Below, piece after piece: positions 1 through 64,000 of a DNA stretch of 64,000 nt. A program made the translations under genes and the position numbers. Under the pieces are notes generated by a model, which worked only from the letters and a program-made list of their open reading frames with translations, ran no database searches and was not told where the DNA came from. The first letter of the stretch is position 1; every line of letters starts with the position of its first letter. This DNA comes from Octopus sinensis (Eukaryota), in NCBI RefSeq assembly GCF_006345805.1, contig NC_042999.1, forward strand, positions 137,578,001 through 137,642,000, given 5' to 3'.

Positions 1-600
1 ATGGATGATGACCTTCTTTAACCTGGGGTGCTGGTGTTTCTCCTTTCCCTACCCACTATCTTCAGCACTTGACATTTTTAAAGAGAACCCATTTCTTGTC
101 ACCAGTCACTATTTGGTCAAAAAAAAAGGTTCATTCAGGAGACATGACAGCAAAGAAGAGCACACATTCACTCTCTGCATGTGATTAGACTCCAAAAGTT
201 TGTGAAGAACCCATTGACTCAATTTACCAACTTTTCTGATGGCACACAGGTATTGATGAATGGTTGAATGACCAAATCCATGCTACTCTGATAGTTATGA
301 TGGGATTTTGTTCCATCAGGGTGTGTAGGACATCCTTGTCAAGCTCTACAAATCTTTCAGGGCGAGGCTTGTCTTCTAAGCTGTAGTTTCTGGCTCAGAA
401 TTTCTGGAACCATTGTTGACACTGGCTTACACTTATTGTCTGATTCCCATATACTGCATTAATATTCCCTGCACTTTCCATTGTGTTGTTGCCTTTATTG
501 AATTCATAAAGCAAAATATACCAAATATGCTCCTTTGTCACTTCCATTACAGTTTTGAAAAAAAAAACTGTTAAAATTGAACTGCATTCTTCAAAACTTG
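1..600 (-). mobile_element. Mariner transposase relic (N-terminal HTH region), running off the window edge
   Basis: Minus strand reads WYILLYEFNKGNNTMESAGNINAVYGNQTISVSQCQQWFQKF*ARNYSLEDKPRP, which matches the mariner N-terminus. It contains stops and frameshifts. Confidence 0.8.
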
Positions 601-1160
601 CACTAGGAATAAAGACAAGGTAAAATTACAACCTGCTTTTATAGCAAGTTGATGCAGGTAGTTTAAACTGAAAGAAGCCTGTCGTAGATATGTATATATG
701 TATGTGTATGTATATTGTCGGTAGACACAAATTGTCTGCTATAGATGCTGGAACTGCCAGATCACATGATTTTGAACTACCCAGTCTCTTCAGTGGCAGA
801 CATCCAGTAGTAACATGTATGTATGTCAGTGGCAGACATCCAGTATGTATGTATGTATGAGAGGGAGAGAGAGGGAGTAAATAGGTATGTAGATAGGTCA
901 TGTAGCCTTATCATTAAGAAGGTACACCTTTACAACTACAGTTTTCTGGGTTTGATCAAGCTATACAGCACTTGAACAAATATTTTCAATTTATTTCAAA
1001 CCTAAATTAGCATATTCTGATGAAAGATTTTAATTTAGATCCCTTTAAAACATGAAGTTTGCATTATAGATCCAGTGGTTGTTTGGTATTAAAAGAGTTA
1101 AATTGAAAATATTTATGTAACAATACAAGGAAAATCATATAATCTTCTGCATCATATTAA

Positions 1161-1543
1161 TACCTCTGCCTTAGCAAAGGCAGAGGTTATTGTTTCAGTC
1201 GTGTTTGTTTATTTGTTTGTTTGTCCGTGGACAAGACATCTCAAGAACCACTGAATGGATTCGGATGAAACTTTCACGGATGTTTGGCCTCATAATTCGC
1301 ATGAACTGATTAGATTTTTGGATCGATCTGGTACCGGACAAGGATTCTGGATTATTTTTCCTGCTTTTCTTTTTTACTTAATTTTTAAGAGTGATCGGGT
1401 TCATTTTTAGTATTTTTGTTTGTGAGAGCAGTCAAGCTTATTTCAGATATACTCATTTTAAAAATCATCTCTGGCTAATCATTGAGAGGACATTGATGTT
1501 GCCTTAGTAGAGGTTTGCACTCTCTGAGTTGCCAACACCTAGT
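1161..1543 (+). mobile_element. Non-autonomous Helentron/HINE-like element
   Basis: 5' hairpin acctctgcc-(8 nt)-ggcagaggt (1162-1187), then a (TTTG)n tract, then a 3' subterminal inverted copy (ttgccttagtagaggt, about 1499-1514) followed by gcactctctgagt...ctagt. This layout resembles HINE/DINE-type elements; the family call is from recall. Confidence 0.55.
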
Positions 1544-1878
1544 CCAAACAGCTGCAAGTCAATGAATGTAGGAAAAACATGGGTGAGAAGAGAACCAGAG
1601 GTCTGATCTAAATACTTGCACCCAATGTATCTATTTTTAATCCCTATATATCCAGAACTCTAAATAGCATGCCAACACACATCTAAACTTAAATGTTCTT
1701 CTTGATCTTTTCTTCTTAGAGCTTTTCCATTAAATATATGACATGTTGCAGTCACACATTTTTCACTTATGAATCTTCAATATCCTATCTTTTACCCAGC
1801 TTTTTCTTACATGTAGAGATGATTGATGAAGTGGGTTTGTGAAAGGGGAAGTGGGTTGGGAAGAAGAGAGGGACACAG

Positions 1879-1927
1879 AGAGAGAGAGAGAGAGAGAGCG
1901 TGTGAGTGAGAGAGAGAGAGAGAGAGA
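1879..1927. repeat. (GA)n microsatellite
   Basis: Direct reading. Confidence 0.95.
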
Positions 1928-2416
1928 AAGGAAAATATAAAAGACAAAGGTAGAAAGAGTTGGAGGTTAGGAGAGTTAAATCAATTAAGGCTGTTAAAAG
2001 AAAAGAGTTTGGTGGGGGTGGCTGTCAAAATGTTATTCAGTTCTTCCATTCTTCATCTTTGTGGGGGATGTTAAAAAAATCTGCATTGTTAGAAAAATGT
2101 CTTTGTGAAAACAAAATAGAAAGAGAGAAGGAAGAGAAAAAAACCCCAGAAAAACAATGAATGAGTGAATGAGAGGAGAGAGAAACAGACAGAGAGTAAG
2201 AGACAGTTATAACTTTAATTATTGAATACGATATTTGATAGTCTGTTCAAATGGTGGTTTGTTCTGATGTTCTTTTACACAAACTTTAATGAGTAGAATG
2301 TTACTTAATGAATCTATCTGGAGTGACAGTGTAGTTTAATATAAACAATACCCTGAGGTATTCAGTTCTCTCATACTAAAACCTTATGCTTTGCCCATCT
2401 GTTTTTTACTAATACA

Positions 2417-2422
<6 letters not shown>

Positions 2423-2463
<41 letters not shown>
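2423..2463. repeat. (CA)n microsatellite
   Basis: Direct reading. Confidence 0.95.
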
Positions 2464-2464
<1 letters not shown>

Positions 2465-2699
2465 GTAAATACACAAAGGAACATATCTTGTGTCAGCAAC
2501 TGAAATATTTTCCTTTTCAAATGTGTAAGGAGAAATATAATCAAATATAATAAACATGTGGTAAGGTACAAAATTTTGAGTCAAGAAAAATAAGTTCAGT
2601 TAGACAATAATTTCATTTATGCATGTAATTTCTTTAGTTATTTTAAGTTTTTTTTTTACTAGTTGGGTCTGGAAGAAGGGACATTCCATGGTCTTCACA

Positions 2700-3200
2700 A
2701 ATCCTCCTAGAATAGTGAGATTGATGTAATTAATGTTTCTCTTGAACCTTTGCAAGTTAATACCTGCAGGAAAGACATAAGCAGGGAATTAATTCCAGAA
2801 GGTTGATATACTAGGAAGGATGGACTGGGCATAATGATAAGTAAAAGATCTAGGGACTGGAGGAGTAGACACAATAAGGAGAATGAGGAGAGAAATGAGT
2901 GAATGGGGTAGTTATGAGCCTGGCCAGCTCCATTGGGATAAGGAAGGTAGTGAGAAGAGACAGTATATCTGAGGGTCAGAGGTTGGAACGTATATCTAAG
3001 AATGATTCTAGCCAATTAGTTATGTAACCCTTTTCTGGATGCAGTCCAGGATATGGTCCAGATCATATAGCTATAAAATAAATACCATTAAGAGGAACAG
3101 CTCATTGATTTCAGTAGTGAGTTGGGTATTGTGTAATCGAAGAGAGTTTCAGTATCTTGTAATATTGACTTCCAGTAGTTTATGAGCAAACTGTGATAGC
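2700..3200 (-). mobile_element. 3' fragment of a CR1/L2-group (Crack/Daphne-like) LINE ORF2
   Basis: Minus strand gives LDHILDCIQKRG and STFWN*FPAYVFPAGINLQRFKRNIN. These match the LDxIQKRA and LWNSLPxxVFPxxxNLxxFKxxVN C-terminal LINE motifs. Confidence 0.65.
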
Positions 3201-3339
3201 CAAATCTTCTAATAAGATTATAATATTTCATATTTAGAGTGCATATCTACAATATTTATATTTACAATATACTTTATTTGGTTAGATTATCAATTATCAT
3301 AAAGTATTTTATTCATAGATCAAATCCAGTCTGTATATA

Positions 3340-4621
3340 TTAGGTTGTCAAGAAAGTCCTTGTGGTTTTTAACCTTTAAATTCAGATGCACATATCTTGG
3401 CTCAAACAAAACTTTATTAATCGAAATAAATACACAGAATCAACACACTTTTGCCAACGTGAAACAAGTTTATTTATGCCAGTAGCGTAAAAATCCTGCG
3501 TTCTGGTAGTGATGAAGTCATTGAAGGTGTGTTTGGCATCGTCTTGGTTTTTGAAGCATTTCTCATGCAGGAAGTTGTCAAGATGCTTGAAAAAGTGATA
3601 GTTGGTAGGTGAGAGGTCTGGTGAGTATGGTGGATGAGGCAGAGTTTCGTAACCCAATTCGTTCAACTTCTGCAGGGTCAGTTGTGCGATGTGCGGCCGA
3701 GCATTGTCATGGAGAAGAATTGGTCCTTTCCTATTGACCAATGCTGGCTGTTGTCAGAGTTTCTTATGCATTTCATCCATTTGCTGATAGTACTTCTCCG
3801 CCATAATGGTTTCGCCTGGATCTAAAAAGCTGTGATGGATGAGACTGGCCGCAGACCACCAAACTGTCACCATGACTTTCTTTCGGTACAACTTTAGCTC
3901 TGGGAAGTGCCGTGGAACTTCGTCGGCATCCAACCACTGAGCTGAGCATCGCCAGTTGCTGTAAAGCATCCACTTTTCATTGCAAGTCACAATCCGGTCG
4001 AGAAACGGGTCATTATTGTTGCGTAGAAGAAGGGAACACAACACTTCAAAATGGCATTTTTTTTTATTTGTTGTTCAATTCGTGTGGCACCCATTTCTCA
4101 AGTATTTTTGTTTTTCCAATCTCTTTCTGGTGGTTGGAAATTGCCGTATACATTACATCTAATTCAGAAGCAAGATCTCGAACAGCTGTGCGTGGATTGG
4201 CTTCCACTAAGGCTCTTAGTTGATCGTTTTCAACATCCAATGGCCGACCACTACATTTATCATTTTCAAGACTCTCATCACTGCTATGAAGTTTCTTGAA
4301 CCACCATTGTGCTGTACGTTCATTAGTGGTTTCTGGGCCAAATGCATTGTTGGTATCACAAGCTGTTTCAGCAGCTTTTCAGCCTAGCTTGAACTGGAAT
4401 AAGAAAATTGTGCGAATTTGCTTTTTGTCATTGTTGTATTCAACATTCCGAAAAAAATGGCTTAATTATTCAAAAAGAAAAAGAGTAACATGATTAGATA
4501 GAGTGAAAAACAGGCTTTAAAATGGTATATAAAGTAAAAGTAATTTAACGAAAATTAATTTGAAAATATATCATTTAAAACCAAAATTAAAAATTTCGCA
4601 AGAACTTTCTTGACAAACTAA
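3340..4621 (-). mobile_element. Full-length (1282 bp) decayed mariner (DD34D) element
   Basis: TIRs ttaggttgtcaagaaagtccttgtg (3340) and cgcaagaactttcttgacaaactaa (to 4621), with TA at the left end. Motifs WVPHEL, VTCNEKW, HDNARPH and YSPDLSPTNYHFF are spread over frameshifted ORFs (3382-3741, 3754-4044). Confidence 0.95.
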
Positions 4622-5744
4622 TGCATATTCAGGAATAATGATAATCAGACCTTGCACTTACAAGAACATAATAAAGATATAAATATTGTAAATATACACT
4701 CTAAAGATGTGGTTAATCGTCTAGAAAATGATAATCTTATGAACAACTTACCTCAGACTGACATCCTATATAATAGGGACAAGTGCTGTCTTAAACATCC
4801 CAGCAGAAAGATAAGTTTAGTAATACTATGACAGCTTCCTGATAACAGTAGTATATAAAAGTAAGAAAAAGGAAATAATTAACTAAGTGGTACTGTTTCA
4901 CTTATAGACAAAACTTTGAAAAACAAATGAGCCTATAATGGAAGGAAGGTTTTTATGATACTTTTGGGGTATCTTCTTCTATTATAATTGTTCTGATGAT
5001 TCTAGGGGCTGGAAATACAAAGAATGAAGTTCTCAGGCAGAGTAAATTCAATAACCATTTATTCACAGGTGCTTCGTTTGCTTTCAAGGGGTTTGCTTTC
5101 AGTAACTATCTTCACAGCAATGCGTAGTTAGCCTTCTCTCCCATATACATGAGGTTCAATAACCTCTAGAGACAATGCATATAGTATCACAATGGGATAA
5201 AAGCCCACTGTGAGCTCCTGGCTTCAAAGTGTCTTCTCGGCATCAACGTGTGAGAAGAATGAGAGGGAAAATGTTGTCTTTTCCTTAAATAATGGTTGCA
5301 GGCAAGATCTCGTTTTTGTCTCGTGTATGGCAATGGTTGCAGGTAAGATCTCACTGTTTCAAAATGGCACTGGCTTCTTTGTGTCTCGCTACAAGCCAAA
5401 GTAGGAACCTTGATTTAGTTGTTTGGCCAGCAAGAAACAACAGGCAAATTTCCTTTAAATTTCACTCTACTGACTTAAAAAAAAAAAGAAATGACATATT
5501 GCATAAATGCAGTCTTAGACATAATTTGGTTGCAAAAATGACAGGATGGTCACAGATTGAACATCTTTGGTTATAGATCTGTTTGATCAGAACCTAGGAT
5601 TAAATAGTAACTGCAACAAGAAAAACTACTACAACTACTACTTACCTTTGGTATGTGTTTTTGTGCAGATTTTACAAATGCAATATCAAAATGCATAAAA
5701 GGAAGAGACCAGAGGGAATAAAAACTTTACTGATAGTTTCTACA

Positions 5745-5940
5745 ACTGGATGCCTTTCCTAATGCCAATCACTTTACAGAATGTACTGGGTACATCTTTC
5801 ATAGCACCACCACTAGTGAGGTCACCAAGTAACTTGCAAGACAAGACTTCTTGATAGAGTGGGAGTGTAGTAGTGAGGGAGGTGGCTAAAGTATGACAAA
5901 GGGATAGGCACTGGTGTCTTGTAGAAGAAATACAGAGCTA
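5745..5940 (-). mobile_element. RTE-tail-type short repeat fragment
   Basis: ctggatgcctttcctaatgccaatcactttacaga is the reverse complement of the tail motif also seen at 11190-11320, 31630-31780, 51000-51200 and 62170-62350. Confidence 0.6.
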
Positions 5941-7620
5941 CTCTAGCAGGAAAAGGACAAAGAATGCTGGAGATGAAGTGTCAGGGCCAACCCTCGAGGT
6001 ACAAGAAAATATATATGGAGAAAATAGGGACCAAAAATCCAGATTAGCTTGGTGGGTAAGTTCATGAGAGTGTGAAAGGAGAGTAACAGATGGCAGAGAG
6101 GAGAGTGATAGTGAATGCAGTGAATAGTGAACATGGAGTCCTAGAAAATGGTAAATCTCAGTTTGGGGGAATATGAGAAAAAGAGGAGTGGGTCAGGGAG
6201 GAAGAAGTGAGAGATGGTAATACATAAAAATGGGTTGTGTGAAAACAACAGTATAATAAAACTCTAAATAGATGAGAAATAGGGAGATGATATGAAGTGT
6301 TGGGGAGAGAGAAAATGCATACTGATAGAGACAAAGGTCAGATGCATGTAGAGGTGGATATAGTGACTAAAAGTGGGAGTACATTGATGGCATATATAAG
6401 AGGGTGTTTAGAGAAAAGGGTCAATAAAGTGGTAAAGGATGCTGGGATTTTACACTGCAACCTAGCACCGCCTGTCTAGTCTGGACTGAATACTTAACAA
6501 CCACTGTAAACAGTGCCAGTTGCTACAGTGTATTATATAATGCAAATGAGGTATGAACCAGGTATTTATAGTACTTGGTTTGTGTCTGATAAGCAATGGG
6601 TTCAAATCATGTCCCAGATACCGCTATGAATTTTGAATAAGTTTTGCTGTAGCTTTCTATCAGCTTAAATAACTAACCACTAAAATATATTGTTCAAACA
6701 ATGTTTACAGAAGCTGTAGTTCATAAAGATTGAGTAACTGTGTGCCATATATATCTTCAAATTTATATTACTGAAAGTGTTCTGATAATTGTGAAATAGT
6801 GTATACCTACTTTTCTACTAATGTTTTGGAGAGAATATTCAGGAATAGCATACTGTTACTTTGTGTATAGGCAACAGGACTCAAGAACTATAATCTACTT
6901 GCTACTTTTGATGGTGGTACCAACAATGGTATCAGGTAAATAGATGCCATTGATGGGTTAAAGATGAAATAAAACAGCCAATGTTAAATGTTTTGGCCAA
7001 GGATAGTACAGCACCAGTGACAGGGTATGAACCATCAAACTTTCAGTCAACAGTCTATCAGTTTGTCAAGTCATAAAATTTGTGAACATATGAAACACCT
7101 TAAAGGATTCATTGAAATTTATTTTTATTGGAGTTTTGAATGTGGATTGATATATTTTTAATAGCTACATTTTTATTTAGGTATGCAGTAAATATACAAT
7201 GCGAAACTCCCAATGTATTTCATTTTATTAAATACATAAAAAGAGGCACATCGTAATAAAGTTGGCAGCAACGAAAGGATAAATCCAGACTTTTGCAAAC
7301 GCTTTTATCATTCCAGACATTTTACTTTAGCACAATGTTATCACATTGTCAATGAAATTCTGACAGAATATAAGAAGACAATTTGTTTTTCTATTTTTAG
7401 AAGACAGCTGGTAACCTAGAGTAAAAGACAATAAATTTGATACCTGAAACCACAAGCTGTATTTACCAATTATTTATCTTAAGTGCCAAAAACATATTAT
7501 ATTATACATATCTATCTAGGCTGGGTTAGAACAAAAGATTTTCTTGGATTTACAATCATAACAGGGCAATTTCTTATAATCAGCATTCATTGCAAGTATC
7601 ATTGTTAGCATTCTTCCTCA

Positions 7621-7639
7621 TCTCTCTCTCTCTCTCTCT

Positions 7640-7734
<95 letters not shown>

Positions 7735-7743
7735 CACACACAC
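7621..7743. repeat. Compound (CT)n(AT)n(GT)n microsatellite
   Basis: Direct reading. It explains the spurious CV-repeat ORFs at 7590 and 7661. Confidence 0.95.
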
Positions 7744-8749
7744 ACATTCATTTCAAGAAGAAAAGAAAACAGATATTTCCTTAGAACATGATAGTAAAAA
7801 GGTAGACTCTAAACACTCCCATCTACTTTACTATATTTATAATAAACTATAAGTGCAAATGTCAGCTGCATCATTATTTTCATACTCACACATTAAAATA
7901 TCAATATCGACATGAGTAACATTTCCAGTTTATGTCTTGAATATTACACTGAATATGTACAGGACAAAATTTGATCCTGTAATTCCTATCAGCAAATGAA
8001 GAGTGATTTCATACATGGACACAAAACCTCTGATATACAAAGTAGACATAAGATTGTGAGTCATTAAAATGACTCTTGTAGATGCTAACAATGAATGAGA
8101 AATCAAACAACAAGCAACCATGGAATCAAAATCAAGTCATGTACTCAGCTTGCTTAGATCTTTAACATATTTTATTAATATTTAAAAGGAATAATGAATA
8201 AGGCAGATGTATTCTGGAGATATGATAATGCTAGTTTATCTGTAGTTGTTACTGTTGCTTAGTCCCTGACTGTACAAACCTATGGTAAAATATACTCTAG
8301 TCATAATCATCTCTCACAGTTGTATATCTAGAACTATTAATACATTGGTCACCATGTCCTAATTCTTTTTAAAAGTAGAGTGAGACCTAAGAGCATTTAG
8401 TAGCTACTTCTAAAAGACCAAGTGGTCACAAACAGTCAATACATGTTTGATGAAAATAAATGTATTATGACTTAACTGAAGAAGTTCTACTTAGTGAAGA
8501 AAAACTAAGTATATGTAGCTAATTCATTGGATTAGATTAGATACAGGGAATGTTTAGAAGAGCAATTGATAAAGTGTCGAAATTATTATTCAACTTGCTC
8601 AATAAAGCAAACAAATAACCATCAACAAATTGCCCACTTCTTTACAAGAAAATATGAGTCTGCTCAGACAAAGCTAACATGAAGTGCTTAATCATCGTTA
8701 TCTTTACTGCATTTTGTTGCTGAGATGACACAGTATCACAACACATGAA

Positions 8750-9005
8750 AAAAAAAATGCGCCCTTTTAAAGCCTAGCAAAGCTCATGGACCCAGTTTCC
8801 TAGTTTCTTTGGCGTATGTGTTCCCCAGCTGGATGGGATGCCAGTCCATTGCAGCGTTACTCATTTTTGCCAGCTGAGTGGACTGGAGCAACATGAAACG
8901 AAGTGTTTTGCTCAAGAACACAACGCGTCACCCAGTCCAGGAATCAAAACCACAATCTTACAATCATGGTGCTGACACCCTAACCACTAAGCCACACACC
9001 TCCAC
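8750..9005 (-). mobile_element. tRNA-derived SINE with a V/Meta-like central domain and a 14-bp TSD
   Basis: Minus strand has an A box (tggcttagtgg), a B-box-like ggttttgattcc, and ttgagcaaaacact...atggactggcatcccatccag. TSD tcacaacacatgaa at 8736-8749 and 9006-9019. Confidence 0.85.
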
Positions 9006-10019
9006 TCACAACACATGAAGATACATTATATTGCAGACCTGCCTCATGCCTGCAAACATGAAATAACAGACATCTAAATAGCACCAAGTTTGATCAACAT
9101 TAACATGGGAAGTATTTTCATTCGTATTGCTTGTATATTACATACAACAAATGTTTTTAAAACTTATGATGACATTTCATGAACAAGATGATTGGATGAT
9201 ATCCAAAGTCTATCAGTTAGTCATGCTTGGGAATCTAATAAGAAAATAAGATGGTTGCTTCTGTTAGGACCTTATAGAGGAGATGCCTGAATATTCTGCC
9301 CCAACAAACCTTCCCAGAAAAGTAGTTGGCAAAAATGGATGGATGGAGGGATTCCTTGCTAAAAAAAAAAAAAATAAACTAACAGATTAAATAAATAAAA
9401 TTCCTTAAAAGGTTTATTATTGTTGTTACTTTTAGACCCAGATCAGCGATGATCTGCTAGAATTAGGTTCAAAGGTGTTCATTCAAAACCATCTACTCTT
9501 TTATTTAGACACAGTTTATCTATGAATATATTATCCAACATCCTACCATTCTTTCAGATAACACCATATGATTTACAGATGTGACTGTTATCTCTTGCAG
9601 GTCAACTGGCCACATATATGCTATCATACTGATTCATAAAAAAAAATGCTTTATATTGTGTTTTTCAGAAAGTTATAGTGATGCATCATTCTTGAACAAG
9701 AGACCACTAATACTGACCAGCTATCAGATTATTATAGAGCTTCACAATTTAACCTATTAAATCAATTACTTCTCCAAATCAATCCTATTCTCTATATTAA
9801 TAACCACTCATAAACATTACTCAGCTTGACTAAGGAAATGAGAAGAATATACTTTTTTTAACTGATCACTATAGCAGGAATTCGCTTTCAATCTTCTTAT
9901 ATCATCCAGGCTACTATAATACATGATCATCATCATTATAAGTTGTAAAGTTGATTAGCTAGTATTAGATTCCTTGTTGAAATCACTTGATTTCATTGCT
10001 AATCACTAATATCATGAGT

Positions 10020-11320
10020 AAAAGCATCAATACCATGAACAGGTCCATTAACAGGGAAAATAGCTTTTGTGTGTGGTAGATGCACAGGTACAATAAAACC
10101 AAAATGTACAGAAAATAGACTCCATCAACTGCCATGAGGATAAGCTAGAGGTAGTAGATATCTCCCGTTACCTAGGTGATCAAGTTAGTAGCAAAGGTGG
10201 ATGCTCTGAGAGCATAACTGTAGAATAGGATTAAGCTGGGCAAAGTTTAGAGAGCTCCTGCCTCTGCAGGCAACAAAAGGCCTCTCTCTCAGAGTGAAAG
10301 GCAGATTGTATGATGCCTGTGTGCAACAGCTATGTTACATGACTGTGAAACATGAACTGTGACAGCCAAGGACATGCATAGGCTTGAAAGAAATTAAGCC
10401 AGTATGTTTCGCTAGATGTTCAATGTCAGTGTGCATGTTCACCAGAGTGTAAGCATCTTGAGAGAAAAGTTAGGCATAAGAGGCATCAGATGTGGTGTGC
10501 AAGAGAGACAACTGTGCTATTATGGTCATATGATGCGTATGAACAAGGATAGCTGTGTAAAGAAGTGTCGCTCTCTGACTGTGGAGGGAAACTATGGTAG
10601 AAGTAGACCCAGGAAGATGTGGGATGAAGTGATGAAGCATGATCTCTGAACTTTGGGCCTCACAGAAGTAATGACAAGTGACCAAGACCTTTGGCAATAT
10701 GTTGTGCTTGAGAAGACTCACCATGCCAAGTGAAATTGCAGTCATGGCTGATGCTGGTGTCATATAACCAGCACTCATGCAGGTGATAAATTAAAAGCAC
10801 CTTTTGAGCATTGAGCCCCATGAATGCAAAATGGTCGAGCTCCTTTTGAATGTTGGGTCTCACAGAGGCAATGACCAAAACCTTTGGCATTATGTTATGC
10901 TTGAGAAGAAGACCCATCGAGCCAAGTAAAATTGCAGATACCATTGTCACACAAATGGCACCTGTGTCGGTGGCATGTAAAAGCACCTTTCGAGCATTGG
11001 GCCTGACAGAGGCAAGGATCAAGACCATTTGGCATTATGCTGGGCTTTGAGCGTTGGGCCTCACGGAGGCAATGACCGAGTCCATTCAGCATTATACCTT
11101 GCTTGAAAAGCAGACCCATCAAGCCAAGTAAAACCGCAGTCATGGCAGATACTAGTGTCATGCATATGGCACATAAGAGCACCCATTATACTCTTGGAGA
11201 GGTTGGTGTTAGGAAGGGCATCCAGCCATAGAAACCATGCCAAAACAGACTGGAGTCTGGTGCAGCCATCCAATTCAAGCCAGCTTGGACAACAGACGTT
11301 AAATGATGATGATGATATAT
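10020..11320 (+). mobile_element. 5'-truncated RTE-clade LINE (RT C-terminus, reiterated 3' modules, (GAT)n tail)
   Basis: LEVVD..YLGDQVSSKGGCSES, then LREKLGIRGIRCGVQERQLCYYGHMMRM...GRSRPRKMWDEVMKHDL (ORF 10416-10649). The tail ends gacgttaaatgatgatgatgat. Confidence 0.9.
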
Positions 11321-11391
11321 ATGATTAATAAGTTTCAAAATGGAGAGATTCAACAGATATAAATTAATTTATAAATTATTTGATTAATGAT

Positions 11392-11474
11392 ATATATATA
11401 TATACACACACACATATATATTTTTTTAAAGTTATGTTACTATATTTTGGGTATTATATCTTTTATAGACTAAA

Positions 11475-11514
<40 letters not shown>

Positions 11515-11921
11515 TAAAATATATTCATAAAATAAGGATAAAAATCATGTTAATGATAATTATCAGGTAGTCAGTATTGAAAAAAGCAATTTATAGCAAT
11601 TTATATATTAAATTGATAATTATATATATATAAACTCACTATGTTATGGGTATGTATAAGCACACGTTCATATATTTTTTACACATATTGCACTGAAGAT
11701 AGAAGAAAATATATTTAAGATTTTAATCTTGAAATTAGTTAATTAGCAATTAATGTGGAGTCTTTTTAAATATCTTCTCACTAACCCGCTTTCAATCGCA
11801 TATATTTATGGAGTTTTTCCGGTAGCTTCGTAATGCTTGCACATTAATTCAGTATGGAGGAGATAAGTCTTGTTTTGACTTTCTCCCTTAAAATAATTAT
11901 ACATATATATAACTATTAATT

Positions 11922-11976
<55 letters not shown>

Positions 11977-12030
11977 CACACACACACACACAAAGAGAGA
12001 TATATATTTTTCTTATATACATATATATAT
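11392..12030. repeat. Cluster of (TA)n and (CA)n microsatellites in very AT-rich DNA
   Basis: Direct reading. It explains the IY-repeat ORFs. Confidence 0.9.
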
Positions 12031-12149
12031 ATATTTCATGATAATATTTTCCCTTGGTCAGACATATTTTTACAGAATATTGGAAATGGATGACATTCAT
12101 TTATAACAATCAATTAATGTCAAGACTAGGACACACACACATACACAAA

Positions 12150-12275
12150 GGGGTTCTTACAGTTTCTCCCCACTAAATCTACTTACAAGGATTAATTCAG
12201 CTTTTGGCTGTAATAAAAGACATTTACCCAAGGAACCTGAAACTATGTGGTTGGGAAGCAAACTTCTTAACTACA
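12150..12275 (-). mobile_element. SINE head fragment (same family as 59387-59680)
   Basis: atgtggttgggaagcaaacttcttaac is the reverse complement of aagaagtttgtttcccaaccacat at about 59400. Confidence 0.6.
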
Positions 12276-15200
12276 AAGTTCTGCATATATTTACATTTAT
12301 ATTTATATACACAAGCAGATATATTGTAGTATAATACAAAAAATTTTCTGGTGTTATCTTTCAATTCTATGGGAATAAAAAGCATTTGTTCATACAAACA
12401 TATGCAGTATTTCATAAAGCTGTTTTAGTTATTATTCAATGTATATGAAATAGTTTTTAATATTCAAACATATCTAGGGACAGAGAAAGATGCCAAAGAC
12501 AAATTTAACTGGTAAATTAGAGGCTTTGCTCTTATTTGTTATCTCAAACTTTTAGGTCAAATTCCCACTTTTTGTTTGTCTGAGGATCAATAAAAGTGAC
12601 CACAAAATTCTATATTTTATTCAAACAACTTTACCTCTCATCTTTAAAAAAATTGATCTTCTGCTAAGTCAAAAGCAATAATCAATATTCAAACATACCT
12701 TTACCTTTCTTTTTACGCTTTACTTCACTATTCAACATCCAGGTTAGAAAGCAATTCTCATCTTTTTCATAACTATCGCTTTTTTTTATGTCAGTATCAG
12801 TATCAAAGTCTTCATTTGAGCAACAATAATAGTTTGTGTTGTTGTTAGAGTGTTGGACAGGATACTTTATTTTCCAAATTTGGTTCAGAGGATTTCTCAT
12901 TATAGAGTTCAAGTCAAAACATATTTATCTTAGCCCTTCATCATCAGTTCAATGCTGATTAATTAAGACCCTTTAATATAAAGGAAAAGTGTCATGAAAA
13001 CTAAGTGGATAAAAGGATGTCCTGTTGACAGAAGAATCAAGAGTATATATTCTGTTACTAACACTGTGATGGGCCCTGTGTAAGACAGACAACACTTCTA
13101 CCTTCATTTACCTGACAATTAATTTATTGGTAAATTAAGAGTGAAAAAGAGACAGACAAAGAGTTCATTCATTTATATGTCCACTCAGGAGTGGATAGAA
13201 TTGAAGCTGGTTACAGATACAACATCTTTTTCCAGAGTTTGTATTGCTAACTTTCTTTGAAAGAGAGTTATTAGCTGTCTAATTCTAAATGATTTGTTTA
13301 TGCTTCCAGCATTCTCACTGTTTGAATTATTTTGAAATAATCATCAAAAACACTTTAGCTACATAAATGCTAATTTACCATTCAACATGAACATCTTATT
13401 GAAAGAAAAATCAATCAGTCATTCAATATTCCATTTATCTCATGCAAATAGAATAATAACTAGAGCCAATTGCTTCACTATTCATAATTAGGAGGCTGTT
13501 ATTATGAATGATTAGTCCTTTTGTCTTCCAGAGAAGAAATGGAAATTGTTTTCGTTCCTGTCTTTCCTAAGGCAGGGAGCAACCTATTCATAGTGAAATT
13601 GCTCCATTAAACTAGGTATTATACTTAGCTTGTCATTTTCTACTCAGTAATGCTCAACATTTATTGAAATACAAAGAGAAAAATAAGCTAATTTCTAGGT
13701 TATAAAAAACATAAATAGTTATTAAGACTTGATTTTTTTAATACACTTTCTCTTAAGAGATCATCCACACATTTACTTTAAATCATTATTTATTTGCAAT
13801 CCCAACATAAAAGAAGAAATGGAAGATATTACTGCTACAGAAGTTCCTTTGGGATTGACAACTTGTTTTTTAACTTGTATGTTTATACAAGCAAACAGTA
13901 TTATTTCATATGCTGCATTGTGTAATATATAATTAACTTCAGTAACTTTTTGTCAAAGCAACACCATCTTCTGCATGTAACAGAGTTTTATAAAGTGTGA
14001 CTGTCTTGACTAAGAGAACATGTAACTTTGCTCTGCTGAGGCTAAAATAATTCTAATGAGAATTAAAACATAATTTTTTTAAAAACTGATATACCCTCTT
14101 TAACTAGACATACTTTCCTACATTGTCAGACTCAGTATGTTTACATACACAAAATATGTTATTGAGTTATATAGATTGAAAACTTCTGCCAATGGCATCA
14201 TTATTCCCACAGACATCAATATAGACATGTTCAAGATTAAAATCAGTTCAGATTTTAGACAAAATTATTTCTGAATGTTTTTATTGTCTGTGAAGTCAGA
14301 AGTGTAATGCTTATTGATAGACACATCTTTCAAAAGGTAGACCGCTTAACTATTTAGTGCTACTGAGAACACAATAAGTATTTACTGTTATATTTAGCAG
14401 CATGTATGTATACATATGGGGTTTTTACAACTTAGTCACAGGAAAAGAGTAACCTTCTCAAACTGGCTATATAGATGTGATTAATATCAACTTGCTCATC
14501 TGTATGTCATTGTCTGTAGAAAATATGAGAGAGGGAATTCCATAAGGTTGTATTTCTAGGGAAATGAATCCTTCTGTTTTACTAACAAAGTGTTTAGTGC
14601 AAGTGGTGGAAGTTGTGATAAAATATGCTTGACAGAGGGTAGATATGTAAGACCAAGTAAACCTGAGTGGCAAAGACATACAGTTAGTGAATTCAGAGGA
14701 GCAGAGGCCATTACAGAGAGGCAGAGAAAGGAAACAGCATATCAGCTAGAGGTTGTAAAGTATTGGTAAATCAATCTTTACTGTGTTAGTCAAATTACTA
14801 ACACTTTTAGATTTAGTTTGGATGTGTGCATGTTTCAGTAGAACAATTCTATAGATCTGAATAGTTCTCCTAGGTAGGGTTCTAAAGGGTCAGCCAACTG
14901 CTGAGGAATTAAATATTTACTGGCTCTGAAGAAGAGTCCTAATCTTTGTGACTTAATTACTAGTTTTGGCACTTATTTATTTTCTCCCTCACTGTGTATA
15001 CATACTGCTTCCTTATAGTACTTATTTACTTTCTCCCTTACTGTGAATATATACTGATTGCTTATCTCTTGGTATCTCTCTCCTTATATCTCATTCCCTC
15101 TATCACCACCTAATTATCTGCTATCTCCCCTTCTTTTCTTTATCTTGGTACATCTCAGGTTCAATGTACATCTCATTTTTCTCATTCAACTTCTTTCTTA

Positions 15201-15326
15201 TTCTCTATCAATCTCTCTCTCTCCCTACTCTTCTTTGCTTTCAACTTGTCACAGCTTCCTCTCTACCTATATCATCCACCACATATTTGTCACTTTTATT
15301 CAATGCCTGCCTTACATTCACCCCCT

Positions 15327-15428
15327 TGTGTGTGTGTGTGTGTGTGCACGTGTGTGTGTGTGTGTGTGCACGTGTGTGTGTGTGTGTATGTGTGTGTGTG
15401 TGTATGCACGTGTGCGTGTGTGTGTATG
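15327..15428. repeat. (GT)n / alternating purine-pyrimidine tract
   Basis: Direct reading. Confidence 0.95.
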
Positions 15429-16378
15429 TGGTTGGAGACAGAGATGGGGTGGAGTGGGTCGAACAGAACTGAAAGGCAACAGAAACAAGTCTTTGAGTGG
15501 ACTGGTTAAGATTGAGAGATGCAGCATGTACTAGAATGATATTCCTAATTCTTCATAAAACAGTTAAAAGAATAAAGTAAGAAAAGAAAATAAAGAAATT
15601 TTCTATTCCATGACAAATTCTCCATAAAAGGTTGTGTGTATGTGTGTGTACATATGGATGTGCATGTGTAAAGTTTTTTCACTGTGCCCGACTAACTTGA
15701 ATCATATGGTTTTTAGTTGGAATATGTAGCAAATCAGATAAGTATATAACGAAGTTGGAGGTGGGGATGAAAGAAATAGAGAAATGGAAGGGAAAGAAAG
15801 GAAAAAAAATATAAATCTTTGTTAGAATGATTGAAGTCTATTTACTGGGACTTTTTTCATTGGTGAAACTGTTTTAAAAAACATATGTACTTAAACTGGC
15901 ATTACAAGAAGTGAGATAATTTCATAAATTATTTCTCTAAGAATTACATAAAAGTCTGTTTATAAAAAATACTATTTCTAGTTGGGATTATTAAGACAGA
16001 AGTTTTTTTTCCCTTTTTTTTTCTTTTGTTATAATGGTGTTGTTCATTCATGATAAGAGCAATATGAAAAATACATTACATAAAGTAAGGAATATACAAA
16101 CAAGTTAAGAAAAAAGTTAAAAAAATTAAGGAAGGAAGCAAAGAACAGAAAGCATGACACAGTTTTTGCATACACCTTTTCTGCATGTATAGTAGTATGT
16201 GTATGTTTGTGTGCACACATGAGATTTAGTGCTGTGGATAGAAGTGCAAGCATTTTTACAGATGTAGAAAGAAGCTAAGGCCCGTTTTAAAAAAAGTTAA
16301 TTACAAGTGTAGCAATTATTTAGCTAATATAATTCTTGGTACAACCAGGTTGGGGAAGGTTGTGTGAACTAATATTGC

Positions 16379-16434
<56 letters not shown>

Positions 16435-16767
16435 ATATATTTGTGTGTGTGTGTAGATATATACAGATATACACACACACACACACACGAACACATATGT
16501 GTGCATGCATGCATACATAAACATACAAATATAAGGGCCTTAAACTGGAAGATAAGGTACAGAGTCAATGATTCCAGAAGTGTGTTGGAGAAGCAAATAG
16601 GTTTTTGGTTAACCATTTTCTCAGACTTCTCAACAGTTAAAATACTAATAATCACTCTCATCACTGACTTAACAGTTTTTCCATGTTTGCAAAGGTCACA
16701 GAAAACTGATTAAATAAATCTCAGCACCACCCCCAAACACACATTTATACATACACACACACATATG

Positions 16768-16814
<47 letters not shown>

Positions 16815-18459
16815 TGATGTATACATATTAACATATATTCATTTAATTCTATAAACATATATAAACTCCTCTACGAATGTATAGTACACACAGTGCACAT
16901 CATCTTTGTACAAAAGAAAAAAAAAAGCATGGATACATAGTACACACATGTACACCTTTATTTAAGCCAATTCAGTGGTCTCTTATTTGATTTGAGTTTC
17001 CTCTTATCAGTGCTTCTTTAGACAACTCAGACCTCTCTGGATCATTATCCAACATATGTGGGGGGGGGGGGCATGAAAGGATTCCAATCAATGCATTTCA
17101 TATATATATATATATATATGGAACAATCTGTGGATACCATCACACTAAAGAAAATATCATAGCCAATAATCATAGTCAAGTAAGCTGTAAAAGCAAGATA
17201 TTGAGAGAGATGTGGGAGACTGAATGAAGCTAGTAGTAGTTTCTTTCAGTTCACAAATATTAAAAACATAAAGAAATATTAAAAGAAAAGAAAAAAAAAG
17301 GTGTCTGAAGTTGTGTTATGTATGGAAGTGGAATGGTAGAGCTGGTTAGAAAGCTACAATAAATATTGACAGATGTTAGGGGAGAAACACAGATTTTGGG
17401 TTATGATGCTGAGACTGATAAAAAATGACAATAAAAAATAATATTATATAAAAGTGAAAAAGAAAAAAAACAAAGAGAAATATAAAGAAAACTAAAAAAA
17501 TAATCCTGAAGCTGGTAAAGAAGATTACTTTACACTGAAGCAGCTCCCCTGGAGTTATTTAAATATGGGTTTGTGTATATGCATATTTATGTATTCACAC
17601 ATACACATCCACATACATATGTGTGTATGTGTGTGTTTACAGATAAGAAGTTTGACAGTTCTTGTATCAAGGTTTTATGATTTCAGTTTATAACTTTGGT
17701 TGTTTGTTTTAATATTTTCGATTTTTTCTTTTTATCAATGACAAGAACATTTTTGAAGACAAATAAAGCCAAAGTTAAGAAGACTAGATAAATATAAGAG
17801 ATATCCCTGGCAAAGGAGATAGATAATTACATGAAATGAGTAAAGCTTTGCTTGTACCTAAAAATAATATAAAATCTTGACTTAAAGAAGGATATTTGCT
17901 ATTGTAAAAGATTTTCAAATGATCCACATTGCTTTTCTTTTACAACATCCCTACATAGAAAAAACATGAAAAAGATTGTCATTGCAAATAATAGAGGCAA
18001 GTTACAAAACAAAAACAAATAAAAAGAAAAACTATTATCCAGAAATACAGGGAACTTAATTTTCTATGAAATTGGATAATATTCAGAGAAGAAATTAATA
18101 CCTGTTACCTTCATGATTTCTTAATTAGAAGGAAGACCTTAGAATAATAGTAAGATTGGGTGGGCATATATTGGGTTCACTATGAATTCTAATAAATGAA
18201 AGCATCAGGGAATTGAAACTATAGACACAAAAAATTCTGAAAATCAAACTGAATCAATATTAGTTTAGTAATTTAGTAGAATACAACTTTGTTTAGAGTA
18301 ACCCATGCTAGCATGGAAAGCGGACGTTAAACGATGATGATGATGATGATGAGTACTTTTATCTGTTGGCTACGTTATTATCTTTTTAATTGTTTACTAG
18401 AAAATTTCATAGTTTTATCCAGGACCTATGTCAGCCTTGATTAGGCAAAAATATGTTCT

Positions 18460-18740
18460 AGTTGTGACTATCCTGTTTTCCCCAGAAGAAATGTATCTGG
18501 GCCACATTGACCTTACTTATGGACACTATCAATAGTAACAAGAGAGTTGTGAAGCTATCTAAATCATGAAGGTGAGATATAGGGAGGTATGAAGAAAAAA
18601 TATATTTTAAATAATTACCTATAGAGAATGACATGAAGGACCAGATGGGAAGGACCCTGGTAGGGTGTATGCCTGCAGCATGAGACTGCAGTGTATGGAA
18701 ATGAGTGGTAATTGCATTTGAGGCACCCAACCCTCAGCCA
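18460..18740 (+). mobile_element. Decayed RTE-type LINE 3' relic
   Basis: tgggccacattgacc (WAGH-like context), followed by a degenerate GRP-like end. Heavily decayed. Confidence 0.35.
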
Positions 18741-20789
18741 TGAAGATGGGCATATTCATTCATTCAGTGTTGTTTAATCCGAGGTCAACTTTAGTGGAAA
18801 ATGTGTAATTACTAAAGGCATTACAACCATGACCCTTTTGTTTTCTTGTTAGACAATATATCTGGAACTACATTATCCAATGTCTCTTGTTAGTTTTCTT
18901 TTTTTTGTCTTTTTAAAGATTGTGACTTCAGTAAAATTTGCTTGCTAATTTCTAGCAAGTTGAGTAACTTCTTAAAAGCTTTCTCATTGGTTGGTATATT
19001 CATTTATTATTCTTTTGGTGTGGCCAAAAGCATATATAACTGGATGAATTAGTAATTCTCATTCTCCTGCATCCACAGTTCAAATCCCTCCAGTGTTAAC
19101 TTTACATTCATCACTGTAGTCTACTAGTACTATGCTAGATTGATTGATTTAGCTATTTATACTCACCCCTTACACATTTTGTGGCTTTTAGCAATTTAAG
19201 AAAAAACACTACTATATACTAATACATATCTATTAAGATATGTAGACAGTTGAAATGACTATGAGAATAAAACATCAACCTTAATGTTTCTAGTTGGTAA
19301 CTGCCATGAAGTATATCATACTTTAATCAGCTTACGAATCTGTGAGGAAAATCCTTTGTTCCAGGAGTGAAATTTACTACCAGAAATTCTTCCTTTCCAT
19401 TCTTGCTCTGATTACTATGTTTCCAGAACAACCACCTCCACTGCTAATGAGGTCACCTAGGTAATAACTGTTACCAACTGCTTCTAGTGAGCCTTCCAAG
19501 TATTGCAGAAATTTATTTCACATATATTCTTACTGCTAACTTGTGAGCATTTGACAGAATCTATCTTATATGTCCTCTTAGTGCACCTGCTATATATGAA
19601 GATTATCTTCTCTATCTATAAATCCCATTATTCTGCTTGTATATCCAGAGTTGCTGGGTCACTGCATGGAATTTCCACCCACTCTATTTCTGCATATCAA
19701 AGCATGGGTCTTGGTGGCAGCAGAGTCCTGTCTCCTTTCCTACTTACTCTATGTCATTTACTTTGAGGTTTCTCAATTTTAGGTCCTACTTCCATATCTG
19801 GAATCTCTTCTGTAAATTTGCAATTGATTCTATTATAAGAACTAGGCCATTAGCAGTCTTAACTCTTTAGCATTTATACTGACCATATCCAGCCTAAATA
19901 TTCTACCTGTTTTCTGGCAAAACAGTCCAGATCCAACCTTTCACATTTATCTTACAATGTCATTCTAAAAATAAACAATTACATCATTGAAATTTCAAAG
20001 CTACAAGATAATACATGATCAATTCAAGACAATATTAACAAATAAGTATCACATTTGACAGAGCAATCTGAATGTTAATGAGTTAAACATCTCTGCAATG
20101 GCTTAGAGGACTACAGTAAATAGGAGGAGCTTGAGAATTGAGCCTTGATGGACTCCTACCAGCATGCTGAATTTTACACTGAAATTATTGCTAATTCTCA
20201 TTTTGCTAACTATATTTCCATACTGGGCTTAGCAATTTGATACTCTTGTTGTTGTTTGTTTCTAGAGCATCAGCTCTGCCTTTCTAGAGCGTCAGCTAAG
20301 TTGATGAGGATACTGCTCCACCAGTCACTGAACAAGACATCTTTCTATACCACCTGAGTGACTGTGAATATCTAGCATGTAACCTAGTTCACTAGATATC
20401 TTAAACATTTCATTGGTTAACCATCTTGGTCCAGCTGCTTTCTCTGCCTTCAAATTATTAATCACATTTAAACCATACAGCTGTCAACTTCAATGGCTAA
20501 TCCCTCTGTTAGGTTTATGTGGGTTAGACCCTCTCCTTCCTATGCATTCTCCTTATTCAATAACCTCTCATAACAGCATTTCTATACATTTCAGTTTTTG
20601 ATGTCAGTGAGGGCAAGTGAGCCACTATCATTCTGTACACACTTTTCCTCAACATCTCATTTTCTTCCTGTGTACTGTCTTGAAATCCAGAAAACCTCAT
20701 GCCTCTGACTCTCATGTCACAGAACATATGCAAACCTATTACTTTTGGCTTCTCCTCTTGCTAAGTATATCAGACGTCTAGATGTAAGA

Positions 20790-21105
20790 GAATGACGAAG
20801 AGTATAGTCACGGTAGTGTAAATGACTAACAGTAATGGTAGTGATGAGAGTGGTTTTGGTAATGGTGATGTAAAAGAGGATAACAGTAATGGTGTTGACA
20901 ATGATATAAGTATTAGTGGAATAGGTAATGGTAATGTGATAAATATAATGATAGTGGTAACAGTTGTATTGATAACTAGATATACATGTCTTTAAGAGTA
21001 GTGTTGACAATGGTATAAATAGCGGTGATGTAAATGACCATAACATCAGTAGTAGTAGTAGTAGTTTTAACAGTAGTTAACAATAATGATAGTAATGATG
21101 ATGAT
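20790..21105. repeat. Degenerate trinucleotide (GTA/GAT/AAT) low-complexity tract
   Basis: Direct reading. Confidence 0.8.
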
Positions 21106-21466
21106 GTTTGCATTGTACATATCAAAATGTACCACAGTATTCTGACTTGGTAATACAATTTGAAAACAAAGAACATTTTGTTTTCTGAAAAACTTTTTCT
21201 TGTCATTGAAAGCCATCAGTCTGACTGATACTATTTATTAGACAATCTATAACATCCCATATGAATTGTCTTCAAGGTTTGTTTTTCATATTGTTGATGC
21301 TATTTAATAATAAAACACTAATATTTGATGGAAGAGAGAAAGCATTTTCTGTCAGTTGATAAGATCGGTATTTTACATTTTAAACCACTGTTCCCCCCCC
21401 CACCACCACCACCACAGAAACTTTTCCTCACTTTAATATCTCAGTCAACTGTCAAACATTATACAC

Positions 21467-21522
21467 CTTAACAATATGTCACAAAAACTTTTAACGTAAT
21501 TCAACCATATGAATTTATGCAG
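21467..21522 (-). CDS. Candidate exon (56 nt, phase 0 to 2) of the WSC gene: LHKFIWLNYVKSFCDILL
   Basis: Strong acceptor ttttttcctattcttttcttcttcag and donor aag|gtgtat. It joins in frame to the 21671-21881 exon, giving ...AFCGVKKLHKFIW... Confidence 0.5.
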
Positions 21523-21670
21523 CTGAAGAAGAAAAGAATAGGAAAAAACTTTTGCGAGAATATTTGTATGTAAAGTGCAATATTTTGTCTAAAATTTCTG
21601 TTGTAGATATTTTAATTTTCAATACACATGAATCAGAATTGACTGCAATTCCCAATTGCAATAATTTCAC

Positions 21671-21881
21671 CTTTTTTACACCACAAAATGCTCCTATTGT
21701 GAAGCTTATTTTTCTATACAGAGACAAGTTAAGCAAGTATTTAATATAGCACCCTACATCATAATCCATAAATTTCTGAATGGAGTTTTTATGATTACCA
21801 TTGTCAGCAACTGTGACAACACTATAAACTGGGTATATGTTTATCTTGATGTCAACAGTTAAAAATGTACTGACATCACAC
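21671..21881 (-). CDS. Candidate exon (211 nt, phase 2 to 0), beta-rich, possibly PKD/REJ-like: CDVSTFLTVDIKINIYPVYSVVTVADNGNHKNSIQKFMDYDVGCYIKYLLNLSLYRKISFTIGAFCGVKK
   Basis: Lies inside an open frame of about 125 codons in AT-rich DNA. Acceptor aaatag| and donor aag|gtgaaa; the length fits the phases exactly. The domain call is inference. Confidence 0.55.
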
Positions 21882-22014
21882 CTATTTGTTAGTTACTTTA
21901 AAATGAGCTGAAAAATAATTTATTTAATCTTAGTCTCTATCCATAACAGAAGATGGGAACCATTTCAATATGCACTCTCCCTAAGAACAACCCCCAGAAA
22001 CAGATAGTCCTCCA

Positions 22015-22053
<39 letters not shown>

Positions 22054-23099
22054 GCGCGTGTGTGTGTGTATTTATGTGCATGTGTGCATGCATATATATG
22101 CATATATATTATGCACATGCACATGTATACACTCACACACATGCATGTGTTAGTGCACAATTTCACTGCTTATTATATTATTTAATTCTTTTTCATATTC
22201 AGCTTCAGTTTGTAGGAAAGGTATTGTAGGAAAGGTCAAATAAGAATCTTGAGGGAATGAATTATTTTAAGCAATAAAATTTTAAACTTTTTGAATAGAT
22301 TAGCTCACTAAAAACTAAAGATAAAGCTAACATTCTAATCTCACATTGAAACTACATTTTTTTAAATGAAAGATTATTAAACACAGTAAAAATGTTTTTT
22401 TATTAATCAAAATTTCTCTATCTTCATAATTTATTTTAATATATGCAGGACAAGCAATAGGATATATCATAAACAAAATTAATTATGGGAAAAAAATCCA
22501 GAAGAAATATATTCATACACAGAATTACAAAGCCACTCTATTTAAGATATTAGTGCATGTGATAGTAGCATGAAATATGTTCCAATACCACATATAAAAA
22601 GAAAATGTTTGCTTCTGTTTTCAATCATTAATTATATATTGGTCAAATATTTCTTCTGAATATGTAATAAAATAGGACAAGATGTATACTAAATGCTACT
22701 AGTTTTTTTGTTTTTTTTTATGGAGTGGGTAGGAATCCAGAATAATTTTCTGCTACATACATACAGTTAGGAGGTTTTGTACATGTAATAAATAATTTAC
22801 AGATGGGACCTTACCAGATGAAATCTTGATCCTGTTTCAGCTTATGGTTGAAATGGCTTAAGAAAAGATATCATCACAATTTATAATTTTCTTGCCCCCA
22901 AAATTTTGATCTTCCTGTTCAGCTAAGAAACAGGAATATTTTAATATTATATATATTTCAGTTTCAGCTTTGCTCTTGCTGAAATTTCTCCATTCCTACC
23001 ATAAGCACTACCATTATAAAGTCAACACATTTTCATTTCTGATATAACGTGAATAAATTCTTGATCTATTTGTCTTTATTATTACTTATTTTTATTATT

Positions 23100-23310
23100 G
23101 GCAGAATCACTAACATGCTAAACAAAATGTTTAGCAGCATTTCTCATGGTTTTATGTTTGGAATTCAGATTCCACTAAGATTGATTTTGCCTTTCATCCT
23201 TTCAGGCTCGATAAAATAACTGCAAACCAAGCCCTGGGATTAATGTAATTGAGTAAACCCCTCTCCCCAAATTTCGGGCCTCGTGCATGTCGTAGAAAGA
23301 ATTATTACAT
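23100..23310 (+). mobile_element. SINE with a Deu/Nin-like central domain
   Basis: gcctttcatcctttcaggctcgataaaata core. Related decayed copies at about 12540, 19060, 23420, 25320, 35800, 36950 and 47950. Confidence 0.65.
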
Positions 23311-23956
23311 ATTTTTTGTATTTTTAATAAACTGGAACTTCGTTTCAGACTTTCTTGATCAACTGCTATATACATGGTTGCTAAATATCAATTTCTAACA
23401 TTGGCACAAAGCCACAAATTTTGAGGGATGGTATAGTTTGATTAAACTGACCTCAGTAGTCAACTGATACTTTCCTTTATCAATTGGAAAAGAATGTCAG
23501 GCATAGTTAAACTCAGTAGAATTTGCTGAGTTAAATTCACCAGAAGAATCATAGCTAAATAAGGCTGCTAACATCTGCATAACACTATATTTTGTATCCT
23601 TTATATCATTGGCAAAGCAACAGTTATTAGCTGTTTATAGATTTACAATTCTCTCTTTCACTCTTTCTTTCTTAACTGTTTTGTCCTCCTCTGTTTGGCC
23701 CAGTTTTTGTTTTGGTGTAGCTACTTTTTCTTATACATACTTTGCCTGCCTTTCAGGCAAAGGAACACATTGTTGCCAATAGAAATAACATTCCTCTTAA
23801 AATTACCATAATACATTAATTGTGATGGTTGTTTAATATCAAAATTGGTTTCATGAAAACAAGCTCTTTTAACCAGGTAATGTCATAGAGCTCAGCAAGT
23901 AGAAACAAATGTGACTACACTGATCAACTAAAGCTTTAAAAAAAATCTACCTACCT

Positions 23957-23987
<31 letters not shown>

Positions 23988-24666
23988 CTATCAGGGTTCT
24001 AATCATGTCATGATATAGCAAACTTAATAGAGATGAAGATACTGTGAAGATTTTGCTATTAGCACAGTAAGAAAGGTTATATGCAAAGGACTTCCTTATC
24101 AAACAAGTCAAGAAACTCTGAAGCTAACTTTATAGGAAAAGAAAGTAAGATGCACCATATTACTGTGCAAGCAGGACAATTACTCCTTTCCTCAAAAACC
24201 TGAACTCAAGACATTATAATTAGCTACTTTATCTCCAGTATTATCTATGTCGCTTCAGTAACACTGTTTATTATTCCCAATAAGTCTGTTAAACAGACAG
24301 TCTCCCCTTCCTACTTGTTTATATTATTAATTACTCTAGTACAACTTGCACACCTAATATTCTGCTTACTATAAGGATTTCAATAAATGGTATTAATTTC
24401 AATGATGAACAGGTGTAAACTTTTGCAGTTGGATTTAATCAATGATGTACAACTGTCATTTTATAAAATTTAATTTTTTTTTACTACAAAACTACACAAA
24501 CATGTTACTATGTACCCGTACTAGATATTCATTTATAGCTAATCAGCTTTTAATCATCACTGTATTAACTGCCAATGTAGATAGTCATATTTTTAGGAAC
24601 TGGCTCAGTTTCTTCCCCTATGATGTATTTATATGAAATGTAAGTCAAAAAAGTAATAGTACTTAC

Positions 24667-24783
24667 TTGGCTTCAATATATGTGAATGCCTTTACAGAGT
24701 TGATGGTGTTGAAGTGCAGAAACGTGATCTTTATTAACTGCCAAAAGACAATCTTAATACCTTTATCATTGATTATATATTTC
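24667..24783 (-). CDS. Candidate exon (117 nt, phase 2 to 2; or 71 nt, phase 0 to 2, from an internal acceptor): KYIINDKGIKIVFWQLIKITFLHFNTINSVKAFTYIEA
   Basis: Consensus donor aa|gtaagtac, acceptors ttacag or ttttggcag, and only one open frame. The phase-2 end matches the phase-2 start at 21881. Confidence 0.45.
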
Positions 24784-26442
24784 CTGTAACTGCTTGACAG
24801 AAACACACACTAAGTTAAAAAAATAGTCCAAAAAGCTTTATTACTTACTTATTCAATGTCAATCTTTATAATAAATAAGAAAAGCTGTTATTTTGTTTTA
24901 CATAGGGCTTAGAAATAACTTTTAACTAGGACAAAAAAAAAAACTTGGAAATTAAATCTGAAATAACTTCCTGTTAAAATATTATTTTAGATCAATTGTT
25001 ACTAAGTTTAAACTTCTTCAAGAAGTTTCAGTTTTTCCATAGCCTATGTTAAACACCAGGCACCCTAATTATTATTCTACTTTTTTTGCACTCTGATATT
25101 ATATTCCAAGCCATCACTAAAATCTATATTTTCAAATGTATAATTATATAAAATACCAACAATTTTATTTTTCCTTATAGTAATTCTATATAAATAAACA
25201 ATGCTCAGTTTTAATTATTATGAAACAACTGTTTTCTTAAGTTAATGTTAGTCACTTACTAATTACAATTACTTTTTAATCAGAGGGATTAATAGAAAAA
25301 TAGTAAAAGGTTGGACTCAATACTTCAGAATATTTGTTTCACCTACTCACAACTGAATTCAAATTCTGCCATCAGGAAGATCACATAGGACCCACTACAG
25401 TGTGACATTATTTTAAAATTATCAAGAACAAAATGTTTACTATGAAGGGAATAAAATTTAGAAAGTATAAACTTATAAACCATGACTGCTGCAGAAAATT
25501 AAGTTGTTAAAGTTTTTATGATTCAGTGATAACGAAGAATAATAATTAAGGTGCTATAATCATAATATATTTATTTCCTTTATATATATCACAGTAGAGT
25601 AGATGATGGTAAGAAGAGCACCTTTATTGATAACACAAACATACACTGATATAGAGATTCAGAGACAGATTATTATAATGATTAGAGATTAGGGGTTTAA
25701 ACACTTCTTAATAAAATAAGCACCAACTGTAAGCAATATAAGATCTAAAAACAAAATAAATATTCTATCAGCTATCTCAACAATAGTTTCCTCAAACTTA
25801 TTCAATAATAAACTAGTTCACTTTATACAGGAGAAAAAAATAAACCACAAAAGTTTAGATGTCCATTTTTTATAAATATATTTACTAACCTAATTACAGC
25901 AAAGATTTAACTTTACAAGCAAGTAAAGTATATCAATTAGGTACCAGTCCATTATTTAGAGAAATACATACTATTTTACTGACTCCTACTACAAAAACAA
26001 GGAAAGTATTTCTAACATTTTATCCTCTACATATTGTCAAATAACAACAATACTTTCGATACTATTTTAACATATTTACAATATATCATCTCATTATGAA
26101 AGTTAAAGCAAGAAAGCTGAAGCTTACTTTCAAAAGGGCTATTTTCAATTTTCAAATGAAACTTTCTCCCAATAACTTTTCTTTGTCAGAACACTGAGAG
26201 TTGTTAGACTCTATTGAGCTGTAGTTGAGATTTATCATATTCTTGATATTTGTCATCTTGCTTTTTCTATGGCTAAATCATTATATATTAGAAGACATTC
26301 ATACTTCACCCACACTAACTCAAGAAAGTTCTTAATTATTTCTCTTTACCCCATTTCTCTCTCATTACATATGTTATATTAGCTAACTAGTTTGTTTTTT
26401 AATCCAGTTTAATCACCTATTTAAATACCACTTTAATCTAAT

Positions 26443-26756
26443 GATTTAATAAGTTTTGTTTGGTTTATAATGTTTGAGGCTTTGTATACAGCCTTAAATC
26501 CCACCCATCTTATCCCACACATCAATCATAACACATCAGTAAAGACATGTTTTATCATAGAATTAGTGTGTGTGAGTGTGTTGTGTGTGTGTGTGTGTGT
26601 GTGTGTGTGCTTGCATGTGTGTGTGTGTGTGTGATTTAATAAGTTTTGTTTGGTTTATAAATGTTTGAGGCTTTGTATACAGCCTTAAATCCCATCTTAT
26701 CCCACACATCAATCATAACACATCAGTAAAGAACATGTTTTATCATAGAATTGTGT

Positions 26757-26830
<74 letters not shown>
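26443..26830. repeat. Tandem duplication of a ~190-bp unit (unique sequence plus (GT)n)
   Basis: gatttaataagttttgtttggtttata... starts at both 26443 and 26633. The differences are mostly small indels. Confidence 0.9.
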
Positions 26831-26864
26831 TGTGTATGTGTGTGTGTGCATGCGAGTGTGTATA

Positions 26865-28137
26865 TAGGATGTCCCAAAATGAAGGCAACCAACTTTATTA
26901 AATTTTACCAAAGCAAAATATTGTTGTATTTCAGGTCCGAGGTTTGCAATGCAATGGTGAAGGAAACACAATTACAACATTACCACATTTATTCAATATG
27001 ACCACCTCTGTTTTGAATCACAGCCTTAAGTCTAAGTACAAATGCTTCACATGCAGCACACAGCTGTTCTTGCAGAATCAAAGCCTATTCATGGTGCAGT
27101 TTTGCCTTCAGAGCATCAGATGAAGCATGAGGAGTGCTTGGGACCCTTATCTGCAAAATAGACCAAACAGAAAAATCCAACAGGTTGAGATCAGGGCTGC
27201 TTGAGGGCCATACATCCTTGCCTATGAACGCAGGAATGTTTTTCTGAATCCAGTGTTGTGTCTGTTTGGAGTTGTGACAAGGTGCCAAGTTCTGTTGGAG
27301 GCTCCAAAGTGTGCCTTGAAAGTGCTCATTCCCTCATGGAAGCAGTTCAGCTTCCAGAATGTCACTAATGTATCACTGGATGTTAATTTTAACACTCGAG
27401 AGCACAAAAATGAGGTGAGAGCTTCCAGTGGCTGTCACAGCTGCCTAGACCATAACTAACTGTGGATTTTGACATCGATTTATGAATCTACCCTCAAAGG
27501 AGCCAGACACACTCCAAAGTTGGTCATTCTGGTGGTTTACTCTCTGTTCAATGTCAAATTTCTTTTCATCAGTGAACTCCAGGTAAGGCAGTGTGCCTTC
27601 AGCAACCTGATGCAGGATGACTTCTCTCCAATGTCATGGCTTTATAAACTTGCATGAGCTCATGACAATGGATCATTTTGTAGGGGTGGGTCCTGGGATC
27701 CTCGTTCAGCATTCAATACATTAATGTTTGGCTTATTTTTACTGTGGCAGCCAGTTTGCTGACAGAATGATGAGAATTTTGCCGTATCTTTTCTCTGGTA
27801 CTTTTGATAAGCTAAAGGGCCTACACACTTCTTTTTTGGCCACGTCCAGGTCAATCAGCAGAGACACCAGTCTCTTGAAATTTCTTGGCAATTTTCCAGC
27901 TAATTTTAAGCTATTTTACTATAGCTGTATTTCTTTCACCTCCTTTGTGGAGGGTTATGATTGTATTTTGGTCGATAACCATTATCTAATTTATAAATCT
28001 GTATTTATTTAGTCTAAAACAAAAAGACTAAATAAACAAAAAGCATTTATAATGATGCATAATTTTCATATCTTATCACATTTATTGATAGTTATTAAAG
28101 CCCGAAACTTTGATTGCTTTAATTTTGGGACACCCTG
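26865..28137 (-). mobile_element. Full-length (1273 bp) decayed Tc1/mariner of the maT (DD37D) family
   Basis: TIRs taggatgtcccaaaatgaaggcaac and attgctttaattttgggacaccctg, with TA on both sides. QQ(N)LAPCH...WPSSSPDLNLLDFSVW has 37 residues between the second and third catalytic positions. Confidence 0.9.
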
Positions 28138-28963
28138 TATATATATAGTGTTTGTAAGCATTATTTCACACATGGGAATTCTAACATTTTTGGAAGAGGA
28201 GTAAATATTTAATACATAGAGTTATAGATCCAGCTTACAGCATTCCATCACTCAGAGTTTCTTGCCTTGGGCAGTCCTCAGATGAGTTTGGTTGGTAGAA
28301 TGGATACTTCTTTTAGCAGATGTTTATCAGTGTGATTTGAGATATTGTTGACTTCCAGTTTGTCTCACATACAGTATGGTAAACAAGATATTAACATCCA
28401 GCAATTAGATGTTTATATTTAGCCTGGCACAAAAGTACTGCAAAAGATGGAAGAAATGAACTTGTTTTCATAATAGCTCTTAGAAATTAGCTCTGACTGT
28501 GCGTTTAAAGTATTTGTTGTTTTAATGAGGAAGAAGTACTTTTTATCAATGCAGAGACCAAAGAAATTTCAGAAGATATGCTGTACACTTTTTATCAATT
28601 TTATTACTTATATTTAAGTTGTCAATATTGTGATGCTTCAAGTACCAGATGCAGCTGAATAATGTTGTGCTGGTTCTTTTGTCTATATATCTAAATGTTG
28701 ATGAGTGATTTCAGAGGAAGAGCTAGAAGTTGCCCTCACAGCATTCCATTAAAATGACCTAGGATGATGCATGCCTCCTGGGATAGACACTGTAGCTTGA
28801 TAGAACAGCAATTCAGCATAAATTAGCATAAATTGTTCAAAGGATACAACTTTTTATTTTGACAGTTTCAGTTACCTAGATTGATAGGATTAATCAGATA
28901 ACTACCCATGGAATTGATTTCCAAGTTCCTGAACACATTAGGTTGTTTAGAAGTGCCTCTTAC

Positions 28964-29039
28964 CTGTGGTGGTGGTCCCCTTATTTGTCATGTAATTGTA
29001 GCTAACTTTACCAGTTAAATAGTTTGGAATATTTGTGTC
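28964..29039 (-). CDS. Candidate exon (76 nt, phase 0 to 1): DTNIPNYLTGKVSYNYMTNKGTTTT
   Basis: Acceptor gtttttccacag (alternative ctgcag at 29060, same phase) and donor cag|gtaaga. Only one frame is open. Confidence 0.45.
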
Positions 29040-30523
29040 CTGTGGAAAAACGATTCCAGACTGCAGTTAGGAAGTTCTTAGCAATATCATATAGATAAAT
29101 TAGTGAAAGAAAACATTCAATAAACCAAAACAAAAATAATAAATAATTTATTAACACAAAATATATTTAATTATATTACAGTTAGAGACAAGCTACCAAA
29201 ACAACACTTCCTAATTCCAAAGCTCTGTTCAACTGATATGTATATATATATATATATACTTCCTCTTCAAATTTTCTCATGTGATTATATTCACTGTGGT
29301 TCAATCAAAACTAAATCCATGTGAGGTCAGTTGGTAGAGAAATAGTTGCTCGACCTGAATTTGAAATTTTAAACAATATAAGACAAAGATATGAGAAAAA
29401 CTAATCTTGATATAATAATTTTAATCAATAACTCTATGATAATAACCATAATGAGGTAATGGTTGCGATGAAAATGATGATGGAAATATTAATTTTCAAA
29501 CTTACTATTATAAAAACTGCACACATGGTTTAATTGAAAAAAACATCAACAAGTTTTCAGTGTGTCAGCAACAACAAACTAGGACATTTAGTTTTCATTT
29601 GTCTTTATATCTTACTTGTTCATTTATAAGCAACAGAAGTTCTAGTAGTTTAAAAATATGATTTTTTCCTTCATATGGTATCAAAACTTATCAGCAATCC
29701 AAAGAAACAATGGGACATAATCTTATGATCTGACACCCAAGTATTTTGTTCAAATAGTCATTATACTCAATAAGTACAAGTAATATGCCAGGATAACTAA
29801 TCAAATTAATCTGAAATAAAACAAACACGCAATCAAAAACTCTACTAAGAAGTAGAGATTAATTGAGAGAGGTATAATCTTCAGTCTGTGTACTTAAATA
29901 ACATATATACACAAAGTAAAATTAAATAATTATCAACTAGGGATAAAGCTGGAATGAAGGCAATTATCTAAGGTTTTTGAAGAAATGCTGTTAAAATTTA
30001 TATTTACATTTAATAAATAATAGTGATTGTACATAAATTTTATAACAATTATCCTTTCTTAACAATCCTCAATGATATTCATTTATTTATTTAAATCCTC
30101 TTTTTTCAAAAAGATATAGATTAAACAACTCTATAATTTTAGATATTCATGTAAGATCTTGGTGCAATTACTTAACTAATTTACAACTAAGTGAGAATGG
30201 TACAACCTCTTTCAATATATGTATATATATGGCTTAACAACATTCTAACCCATCAAACACTATGTTTCTTTTTATAGTTAAGAAAGAAGAAGAAAAAAAG
30301 AAGTTAATTCTTTCTGAATCCCAATAATCTATAGGGCCAGTGTTCAATTCCAATTTCAATAACATTAAGCATATGTGAGATAAATCTCCCCATGATAAGA
30401 AACAAGTCTATCACAGATAGCTTTTTCTTGAAGAAGGAATGAAATTGACTATTGTATTTCAATGAAATGAATTCCACAATGTTGCCAGTACTTAAAGAAA
30501 TTACAACTGTTTGCATTACTTAC

Positions 30524-30552
30524 ATGGATTTCAAAATTTGGGTTCAGCAATT
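30524..30552 (-). CDS. Possible micro-exon (29 nt, phase 1 to 0): (E)LLNPNFEIH
   Basis: Consensus donor gtaagtaa and acceptor gcagttag. It would bridge the phases of the 30889 and 28964 exons. Confidence 0.3.
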
Positions 30553-30888
30553 CTAACTGCATTGACAGAATATAACATCAGTACCAGAATACAAACATTA
30601 ATCCATCTGCTGGTCATCCATGACATTATCAAAGGAGCTATGATTAAACCATTATATGGCAATAATTTTAGCCACAGCTTTATACTTGACACATCAGTTG
30701 CTTTGCAATAGACCTTATCTTTTAAATAGTTCCAATAAGTTCATTAAAATATGCGAAAGTTTAACTCATTTAACAATACCAGAATCCAGTTTACAGGTTA
30801 ATATCTCATAACATTCAATATACATACTTTACAAAATAATATTTCATAAAATCTTATATAATAAAGCTTAAAGAGAATAAACACTTAC

Positions 30889-30918
30889 CAAAGATCTTCT
30901 TTAAAATATATTCCACAT
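30889..30918 (-). CDS. Candidate micro-exon (30 nt, phase 1 to 1): (H)VEYILKKIF
   Basis: Strong acceptor ttttcttctttacacag and donor tg|gtaagtgt. Phase-compatible with the end of the WSC exon at 35925. Confidence 0.55.
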
Positions 30919-31469
30919 CTGTGTAAAGAAGAAAATACATGGTAAGTACATGTGTATAGGTTATTTCATATTTTGGTTTTATCATAACTATTTTGTCTTA
31001 CTGACAATTGTTGCATGTTTCTTTACCCAACACATAATATGCAGCAGTTATTAGAGTAAAATCATCACAATTTAGTTTTAAAAAGTTCATCTATGTTTAT
31101 CATTTACTATATACATTTCTATTCTCATCCCTACTGTCAGTCATTCTCCTTTCACATTCTTGCAACCTTATCTACCGACACAGCAATCCTCAATTCTTTG
31201 TCCCTACTCTCTCTTTATCTCTCTTCTTGTATTTTGAGGGTATGAGAACACTTCATATCCACTATCGTTTCTCCTTTTCCTGCTGGGTAGCCATGTATCT
31301 CCTCTACAGCAAGACATCTGTTCCAGCTACCTATCATGCTTTATATTCTCAACACCTGGCACAAAGCCACCTCTCTTAATTCACCTCCATTTCATCAAAG
31401 GACCTTCTCTTGAAAGTTACTTGATAATCTCACTTGTGACTGTGCCACAAAAAAATTTTTTTTAATAAT

Positions 31470-31780
31470 GCATCCTGTAAAGTGGTTGGTGTTAGGAAGG
31501 ACATTCATTCACAGAAATCTTGCTAAAACAGACAATGGAGTCCAATGCAGTCCTCTAGCTAGTCAGATCCTATTGAGCCATCCAGCCAATGTTAACATGA
31601 AATATGGGCATTTGATAATGATGATGATTGTCATCATTATCATCCATCTTCCATGCTAGCATGAGTGGGACAGTTTGATGTGAGCTAGTAAGCCAAAGGA
31701 TTGCACCAAGTTCCACTGTCTATTTTGGCATGCTTTTTACAGCTGGATGCCCTTCCTAACACCAACCACTTTACTTGGTG
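31470..31780. mobile_element. Two RTE-tail-type repeats joined tail to tail at (GAT)n/(ATC)n
   Basis: Plus copy ggttggtgttaggaagg...gataatgatgatgat; minus copy tcatcattatc...gcccttcctaacaccaacc. Confidence 0.75.
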
Positions 31781-34700
31781 AACTCTTTACTAATTTGACA
31801 AAACTGAAAATGACCCAATAAGGTAATTTCCATTCCACTTAAAACACCTTTTATATATGTTTATAAAACAGATAACCAGATAGCAACCTCAGATTTAATA
31901 TCAAATATCAATTATTTAAATTGTAATCCACCATACACGATAGCTAGATTGATTCACATTAATATCAAACCAGCAAACCAATAGCAAAGCTTCTACATGG
32001 TCACTCAACCTGCTAGATAGAGTAGCAAACTTTCCTCAAACCACAACGTACCATCTCAAAAAAAGAAAAAGAAAAGAGACACAAGATAATGTAGTTTTTT
32101 TTTTATTACATTATCCTGTGAATCTTTTAGGAGTATCCAAGATATCCCTAAAAAGATGGAATGGACACTCCTGAAGCAGTTTTGATTAAAGTACTACTTG
32201 GTCAGAGCTAAAGTACTGCTTGATCAGACTCAGTGTTGAACAATGACAACCAATACTAACCAGTGTAACAACAGTAACATGGAATTCAAAAGACTAAAGG
32301 AAAATTTAATCAAATATTTCTTTTAAAAAATTATAGAAATAGATTAAAATTGGAGTTACTATTAGGAAGGACATCCAGTGTAAACTTGCATTCTAGTTAA
32401 ATAACTACTATTACAACATTCATTCAAGTGATGGGTTCACAGTGATATCCAAGTAACTGATCTTAGTTATTAAAAGCACAATCCTCACCCCTCAGATGTT
32501 TTATGAAATGATGATGACAATATTAATAGTTATAAAAAATATTTTTAAGAACTATTCAACTGAGATAATCATTCTAAATAGACACATCACATTTATAATT
32601 TAGCTCAGCATGGAATAAGATAAGCTAATAAAAATTCATGAAGCTGTTACAAGAAATACAACAAAAGAAAGACTCAGTGAAGTGGAAAATTTTAATGGGA
32701 TACATGAATGAACAGATCAGCTTGAATCAAGGCAAAGATATATGTATAAGAAAACATTTGAACTGATATAATATTAAGGTGTGTTTGCAATTATAAAACA
32801 TTCAAATTTTCTAACTTTGTCAGAATAAAAAGGCAACTTTTCTTCTTTATACTTGTGACCAATATGCTGATAATGGATAAAATCTGTTTTACAGATTTTA
32901 AAATTTACATATGAAAGAAAGCACAGATCAGCACAAACATTAATGATCAAAGAAAAATTCAAATAAATAAATTTAGCTCCTTTTAAATATATAAATGGCA
33001 AGTGAAGTAAAATATATTAAAAGAGAGGAAAAATTAAAAGACAACAAACAATATATGAAGTAAAAATTTCTAAACATGAATATGGCAGGTGCTCACTGTT
33101 TGCTCTGAAAATTTAGACAAGTTACAAAATAAATCAATTGTTAAGTATCAGATTTATAGCCAATTTGGAAGAATTATTTCTTTCTCAGATAATTTGTTAG
33201 AAACTAAAAATTGTTTGCTAATACTCTAATGTAAATTTAAGTTCAAATTTAATATTTTATCAATAATCATTAGTTGACAGATCTATACTATCTCAGAGAG
33301 AACCTTCCAGGACCAACAGATTTTGACAGTTGGATATAAATAGTGTACTTGAGATATTTTTGTCTTGTTGAGAGGAAAACACAATCAGAAATGAAGGTGA
33401 GACATAAGAAGATTGTACACACTAGAGGGCTTAATGTCATCCATTCACACAAAATGTATCCCTTAAATCCAATAAAGAAACAAAATAATACAGTATAATG
33501 TATTGTTATAAGTACCTGTCAAATTCTAACATAACCTCCCTTAAAATGTGACTTGTGCCAATGTTGCAAAATACGGTCATTGAATTCACTTTTGCTTATC
33601 TATGGCAAATAAATTATCTTAATTCCTTCATAGGCCTTTCTTTAAATACAGTTTAACTTCATGGGTTAAAACATGGTGTGATTAGAGGGAAATTTCACTG
33701 CTATTTCTCATTAAGAGACCGTGCAGAGGCCTTCCATCATTGGCTCAAAGTAAACCTAGTTGTTGTTCTGCACTCCCAGACCAGTTATGATTAAGCATAA
33801 CTGTAATGAAAGGTATTACAGTTGTACAATTTTGTTGTTTTGTATAAGAGGGACTCTATTGCATGATATAACATTTATTTAAGATGACAAGATGTAATCT
33901 AAGAGAGATTTGACTGCTACTTTCAATAGGCTAAATGATATGTATAAGCTGCTTGTTGAATAAACTTGTCTCCCTGTGTCTTCCACTTTCTATTTCATAT
34001 TTTGAGCAAGGTAGTTGAACTAAGAGGCAGGCAAAGATTTTAGACTTCAGTGTTCAGTGAGGTGGTAGCCATTTGAAATGGTGAGTTTTGACTTACTAAG
34101 GGAGGTTGATGGAAGAATTTTTTAAACATATAAAATAAAAGATGGACAGGCACTTGTTAATGACATCAAAAGTTGCCTATAGGCAATGAGCTGGTTGTGG
34201 TAACATATATACATATCAGTAGCTTGCATGCAAGTCATGCACTGCATGCCTGCTTATTTTTTATATAACTCAAAAATTAATTTAAGAACTTAATGTATTT
34301 ATAACCACATTGAAAAGTTGTCCAAATCAATGGAAACTGAACTACAGTAGTTACTTTGTTTCAAAGAAACACGTCCAGATTCAATATTTTGCTGTACTCC
34401 CATTCTGCTTCCTGTAGGTATGCTTAAAGAAAAACACATCTGAAATCTTTTCTACTCTCCTTCCTATCTTTCAGTAACTATCATTTCTCTCCTGCCTATC
34501 TGTAAAGTCAATGCCTGTAAGATTCTTTTTTATCTCAATAAAATAACTATGGAAGGCACAGCCTTGGCTTTCCCCTCCTTTTCTATCAGTTTTTCTTTGT
34601 CAACAATTCTTTGTAATTGATGGTTGAATGGTTGAATGGGATTGACTTTTTGACCCATAAACATTCTGACCAAAACATATCAACAATCTCATAATTCTTA

Positions 34701-35924
34701 GGCTCAGGGTTGCCACTGCTCTCCTTCACATCCCCTGTCTTTGCTCTGTCATAAGTTTTGAAATTATCATCATTAACTATCCTCAAAAATTCTGAAATCA
34801 GAAATATAACATAGCTAATTAATGTTTCATTGATTTACTGAAATTATTTTCCAGTTTTGTTGAAACTGATTTACAATTCACACACACACTCACATGTGCA
34901 CTATTACTTTCATAAGATCTTTTTAAGATTTTCAAAATATTTGTCCAAATGACTGAAACATACACACAAAAATATAAACATTCACATTGAAAGATGTGTG
35001 TGTGTGCGGGTGTGTGTTTATGTATAAATCATTTTGTATAAATAATTTTCTTTTACATTCTTTCAAATTTTCTTTCATCATTAGGTAGGTGTAATTTATA
35101 TTTCTTCATCTCGCATGTTGCAATATTTCACATCTTTACTACTTCCAACAAATGAAAAGAGACGCTAGGTTTTTGCTTAGTGTTTTTAGGGTTTTTTACA
35201 ATGTTGGATTTTCACTGTCTGTCATTGTATGTATAGTCTTTTAGAGTTCAATAAGTATCAGAACAGACTGCTCAAGTGAGTGTCAACTATTTTCCCAAAA
35301 TTGGTGAGTAGCCTGATAAAGCAGCTGATTTGTCTTTGACAGCATAATGGTCTAAAACCATGGCCATATTATGTAACTAAATGTGATCTCAAAGTTAAAT
35401 AATTTCAAAATGATTCGGTGCAACCAATAAGTATTTATTGCATGACCAATGTCAGAAGTCACTGCACACCACTGACACATATCTACACTGTAGCAGCATT
35501 ATAATAAGGATTTAGAGGCAGCTGGATGGGTAATTTTAAAACATTAAACATATACTGACTATATCATCAGTATATTAATATTCATAGGTTCTCAGTCAGC
35601 AAAAACTAAAGTTGAAGGAAAGGAAACTGGTAAATACTTAACTTGCATTCTTGAACTTGTATCAGTGTCTATAATATTCAGATAATGCTGACATTCAATT
35701 ATATGTAGTTAGAGTTTGATTTGTGAAATAAAACTATACACGTAGAGTATCTAATTTAGGCACAAAGTCAATTTTTATAGGAGTTAATTTTTATAGGAGA
35801 AGGATGTAAACACTTAAATTGACCCAGTATATTACTGACATTTATTTTATCAATACTGGAATGAATGGTAAAGTTGACCAAGCATGAAATTTAACTCCCT
35901 CAACAGTGTATGACCATTACTTAC

Positions 35925-36052
35925 GATATACTTGAAATCGTCCAACACCACCACAATAGTCATTATTCTCCAAAAAGCATTTTACTGAACATTTGCTATT
36001 GTCTGATTTTATCGCATAATAATACCAATGATTTCCACAATAGCATTTTATT
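35925..36052 (-). CDS. WSC-domain exon, second half of WSC repeat 2 (128 nt, phase 2 to 1): IKCYCGNHWYYYAIKSDNSKCSVKCFLENNDYCGGVGRFQVY
   Basis: CxCG...C...C...CGG...VY WSC signature. Acceptor tttttatttag and donor c|gtaagtaa. Confidence 0.92.
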
Positions 36053-38162
36053 CTAAATAAAAAAATAGACAAGAAAAATAGAAAAAATATTTCTTGCTCC
36101 TTTAAATTATCACATAATTTATAATACAAAAAGTAAAAGTAGTTTTACCCTAAATACCTGTAACACTGAATAGATAATTAAAAGCCAAATGACAAGATAA
36201 AATTCAATAAACTTTCATTCTACAATATTTTTTTTTTTAATTTAATATGAATTAACAAAGAAATTAAAAGAAAATGAAAACATTACATTTTAAAACTGAA
36301 TTTTAAAGTACGATTTTAAATTCCATTTTCATACAAAATTTTTATCTTATAATAGAATTTCATTAAAGCATAAAGATATGACTAAAAGGACAACAATCAA
36401 TACAGAAAATTGCAAAAATATTTTCAAAACTAAAATGAATCAAAAATTTTTTATTGGCAGTTTTTAAAATGTGTAACAACTGGGAAATATGAAAAACATT
36501 ATGGAAGAGTTAGGTCTATATTCATTTAGTTGAAATAACTATGTTGCTGTTTGATAGAATATTTCAATATCCAGGCCCTTTTACCTTTTACTTGTGTTTC
36601 AGTCATTAGACTGTGGCCATGGTAGGCTTGGCCTTGAAAATTTTTAGTCAAATGAAATAACTTTAGTTCCCTTTTTAAGCCTGGCACTTATTCTATCAGT
36701 ATTTTTTGTCAAACTACTAAGTTACACACCAACACACACACACACACACATATATAAAAATGAGCTTGAAGGGATATATTATTCATGCAGCTACTGTATT
36801 AGCTCTCAGTTAAGTTCCAGTTAACAGCCAACTACAACAATCAATATCTAACAACTGTGTCTACATTTAGTTGTTAGTCGCTCTGTGAATTTTTTCAATG
36901 GGTAATTCTGTGTACTCTTTCCTAAATATAGTTGATGAAGCTCACATGTCTAATACTTATTGTATCAGCCCAAAAGGAAATGAAAGGAAAATTTAGTCCT
37001 TATGGAATTTTAAAATTTGAATATAGAAATATGGAACTAAATGCTAATATTTTAATCCACTAATTTGTTTACTTAAAAAAAAAAACAACAATATTTTTCA
37101 GCTTCATAAAACAAATATGAAAGTAAATAAAAAGTGAGAGCCCAATTTGACATATTTCCCATCTAGTTTAGCCACCACTAAAATGAAATAAATGTTTAAA
37201 ACTTTTTACTTAAATTAATTCCTAAGTTAGAAATAAACCTAAAATCTTATGAAATGAACAGAAAATCAGAACTTATGTTCCTTGTTTCATCAGATGTGCT
37301 AATATCAAATAAAATAGCATTTAAGAACAACTATTTTCAAAATTAAATTATATAATAGATTAATGCAGATAAATAAATATTTTCAGTAGTTTTGTAGAAA
37401 CCAGTACATACAGATATCTTTGAGTTGTTATTTTTTTATCTAGAAATTATCATAAAATAAGCTAATTACTTCAGTATATGTTACTTTGTTTTTTTAACTT
37501 AAAAAGGATGTAAAACTATGTCAACTATAAGACAAAAAAGTGAAAGAATTTAGCATAATATAGTAAGCAGTGGCAGATGACAGCATGATAAAAATTTAAT
37601 GATGATTCTTTTGTACTACTTTTAAGAAAAACAATGCTATGAAACATAAATTTGATAAGAAGCTCACAATTGAATTAGTTCAGTTGGATTGGAAAATAAT
37701 CTAAACAGTTTGAAAAGTAAAAACCATTGTAATAAATATATAAGGGGATCTAAGCCAATGGTGTGTGACAAAAGTTGTGAAAATTATTAATGAGCTTGTG
37801 TGTCCAAAACAAATAAATTTTTCTTTTTATTGTTTTGTTTTGTTTTGTTTTTCTTAAATACAGTTTTATAATATTTGAAGTCACAAGAGGAAATATGGAG
37901 AACATTATTGCAAAGCAGGTTTATTATGTACATTATGAAACTTTAGAGTTGCTAGTTTATAACCTCAGAATTCTCAATGTAGTTTTGGTTACATAAAAGA
38001 ATAAGAAATTCCTAGTATACAAGAAGACAAACTATTGACTTATTCTTAAAAGTAATTTACTTCAGAAAAATTACATTATTACAAAATAAATTTCTATTCT
38101 TATTTTTAAAAAACTAACAAATGATATGGTTTTCCTTAAATCAGTTTAAAAACGATTCTTAC

Positions 38163-38298
38163 CCTTTTTCTACAGCAGCATATGCAAAGCCTGATTTCCA
38201 ACAGTATAAAAGGCACATGTTCAAAGTCATATTCTCATTAACTATTGCATTTTGGTTTAGTCTCATGTTAGTGGCTTTATAACATCCAAGGTAAAAAC
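38163..38298 (-). CDS. WSC-domain exon, first half of WSC repeat 2 (136 nt, phase 1 to 2): FYLGCYKATNMRLNQNAIVNENMTLNMCLLYCWKSGFAYAAVEKG
   Basis: YLGCY...MT..C...C..G.AYA WSC signature. Acceptor ttctccttctag and donor gg|gtaaga. It splices in frame to 36052, giving a complete 8-Cys WSC domain. Confidence 0.92.
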
Positions 38299-40592
38299 CT
38301 AGAAGGAGAATTGAAAAAGCCTAGGTGTTAATTTAAAGAAAAAATGTCACAGTTTCTTTCTAATAAAAAGGTTAAAATTCTTTTAGCTTTAAAATATATT
38401 AAAATAACTTGTTTGGTAAGTAACTTAATCAGGGAGTTTGGAAGTGAAACAATTACATATGAAAAGGTGATGGCAACCTATCTAAAATGTATATCTACTT
38501 CTGTACATCCACTTTAATTTCATTTTGTAATAGTATCATATACTATTATGTAAAAGAAAGTTTCTTATACATCTATAACATAGTCACTAACCATTACACA
38601 GAATCTGAGATGCAGTAGGTAACAAAGTTGCAGGTATACATCAATAATTTTAAACTTTATCGTACATAATATTACAAAATAAACGGTATGTATGGGTTTC
38701 AAATGGCTATAATGACTACATGATGAAACTTAAAAATAATTTGTTTTGTCTTATTTACATTGTATCTTCTTGGAAATATTTTTTTCTACCCAATAGTCAG
38801 GGAGGGTCAAGCTGCCTTTGGGACTAGGTTGATTTAAGATATGTAATTAGATGAAGTAAAAATACTTAATATTATAGTTAGTAATTAGTACAGGTTAGTT
38901 GTGATGAAGCTATGACATACTGTAGGTTTTACAGTGATATGTGATGGACTGTGGTAAAAAAATCTCCAGCAGTATCTTCTTATAAAAGCTTGTCTATAAG
39001 CATTTACTTATAAGTAAAATACATATACACTTAAGTAAACTCCTAGCTAAAAAGGTTCACCATCACTAGTGTAGGTATAGTCTATTGGAAATGTAAGTAA
39101 AAAAAGAAATTTCAGAAGGATTACAGTTCTATGGGACAAAAGATCAAAGTCTCTCAAATAAAGTTTTGCTTATGAAGTAAAGTCAATGTTGAAAAGAAAT
39201 AATTGCAACAGCTATGATAGAACTATGTGTGATAGGGATATGACAGAACTATCAAGTTTTGAAGAGAAGCAGTGAAGCTAGATATTTATTGGTTAGTATC
39301 AGGTCAGCCCTGACAAAGCAGACAGGATTAATGGCATTCTGGCCATGACCTATCTTTATTTTAAGATGGTAGAGTGTAGAGTATGATGTGAGAGTATTTG
39401 GCTGCTACTTCTAGCAGACATAATTACCACAAAAGAGATTCCCTCATTGACTCCCCAAATATTTGCATTCTCAATACAAATATGTCTGGGAGATTAACCT
39501 ATCAAAGAAGTTTTTCTTTTTATGTAACCAAATAGTTTACTAACTGATGTAAGTGCTCTATTCTAGATATGCTAGTAATATTCTATTACAAAATCATATA
39601 CACAGCCTAAATGTATTTACATTTAATTTTATTTAGTTAAAGTGAAATTTCAACAAGAACACAATAGAAATTTTTAAAATGACATCAAAATTAAGTCACC
39701 TGGCACAGCTTGTGCATACTCTGCATACACCTAGTGAAGCTACTTGAATCTTGTAAATTATTGAAGGCTACATCTAAATTCTAAATGTTGTTATATCACT
39801 GAACTATGAACTTAATCACTATACACTGAATAATCTATAATCTATAAAAACCAATTCTTAGAAAATGTGTTTATATCTTGACTTTCCTTTCTTAATACAT
39901 ATCATCTTCTTAAGAATGTTTTAATTTAGCTTTCGGAACAACAGCAACCTATTATCTCTCATATTCACTGACAAGAAAATAGCAAACAGTCTTTGAAAAG
40001 TGAACATCACAATTCCAAACAAAATCTTTTTGGCAATCTTAACATAGATGTATTAGAACACTCAATACTGCATTATATACCTTGAGAAGACTTCTCATGT
40101 GCACACATGGTGCTTAGAAGCACTCATATTTATATCATTGGCAGATGAGAATAACTCGTACAGATGCTGGAAATGCCCAGCCTCTTCAGTAGCATATGTC
40201 CAGTAGTGACATAACAGCTGAATCTCACTGTCAACAATATATAGAATTTCATTGTTTTTTCAAGCATTGATATCACAAATAGCTAGCAGGTTTATTAAAA
40301 AAAAAAAATTTATTATTTTTCAAAATCTATATATTGGTAAAATGTCAATGACAAGTGAACATTGTCATCTGAAAGTTAATCATGTACTGCACACACATAC
40401 ACATTCATATATAACTTTACTATCAACACAATCACCACAATATTAACTATAAAACATTTTTAAAAATTTTAACTGAGAGAATTTAGCCAAGTTAAAGTTG
40501 AAATCAGACAAAAGTGCCCTAAATGTTGTGGTGGTTGTTGTAGAGCTGATGTTATGACACTGTTTAAGGTTGTAGATCCAGCTGTACCATAG

Positions 40593-41320
40593 ACAAGGTC
40601 TGATCAAAAAGTATTGGAACTGTTGCTATGGTAACAAAGCTAAAATACACAGAATGTAGCTGCTTAGCACAGATTGACTTTGAACTCTGTTGTACATGCA
40701 TACTAAGTGTAATGCTCTCACCCACTTCTGTTGTTTATAACAGTGCTTGGAAGCAAAGTGTTTAGAAAGTGATTGTCTCACTGAGAAGATTAAACAGAGA
40801 ATCTGCATCAAATTTTACTAACAGCTTCGTGATACCTACACAAACTTACACAAAGTTGTATAAAGTGTATGGAGAGAAGTGTATGAGCCAGACATAAGTA
40901 TACAAGTAGCTCAAATGTTTCCAAGATGGCTGACAAAATGTCAACAGTGATGAACATTCTGGGAGACCTACAATCAACAGGGCTAATGCAAACATTGCAA
41001 ATGTGTATGCATCTGTTTGGAAAGGCCAATGAATTGCCATGCATGAGTTATTGGAGGATGTGAACATCAGCTATAGTTTAGTTCAATCTATTCTCACTGA
41101 AAATTTCAGAAATGTGTCTCACAAGTTTGTGTTAAAACTGCCTTTAGTTGCAGCAGTTTTTGGTCAAGCACAACATTCTCTTGACCCAACAACCACCATA
41201 TTCCCCAGATTTCACCCCTTGCAACTTTTTCCTCTCTCCAAAAATCAAACACCATTTGAAAGGAACATTTCACGACATCAAAGGAATCCAAGAGAATGCA
41301 ACAAGGCTTGTTTTCTTGAT
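40593..41320 (+). mobile_element. Internally deleted mariner relic
   Basis: TIR-like caaggtctgatcaaaaagtatt, then QRICIKF...VYGEKCMSQ...DEHSGRP and QPPYSPDFTPCNFFLSPKIK. Confidence 0.8.
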
Positions 41321-42376
41321 ATATACAATGATTGTGTCTATGTTACAGTTAAAGGAGCTTAAGATTGGTATGACTACATTAAAGGATGTTCGTGAGATTT
41401 TTGTACATGGAGTCAGTATAAATTTTCCATGAGATGTTTAGGTTGCACTAGGGTTCAGAAGATTAAGAAGGAATGAAAGATGGTGTTACCTATACAAAAG
41501 TGAATATTGTCAGAGGCCATGGTATTTTCATATTGTCTTAAAACATTAACAAAATATAGAGTTGTTTTGTTCCCTACCCAAACTTCATATACAAGAAGAT
41601 AAAGAGATTTTTAAAAAAGAGAAAAAAAAAGAAAGAAGTAGAAACTAAAAGAAACTGGAAACATTACATTCCAAAAAAAGGGATCATAAATAAAGATGTC
41701 TTCCTTTATATGTATATTAAATGCTTTTTCTCCCATAACTAATTCACTCTGAAGGGAATTTTACAAACAATAAACAGAACAGATTAAATTTTCATTACCC
41801 AACCTATTATCTTGTGCAGGTGATGAACTCCCAATATATTTTGAGGCTATTACAGCTTAAATGCCAGCAGTCAGCTCATGAATCCTGAACATTTTTTTCC
41901 AAATAATGTTAACTTCACTTATCTGCTAGTATCAATGAGCTGGAACCAAAAGTGTCGTAAAACCATTCTAATGATCCAGTAATTCAGACTTAATGCTCCC
42001 ACTGACAGGGACATGGCACCTGATTGTCTGCAACCAAGTAGATATCCAGCTTTAAGCATGTTTTGCTGTGTGGAATAATAGAGACTCCTTGCTGGGGCCC
42101 CCACTGCTGGGTTTTCAAACTCAAATAATATTTTTCTTTTTCTGTTTTTAAACTGAAACAGCTCAGACTTCAAATATTGAAAAATCTGAACTATATTTTA
42201 TGCTAATAAAAAGTTTCAAACCAAGACTATATTATTAAGCATATAAATGCATTACTATACCAAATCTTTCAGTTTCATGTTGTATTGTGTGTATTGTTAA
42301 TGTTTAAGTATGAATGAACATTGCTTAATAAACTAGTTTATTACACCCAATCAGAATGCAATAATATTTTACTTAC

Positions 42377-42412
42377 CATAAGTTGTAAATCTTCCTGGGT
42401 ATATATGTGCAC
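42377..42412 (-). CDS. Linker micro-exon between the WSC repeats (36 nt, phase 1 to 1): (S)AHIYPGRFTTY(G)
   Basis: Acceptor ttatcatag and donor tg|gtaagtaa. Phase-compatible with both neighbouring WSC exons. Confidence 0.7.
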
Positions 42413-43877
42413 CTATGATAACCAAATGATAATATTATATACAAATCAAGAGAACTCTAGAGCTCAAACTCAAAATATACATTATTAAAATGAAAGAAAC
42501 ACATTAATCTAAAATACTTACTAACTTTTCATAATTATTTGAAATAAATAATATAAATTGCAAACATGCACAGACAATTAAAAAAGGAAAACAGTCTCAA
42601 TTTGCACTTGCTTTTTCCCTTTCTTTTTCTTCTATTTCTTTATTACCAACACATTTTGTTGTTTATTTCCAAGTTGGCCCTGATCAAGCTGACATGACTA
42701 TGTATTTAAACCTCCCCTCCAGCCATTAATAGCATATCTTGGACAACATCAAGTGAAACAATTTCATTTCAGAGGCTATTTTGCTGGAAGCTTACCTTTT
42801 ACTTTACAATTAGTTATATTAGTCATTAGAAAGTTATTTTCCTTTCCATGATTTTAAAATGAAACTTGTCAGTTGGTGGAAACAGTTAAGGGGGAAGTTC
42901 TACATAAATAGAATTTTGTAGAAAGATTTTACATTGAAAAACAGGGTTTAAAGAAACGTAAAGAGAACAGCAGGGAATGGAAAGGCATTGCAGAATGGCT
43001 ATTCTAAGAGACTGAGAAATTCAGTTAACAAGCTCAGAAAAAACAGCTTAAGTAGTCAATAAATATACCTTATGACATATGTTTAAAGTCACTACTAAAT
43101 AAAGATTTTCTGACCAAATAGCTTTATTCCATTTGAAGTTCACTATACCAGCCTTTTAGTAAAATTCCATAGTTGTCTATGGTGAGAAAGAACGTGAAAA
43201 ATAGACATCAACATGGTCAAAAAAAAAGTAAAATCTTGTGGAAAGTCTGTAATTTTCTTTGATAAACATTAAACATGATACAAATTAATATAGTAATTGG
43301 CTACTTATTTCTTTTATGACCATATTTTTAATCAAATAGACTGTTTCAATTAGTTTTGAAAAGAATCAAGTATTTTAAGGGTTTTAATAAAATAACTAAC
43401 ATTGTTATTATGAAGCTGATGTTCAAACAGATATTCTGACATAAAATTACGAGGGCAGGTTTTGATTAAAACATTAATACTTCAAAATGGATAGTATTGC
43501 ATGACAGAACCAAAAGTAGTCTCAGACAAGTTGATGCCAAAGAAATTATAACTATTTTATCAACAAAATAAGTTTTACAACACTTTATACTTTTGCATAC
43601 ATAGTCACTGGTGACTTCACTGTCATATAATACATCAAAATTAAGTCAACTTAGACAAAGCATCTCTCCCCAGGATCTTCACTGCAGATTGGATTGCTTC
43701 AGATACAAGAGCAAAGGAGTTAAATCCCTGACCAATCTGGACTGGGTGTATTTTATCAAGAAGGAGGAGAAAGAAACAGTGAGAGGCAGAAGGTGTGTAA
43801 TCAACCAAACATGCTTTAAAACAAAGACACACATACATATATGTGAGTGAATGTGAGTGCATGTGTGTGTATATATA

Positions 43878-44265
43878 TATGGATCAAAGCAGTTTGATTC
43901 AAACTCCTTGGTACTCTGAGTGTCAAGTGTGACACTAATCTTTGGTCATAGGAGTTTGAATGAGAGGTCGGTTGGAGAGAATCAATGTTTATTACAGGAT
44001 GCTAGCCTGCGATTGGTTGAGAAAGGTCATGTAGTGTCACAGTTTGATGTTGGTATTTTAGCGACAACAATTACTTGGAAAATACTACGAGTAATTTTTG
44101 TCACTGAAATACCAACATCAAACTGTGACACTGCATGACCTTTCTCACCCAATCACAGGCTAACGTCCAGTAATAAACACTAACTCTCTTCAACTGACCT
44201 CATTCAAACTCCTATGGCCAAAACTCAAATTCCAAGAAATTTGAATCAAACTGTTTTAATCCATA
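43878..44265. mobile_element. Foldback MITE, an almost completely self-complementary element of about 390 bp
   Basis: ggatcaaagcagtttgattcaaa pairs with tttgaatcaaactgttttaatcc; gtgtcacagtttgatgttggtattt pairs with aaataccaacatcaaactgtgacac. The loop is about 12 nt near 44080 and both ends are TA. Confidence 0.85.
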
Positions 44266-44553
44266 AATGTAATTCCCAATAAATGTGTTGAGTGCCCTTC
44301 TTTTATTTGTCTATTCACTCATATATATATATATATATATATATTATGTGAAATAGAAAGATGAATAATCTTGTAGTAGATTAATCAAAAGTTTAACCGA
44401 TACCTTAGTAGCAAAAATCACAGCAGTAAACAGCACGGTTGGAGGTACAACCATATGGTGTTGCAACCGTGCGTTGGTGCGGATAATTGAAATTAAAACA
44501 TTATTGGTGAATTGAAGAAATGGAGCTGAACGCAGATTGAACAGAAATCGTTT

Positions 44554-44647
44554 TATTTCATTCTACACGTGTTTCGAAAGGCACAAATTACCAAAATCCG
44601 ATTGAATAATGGGACCATATTGTGTCTTTCTCTTCAGGAAGAAAATA
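44554..44647 (-). ncRNA. Type I hammerhead ribozyme motif (minus-strand copy)
   Basis: Exact reverse complement of 44857-44950. Predicted cleavage is between 44564 and 44563. Confidence 0.8.
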
Positions 44648-44696
44648 GGAAATCCGTTGGAAAAACAAAAACAGAACAGAGGCGGAGCAAAAACAA

Positions 44697-44768
44697 ATCG
44701 AACTATGCTCCTAAGAGCCCATCGAACTATGCTCCTAAGAGCCCATCGAACTATGCTCCTAAGAGCCC
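44697..44768 (+). repeat. 3 x 24-bp perfect tandem repeat (atcgaactatgctcctaagagccc)
   Basis: Units start at 44697, 44721 and 44745. The opposite arm has only one copy. Confidence 0.97.
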
Positions 44769-44856
44769 ATGGAGTTTCGCCATGGGCTCTTAGGAGCATA
44801 GTTCGATTTGTTTTTGCTCCGCCTCTGTTCTGTTTTTGTTTTTCCAACGGATTTCC

Positions 44857-44950
44857 TATTTTCTTCCTGAAGAGAAAGACACAATATGGTCCCATTATTC
44901 AATCGGATTTTGGTAATTTGTGCCTTTCGAAACACGTGTAGAATGAAATA
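44857..44950 (+). ncRNA. Type I hammerhead ribozyme motif (plus-strand copy)
   Basis: Core CTGAAGA (44867-73); stem II GAAAGaCACAA...TTGTGcCTTTC; core GAAA (44929-32); minimal palindromic stem III C-acgt-G; GTA cleavage triplet (44938-40); stem I tattttcttc pairing with gaatgaaata (one mismatch, one G-U). Confidence 0.8.
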
Positions 44951-45001
44951 AAACGATTTCTGTTCAATCTGCGTTCAGCTCCATTTCTTCAATTCACCAA
45001 T

Positions 45002-45038
<37 letters not shown>

Positions 45039-45042
<4 letters not shown>

Positions 45043-45498
45043 GCTGAGTAAAAAGTAAGCAATGCTTTCAAACATGAAATTCATCACAATATATTTCAAC
45101 AATGTGGAAATTTTATTCATCAAAGTAAGTACCATTACAATCAACACATTTTTACCAACAAGTTACAAGTTTGTTTATTCCAGTAACATAAAAATCCAGA
45201 GTTCTGGAGCTGATGAACTCTTTGAGTGCACTTTCAGCATCGATTTGGTTTTTGAACTCCTTCTCTCGCAGGAAACCATCATGGTGCTTGAAAAAGTGGC
45301 AGTCAGTAGGAAAAAGGTCTGGGGAATAAGCTGGGTGGGGAAGGACTTCATAGCCAAGTTCCCTCAACATATGGAGTATCATTAGTGAAATGTGCAGTCA
45401 AGCATTGTCACGAAGAATATGTTTTTAAAAATTCAAAACTCTGCAAAAATCCAGTACAAATTCTTCATGGTTCAAAACATTGCTTGCTTTTTACTCAA

Positions 45499-45503
<5 letters not shown>
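45039..45503 (-). mobile_element. Internally deleted mariner (465 bp) that keeps both TIRs
   Basis: TIRs tcaggctgagtaaaaagtaagcaatg and cattgcttgctttttactcaaccata. ORF 45152-45382 reads LPHPAYSPDLFPTDCHFFK...GINKLVTCW. (TA)n on both flanks. Confidence 0.9.
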
Positions 45504-45541
<38 letters not shown>

Positions 45542-46604
45542 CACACACACACATGCACATGCACCTGCGCATGCACACACGCACACACACAGAGACAGAC
45601 TTGGGTCAGAATGATGAAGGCTGTCCTAGAGGTGCTACATCTTACAGAGATGACAAAGGACTATATTGATTGTTGATGTATGGTGCTGCAGAAGACTCGA
45701 CCACCCATGGCAAAACATACTGTGACAAGGGTAGTGTTTAGAGGTTGAGATATTTTGTACCCTGCCAAGCCTACATTTGTTTTTCCCTCACCTTGCATCT
45801 CTGATACCTCCCTGTCATCTACCTATTGCTCACTACCCACTTCATCCATCTTCTTATCATTCACCCCACTTCATCTCTCATCTCTACACCAACTGTACTG
45901 ACCACATTATCCTCATAACTCTAACCCTCTCATCTTACACTAAGCCTATATATATATAAGAAACTGCATCAGACATCCCACATTCCCTCATTCACCTAAT
46001 ACATTCTAATTTTGTCCTACTATGCAGCCAGCCATCACTTTCTCTCTTTATCTCTCTCTCTCTCCTCACTGGGTCACCTCTATTGTTACTCAGCACCAAT
46101 ATCTTTGCCCATCACTGCTGTTATCAATTTTTCCCCTTCTGACTCCACCTCAAATAACTGCTTTTTTTTCAATCATACTCTTGCTCCTTCCAATTTCTGA
46201 TGTCATTACTCTCTTTCTTGCTTCCCTCCTTAGCTACCTGAGGAAATATACACACCCTGGGTTACTGAGTACACACTACACTTACATTTATACCCTTGTC
46301 CCAACCCTTAGCAATGCATTTCTGGCATATGCTGTCAGCACTCTCACTCCTTTTCGTGTTCTCAACTTAAATGCATTGAAATGATTTTGTTCAGTTAATA
46401 GCAAAAGTTCAAAGAAAATTTCAACAGTTTTAACACACAAAGTATTATCACATTTAGGTTTTGTATGAGTAGCAAGCAGATAATTTTCAAGTAGTTTTCA
46501 TATATTTTAACTAGATAACTGAAGGTTATTTTTTCCAAAAATTTTGGCTTTATTTGGTATTTCTTAGTATATTAATAGTTACCAATAGAACAAAATGTAC
46601 TTAC

Positions 46605-46729
46605 TATGTATTTGAAGTCTTCTATTACCACCACACATCTGACGTTCATTAGCTGGACATGTAAAATTGCAATCAGTGTCAGGAACCTTTATTAAATTGT
46701 CATAAACTTGCCCACATACGCAAAAGAAC
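46605..46729 (-). CDS. WSC-domain exon, second half of WSC repeat 1 (125 nt, phase 2 to 1): FFCVCGQVYDNLIKVPDTDCNFTCPANERQMCGGNRRLQIH
   Basis: CxCG...C...C...CGG WSC signature. Acceptor atctttttag and donor a|gtaagtac. Same phases as the 35925-36052 exon. Confidence 0.9.
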
Positions 46730-47084
46730 CTAAAAAGATTAAATCAACTTTGGCAATAAATATAACATAAAAATAATTTTATATCATTTATTTCTACATT
46801 ATTACACAATACTAAAAAGAAAAGATATCCTCTTAAGTATCTATGAAAGAAAATAGAATAAATATCATCCTATAAGTCTCTAAATTATTGAATTGTGTGA
46901 ATGGATAATTTGTTTACTCAGTGTGAAAATGAAGTAGATACTTGACTGAGCATATTTTAGGTACTGAAACAATGATGTATGTATTTTAATTTGATGTATA
47001 AAAATTAGATAAGTTGAAATTTATTTTATAAAATAGGTCTAGAGAAAAGGGCAAAGCCCCTTCACAGCAAACTAAGACTGGAAA

Positions 47085-47290
47085 AACTGATGCTGTTAAC
47101 ATTCCGCTTAAATTTTTGAAAAGTAGGTGAAAACATGTGCAGGGCAGAAATTTCAGGGAGTCAATGCTCTGGTGAGGAAGAACTGGATGTAGCGATCAGT
47201 ACAAGGACTAAGGAGTTAAACAAAACATGAGTGATGAAAGGAGGAGATACAAGTGAGTAGCGAGACTTGAGTGGCAGTGACAGAAATATG
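47085..47290 (-). mobile_element. CR1/L2-group LINE 3' end fragment, similar to the one at 2700-3200
   Basis: Decayed match to the SHPxxV...SFFxRT..LWNxLP...VF...FKxxVN C-terminal region. Confidence 0.45.
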
Positions 47291-48007
47291 CATGTGTAAC
47301 AACAGTATTAGGTCAGCATAATTTAATCAATAGTTCATGTATTTGACCTTTATAAACAAATTTGTTTCTTTCTTAACTCAAATTTTTCTCCAATATCATC
47401 TTTCAAAGTATAAATCTTAAAATATATAAAAGATACTTTTTCTTGTTTTTGTTTTTCTGTAACATTTCTTATTTAATACATTACTTTTAACATAAGTCTA
47501 CCATAATGCATATAAGTATTGAACTACTATAAACAGTACAAAACTCTATCTTTATAATATTTATCAATATTTAGTACCATTATAGTAAAGTGGTACTTAT
47601 GCCCATAATATAATAATATCCAACTGAGTCAAGAAATACTTTATCACCTCTTGAAAGCTCTGCCATGATTATGGTTTTCATTTTCTTCCTTTCTTTTTCT
47701 TTTTTGAAAGAAAGACTTCATCAAAACAAAATTAAAATTACTATTGAGGCTAATTTTTACTTTCTTAGGTAACTTTGAAGATGTTTATCATTGCTTCTCA
47801 TCTGTTGATCAATCTGTTTAGTTGTGTGTGCGTGTGTGCATAGATGTGTGTGTGCACATGTGTGTGTGTGCACACATGTCTGTGCATGCGTGTGCGTGTG
47901 TAATTTTTTTCTAACTTTGGTACATGTCACAAATTTGTAGGGAAAGTATAGTTGCTTAAATCAACTGTATTACTTGATTGGAATTCTATCAAAGTCAGAA
48001 GGATTAA

Positions 48008-48228
48008 CCCTTTCGTTACCAACCCAGCTGAAAATGGCTCTGGCTCTTTAGTACAAATGTCTTGTTTACATAAGTTTTGAATTCAAATCTTCCACCAAAT
48101 CTTAGTCACAAATTATGTTCTTAACACTAGCTCAATGATAACGATATTATTTTACTAAATTCTTTGTTATATTCAAAATAATTGGAAGAAACACAGAGCA
48201 TCTCAAAATAAATACAGTAACGAAAGGG
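48008..48228. mobile_element. piggyBac-type MITE (221 bp)
   Basis: Perfect 12-bp TIRs ccctttcgttac and gtaacgaaaggg, with TTAA at 48004-07 and 48229-32. A decayed relative lies at about 975-1102. Confidence 0.9.
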
Positions 48229-48729
48229 TTAAAGGCAAAATTGAACTTAGTAGGATTTGAACAAGGCAAAATTGAGAAATTGAGCTTAGTAGGATTTTAA
48301 CATAAAGCTTAAGACTCAAAGGGCTGTAACTAAATATTGCAAAGCATTAATCTCATTAGTCCTTTTATTTACTTTAGAGCAGAGAATTTTCTAGGTCCAT
48401 TGACAAAATGAAAAGCTGTTCCCCATGTACACACACACGTGTGTGTTTGAGCGCATGCACATTTGTGTGTATGCAAAGTAGAAAATGTTCTAAATACATG
48501 CCAAGTTTATTTATTCATTCAAAGCCACTGATGTTTCAATTTGTCAGTATTTTGAATTTCTTACTTATAACATGAAATTAACTGATTTGTGTCTTCAGTA
48601 GCATGACTTTTGGTCAAAACTCTGAGCAGTGAAAACTCAGCTTCAATTCAATTTTATACCATTCATATTGAGAACATTTTCTCAGGTTTTTATGAATATG
48701 TATTCATTCATTTTATACATACATTTGTA

Positions 48730-50995
48730 CATATGCACGTGGATAGCCTGTGGAGATGCTAGAGCAGATACATATATATAGATATGTGCTGTGTACAAGA
48801 AGTAAGAAGGTGGCAAGCTTCAACAATTACTCATGCACAAACAGTAATCAAGTACGCAGACTAGACACATTATTGGCAGAGAAATATCCAGATAAAGTAA
48901 TCAAGGTAGTCAGAGTGTATGCAATAGAATAATTGAGATTAGGCTAGTCTTGAATAACATGATAGTGAAATTTATCACTACTTATGCACCACAATCAGGG
49001 TTCCCAGATGAACAGAATTACTGACCATTTTTATGAAGCCTTCTTGCAGATTATCACAATAACAAATGACAGTGACTTCGTTATTGTAACCGGCAACTCT
49101 AATGGACATGATTGATAAACTTATGACAGCTTTTCCAGCATACATGGAGACTATGGATATTGATACAAAGAATGAGGAGGAATCAAGACTCCTGAAGTTT
49201 TGTGATACAAATTACTTATTTCAAACATTAGTTTTAGGAAAGTGACCAGCCATCTGATTACCAATCAGTTGGGGTAACACACAAGCCAGATAGACTTTAT
49301 ACCCACTAGGAAATGGAATAAACAGATAGTTGTAAAATCTAAGTCTTTCCTTGAGAAATGTATCACTCAACATAGACTAATGATAGCTGATTTCAGAGTA
49401 AAAGTTAGATAGGCCCATAGGTACAAAGAAAATTTGAAAAGGAAGACATGGTAGCTGAAAGAATCTGCAACCAGTTCTAGGTTCAGATAAGTTCTTGTTA
49501 ACATATATGACAGAACAGAGAAAGAGATAGTGATTTATAACATAAAAAGACAATAAGAAGTGCCTGTGGGACAACTTGCTGAAGACTATAAACCAAATCT
49601 GTGGCTATTGCAAGGTTCCAGTCAAGTGGAAAGTGGCACAATAGTGGAATAGTACTGTTGATAGATTTGTAAAAGCTAAAAGACTGGCTTAGAAAGAAAT
49701 GAGGCAGCAAAGAACAATTCAAGTAGCTTGAAGTGAAGCTAGACCTCAGGTATACTTAGCAAGAGGAGAAGCAGGAAGTAAGATGTGTAAACTTCTTTCT
49801 TGCACATGTTGTGATGTGAAGATCATAAACATAAGGTATTCTGGATTGCAAAACAGTGCACTAGAGAAAATCAGTATGTTGTTGAGAAGTGGTTACAGAC
49901 TGAAATGAAAGAAGAATGGAAATGCTATTACAAAAGGTTGTTGAATAAGAATACATAGAAGAGAGAGGGTATATCTTAAGTAGACCCAACAAAGGACCCA
50001 GCAATTGTAGTAGACAGCAGTGTTGTCACTAACACAATTAAAAATAAAAAAGCAGGGAAAGCAGCTGGTCCATCAGAAATAATCGCTGAGATGCTTAAAA
50101 TATCTGGTTAAGTAGAATATATGCATGTCACTCAAACAATCAATCAGGTAGTACAAGAAGGTGTCATACTCAATGGCTGATGCAGTAATGTTATCAACTA
50201 CTGCAAGGTCAAAAGAGATGCAGCAAAGACTGGTAACAACAGTGGCGTTAAATTGATGGAGCAGATTATGAAAGCTGCAGAAAGTTAGGAACAGAATTAG
50301 TCTAGCTGAAATTCAATTGTACTTTGTTCTTGGAAGATTTACTATTGATGCCATCTTCTGAGTGAGACAACTGCAAAAGTTGGGAGAAGATAAGAGTAAA
50401 CCTCTATCCCTAACATTGTTGATTTGCTGAAGGCTTTTGATAGATTTCCATGCTCAGTAGTTTGGCGGTGAATAAGAAAACTAGGAATAGATAAATGTGT
50501 TATGAAGCTAATACAAGCCATGTACAGAGGTGCATTCAACAAGGTAAGAGTTAACAATAAGTTCATGATTAATTTAGTATGCATGTAGAGGGCCATCATA
50601 GTACAGTTTTTAACACCTTTTTATTATAGTAGCCGAGGCCAAACCAGAAGTTCAAGACCAGCTGTCGGTGGGAATTTTTTTTATTGCTGATAACCTTATT
50701 GTAGCTGAATTTGAAGAAGATTTAGAGAAGACATTCTAAGCATGGAAGCAAAACCTAGAACCAAGATAGTCTCATATTAAAGTTTGCAAAGAGTAAAGTT
50801 TTAGTAAGAAGAAAAGAAGGCAGTGCCTTGCTATTATCAGGGAAATAGCTATGCTTGATATGCAGAAATTTAATATGGTGTATTCAGTTTAAACTTTGGA
50901 CACTCAAGATGTTAGGGTTAGAGAATCATAGACAGGTTAGAGGAGAAAGTAGACTTCATATATGGTAGATGTGAAGGAATACCTAGTAATAAGAA
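48730..50995 (+). mobile_element. Old, near-full-length RTE LINE, 5' part (APE endonuclease and most of the RT)
   Basis: MCCVQEVR, TYAPQSG, SQIDFI (endonuclease); VDLLKAFDR and ADNL-type remnants (RT); ends in RLEEKVDFIYGRCEG. Many stops and frameshifts. Confidence 0.85.
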
Positions 50996-52725
50996 TATGC
51001 CTTCCTTTACTGTCTATTTTCCATGCTGGCATGGGCTGGATGATTTGACAGGAGCTGGCAAGGCCAAGAGCTGTTCTAGGCTCCAATGTCTGTTTTGGTA
51101 TGCTTTCTACAGCTGCATGCCCTTTCTAAAGCCAACCTTTACAGAGTGTACTGGGTGCTTTTTATGTGGCACCAGCACCAGTGGGGCCACCAAGTAACTT
51201 CAGCTGGGAGGGGAGAGTAGTATTGAGGGAGGTGGCTTTGAGAGTAAGAGCAAACAAGTGAGGTGTTAATGATGGAGAACAGTACAGGGGAGAGAAGGCA
51301 CAGAAAAGCGGTGGTTGGGAGAAGATAATGAGAAATGGAAGTAGTCTAGAGTGGGGAAAAAAGGTAACTGAGAAAGCAGTGGGATGCCGTATATGCCTAT
51401 TCTGGGGATGAAATGTGAAAAAGATGGTCAATGGGGCAGACCCCCACCCCACTCCACCTATGGACAAGCATTACAAAGTGGTTTGGGGATATCAACTTTG
51501 TTGTTGTGGATAGGTCTACTTGAGTGCTGTGAGGCACCTCATATCTCAATCCTCTGACATCCCCTTCATAAGGTTCAGTGTCTTAAGATCAACTCTCAAT
51601 GCTTCATCCCATATCTTCCCAGGTCTCCCTTTTCCACAAGTTCCAGTACTATGCAACTGTCCTCGTCCATATGCATCACATGACCAAACCAATGCAGTCC
51701 TCTCTTGCATACTGCATCTAATTCCCCTTATGCCTAATTTTTCTCTCAATACACAAGCACACTATCATACATGTACACTGACATTGCACAGCCAGCAGAG
51801 CATACTAGCTTCATTCCTCTCTTGTCTTTGTTTGTCCTCTGCATTCAGGACCCTTGTCTCACTACCACATAGCATTGCTGTTCATACACAAGCATCATAC
51901 AATCTTGCTTTCACTTGGAGGGAGAGGGACCTTTGGTTGCCAACAGCAGTAAAAGCTTTCTGAATTTTCTCCATCCTGTTCTTATTCTAGCAATTAAACT
52001 TTTGCTACATCCTCCTCTATTGCTAATTAGACAACATAGGAAGCAGAAATTATCCACTACCTTTAGAGAGCTTCTGGAGCATTTGAGAAAATCAATTTCG
52101 CATGTATCTGTAGACTTTATGCTTCCTGTGCATCTTCCACATACAAACATTATTTTCTCTGTTAACCTTCCTATTATTCCACTGCACCTCTTGTGTGTCC
52201 ATAGTTTGCGCTGGGTAGACTGAATGGAATTCATGCCAAGACCTTTCCTACATATCAACCAGGGCTATTTACCTGAAGTGGGTGGGGTCCTGCTCATTTT
52301 CTTGCTTACTAGGACCTTGGTTTTTGCTAAGCTAACTTTAAGGCCCTTCATTTCCAGGTTTTGCTTCCACACCTGGGATTTCTTTTCTAGTTGTTACAGA
52401 TTCTACTATCATCAGCATATAGAAGTTCCCATGGGCAGCTGATCTTAAATTCCTGTAATAGCCTGGAGGGTGGTGATGAATAGGAGGGGTGCTGAGGACC
52501 AAGCCTTGGTGAAAACCTACTCATACACTAAATTTATTACAGCACACATGCCTAACTCTTACCTTATTAACAACACCCCTGTACTTAGTCTGTACTGATT
52601 TCACAAACTATTCATCTATCTCTCGCTTCCTCAGAGACTATCATATCACAGAGCAAGCTACTCTATTGAAGGCTTTCTCCAAATCAACAAATGCCAAGTA
52701 TAGCAGCTTATTCTTGGTTAAATAC
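50996..52725 (-). mobile_element. Younger 5'-truncated RTE LINE nested inside the plus-strand RTE
   Basis: From TKNKLLYLAFVDLEKAFNRV (about 52700), through the Cys-rich insert (ORF 51911-52258) and MREKLGIRGIRCSMQER, to the tail at about 51000. Confidence 0.85.
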
Positions 52726-53330
52726 TACTCTTTACATCTTATTGTTAAATGCTTGGAAGACTCACTAGAAGTAGTAAATAGTTTTCATTACTTTGGTGAT
52801 CTAATTAATAGAGGAGGTAAGAGTTCTGAAAGCATAGCAACTGGACGAAGAATAGGTTGGAAAAACTTCAGGGAGCTATTACCTTTGCAGATAACAAATG
52901 GTATGATACTTGTGTACAAAGTGTGATGCTACATGGGTGTGATATATGGGCTTTGAATGTAGATTTGCAACAGCTGGAAAGAAACAAAGCAAACGTGCTC
53001 CAGTGGATGTGTAATGTTAAGTGTGCACAAATGAGCTGAAAGAAATGCCAAAAGCGGCCTCAGATACAATGTTTAGAAGAAAAGAATGCACTAGTATGTA
53101 TGTGTGATATAATGAAGGATGTCTGCTCAGTTAAGAAATGCTAAATACTTTAAGTGGATGGAATCTATAATTGATGTAGGACATCTAGGAATTCTTGTAA
53201 TGCAGTGGTGAAGATTGAGCCTCACAAATATGACAAAGAACTGTGATGAATGGTGGCAGGTAGTTCCAGAGAAGACCTGTCCATTGGTGCAAGCAGGGCA
53301 AAATGGTCATTAAAGTGGTGGTTGAGATGA
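52726..53330 (+). mobile_element. Continuation (3' part) of the old plus-strand RTE
   Basis: KCLEDSLEVVNSFHYFGDLINRGGKSSESIATGRRIGWKNFRELLP resumes where 50995 stops. Confidence 0.85.
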
Positions 53331-53559
53331 AGACTGGATGTGTAACATATCTACATAGGATCTATCATCCATTATATTCTTGCCAAGTAACCATCTACTG
53401 TCATCTTTACTCTTTCATTCACCCTCACTTTTATTTACTGCACCATGCTGCCTGTGTTATAGGGAAAGTATTCTACAGGGTGCATTGGGTAAATTGTTGC
53501 CATTTTATATTTTTAATGTTGCACATGCACATTTATTTTTAATTTTGTCGACTACACAG

Positions 53560-54315
53560 TACAGTAGGGTCAGTTGGGCACCATCTATGAGAAAAACAGT
53601 ACCATGACACAATTCACTCTGCCAGAAATTTGGAAATGACATGTACTGCTTGGTATTCATGCCAGAAGCTTCAATACGAACATTTCAGCGTTTTTGGATG
53701 TCAATCTGAAGACATATACCGAGAGTGATAAAAGTCAACATCCTGGTGTTTGGAGTGATCACTAGTGATGGCAACATTATGTCTCCATTCATCTTCCCAC
53801 ACAGCCTCAGACTAAACACAGAGGCCTACATCAAGTGCCTGGAGGAGGTAGTGTTGCCCTGGGTCAAGAGGGTGGCTGCTGGAAGACCCTGTCTAGCAAC
53901 AGAATTCTGCACCCATGCCACACAAGCAGGAGAACCCAGTCATACAATTTCTGCGACCACATCGCTCCTAACATCTGGCCACCTAACTCCCCAGACTGCA
54001 ACCCCCTTGATTATTATGTGTGGGGTACAGTTGAGTGAGAGACCAACAAAACTCCTTGTAACACCAAAGATGAGGTGTAGGCAAGGATTATGACAGCGTT
54101 CATCAACTTAAACAAGGAGACCATCCAGAAGAGTTTCAGGAGATTCCAAAGTCATCTGGAAGCCATAGTTAAAGCCAATGGCAATTTTATGAATAAATTT
54201 ATTCTTTAGTATTTCAAGATATTTTTATGTAATTTTGGTAAATATATCTGTTAAAATGAGATGTCAGCGTCATTTTCATTTTTGCGTAATTTTGACGACA
54301 GTTTATTCACCGTAC
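53560..54315 (+). mobile_element. maT/DD37D-type Tc1/mariner relic (internally deleted)
   Basis: VFGVITSDG...YIKCLEEVVLPW and QQNSAP..HTSRRTQ...NIWPPNSPDCNPLDYYVWG. Confidence 0.85.
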
Positions 54316-55419
54316 CCTGTATTTGTCCCTATTCAATCCCCACTACAACCACCGGTTATTGCTCTTTCTTTCTTCCATCACCCTTTATCATTACTTTTCT
54401 TCTATAATCACTCCTTTACTACTTTACATCTGTGTAACAGGGAGGGATGCATTGGATCTGTCCATATCCAGTATTCTTCTAGCATCACCCTTCGTTACCA
54501 CTAGCTACAACTCTCACTCTCACCCACATCACTCTTCATCATCATCTACAACTCTCAGTATCACCCATCTCTATTGTTATTCATCACTCATTCTCCCTTA
54601 CTATCACTTATTTTTATTGATAACTCCTATCAACCCATTCATGCTGTTTTCCATTCGATCTCTTAACCAATAACCAACAAGTAGTTATCACTGCTTCTCT
54701 TCCATTACTCTCTCTCCCCTCCTCTCCTCCCTCACTTATTCTGTTTATGCCCCTCAAACTCATACTTTCTCTTTTTTCATCCTCTTAGTCATCACTCTCT
54801 TCTATTTACCTTTTCAATCATGTTTGCTTTGAAAGGAAAAACACAACATAGAGTAGAGAGGACTTTTTAATCTTGCCAAGGACATGACAATCTTTCTAAT
54901 GCTGATGCCATAATAAAATGCACCTAGTACACACCATGAAGTGAATGGTGTTAGAAAGGGCATCCAACCATGGAAACTAGGCCATAAATTAAGCATAAAA
55001 GATGTGGTTTCATGAACCATCTAGGATGCCTGTAACTCTGAATAAGAACTGACTTGTATCACAGCAACCCATCCAATATGGAAAGTGAATGTAAAATAAT
55101 GTTGATAACACAATTTCGTTTTTATGTCCATGCTGACAACACTTCTTGAGGTTAGATTCCTTGGTTAGATGCCCTTTCTGATGCAAACCCTTATTTTCAC
55201 AAAAGAATTTTATTCCACATCTTAGCATATCAAATCACTGAGCTTCTGGACATTTCATTTATGCAGGACATAAATAATATCACCACTGACCAAACAGTAT
55301 CAATGCAAAGATTCACACACATATGCACACACAAATTAAGCAAACACAAATCCTATCCTTTTTACATTATAACCTATATATTATTTAGATACTTAGGTAA
55401 CTATATATTATTTAGGTAG

Positions 55420-55680
55420 CGGCCTAGTGGAATTGAACCTAAGATCATTATGATGTGAGTTTGATTCCTGGATTAGGTGGTCTATTGTGTTCTTGTTGTC
55501 TCCTTGAGCCAGGCGCTTCATTTCACATTACTCCAGTTTTCTCAGCAGTAAAAGAGTACCAGCATCTTCTGCCTCCTGCTGTCACATCAAGGATGTTCTG
55601 TTCAGTTAAGTGTGAGAGAGCCAAGAGAGTATCAATATTGACATCTACACAGACAGCTGAAAACAATTAACAAAAGCCTG
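55420..55680 (+). mobile_element. Decayed tRNA-derived SINE
   Basis: tagcggcctagtgg (A-box-like), gagtttgattcc (B-box-like) and ccttgagccaggcgcttc head motif. Confidence 0.5.
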
Positions 55681-58459
55681 GTACATGCTATGATGCCATA
55701 CTCACTTGCAAGTGACAGCTAAAGGCTTTTCTGGCTTTTTTTACATATGAAAATTTGAATACAGTTTTTGGTTTTTCTCCTAATAGAACTATTTTTCAAA
55801 GTAAAACTGCTTCACACTTGAAATTTCAATGAAAGAATGGTAAGAACTTATATAGAGGTAAGAAATTTTATAAAATAAAGCTGGCCTAGTTGTTGAAGTC
55901 ATACTACTTTAAGGCAAAAATTAATGCAAACTATATTACATTTTCAAAAAAATGTAAATTTATGCTTGAAATATTTCTACTTTGTCTTAGATTTGAATTA
56001 TGATTAAAAGGGAGGCAAAAAAAAAAAGGTTCAGGTTTTGATTTTTCATACTCAGATGTCTACAGAACATCCTCCTTTTTTCTTTTTACTACAAACTGTT
56101 ATTTTGTTACAATTAGATATTATTTCCAAATTCATTACAGGCCACACACTGAGTTACATACAGTATGTTACATGTTGCCTACAGTGTGCAAGTCTGTTAT
56201 AAAATTTAGAAACAGTATGACTATTTGTATGTGTGTGTATGGGGGGTCCTTTCTTGTGTAGATAAGCAGAGACAGAGTTTAAAATTAACTAAATAAGCAT
56301 ATCACTCAATATTATTAAGTTAAATTAAACTGGAGATTTTCCTTACTTTATTTCAAGAAAAGGTGCCAAAATTTTACATTAAATATGAATTTAACTAATT
56401 CATATAAGTTATCAGAAGAATTTCTAAATACTTTAAAGGACACAGGAGATAGAAATGTTTATGGAAGGAATCTTTATCATGTGCCCCTTGAAGCAGTTTT
56501 CTCCAATTAAGTACAAACAGGTGACAGCATATGCTGCTTGAACAAATAAAAAGAAAAAAAGAGAGATAACAAAACAATCTTATAGCCAAAAATTTTTATC
56601 AGCAGGCATAGAAAGACATAAAAATAGGAAACAATCACATGTTCAAAGATAGGATATTCAAATGTTCCTGCTGGCTTTATGAGTGGCTTTCAACAATGGA
56701 CCATTTCCATGTCATCAACTACTTTACTGAAAACTTATCTGAATATTGCAAACTAGCCAGCCTAGCCTTGGCAGACTACAAAAAAAAAAAGTATTCCATT
56801 CTTTGCACAAGTTGCTGTGATGAAAGAAATAGTTTTAACAAAAGATCAAGGTTAAAATAGAACTCCATGATACTATCTACCATTATTTGTAGTGGGGGTC
56901 AGCAGATCAGACAACATTGTAGTAACTATGAATCCAAGGCTTCTTAAGGAAGGCTAAAATAATAACTTTGATGGATATTAGCTAGGGAGATACAATAAAA
57001 GGATATGTACTCTTTTCTTTAATGTATAATTTATAAGGAAAATTTGCAGATGATAGATTGAAAAATTGTCAGCACAAAAGCAAATGAGAATTTGGTAATG
57101 GTGGTTGGACAGAAGTATAAAAGATATAAAAATACTTTGTTATACTAAGAAACAGTTGCTATTTACTTGTGCTATATGACAGCCAGTAGGCTAAAGGAAT
57201 AAGTCCAACAACACCTGTCATGCAATAATTCCACTGCTGTTGTGTTAAATATTGTTTAAGACTTAAATAAAATGTTCACACATGATAAAATATGGAGGGA
57301 ATTATCAAGCTACCAATTCTTTTTTTTTTAACGAATATTATATATCACCATACATATATACATATATATATATATATGCATGCACACATACACACACACA
57401 CTAGCATGATTATAAATCATAGGAATCTACAAGCATAGAAACAAAACTACTGAAATGAAATAAAACTGTTAATTATTTTGTAGGAATGTGTATATTGTGT
57501 ACAATGTATATGTGTGTATGTGTATGCATATGTATGTGTGTAAATACATATATTTCCATTTATATGCACAACTTACCATGTTGGTATACATGTACGGAGA
57601 AATACACACAATTTTAAATTGCATACATAGATACACGCACATTCACACACGTGAATTCTCTTTCATATAGATGTTATATTTTCCTAGCTTTACTGCTATT
57701 GTATTGCTAAACAGAGGAAGTAAATGAGAGACAAAAAATAATAAATAAATAAATGAATAAATAAATATTAAAAAAAAATGATTTTGGGGTTGTCACTGCT
57801 CTTGTTAGATTATATATTAGCAGCTGCATGGCGACCAGCTGCTACCAGCAGATGCTAATCTGCTAGATTGGCTAAGCTATTGTTGAACACTGATAGCCCA
57901 TGCAATTCTCATTGTGCTTTTTGAACACTAGAAACTGATGACAGCTAGCCATGTGGACTCTCCTGAAAACATTAAAAAATAATTCAAGAGTAGCAAACAC
58001 TTCTCAACTAAGAATTTGTTTTTGTTTGTTTATTTTAGTAATTTTTCCCCTATTTCATCACAATTAAATTCTACTATACTATAATTGTTTAGAAATAAAT
58101 AAAAAATAAAAAAAATACACAACTAAAGGAATTTACTCTCTGGAATTGGAAAATGGAAAAAAACTGAAATCTTTTTATGGTTTTACCTAAGTTAATGTGA
58201 TTCCTTTATTTTCTGCAATTCATTAGCTTCATTAAATGATGAAAAGTTTTATAGTACCTATATGAATATATAATGACAACAAGCACATATACATGGACAA
58301 ATAATTGCATATGTGTAGGAGTGAATGAGTAAAAGTATATCTTGCATGTGGATACATCTGTAAGTTAATATGTATCTGCTATAGATACAACAATATGTGT
58401 GTATACACGTGCACACATCTATATATATATACATACAAACATTCATATATACATTATAC

Positions 58460-58882
58460 AAAAATATATATATACACACAGACAGACATATACATATATA
58501 TGAATATAAACTTATATATATATACATACACACAGAGATGTATGTATGTATGTATATACAGCAATAAGAAAATGGAGGAGATCAAGAGGTGGTATTCATC
58601 AACTTTTAGACATTATATTATGTCTATTTATCTATTTTTTAAAAATTCTCATACATACACGCAAAATTCTCATATATACACACAGACAGACATATACATG
58701 AATATAAACTTATATATATATATATGTGTGTATATATATATATATACATACACACAGAGATATATGCATGTATGTATGTACGTACGTATGTACAGCAATA
58801 AGAAAATGGAGGGGATCAAGAGGTGGTATTCATCAACTTTTAGACATTACATTATGTCTATTTATCTATTTTTTAAAAAACA
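58460..58882. repeat. Tandem duplication of a ~200-bp unit with microsatellite-like and unique parts
   Basis: cagcaataagaaaatggagg..atcaagaggtggtattcatcaacttttagacatta occurs at about 58560 and about 58793. Confidence 0.9.
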
Positions 58883-59386
58883 ATTATAACAATATGCATA
58901 CATGTATAACATATTATGCATTACATATATAATATATAAAATATAAAAATACCAGTAATTATTAAAATATATAACGTAGAGCATAGAAAGTAGAATAGTA
59001 TTTCCTGTGTTGAGAAGGGAGGATTACTGTAGTAGTTCATATTTTTCTTTTTATATAATTATAATAATTATACACAAACATATATATACACATATAAACA
59101 TGCGATATGTTTTCTATTGAGGACTTAAGGTAACGGTCCACAATAAGTGGGTTAAAGTTTATATTAATACATGTGATATTAGTCAGGACTAAAAGTAATA
59201 AATTTCCAGGTATTAATCAAGATACTTTATTATTTTCCATTACTTTTGGTTTATCAAGTAAAAAAAAAGTAAAACACTTATGTATTAATAATTGGGTATT
59301 CTACCAGCAGTGCATTGGATGGATATTATCCCTTAGTTGGTTGGATTCACAACCTCTAACTCTCTTGGAATTTTATATATATATAT

Positions 59387-59680
59387 AGTTGTGTGATAAG
59401 AAGTTTGTTTCCCAACCACATGGTTCCAAGTTCATCCCCACTGCATAGCACCTTGAGCAAGTGATTTCTCCTATAGCCTTGAACCAATCAAAGCATTGTG
59501 AGTGTATTTGATAAATAGAAACTGAAAGAAGCCCATCATATGAATGTGTGTGTCTGTGTTGGTTGACAACTACTATTGGTATGTTTATGTCTCTGTAACG
59601 TAGCAGTTTAGCAAAAATGATTGATAAAATAAGTAGAAGGCTTAAAAAACAAATACCATAAAACCCATGTAATTTACACA
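59387..59680 (+). mobile_element. Cephalopod-type tRNA-derived SINE
   Basis: gtgtgataagaagtttgtttcccaaccacatggttccaagttca...ttgagcaagtg...gaaactgaaagaagccc...gtaacgtagcagttt...gataaaataagta. Confidence 0.75.
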
Positions 59681-60959
59681 CTTTTTTTGCAAAAAAGTTG
59701 ACTTTTATTTATGCTGGACAGTATAATGCTTACTTTTTCTGTATAAATTTACTAAAACAATTAAATGGTTAACTACTTTTTGAAGTTTGACATTCATGCT
59801 GGTAATCATGTCCGGGCCATATTTTGCATTGCTTGGAGTTTCTACCTATCGCAATGGAGCCCAGCAATTTCCTTAGATAGATCAGTTTTTCTCTGCTTAA
59901 GAAGCCTACCTTATGTTTGCTTCCAGGAAGCTATTGCTTGCTTTATCCGTGTTAGAGCAATGAAATTCATCACTGCCGATATCGTCAATGATAACATCAT
60001 AATTCATTCTTTTGCGTGTAAACTCACTAAGTGAATATGACTTAGCTTTCCAACAGAAACCTTCATTTACCTTATACGATGTTTAATGTTGTCTCATATT
60101 CATGTTGAATTATGCAGCAATCTTATGCTTTCTTCATAGAACATTTGTAATGTATGTATTACCAGTTCTTTTGGTATAGTAGACTTATGCTATTCTTGTT
60201 AATGTCTCCTCACAGATGTGCATATTCTAACAAGTTGCTTCTTAAATTTTGCACCTCTCTTGTTCAATAAACACTGAGTAAAATTTGCAAAGCTGTTTAT
60301 TTTCTTCTTTCGATTTTTAATGTTTATTTGAGTAAGTTACCAAACTATCAGTTTGGTCTCCCGGCTAAAATGTTAATGACAAATTTTAAAGTTTGCTTGA
60401 CATTTTATAAGTGTGAAAGGGATTAAAATTTCAATACTCTGTATCAAAGGTTCCAACAAGAATGGGCAGAAAATCAGAGCTTGAGACAAGAAAACACTTT
60501 CGAATTCTGTTTACATAATCAGTTTGAGTGGTCACCTTCCTTTGTTGGTTGAGTAAAGTGTCATCCCAGCTGATGTTTATTGGTAATTAAACTTATTTTG
60601 CAACACTGGTGAATATTTATCAGCTTTGTTTTTGTTGATAGGAATTATCAACAACTTTTTCTGTGATCGTGATTTGAGAAGACATACAGAAGTATGCTAG
60701 AGATAGGACATAATCTCTTGTGGGCAAGAAATGTAAAATAAAGTTTATTTACAAACAACAAAATATTTCATAATTTAATAGCTTTCAATGTAATACCTGT
60801 TAACAGAAATTATTTTTATTTAATGAAAATTTAATAAAATCTAATCATAAGTAAGTGAAATTATGCTAAGTACAACTAAATTGAAAACCATTTCCCTTGG
60901 TCATATCGGCAATTCTGAAAACTTTTGGGTGTGAATTTTACACGAGTAGAAGCTTTTTT

Positions 60960-61188
60960 TAACAATTTTTATCCTGAAGATCATCTGCATAAATTACACA
61001 GGCGTGCAAATTTCATGTGGTCACAAAAACATAAATTTCCCAGCTTGTGAAGTAAACACATTGATGTCACTCGGCACACTGCCTCATGAAGGTCACTGCT
61101 AGCTATCCACTCCTCACACAATTTGTGTGCTGCCATCTGTTGGCTCACTACAGAACTAGTCTGGGAACTTTTTGATACCACCTCATAT
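60960..61188 (-). mobile_element. Mariner terminal fragment (TIR and non-coding leader)
   Basis: Minus strand starts tatgaggtggtatcaaaaagttcccagact, similar to the TIR at 40593. Confidence 0.5.
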
Positions 61189-61329
61189 ATCTATTACAGC
61201 CACTTTTACCAATTGGCTTCACACTACATAATCAGGCTGTTACCTAACACTCCATTGAACCCCTAGTATATATGTATATCTATGCCATCATGAAAACATA
61301 TGTTAAAGGATGATGATGATAATGATGAT

Positions 61330-61384
<55 letters not shown>

Positions 61385-62149
61385 GATTTTCTTGTTGTGA
61401 ACGACAGATGAGGGTTCAGTGAAATAAAGTGATAATCATGTTCTATGGACATGAGTGTATCTCTTGAGGCCTGCTTATGCCTTGCAAACCTTTTAGCAAA
61501 TGGAACAAGTTGAGGACTCAGTTTGCTTGAGTGCTTGTGGACCATTTATTATGTGTTTTCTTGAGTAGACAGCTAGGCCTTCTTTGCTTCATGCCACAAA
61601 ACCACAATGACAGGTAAGGTTTCCATTTAGAGGAGCAGCATTTTGGCAGTGTGCCTTCATGCTTGCATGAAGTTGGCCCCAACGATGGAGTTGGCTTTGC
61701 TCAAATCTTTGAACTGAAGAGAAGCAAGGCTAGTGCCAGGTCCTGTGTTCTGGTGCTTTGTTTGCCCAGGAAGAAAAGGAAATGTTACATCTATAATATG
61801 TGTGTGTAAATATATATTTGAATGAGTCAGTTCATATTTCCCTTTATCTTCACATGTGCTTGCTATCTTCAAACAGAAAATGAATTCAGACCAGGTTCTT
61901 CACATAACTATGCCAAGCTTTTTGATAAGCATTATTATCTTGATTGGAAACAGGTCAGGGTTAGCACCAGAAAGGATATCCAGTCTTAGCAAACTATGCC
62001 CCAATATAGTTTCATCTGATCCATGCAAGCTTGAAAAGGTAGACATTAAAACAATGATGGCGAAGATGGTGATGGTGATGGTGATGATGATGAAGATAAT
62101 GATAAATATATGTGTGTGCATACACACACCCACACACACATCCTCCTCC

Positions 62150-64000
62150 TCCTCATCATCATCATCATCATCAACATTTAACATCCACTTTCCATGGTGG
62201 CATGGGTTGGACAGTTTGACTGTAAGCTGGTAAGCCAGGGGGCTGCACCAGGTTCCGATTTCATTTGGCAAGGTTTCTACAGCTGGATACCCTTCCTAAA
62301 ACCATTCACTCTGAGAGTGTAGTGGGTGTTTTTTATATGTTACTGGCACATATGCCAATGACTTGAAACCAGTATTGGCCACAACTACAATCTCAGTTGG
62401 CTTGACAGGTCTACTACAAGCACAGTATATTGCCAAAGGTCTTGGTCACCTGTCTCTGCCTCCATGACGCCCAACACTCAAATAATGCTTTTTATGTGCC
62501 ACTGGCATGGGTGCAAGTCAGATGGCATTGACATCAGCCACAACTATAATTTCACTCAGTTTGACAGGTCTTCACAAGCACAGCATATCACCCAACACTG
62601 AAGGGTGTTTTCAACAAGCCAGTTACACGACACTGGCATCAGTCACAACTATGATCTCACTTGGCTTGATGAGGCCCAATGCTCGGATGGTACTTTTTAC
62701 GTGTCACTAGCACAGGTGCAAGTCACAGTGCACTGGCATTGAACACAACTACAATTTCACTCGGCTCAACAAGTCTTCACAAGCAAAGCATATCGCCCAA
62801 TGACTGAAGGATGTTTTTAACAGGCCAGTTACGCAACACTGGCATTGGCCATGACTACGATCTTACTTGGCTTGATGGGTCTTCTCAAGCATGGCATATA
62901 TCCAAAGGTCTCAGTCGCTTGTCATTGCCTCTATGAAACCTAACATTTCAAAATCATGCTTCACCACTTCGTCCCATGTCTTCCTGGGTCTACCTCTTCC
63001 ATAGGTTCCCTCCACTGTTAGAATTCAACACTTCTTCACACAGCTGTCCTCATCCATATGCATCACATGACCATACCACTGCAGTTGACTCTCTTGCAAG
63101 TCCAACTTTTCTCTCAGGACACTTACATTCTGTCGTGCAAGCACACTGACATTACACATCCAACAGAGCATACTAGCTTCATTTCTTACAAGCCTACACA
63201 TATCTTCAGAAGTCATAGCCCATGTTTCACTGCCATGTAGCATGGCTGTTCACACACAGGCATCATACAGTCTGCCTTTCATTTTGAGCAAGAGGCCCTT
63301 CGTTACCAACAGAGGTAGGAGCTCTCTGAATTTTGCCCAGCCTATTCTTATTCTAAAAGCTATGCTCTCAGAGCATTCACCAAGGTAACAGAAGCTATCG
63401 ACTACATCTAGTTTTTCCTACTGGTATGTGAATGAATCTATTTTCTGTACATCTTCAATGTTTACTGCCACTGCGCACCATCCACACACAAAAACTATCA
63501 CCTATGCTAACCTTCCTCTGATATCGTTGCACCTCTTATGTGTCCATAGCTTACACTGGGTATATCTTATGGAGTTTCTAACTATGCCTTTTCTACAGAT
63601 TGAGCAGGGCCATCACCTGAAGGGATTTGTGATTTATCTACCTCCCTACTTTATTTCATTAAGATTTGCCATAAAGGCAACCGGGCGGGGCCCCGGGACG
63701 ATGGGATCCTGGGGCCGCAATGTGCATTTGAGGTGTCGATGTTCACTGAGTCCCGTAATTCGCATCAGTTCACGTGGATAGCCATGCTCTTCATCGACGG
63801 ACAAGCCGAGTGATCCCCCATCCAATCTATACTTACCTCCCTACTTACTAAGACTTTGGTTTTTACTAGGTTAACTCTAAGGCCCTTTGATTTTAGACCT
63901 TGCTTCCATACCTGAAACTTCTCTAGTTCTGGTAGTGATTCAGCTATAAGAGCAAGTTCATCAGCATAGAAGAGATTATAGCCTACTCCACCAGATATTT
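62150..64000 (-). mobile_element. RTE LINE (RT from the YADD region to the tail), with reiterated 3' modules and a 5.8S insertion
   Basis: FYADELALIAES (about 63970), WPCSICRKG...WTHKRC...CGWC, MLHGSETWAMTSEDMCRLVRNEASML (ORF 63025-63243), and an (ATC)n tail at about 62150. Confidence 0.9.
63652..63833 (-). pseudogene. 5.8S rRNA retrocopy with a 13-bp TSD
   Basis: Minus strand reads ggatcactcggcttgtccgtcgatgaagagc...gaacatcgacac...gcacattgcggcccc...ccggggcc, which matches conserved 5.8S blocks. TSD tacctccctactt at 63639-63651 and 63834-63846. Confidence 0.88.

What the first reader, a model, noticed from the sequence alone, without database searches (positions are those of the whole stretch)
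63639..63846. Near-full-length 5.8S rRNA retroposed into an RTE LINE with a 13-bp target-site duplication
Seen: a GC- and CpG-rich 182-bp insert interrupts the RTE ORF just before the PHD-like region. About 140-150 nt match conserved 5.8S blocks (GGATCACTCGGC, GTCGATGAAGA, GAACATCGACAC, GCACATTGCGGCC). It is flanked by tacctccctactt on both sides and followed by about 25 nt of AT-rich non-5.8S sequence (cctttatggcaaatcttaatgaaata). Known: TSDs of this size are typical of LINE target-primed reverse transcription, and rRNA-derived SINEs are known from 5S and 28S. Inference: either a single retrocopy of a 3'-extended 5.8S precursor, or a member of an unrecognised 5.8S-derived SINE-like family if the same tail recurs elsewhere.
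Basis: partly seen in the sequence, partly recalled or inferred. Interest (0 to 1): 0.7.

Follow-up and report, generated by a model that had tools for sequence, protein, structure and literature searches.

The report
Lone decaying 5.8S rRNA retrocopy in octopus LINE
A single reverse-transcribed copy of the animal's own 5.8S ribosomal RNA landed inside an old jumping-gene remnant in what is most likely an octopus genome; it is an ordinary dead pseudogene, and I found no sign of a new family of mobile elements.

Summary
A 182-bp insert (63652-63833, minus strand) sits between two perfect copies of TACCTCCCTACTT and gives a full-length Rfam 5.8S hit (71 bits). Two uninterrupted copies of the same RT-PHD LINE family, one in the window and one in Octopus vulgaris, carry a single 13-mer and no insert, so this is a true insertion with a target-site duplication.

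The insert first looked strongly diverged: at most 78% identical to 120 real 5.8S genes, which score 115-148 bits. Cephalopod rDNA recovered later explains this. Against the closest rDNA contig (L123), 5.8S positions 6-150 align without gaps at 134/145. Eight of the 11 differences are CpG decay, and only 3 of 107 non-CpG sites differ.

It is therefore a retrocopy of the host lineage's own, naturally atypical, 5.8S, very roughly 8 My old. The last 7 nt of mature 5.8S are missing. The 26-nt tail matches neither ITS2 nor the host LINE's 3' end, so the "3'-extended precursor" idea fails.

I found no second copy of the insert or its tail, no Pol III boxes in the sense orientation and no terminator. 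The SINE idea is unsupported, though it cannot be excluded without a whole-genome search. Low interest.

The parts
63639..63651 (.). Target-site duplication, copy next to the element's 3' end (TACCTCCCTACTT on the + strand, AAGTAGGGAGGTA in element orientation)
   Evidence: Exactly two copies in the window. Paralog and O. vulgaris copies have one homologous 13-mer.
63652..63677 (-). 26-nt non-5.8S 3' tail, CCTTTATGGCAAATCTTAATGAAATA. No poly(A). Origin unknown.
   Evidence: Not aligned to cephalopod 5.8S or ITS2. Unique in the window and L121 at up to 3 mismatches. Similarity to the host LINE 3' end is not significant, P=0.125.
63678..63824 (-). 5.8S rRNA-derived segment, positions about 6-152 of the 159-nt cephalopod 5.8S. 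A pseudogene with CpG decay.
   Evidence: RF00002 71.2 bits. Ungapped 134/145 identity to the L123 rDNA 5.8S; 8 of 11 differences are CpG>TpG/CpA.
63825..63833 (-). 9-nt 5' filler (AGTATAGAT) replacing the first 5 nt of 5.8S. Origin unknown.
   Evidence: Does not match the 5.8S 5' end or the ITS1 end of L122-L124.
63834..63846 (.). Target-site duplication, copy next to the element's 5' end
62150..63638 (-). Host LINE fragment downstream of the insert: PHD-like Cys motif, RT thumb region with stops and frameshifts, and a 3' UTR ending in a hairpin CCATGC..GCATGG plus GTTAAAT(G)(ATG)n near 62150-62170
   Evidence: Translation. Homologues carry RVT_1+PHD, best named hits Octopus. The 3' end is defined by seven copies.
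63847..64000 (-). Host LINE fragment upstream of the insert (RT 'FYADEL...KTKVLVS'), running off the window end
   Evidence: Weak RVT_1 hit. 86.5% match to O. vulgaris L121 1787-1927.

Best explanation
This is a solitary processed pseudogene of the host lineage's own 5.8S rRNA. The steps below are marked as shown or inferred.

1. Insertion (inferred mechanism). A LINE reverse transcriptase nicked the target inside an old RT-PHD LINE copy. The nick on the + strand falls after ...CTACTT. The enzyme copied an RNA by target-primed reverse transcription, and a staggered second nick produced the 13-bp target-site duplication.

2. What was inserted (shown). The inserted cDNA carries 5.8S positions about 6-152, flanked by 9 nt of unrelated sequence at the 5' side and 26 nt at the 3' side.

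3. Origin of the tail (inferred, unproven). The most likely source of the 3' tail is that reverse transcription began on another RNA's 3' end and then switched template onto 5.8S rRNA. That is the same route that makes chimeric small-RNA retrocopies. The 5' filler would be junction filler.

4. Decay since insertion (shown). The copy has decayed as methylated DNA. About 8-9 of 19-20 CpGs are lost and about 2.8% of non-CpG sites have changed. This suggests very roughly 8 My (range 2-22 My).

5. Function. None is implied.
For: - Full-length RF00002 hit.
- Perfect 13-bp direct repeat, the only two copies in the window.
- Empty sites with a single 13-mer in the in-window paralog and in an O. vulgaris copy of the same LINE family.
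- The insert boundaries fall within 5-7 nt of the mature 5.8S ends, with no ITS sequence. This argues for an RNA intermediate.
- 134/145 ungapped identity to the 5.8S of a genuine rDNA contig (L123: 5.8S 117 bits, then ITS2 and the LSU 5' end).
- 8 of 11 differences are CpG-decay transitions, and only 3 of 107 non-CpG sites differ.
- An intact TSD is expected at 2.8% divergence.
- The host is cephalopod: the best named LINE homologues, at 56-71% identity, are from Octopus vulgaris and O. bimaculoides.
- Octopus has many recently active non-L1 LINE families, including RTE, Dong-R4 and CR1 (PMC13282606; PMC9115989).
- The host LINE family itself ends in a hairpin plus (ATG)n with no poly(A). Retrocopies without A-tails are therefore expected in this genome.
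- The insert is single-copy in everything I could reach.
Against: - The tail's source RNA is unidentified. It matches neither the host LINE family's 3' end (P=0.125) nor anything else available, so the template-switch step is inference.
- Filler at both junctions is also seen in DNA-level (end-joining) insertions.
- L123's organism is not stated by the tools. It is called octopod-type only because it fits the insert best, and because L124 groups with the cuttlefish fragment L122.
- The age estimate borrows a rate from PMC13282606 and rests on 3 substitutions.
- Copy number in the source genome could not be measured.
Confidence: 0.72

Rival explanations
1. Member of an unrecognised 5.8S-headed SINE-like family. 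A 5.8S-derived head is fused to a LINE-recognised 3' tail and is amplified by an octopus LINE.
For: - The element is composite: 5.8S body plus an unrelated 26-nt tail.
- There is no poly(A), as expected for SINEs mobilised by stringent LINEs.
- O. vulgaris has 893 'unclassified SINE' families with recent activity (PMC13282606).
- 5.8S heads are absent from the published list of rDNA-derived TEs (PMC10946416), so such a family could have gone unnoticed.
Against: - No second copy turned up in the 64-kb window, in 21 kb of O. vulgaris or in 40 kb of cuttlefish, nor in the collection scans.
- The six-frame protein search found only rDNA or an rDNA fragment.
- The 5.8S part is the rDNA sequence plus CpG decay, with no family-specific diagnostic changes.
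- There is no Pol III A/B box in the sense orientation and no terminator.
- The tail is not significantly similar to the only LINE 3' end available.
Confidence: 0.07
2. Retrocopy of an aberrant or 3'-extended pre-rRNA, or of a variant rDNA unit. On this view the tail is species-specific spacer sequence or an aberrantly processed end.
For: - ITS2 evolves fast, and the rDNA of the window's exact species is not in hand.
- Degenerate rDNA units do exist in cephalopod genomes (L122).
Against: - The last 7 nt of mature 5.8S (AGAGGCG) are conserved in L122, L123 and L124 but absent from the insert. The tail therefore does not simply continue the transcript.
- The ITS2 starts of all three cephalopod-type sequences are unrelated to the tail.
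- The 5' end also lacks the first 5 nt and has no ITS1 match.
Confidence: 0.08
3. DNA-level capture of an rDNA fragment at a double-strand break, by end joining with filler DNA. No reverse transcription is involved.
For: - Unrelated filler lies at both junctions: 9 nt and 26 nt.
- There is no poly(A).
- Dispersed DNA-level rDNA fragments occur in cephalopods (L122 carries 5.8S+ITS2+LSU together) and in human (PMC5381670).
Against: - A clean 13-bp target-site duplication is the signature of staggered LINE nicking, not of typical end joining.
- The fragment is trimmed to within 5-7 nt of both mature RNA ends and carries no spacer. That would be a coincidence for a random DNA fragment.
Confidence: 0.08
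4. Assembly chimera: rDNA reads wrongly joined into a LINE copy.
For: Both rDNA and LINEs are repeats prone to misassembly. Reads are not available to me.
Against: - A misjoin would not create a perfect 13-bp duplication of the host sequence flanking the insert, with the host LINE continuing exactly on either side.
- The insert carries CpG decay that is absent from rDNA.
Confidence: 0.02

Closest known systems
Dispersed/processed 5.8S rRNA pseudogenes (e.g. the human RNA5-8SP genes) and other small-RNA retropseudogenes
   Same: An isolated copy of a mature-length 5.8S outside the rDNA, non-functional and decaying. The RNA5-8SP names appear in many papers.
   Different: This one is in a cephalopod and has no A-tail. 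It lacks 5 nt at the 5' end and 7 nt at the 3' end of the RNA, and carries unrelated 9-nt and 26-nt junction sequences. I did not verify how the human copies arose.
LINE-mediated chimeric retrocopies formed by template switching (U6-L1, 5S-L1 and similar; my background knowledge, not tested here)
   Same: A small structured RNA as the 5' part, an unrelated 3' part, and one shared target-site duplication.
   Different: In the known cases the 3' part is recognisably a LINE, mRNA or Alu 3' end with poly(A). Here the 26-nt tail is unidentified and has no A-run.
rRNA-headed SINEs: 5S-derived SINE3-type families and 28S-derived SINE28 (PMC10946416)
   Same: An rRNA-derived body joined to a different 3' tail and inserted with a TSD.
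   Different: Those are multi-copy families, and the 5S-derived ones have an internal Pol III promoter. Here only one copy is seen and there are no A/B boxes. 5.8S is not transcribed from its own promoter.
DNA-level dispersed rDNA fragments (human: PMC5381670; cuttlefish locus L122)
   Same: rDNA-derived sequence outside the arrays that has escaped concerted evolution.
   Different: Those fragments carry contiguous gene plus spacer (L122: 5.8S+ITS2+LSU). This insert holds 5.8S only, is trimmed near the mature ends, and has a TSD.

Membership tests
Processed (LINE-retroposed) small-RNA pseudogene | Flanked by a target-site duplication, with the uninterrupted target sequence demonstrable | tested here: met
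   13/13 direct repeat, the only two copies in the window. A single 13-mer and no insert in the in-window paralog and in the O. vulgaris copy.
Processed (LINE-retroposed) small-RNA pseudogene | Corresponds to the mature RNA of the host, without flanking spacer or gene-neighbour sequence | tested here: met
   5.8S positions 6-152 of 159, 134/145 identical to cephalopod rDNA L123, with no ITS1 or ITS2 similarity. The species of L123 is not known.
Processed (LINE-retroposed) small-RNA pseudogene | 3' end bears poly(A) or the 3' tail of the mobilising LINE | tested here: inconclusive
   No A-run. The 26-nt tail is unidentified and not significantly like the host LINE family's 3' end (P=0.125). 3' ends of other octopus LINE families were not available.
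SINE (non-autonomous retroposon family) | Many dispersed copies sharing head and tail, each with its own TSD | tested here: inconclusive
   No second copy in about 125 kb of cephalopod DNA or in any scan. The source genome itself could not be searched.
SINE (non-autonomous retroposon family) | Internal promoter (Pol III A/B boxes or 5S-type) and terminator | tested here: not met
   No A or B box within 2 mismatches on the sense strand and no T4 run. This was a consensus scan only.
SINE (non-autonomous retroposon family) | 3' tail shared with a partner LINE | tested here: inconclusive
   Only one LINE family's 3' end could be reconstructed, and it showed no significant similarity.
Functional 5.8S rRNA gene (RF00002) | Scores as 5.8S and lies between SSU and LSU in an rDNA unit with intact mature ends | tested here: not met
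   The score passes gathering (71.2 bits), but real genes score 115-148 bits. There is no SSU or LSU in the window. The first 5 and last 7 nt are replaced, and 8-9 CpG-decay mutations are present.
Retrocopy of a 3'-extended 5.8S precursor | Complete mature 3' end continuing into the ITS2 start | tested here: not met
   The mature end AGAGGCG is absent. The tail is unrelated to the ITS2 starts of L122-L124. ITS2 of the exact species is unavailable.
RTE-clade LINE (host element) | Single ORF with an APE-type endonuclease plus RT, placed in the RTE clade by phylogeny | not testable with these tools
   Only the RT C-terminal part and the PHD region lie in the window, and the paralog is 5'-truncated. 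Homologues show RVT_1+PHD. The 3' end with a hairpin plus (ATG)n is compatible with a non-poly(A) LINE but is not diagnostic.

The most novel reading that the evidence does not exclude
The insert is one member of a low-copy or young octopod retroposon family. On this reading a 5.8S-derived body is fused to a short LINE-recognised 3' module, the 26-nt tail. That would be the first SINE-like element with a 5.8S head, possibly hidden among the hundreds of 'unclassified SINE' families reported for O. vulgaris.
Probability: 0.06. Interest if true: 0.6.

Novelty: new member of a known kind. Interest (0 to 1): 0.15.

Why it matters
As a lone 5.8S retro-pseudogene it matters little. It is one more example of LINE machinery occasionally copying an abundant cellular RNA, here in a genome whose active LINEs do not use poly(A).

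Two practical points do come out of it:

1. Cephalopod 5.8S rRNA is atypical: about 117 bits on RF00002, against 135-148 for most other eukaryotes sampled. Cephalopod 5.8S-derived sequences therefore look "highly diverged" unless they are compared with cephalopod rDNA. That trap produced a false signal of structure-preserving evolution in this analysis until the right reference was found.

2. The junction architecture (truncated RNA ends plus an unidentified 26-nt tail) offers a small, testable handle on template switching by non-L1 LINEs, if the tail's source can be found in the full genome.

Tried and rejected
1. "Long-diverged master copy under structural constraint".
- Against 120 non-cephalopod 5.8S genes the insert was at most 78% identical. 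It broke 11 of 67 near-invariant columns, yet kept 22 of 25 base pairs and showed apparently compensated pairs. A neutral-decay simulation gave a joint P of about 0.001.
- I rejected this once cephalopod rDNA was found. Pair 46/53 G-C is typical of the lineage. Pair 45/54 T-A results from two CpG decays in a CGCG/CGCG helix.

2. RNA-editing signature (ADAR- or APOBEC-like). The substitution spectrum was symmetric, and the differences were later explained by CpG decay.

3. Tail = ITS2 or a 3'-extended precursor. Rejected.

4. Tail = 3' end of the host LINE family. The 3' end was reconstructed from seven copies, and the similarity was not significant (P=0.125).

5. Searches for other copies, all negative:
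- junction 22-mer in metagenome contigs;
- insert-specific 25-mer in prokaryote genome contigs and viral contigs;
- tail 24-mer in viral contigs;
- tail with up to 3 mismatches in the window and L121;
- blastn-short against 646 kb of loci;
- the sense-frame translation of the insert against 5.8 billion proteins.

6. Exact-protein look-ups of window ORFs to identify the assembly: nothing on record.

7. Pfam on the degenerate host fragments gave only a weak RVT_1 hit. The PHD domain was seen only through homologues.

8. MFE folding of the insert was no better than shuffles (z = -0.33).

9. One search repeated part by mistake.

Full report
**1.
The 13-mer TACCTCCCTACTT occurs exactly twice in the window, at 63639-63651 and 63834-63846. 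The 182 bp between the two copies (63652-63833) are 53% GC with CpG o/e 0.95. The window as a whole is 33.5% GC with CpG o/e 0.18.

Rfam finds one family above gathering score in the whole window. It is RF00002 (5.8S rRNA) at 63829..63671 on the minus strand, covering model positions 1-154 of 154, with 71.2 bits and E = 1e-15.

**2. It is a real insertion with a target-site duplication.**
The host is a degenerate LINE on the same (minus) strand. The RT motif 'FYADEL...KTKVLVS' lies just upstream of the insert. A Cys-rich 'PCSICRKG..NSI..C..W.H..C' motif and the rest of the RT lie downstream, with stops and frameshifts.

Two other copies of this LINE family lie in the window. The copy at about 51.0-52.3 kb runs straight across the insertion point, with one 13-mer homologous to the duplication and no insert.

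An Octopus vulgaris copy does the same. In L121, from OX597814.1, the sequence reads ...TTAGT GAGTAGGAAGGCA AACACATC.... A misassembly would not produce a perfect duplication of host sequence on both sides of the insert.

**3. Host organism and host element.**
The host LINE protein finds homologues with RVT_1 + PHD (PF00628). The closest named homologues, at 56-71% identity, are from O. vulgaris and O. bimaculoides. L121 contains three copies of the same family. The window is therefore most likely octopod.

The label "RTE" could not be tested, because the endonuclease part lies outside the window and the paralog is 5'-truncated.

Seven copies define this family's 3' end as a hairpin (CCATGC-TA-GCATGG) followed by ...GGACGTTAAA(C/T)GATGATGATG, with no poly(A).

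**4. A false lead, and its correction.**
Genuine 5.8S genes fetched from metagenome contigs (L001-L120) lie between SSU and LSU and score 115-148 bits. The insert scores 71 bits.

The insert was at most 78% identical to any of these genes. It broke 11 of 67 near-invariant columns, against a mean of 1 for the real genes. Yet it kept 22 of 25 consensus base pairs, including pair types never seen in 101 real sequences. A neutral-decay simulation from the closest real genes gave a joint P of about 0.001.

Together with the perfect TSD and the high CpG content, this pointed to a long-diverged, structurally constrained master copy.

The caveat was that no cephalopod 5.8S was in hand. A first protein search with the sense frame found nothing. 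A search with all the other open frames of the insert concatenated found three spurious ORFs. Their DNA turned out as follows:
- L123 (ENA ERZ25513664) and L124 (Logan ERR12716842) are genuine rDNA. Each has a 5.8S scoring 117-118 bits, followed by ITS2 and the LSU 5' end.
- L122 is a degenerate 5.8S+ITS2+LSU fragment inside a 1.48-Mb Acanthosepion pharaonis scaffold.

These sequences already carry most of the insert's "odd" features: GGGGGATCAC, CGTCCGTCG, GAACTGATGCGAATT and GGACTCAGTGAAC.

**5. What the insert is.**
Against L123 the insert aligns without gaps over 5.8S positions 6-150 of 159 (window 63824..63680), with 134 of 145 positions identical. Eight of the 11 differences are CpG>TpG or CpG>CpA changes. 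Only 3 of 107 non-CpG sites differ, and the CpG count falls from 19 to 12. By inspection, position 151 is one more CpG decay (TCG>TTG), which extends the homology to about position 152.

Against L124, which groups with the cuttlefish fragment L122, there are 18 differences.

The "compensated" helix is now explained. Pair 46/53 G-C is typical of the lineage. Pair 45/54 T-A comes from two CpG decays in a CGCG/CGCG helix. I retract the structural-constraint inference.

The insert is a copy of the host lineage's own, naturally atypical, 5.8S rRNA that has since decayed as methylated DNA. PMC13282606 equates a Jukes-Cantor distance of 0.065 with about 18 My in octopus. On that scale, 2.8% non-CpG divergence suggests roughly 8 My. 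This rests on three substitutions and a proxy ancestor, so the range is about 2-22 My. An intact 13-bp TSD is unsurprising at that divergence.

**6. The ends.**
The first 5 nt of 5.8S are replaced by 9 nt (AGTATAGAT, 63833..63825).

The last 7 nt (AGAGGCG) are conserved in L122, L123 and L124 but are replaced in the insert by the 26-nt tail CCTTTATGGCAAATCTTAATGAAATA (63677..63652).

The tail gave no informative match:
- It is unrelated to the ITS2 starts of the three cephalopod-type sequences, and it has no match beyond 11-12 nt in 646 kb of rDNA and cephalopod loci.
- It is unique in the window and in L121 at up to 3 mismatches.
- It is not significantly similar to the host LINE family's 3' end (P=0.125).

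The small hairpin in the tail (TTGCC/GGCAA) partly uses 5.8S-derived bases altered by CpG decay, so it is probably accidental.

The insert has no A-run, no T4 run, and no Pol III A or B box within 2 mismatches on the sense strand.

**7. Mechanism.**
Shown: an insertion with a TSD; boundaries close to the mature RNA ends, with no spacer; a host-lineage 5.8S origin; and decay dominated by CpG loss.

Inferred: target-primed reverse transcription by one of the octopus LINEs. Several non-poly(A) families are reported as recently active. The tail would come from a first template before a switch onto 5.8S rRNA, and the 5' 9 nt would be junction filler.

The rivals are a SINE-like family, an aberrant precursor or variant rDNA transcript, DNA-level capture, and misassembly. 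Each is weighed in its own section. The TSD and the trimming to near-mature ends argue against DNA capture and misassembly. The missing mature 3' end argues against the precursor idea.

**8. Single copy or family?**
Every search I could run was negative. The 5.8S part shows no substitutions beyond rDNA sequence plus decay.

The source genome itself was not searchable, so a low-copy family is not excluded. I put that at about 6-7%.

The published table of rDNA-derived TEs lists 5S and 28S heads only (PMC10946416). The O. vulgaris repeat census lists 5S- and U-derived SINEs plus 893 unclassified SINE families.

**9. Verdict.**
This is a new instance of a known kind, a processed 5.8S rRNA pseudogene. 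Isolated 5.8S pseudogenes are already annotated in human as RNA5-8SP. Its only unusual feature is the unidentified short tail. Interest is low.

Noticed in passing
L123 842-1000 and L124 872-1029 (rDNA contigs), compared with L003-L078: The cephalopod-type 5.8S rRNA is itself atypical. It scores 117-118 bits on RF00002, against 135-148 for most other eukaryotic 5.8S genes sampled. It has a CGCG/CGCG helix and GAACTGATGCGAATT where others have ...TAATGTGAA(T/C)TGC. Comparing cephalopod 5.8S-derived sequences with generic references therefore overstates their divergence.
   Followed up: partly
L122 8910-10662 (Acanthosepion pharaonis CAHIKZ030000428.1, about 0.70 Mb into a 1.48-Mb scaffold): A degenerate rDNA fragment (5.8S 82.6 bits with an internal deletion, ITS2, and a partial LSU at 362 bits) lies inside a scaffold. 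It overlaps gene models annotated as protein-coding (P0103, 'unnamed protein product'). This is likely a dispersed rDNA pseudogene and a spurious gene call.
   Followed up: partly
window about 62150-62360 (minus strand); L121 3095-3330, 3876-4100, 11630-11830 and 16650-16830; window about 50900-51180 and 11160-11330: The RT-PHD LINE family has a well-conserved 3' terminus: a hairpin CCATGC(T/C)AGCATGG, then AAAGCGGACGTTAAA(C/T)G and an (ATG)n run, after which the flanks diverge. This may be useful for finding SINEs mobilised by this family.
   Followed up: partly
window 62464-62877: Two tandem units of about 205 bp, 79% identical, lie around the end of the host LINE's ORF and the start of its 3' UTR (62464-62671 versus 62669-62877).
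   Followed up: no
window 48004-48246 versus L121 4315-4557: A 244-bp repeat is 90% identical between the window and O. vulgaris. That is much closer than the LINE copies (75-80%), so it may be a younger SINE-like element.
   Followed up: no
P0036: A protein labelled 'MAG: hypothetical protein GY766_20280 [Herbaspirillum sp.]' is 57% identical to this cephalopod-type RT-PHD LINE. This is probably eukaryotic (host) DNA binned into a bacterial MAG.
   Followed up: no
L113 and L094 (metagenome contigs): These contigs have 5.8S-like 3' halves joined to 5' halves with no 5.8S homology. They may be rearranged or pseudogenised 5.8S copies in unknown eukaryotes.
   Followed up: no
window 53000-54500, minus strand (translation): Upstream of the 5'-truncated LINE paralog, the translation shows stretches that look like a different, non-LINE repeat (e.g. 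'...GVAVWGVRWPDVRSDVVAEIV...'). I did not identify it.
   Followed up: no
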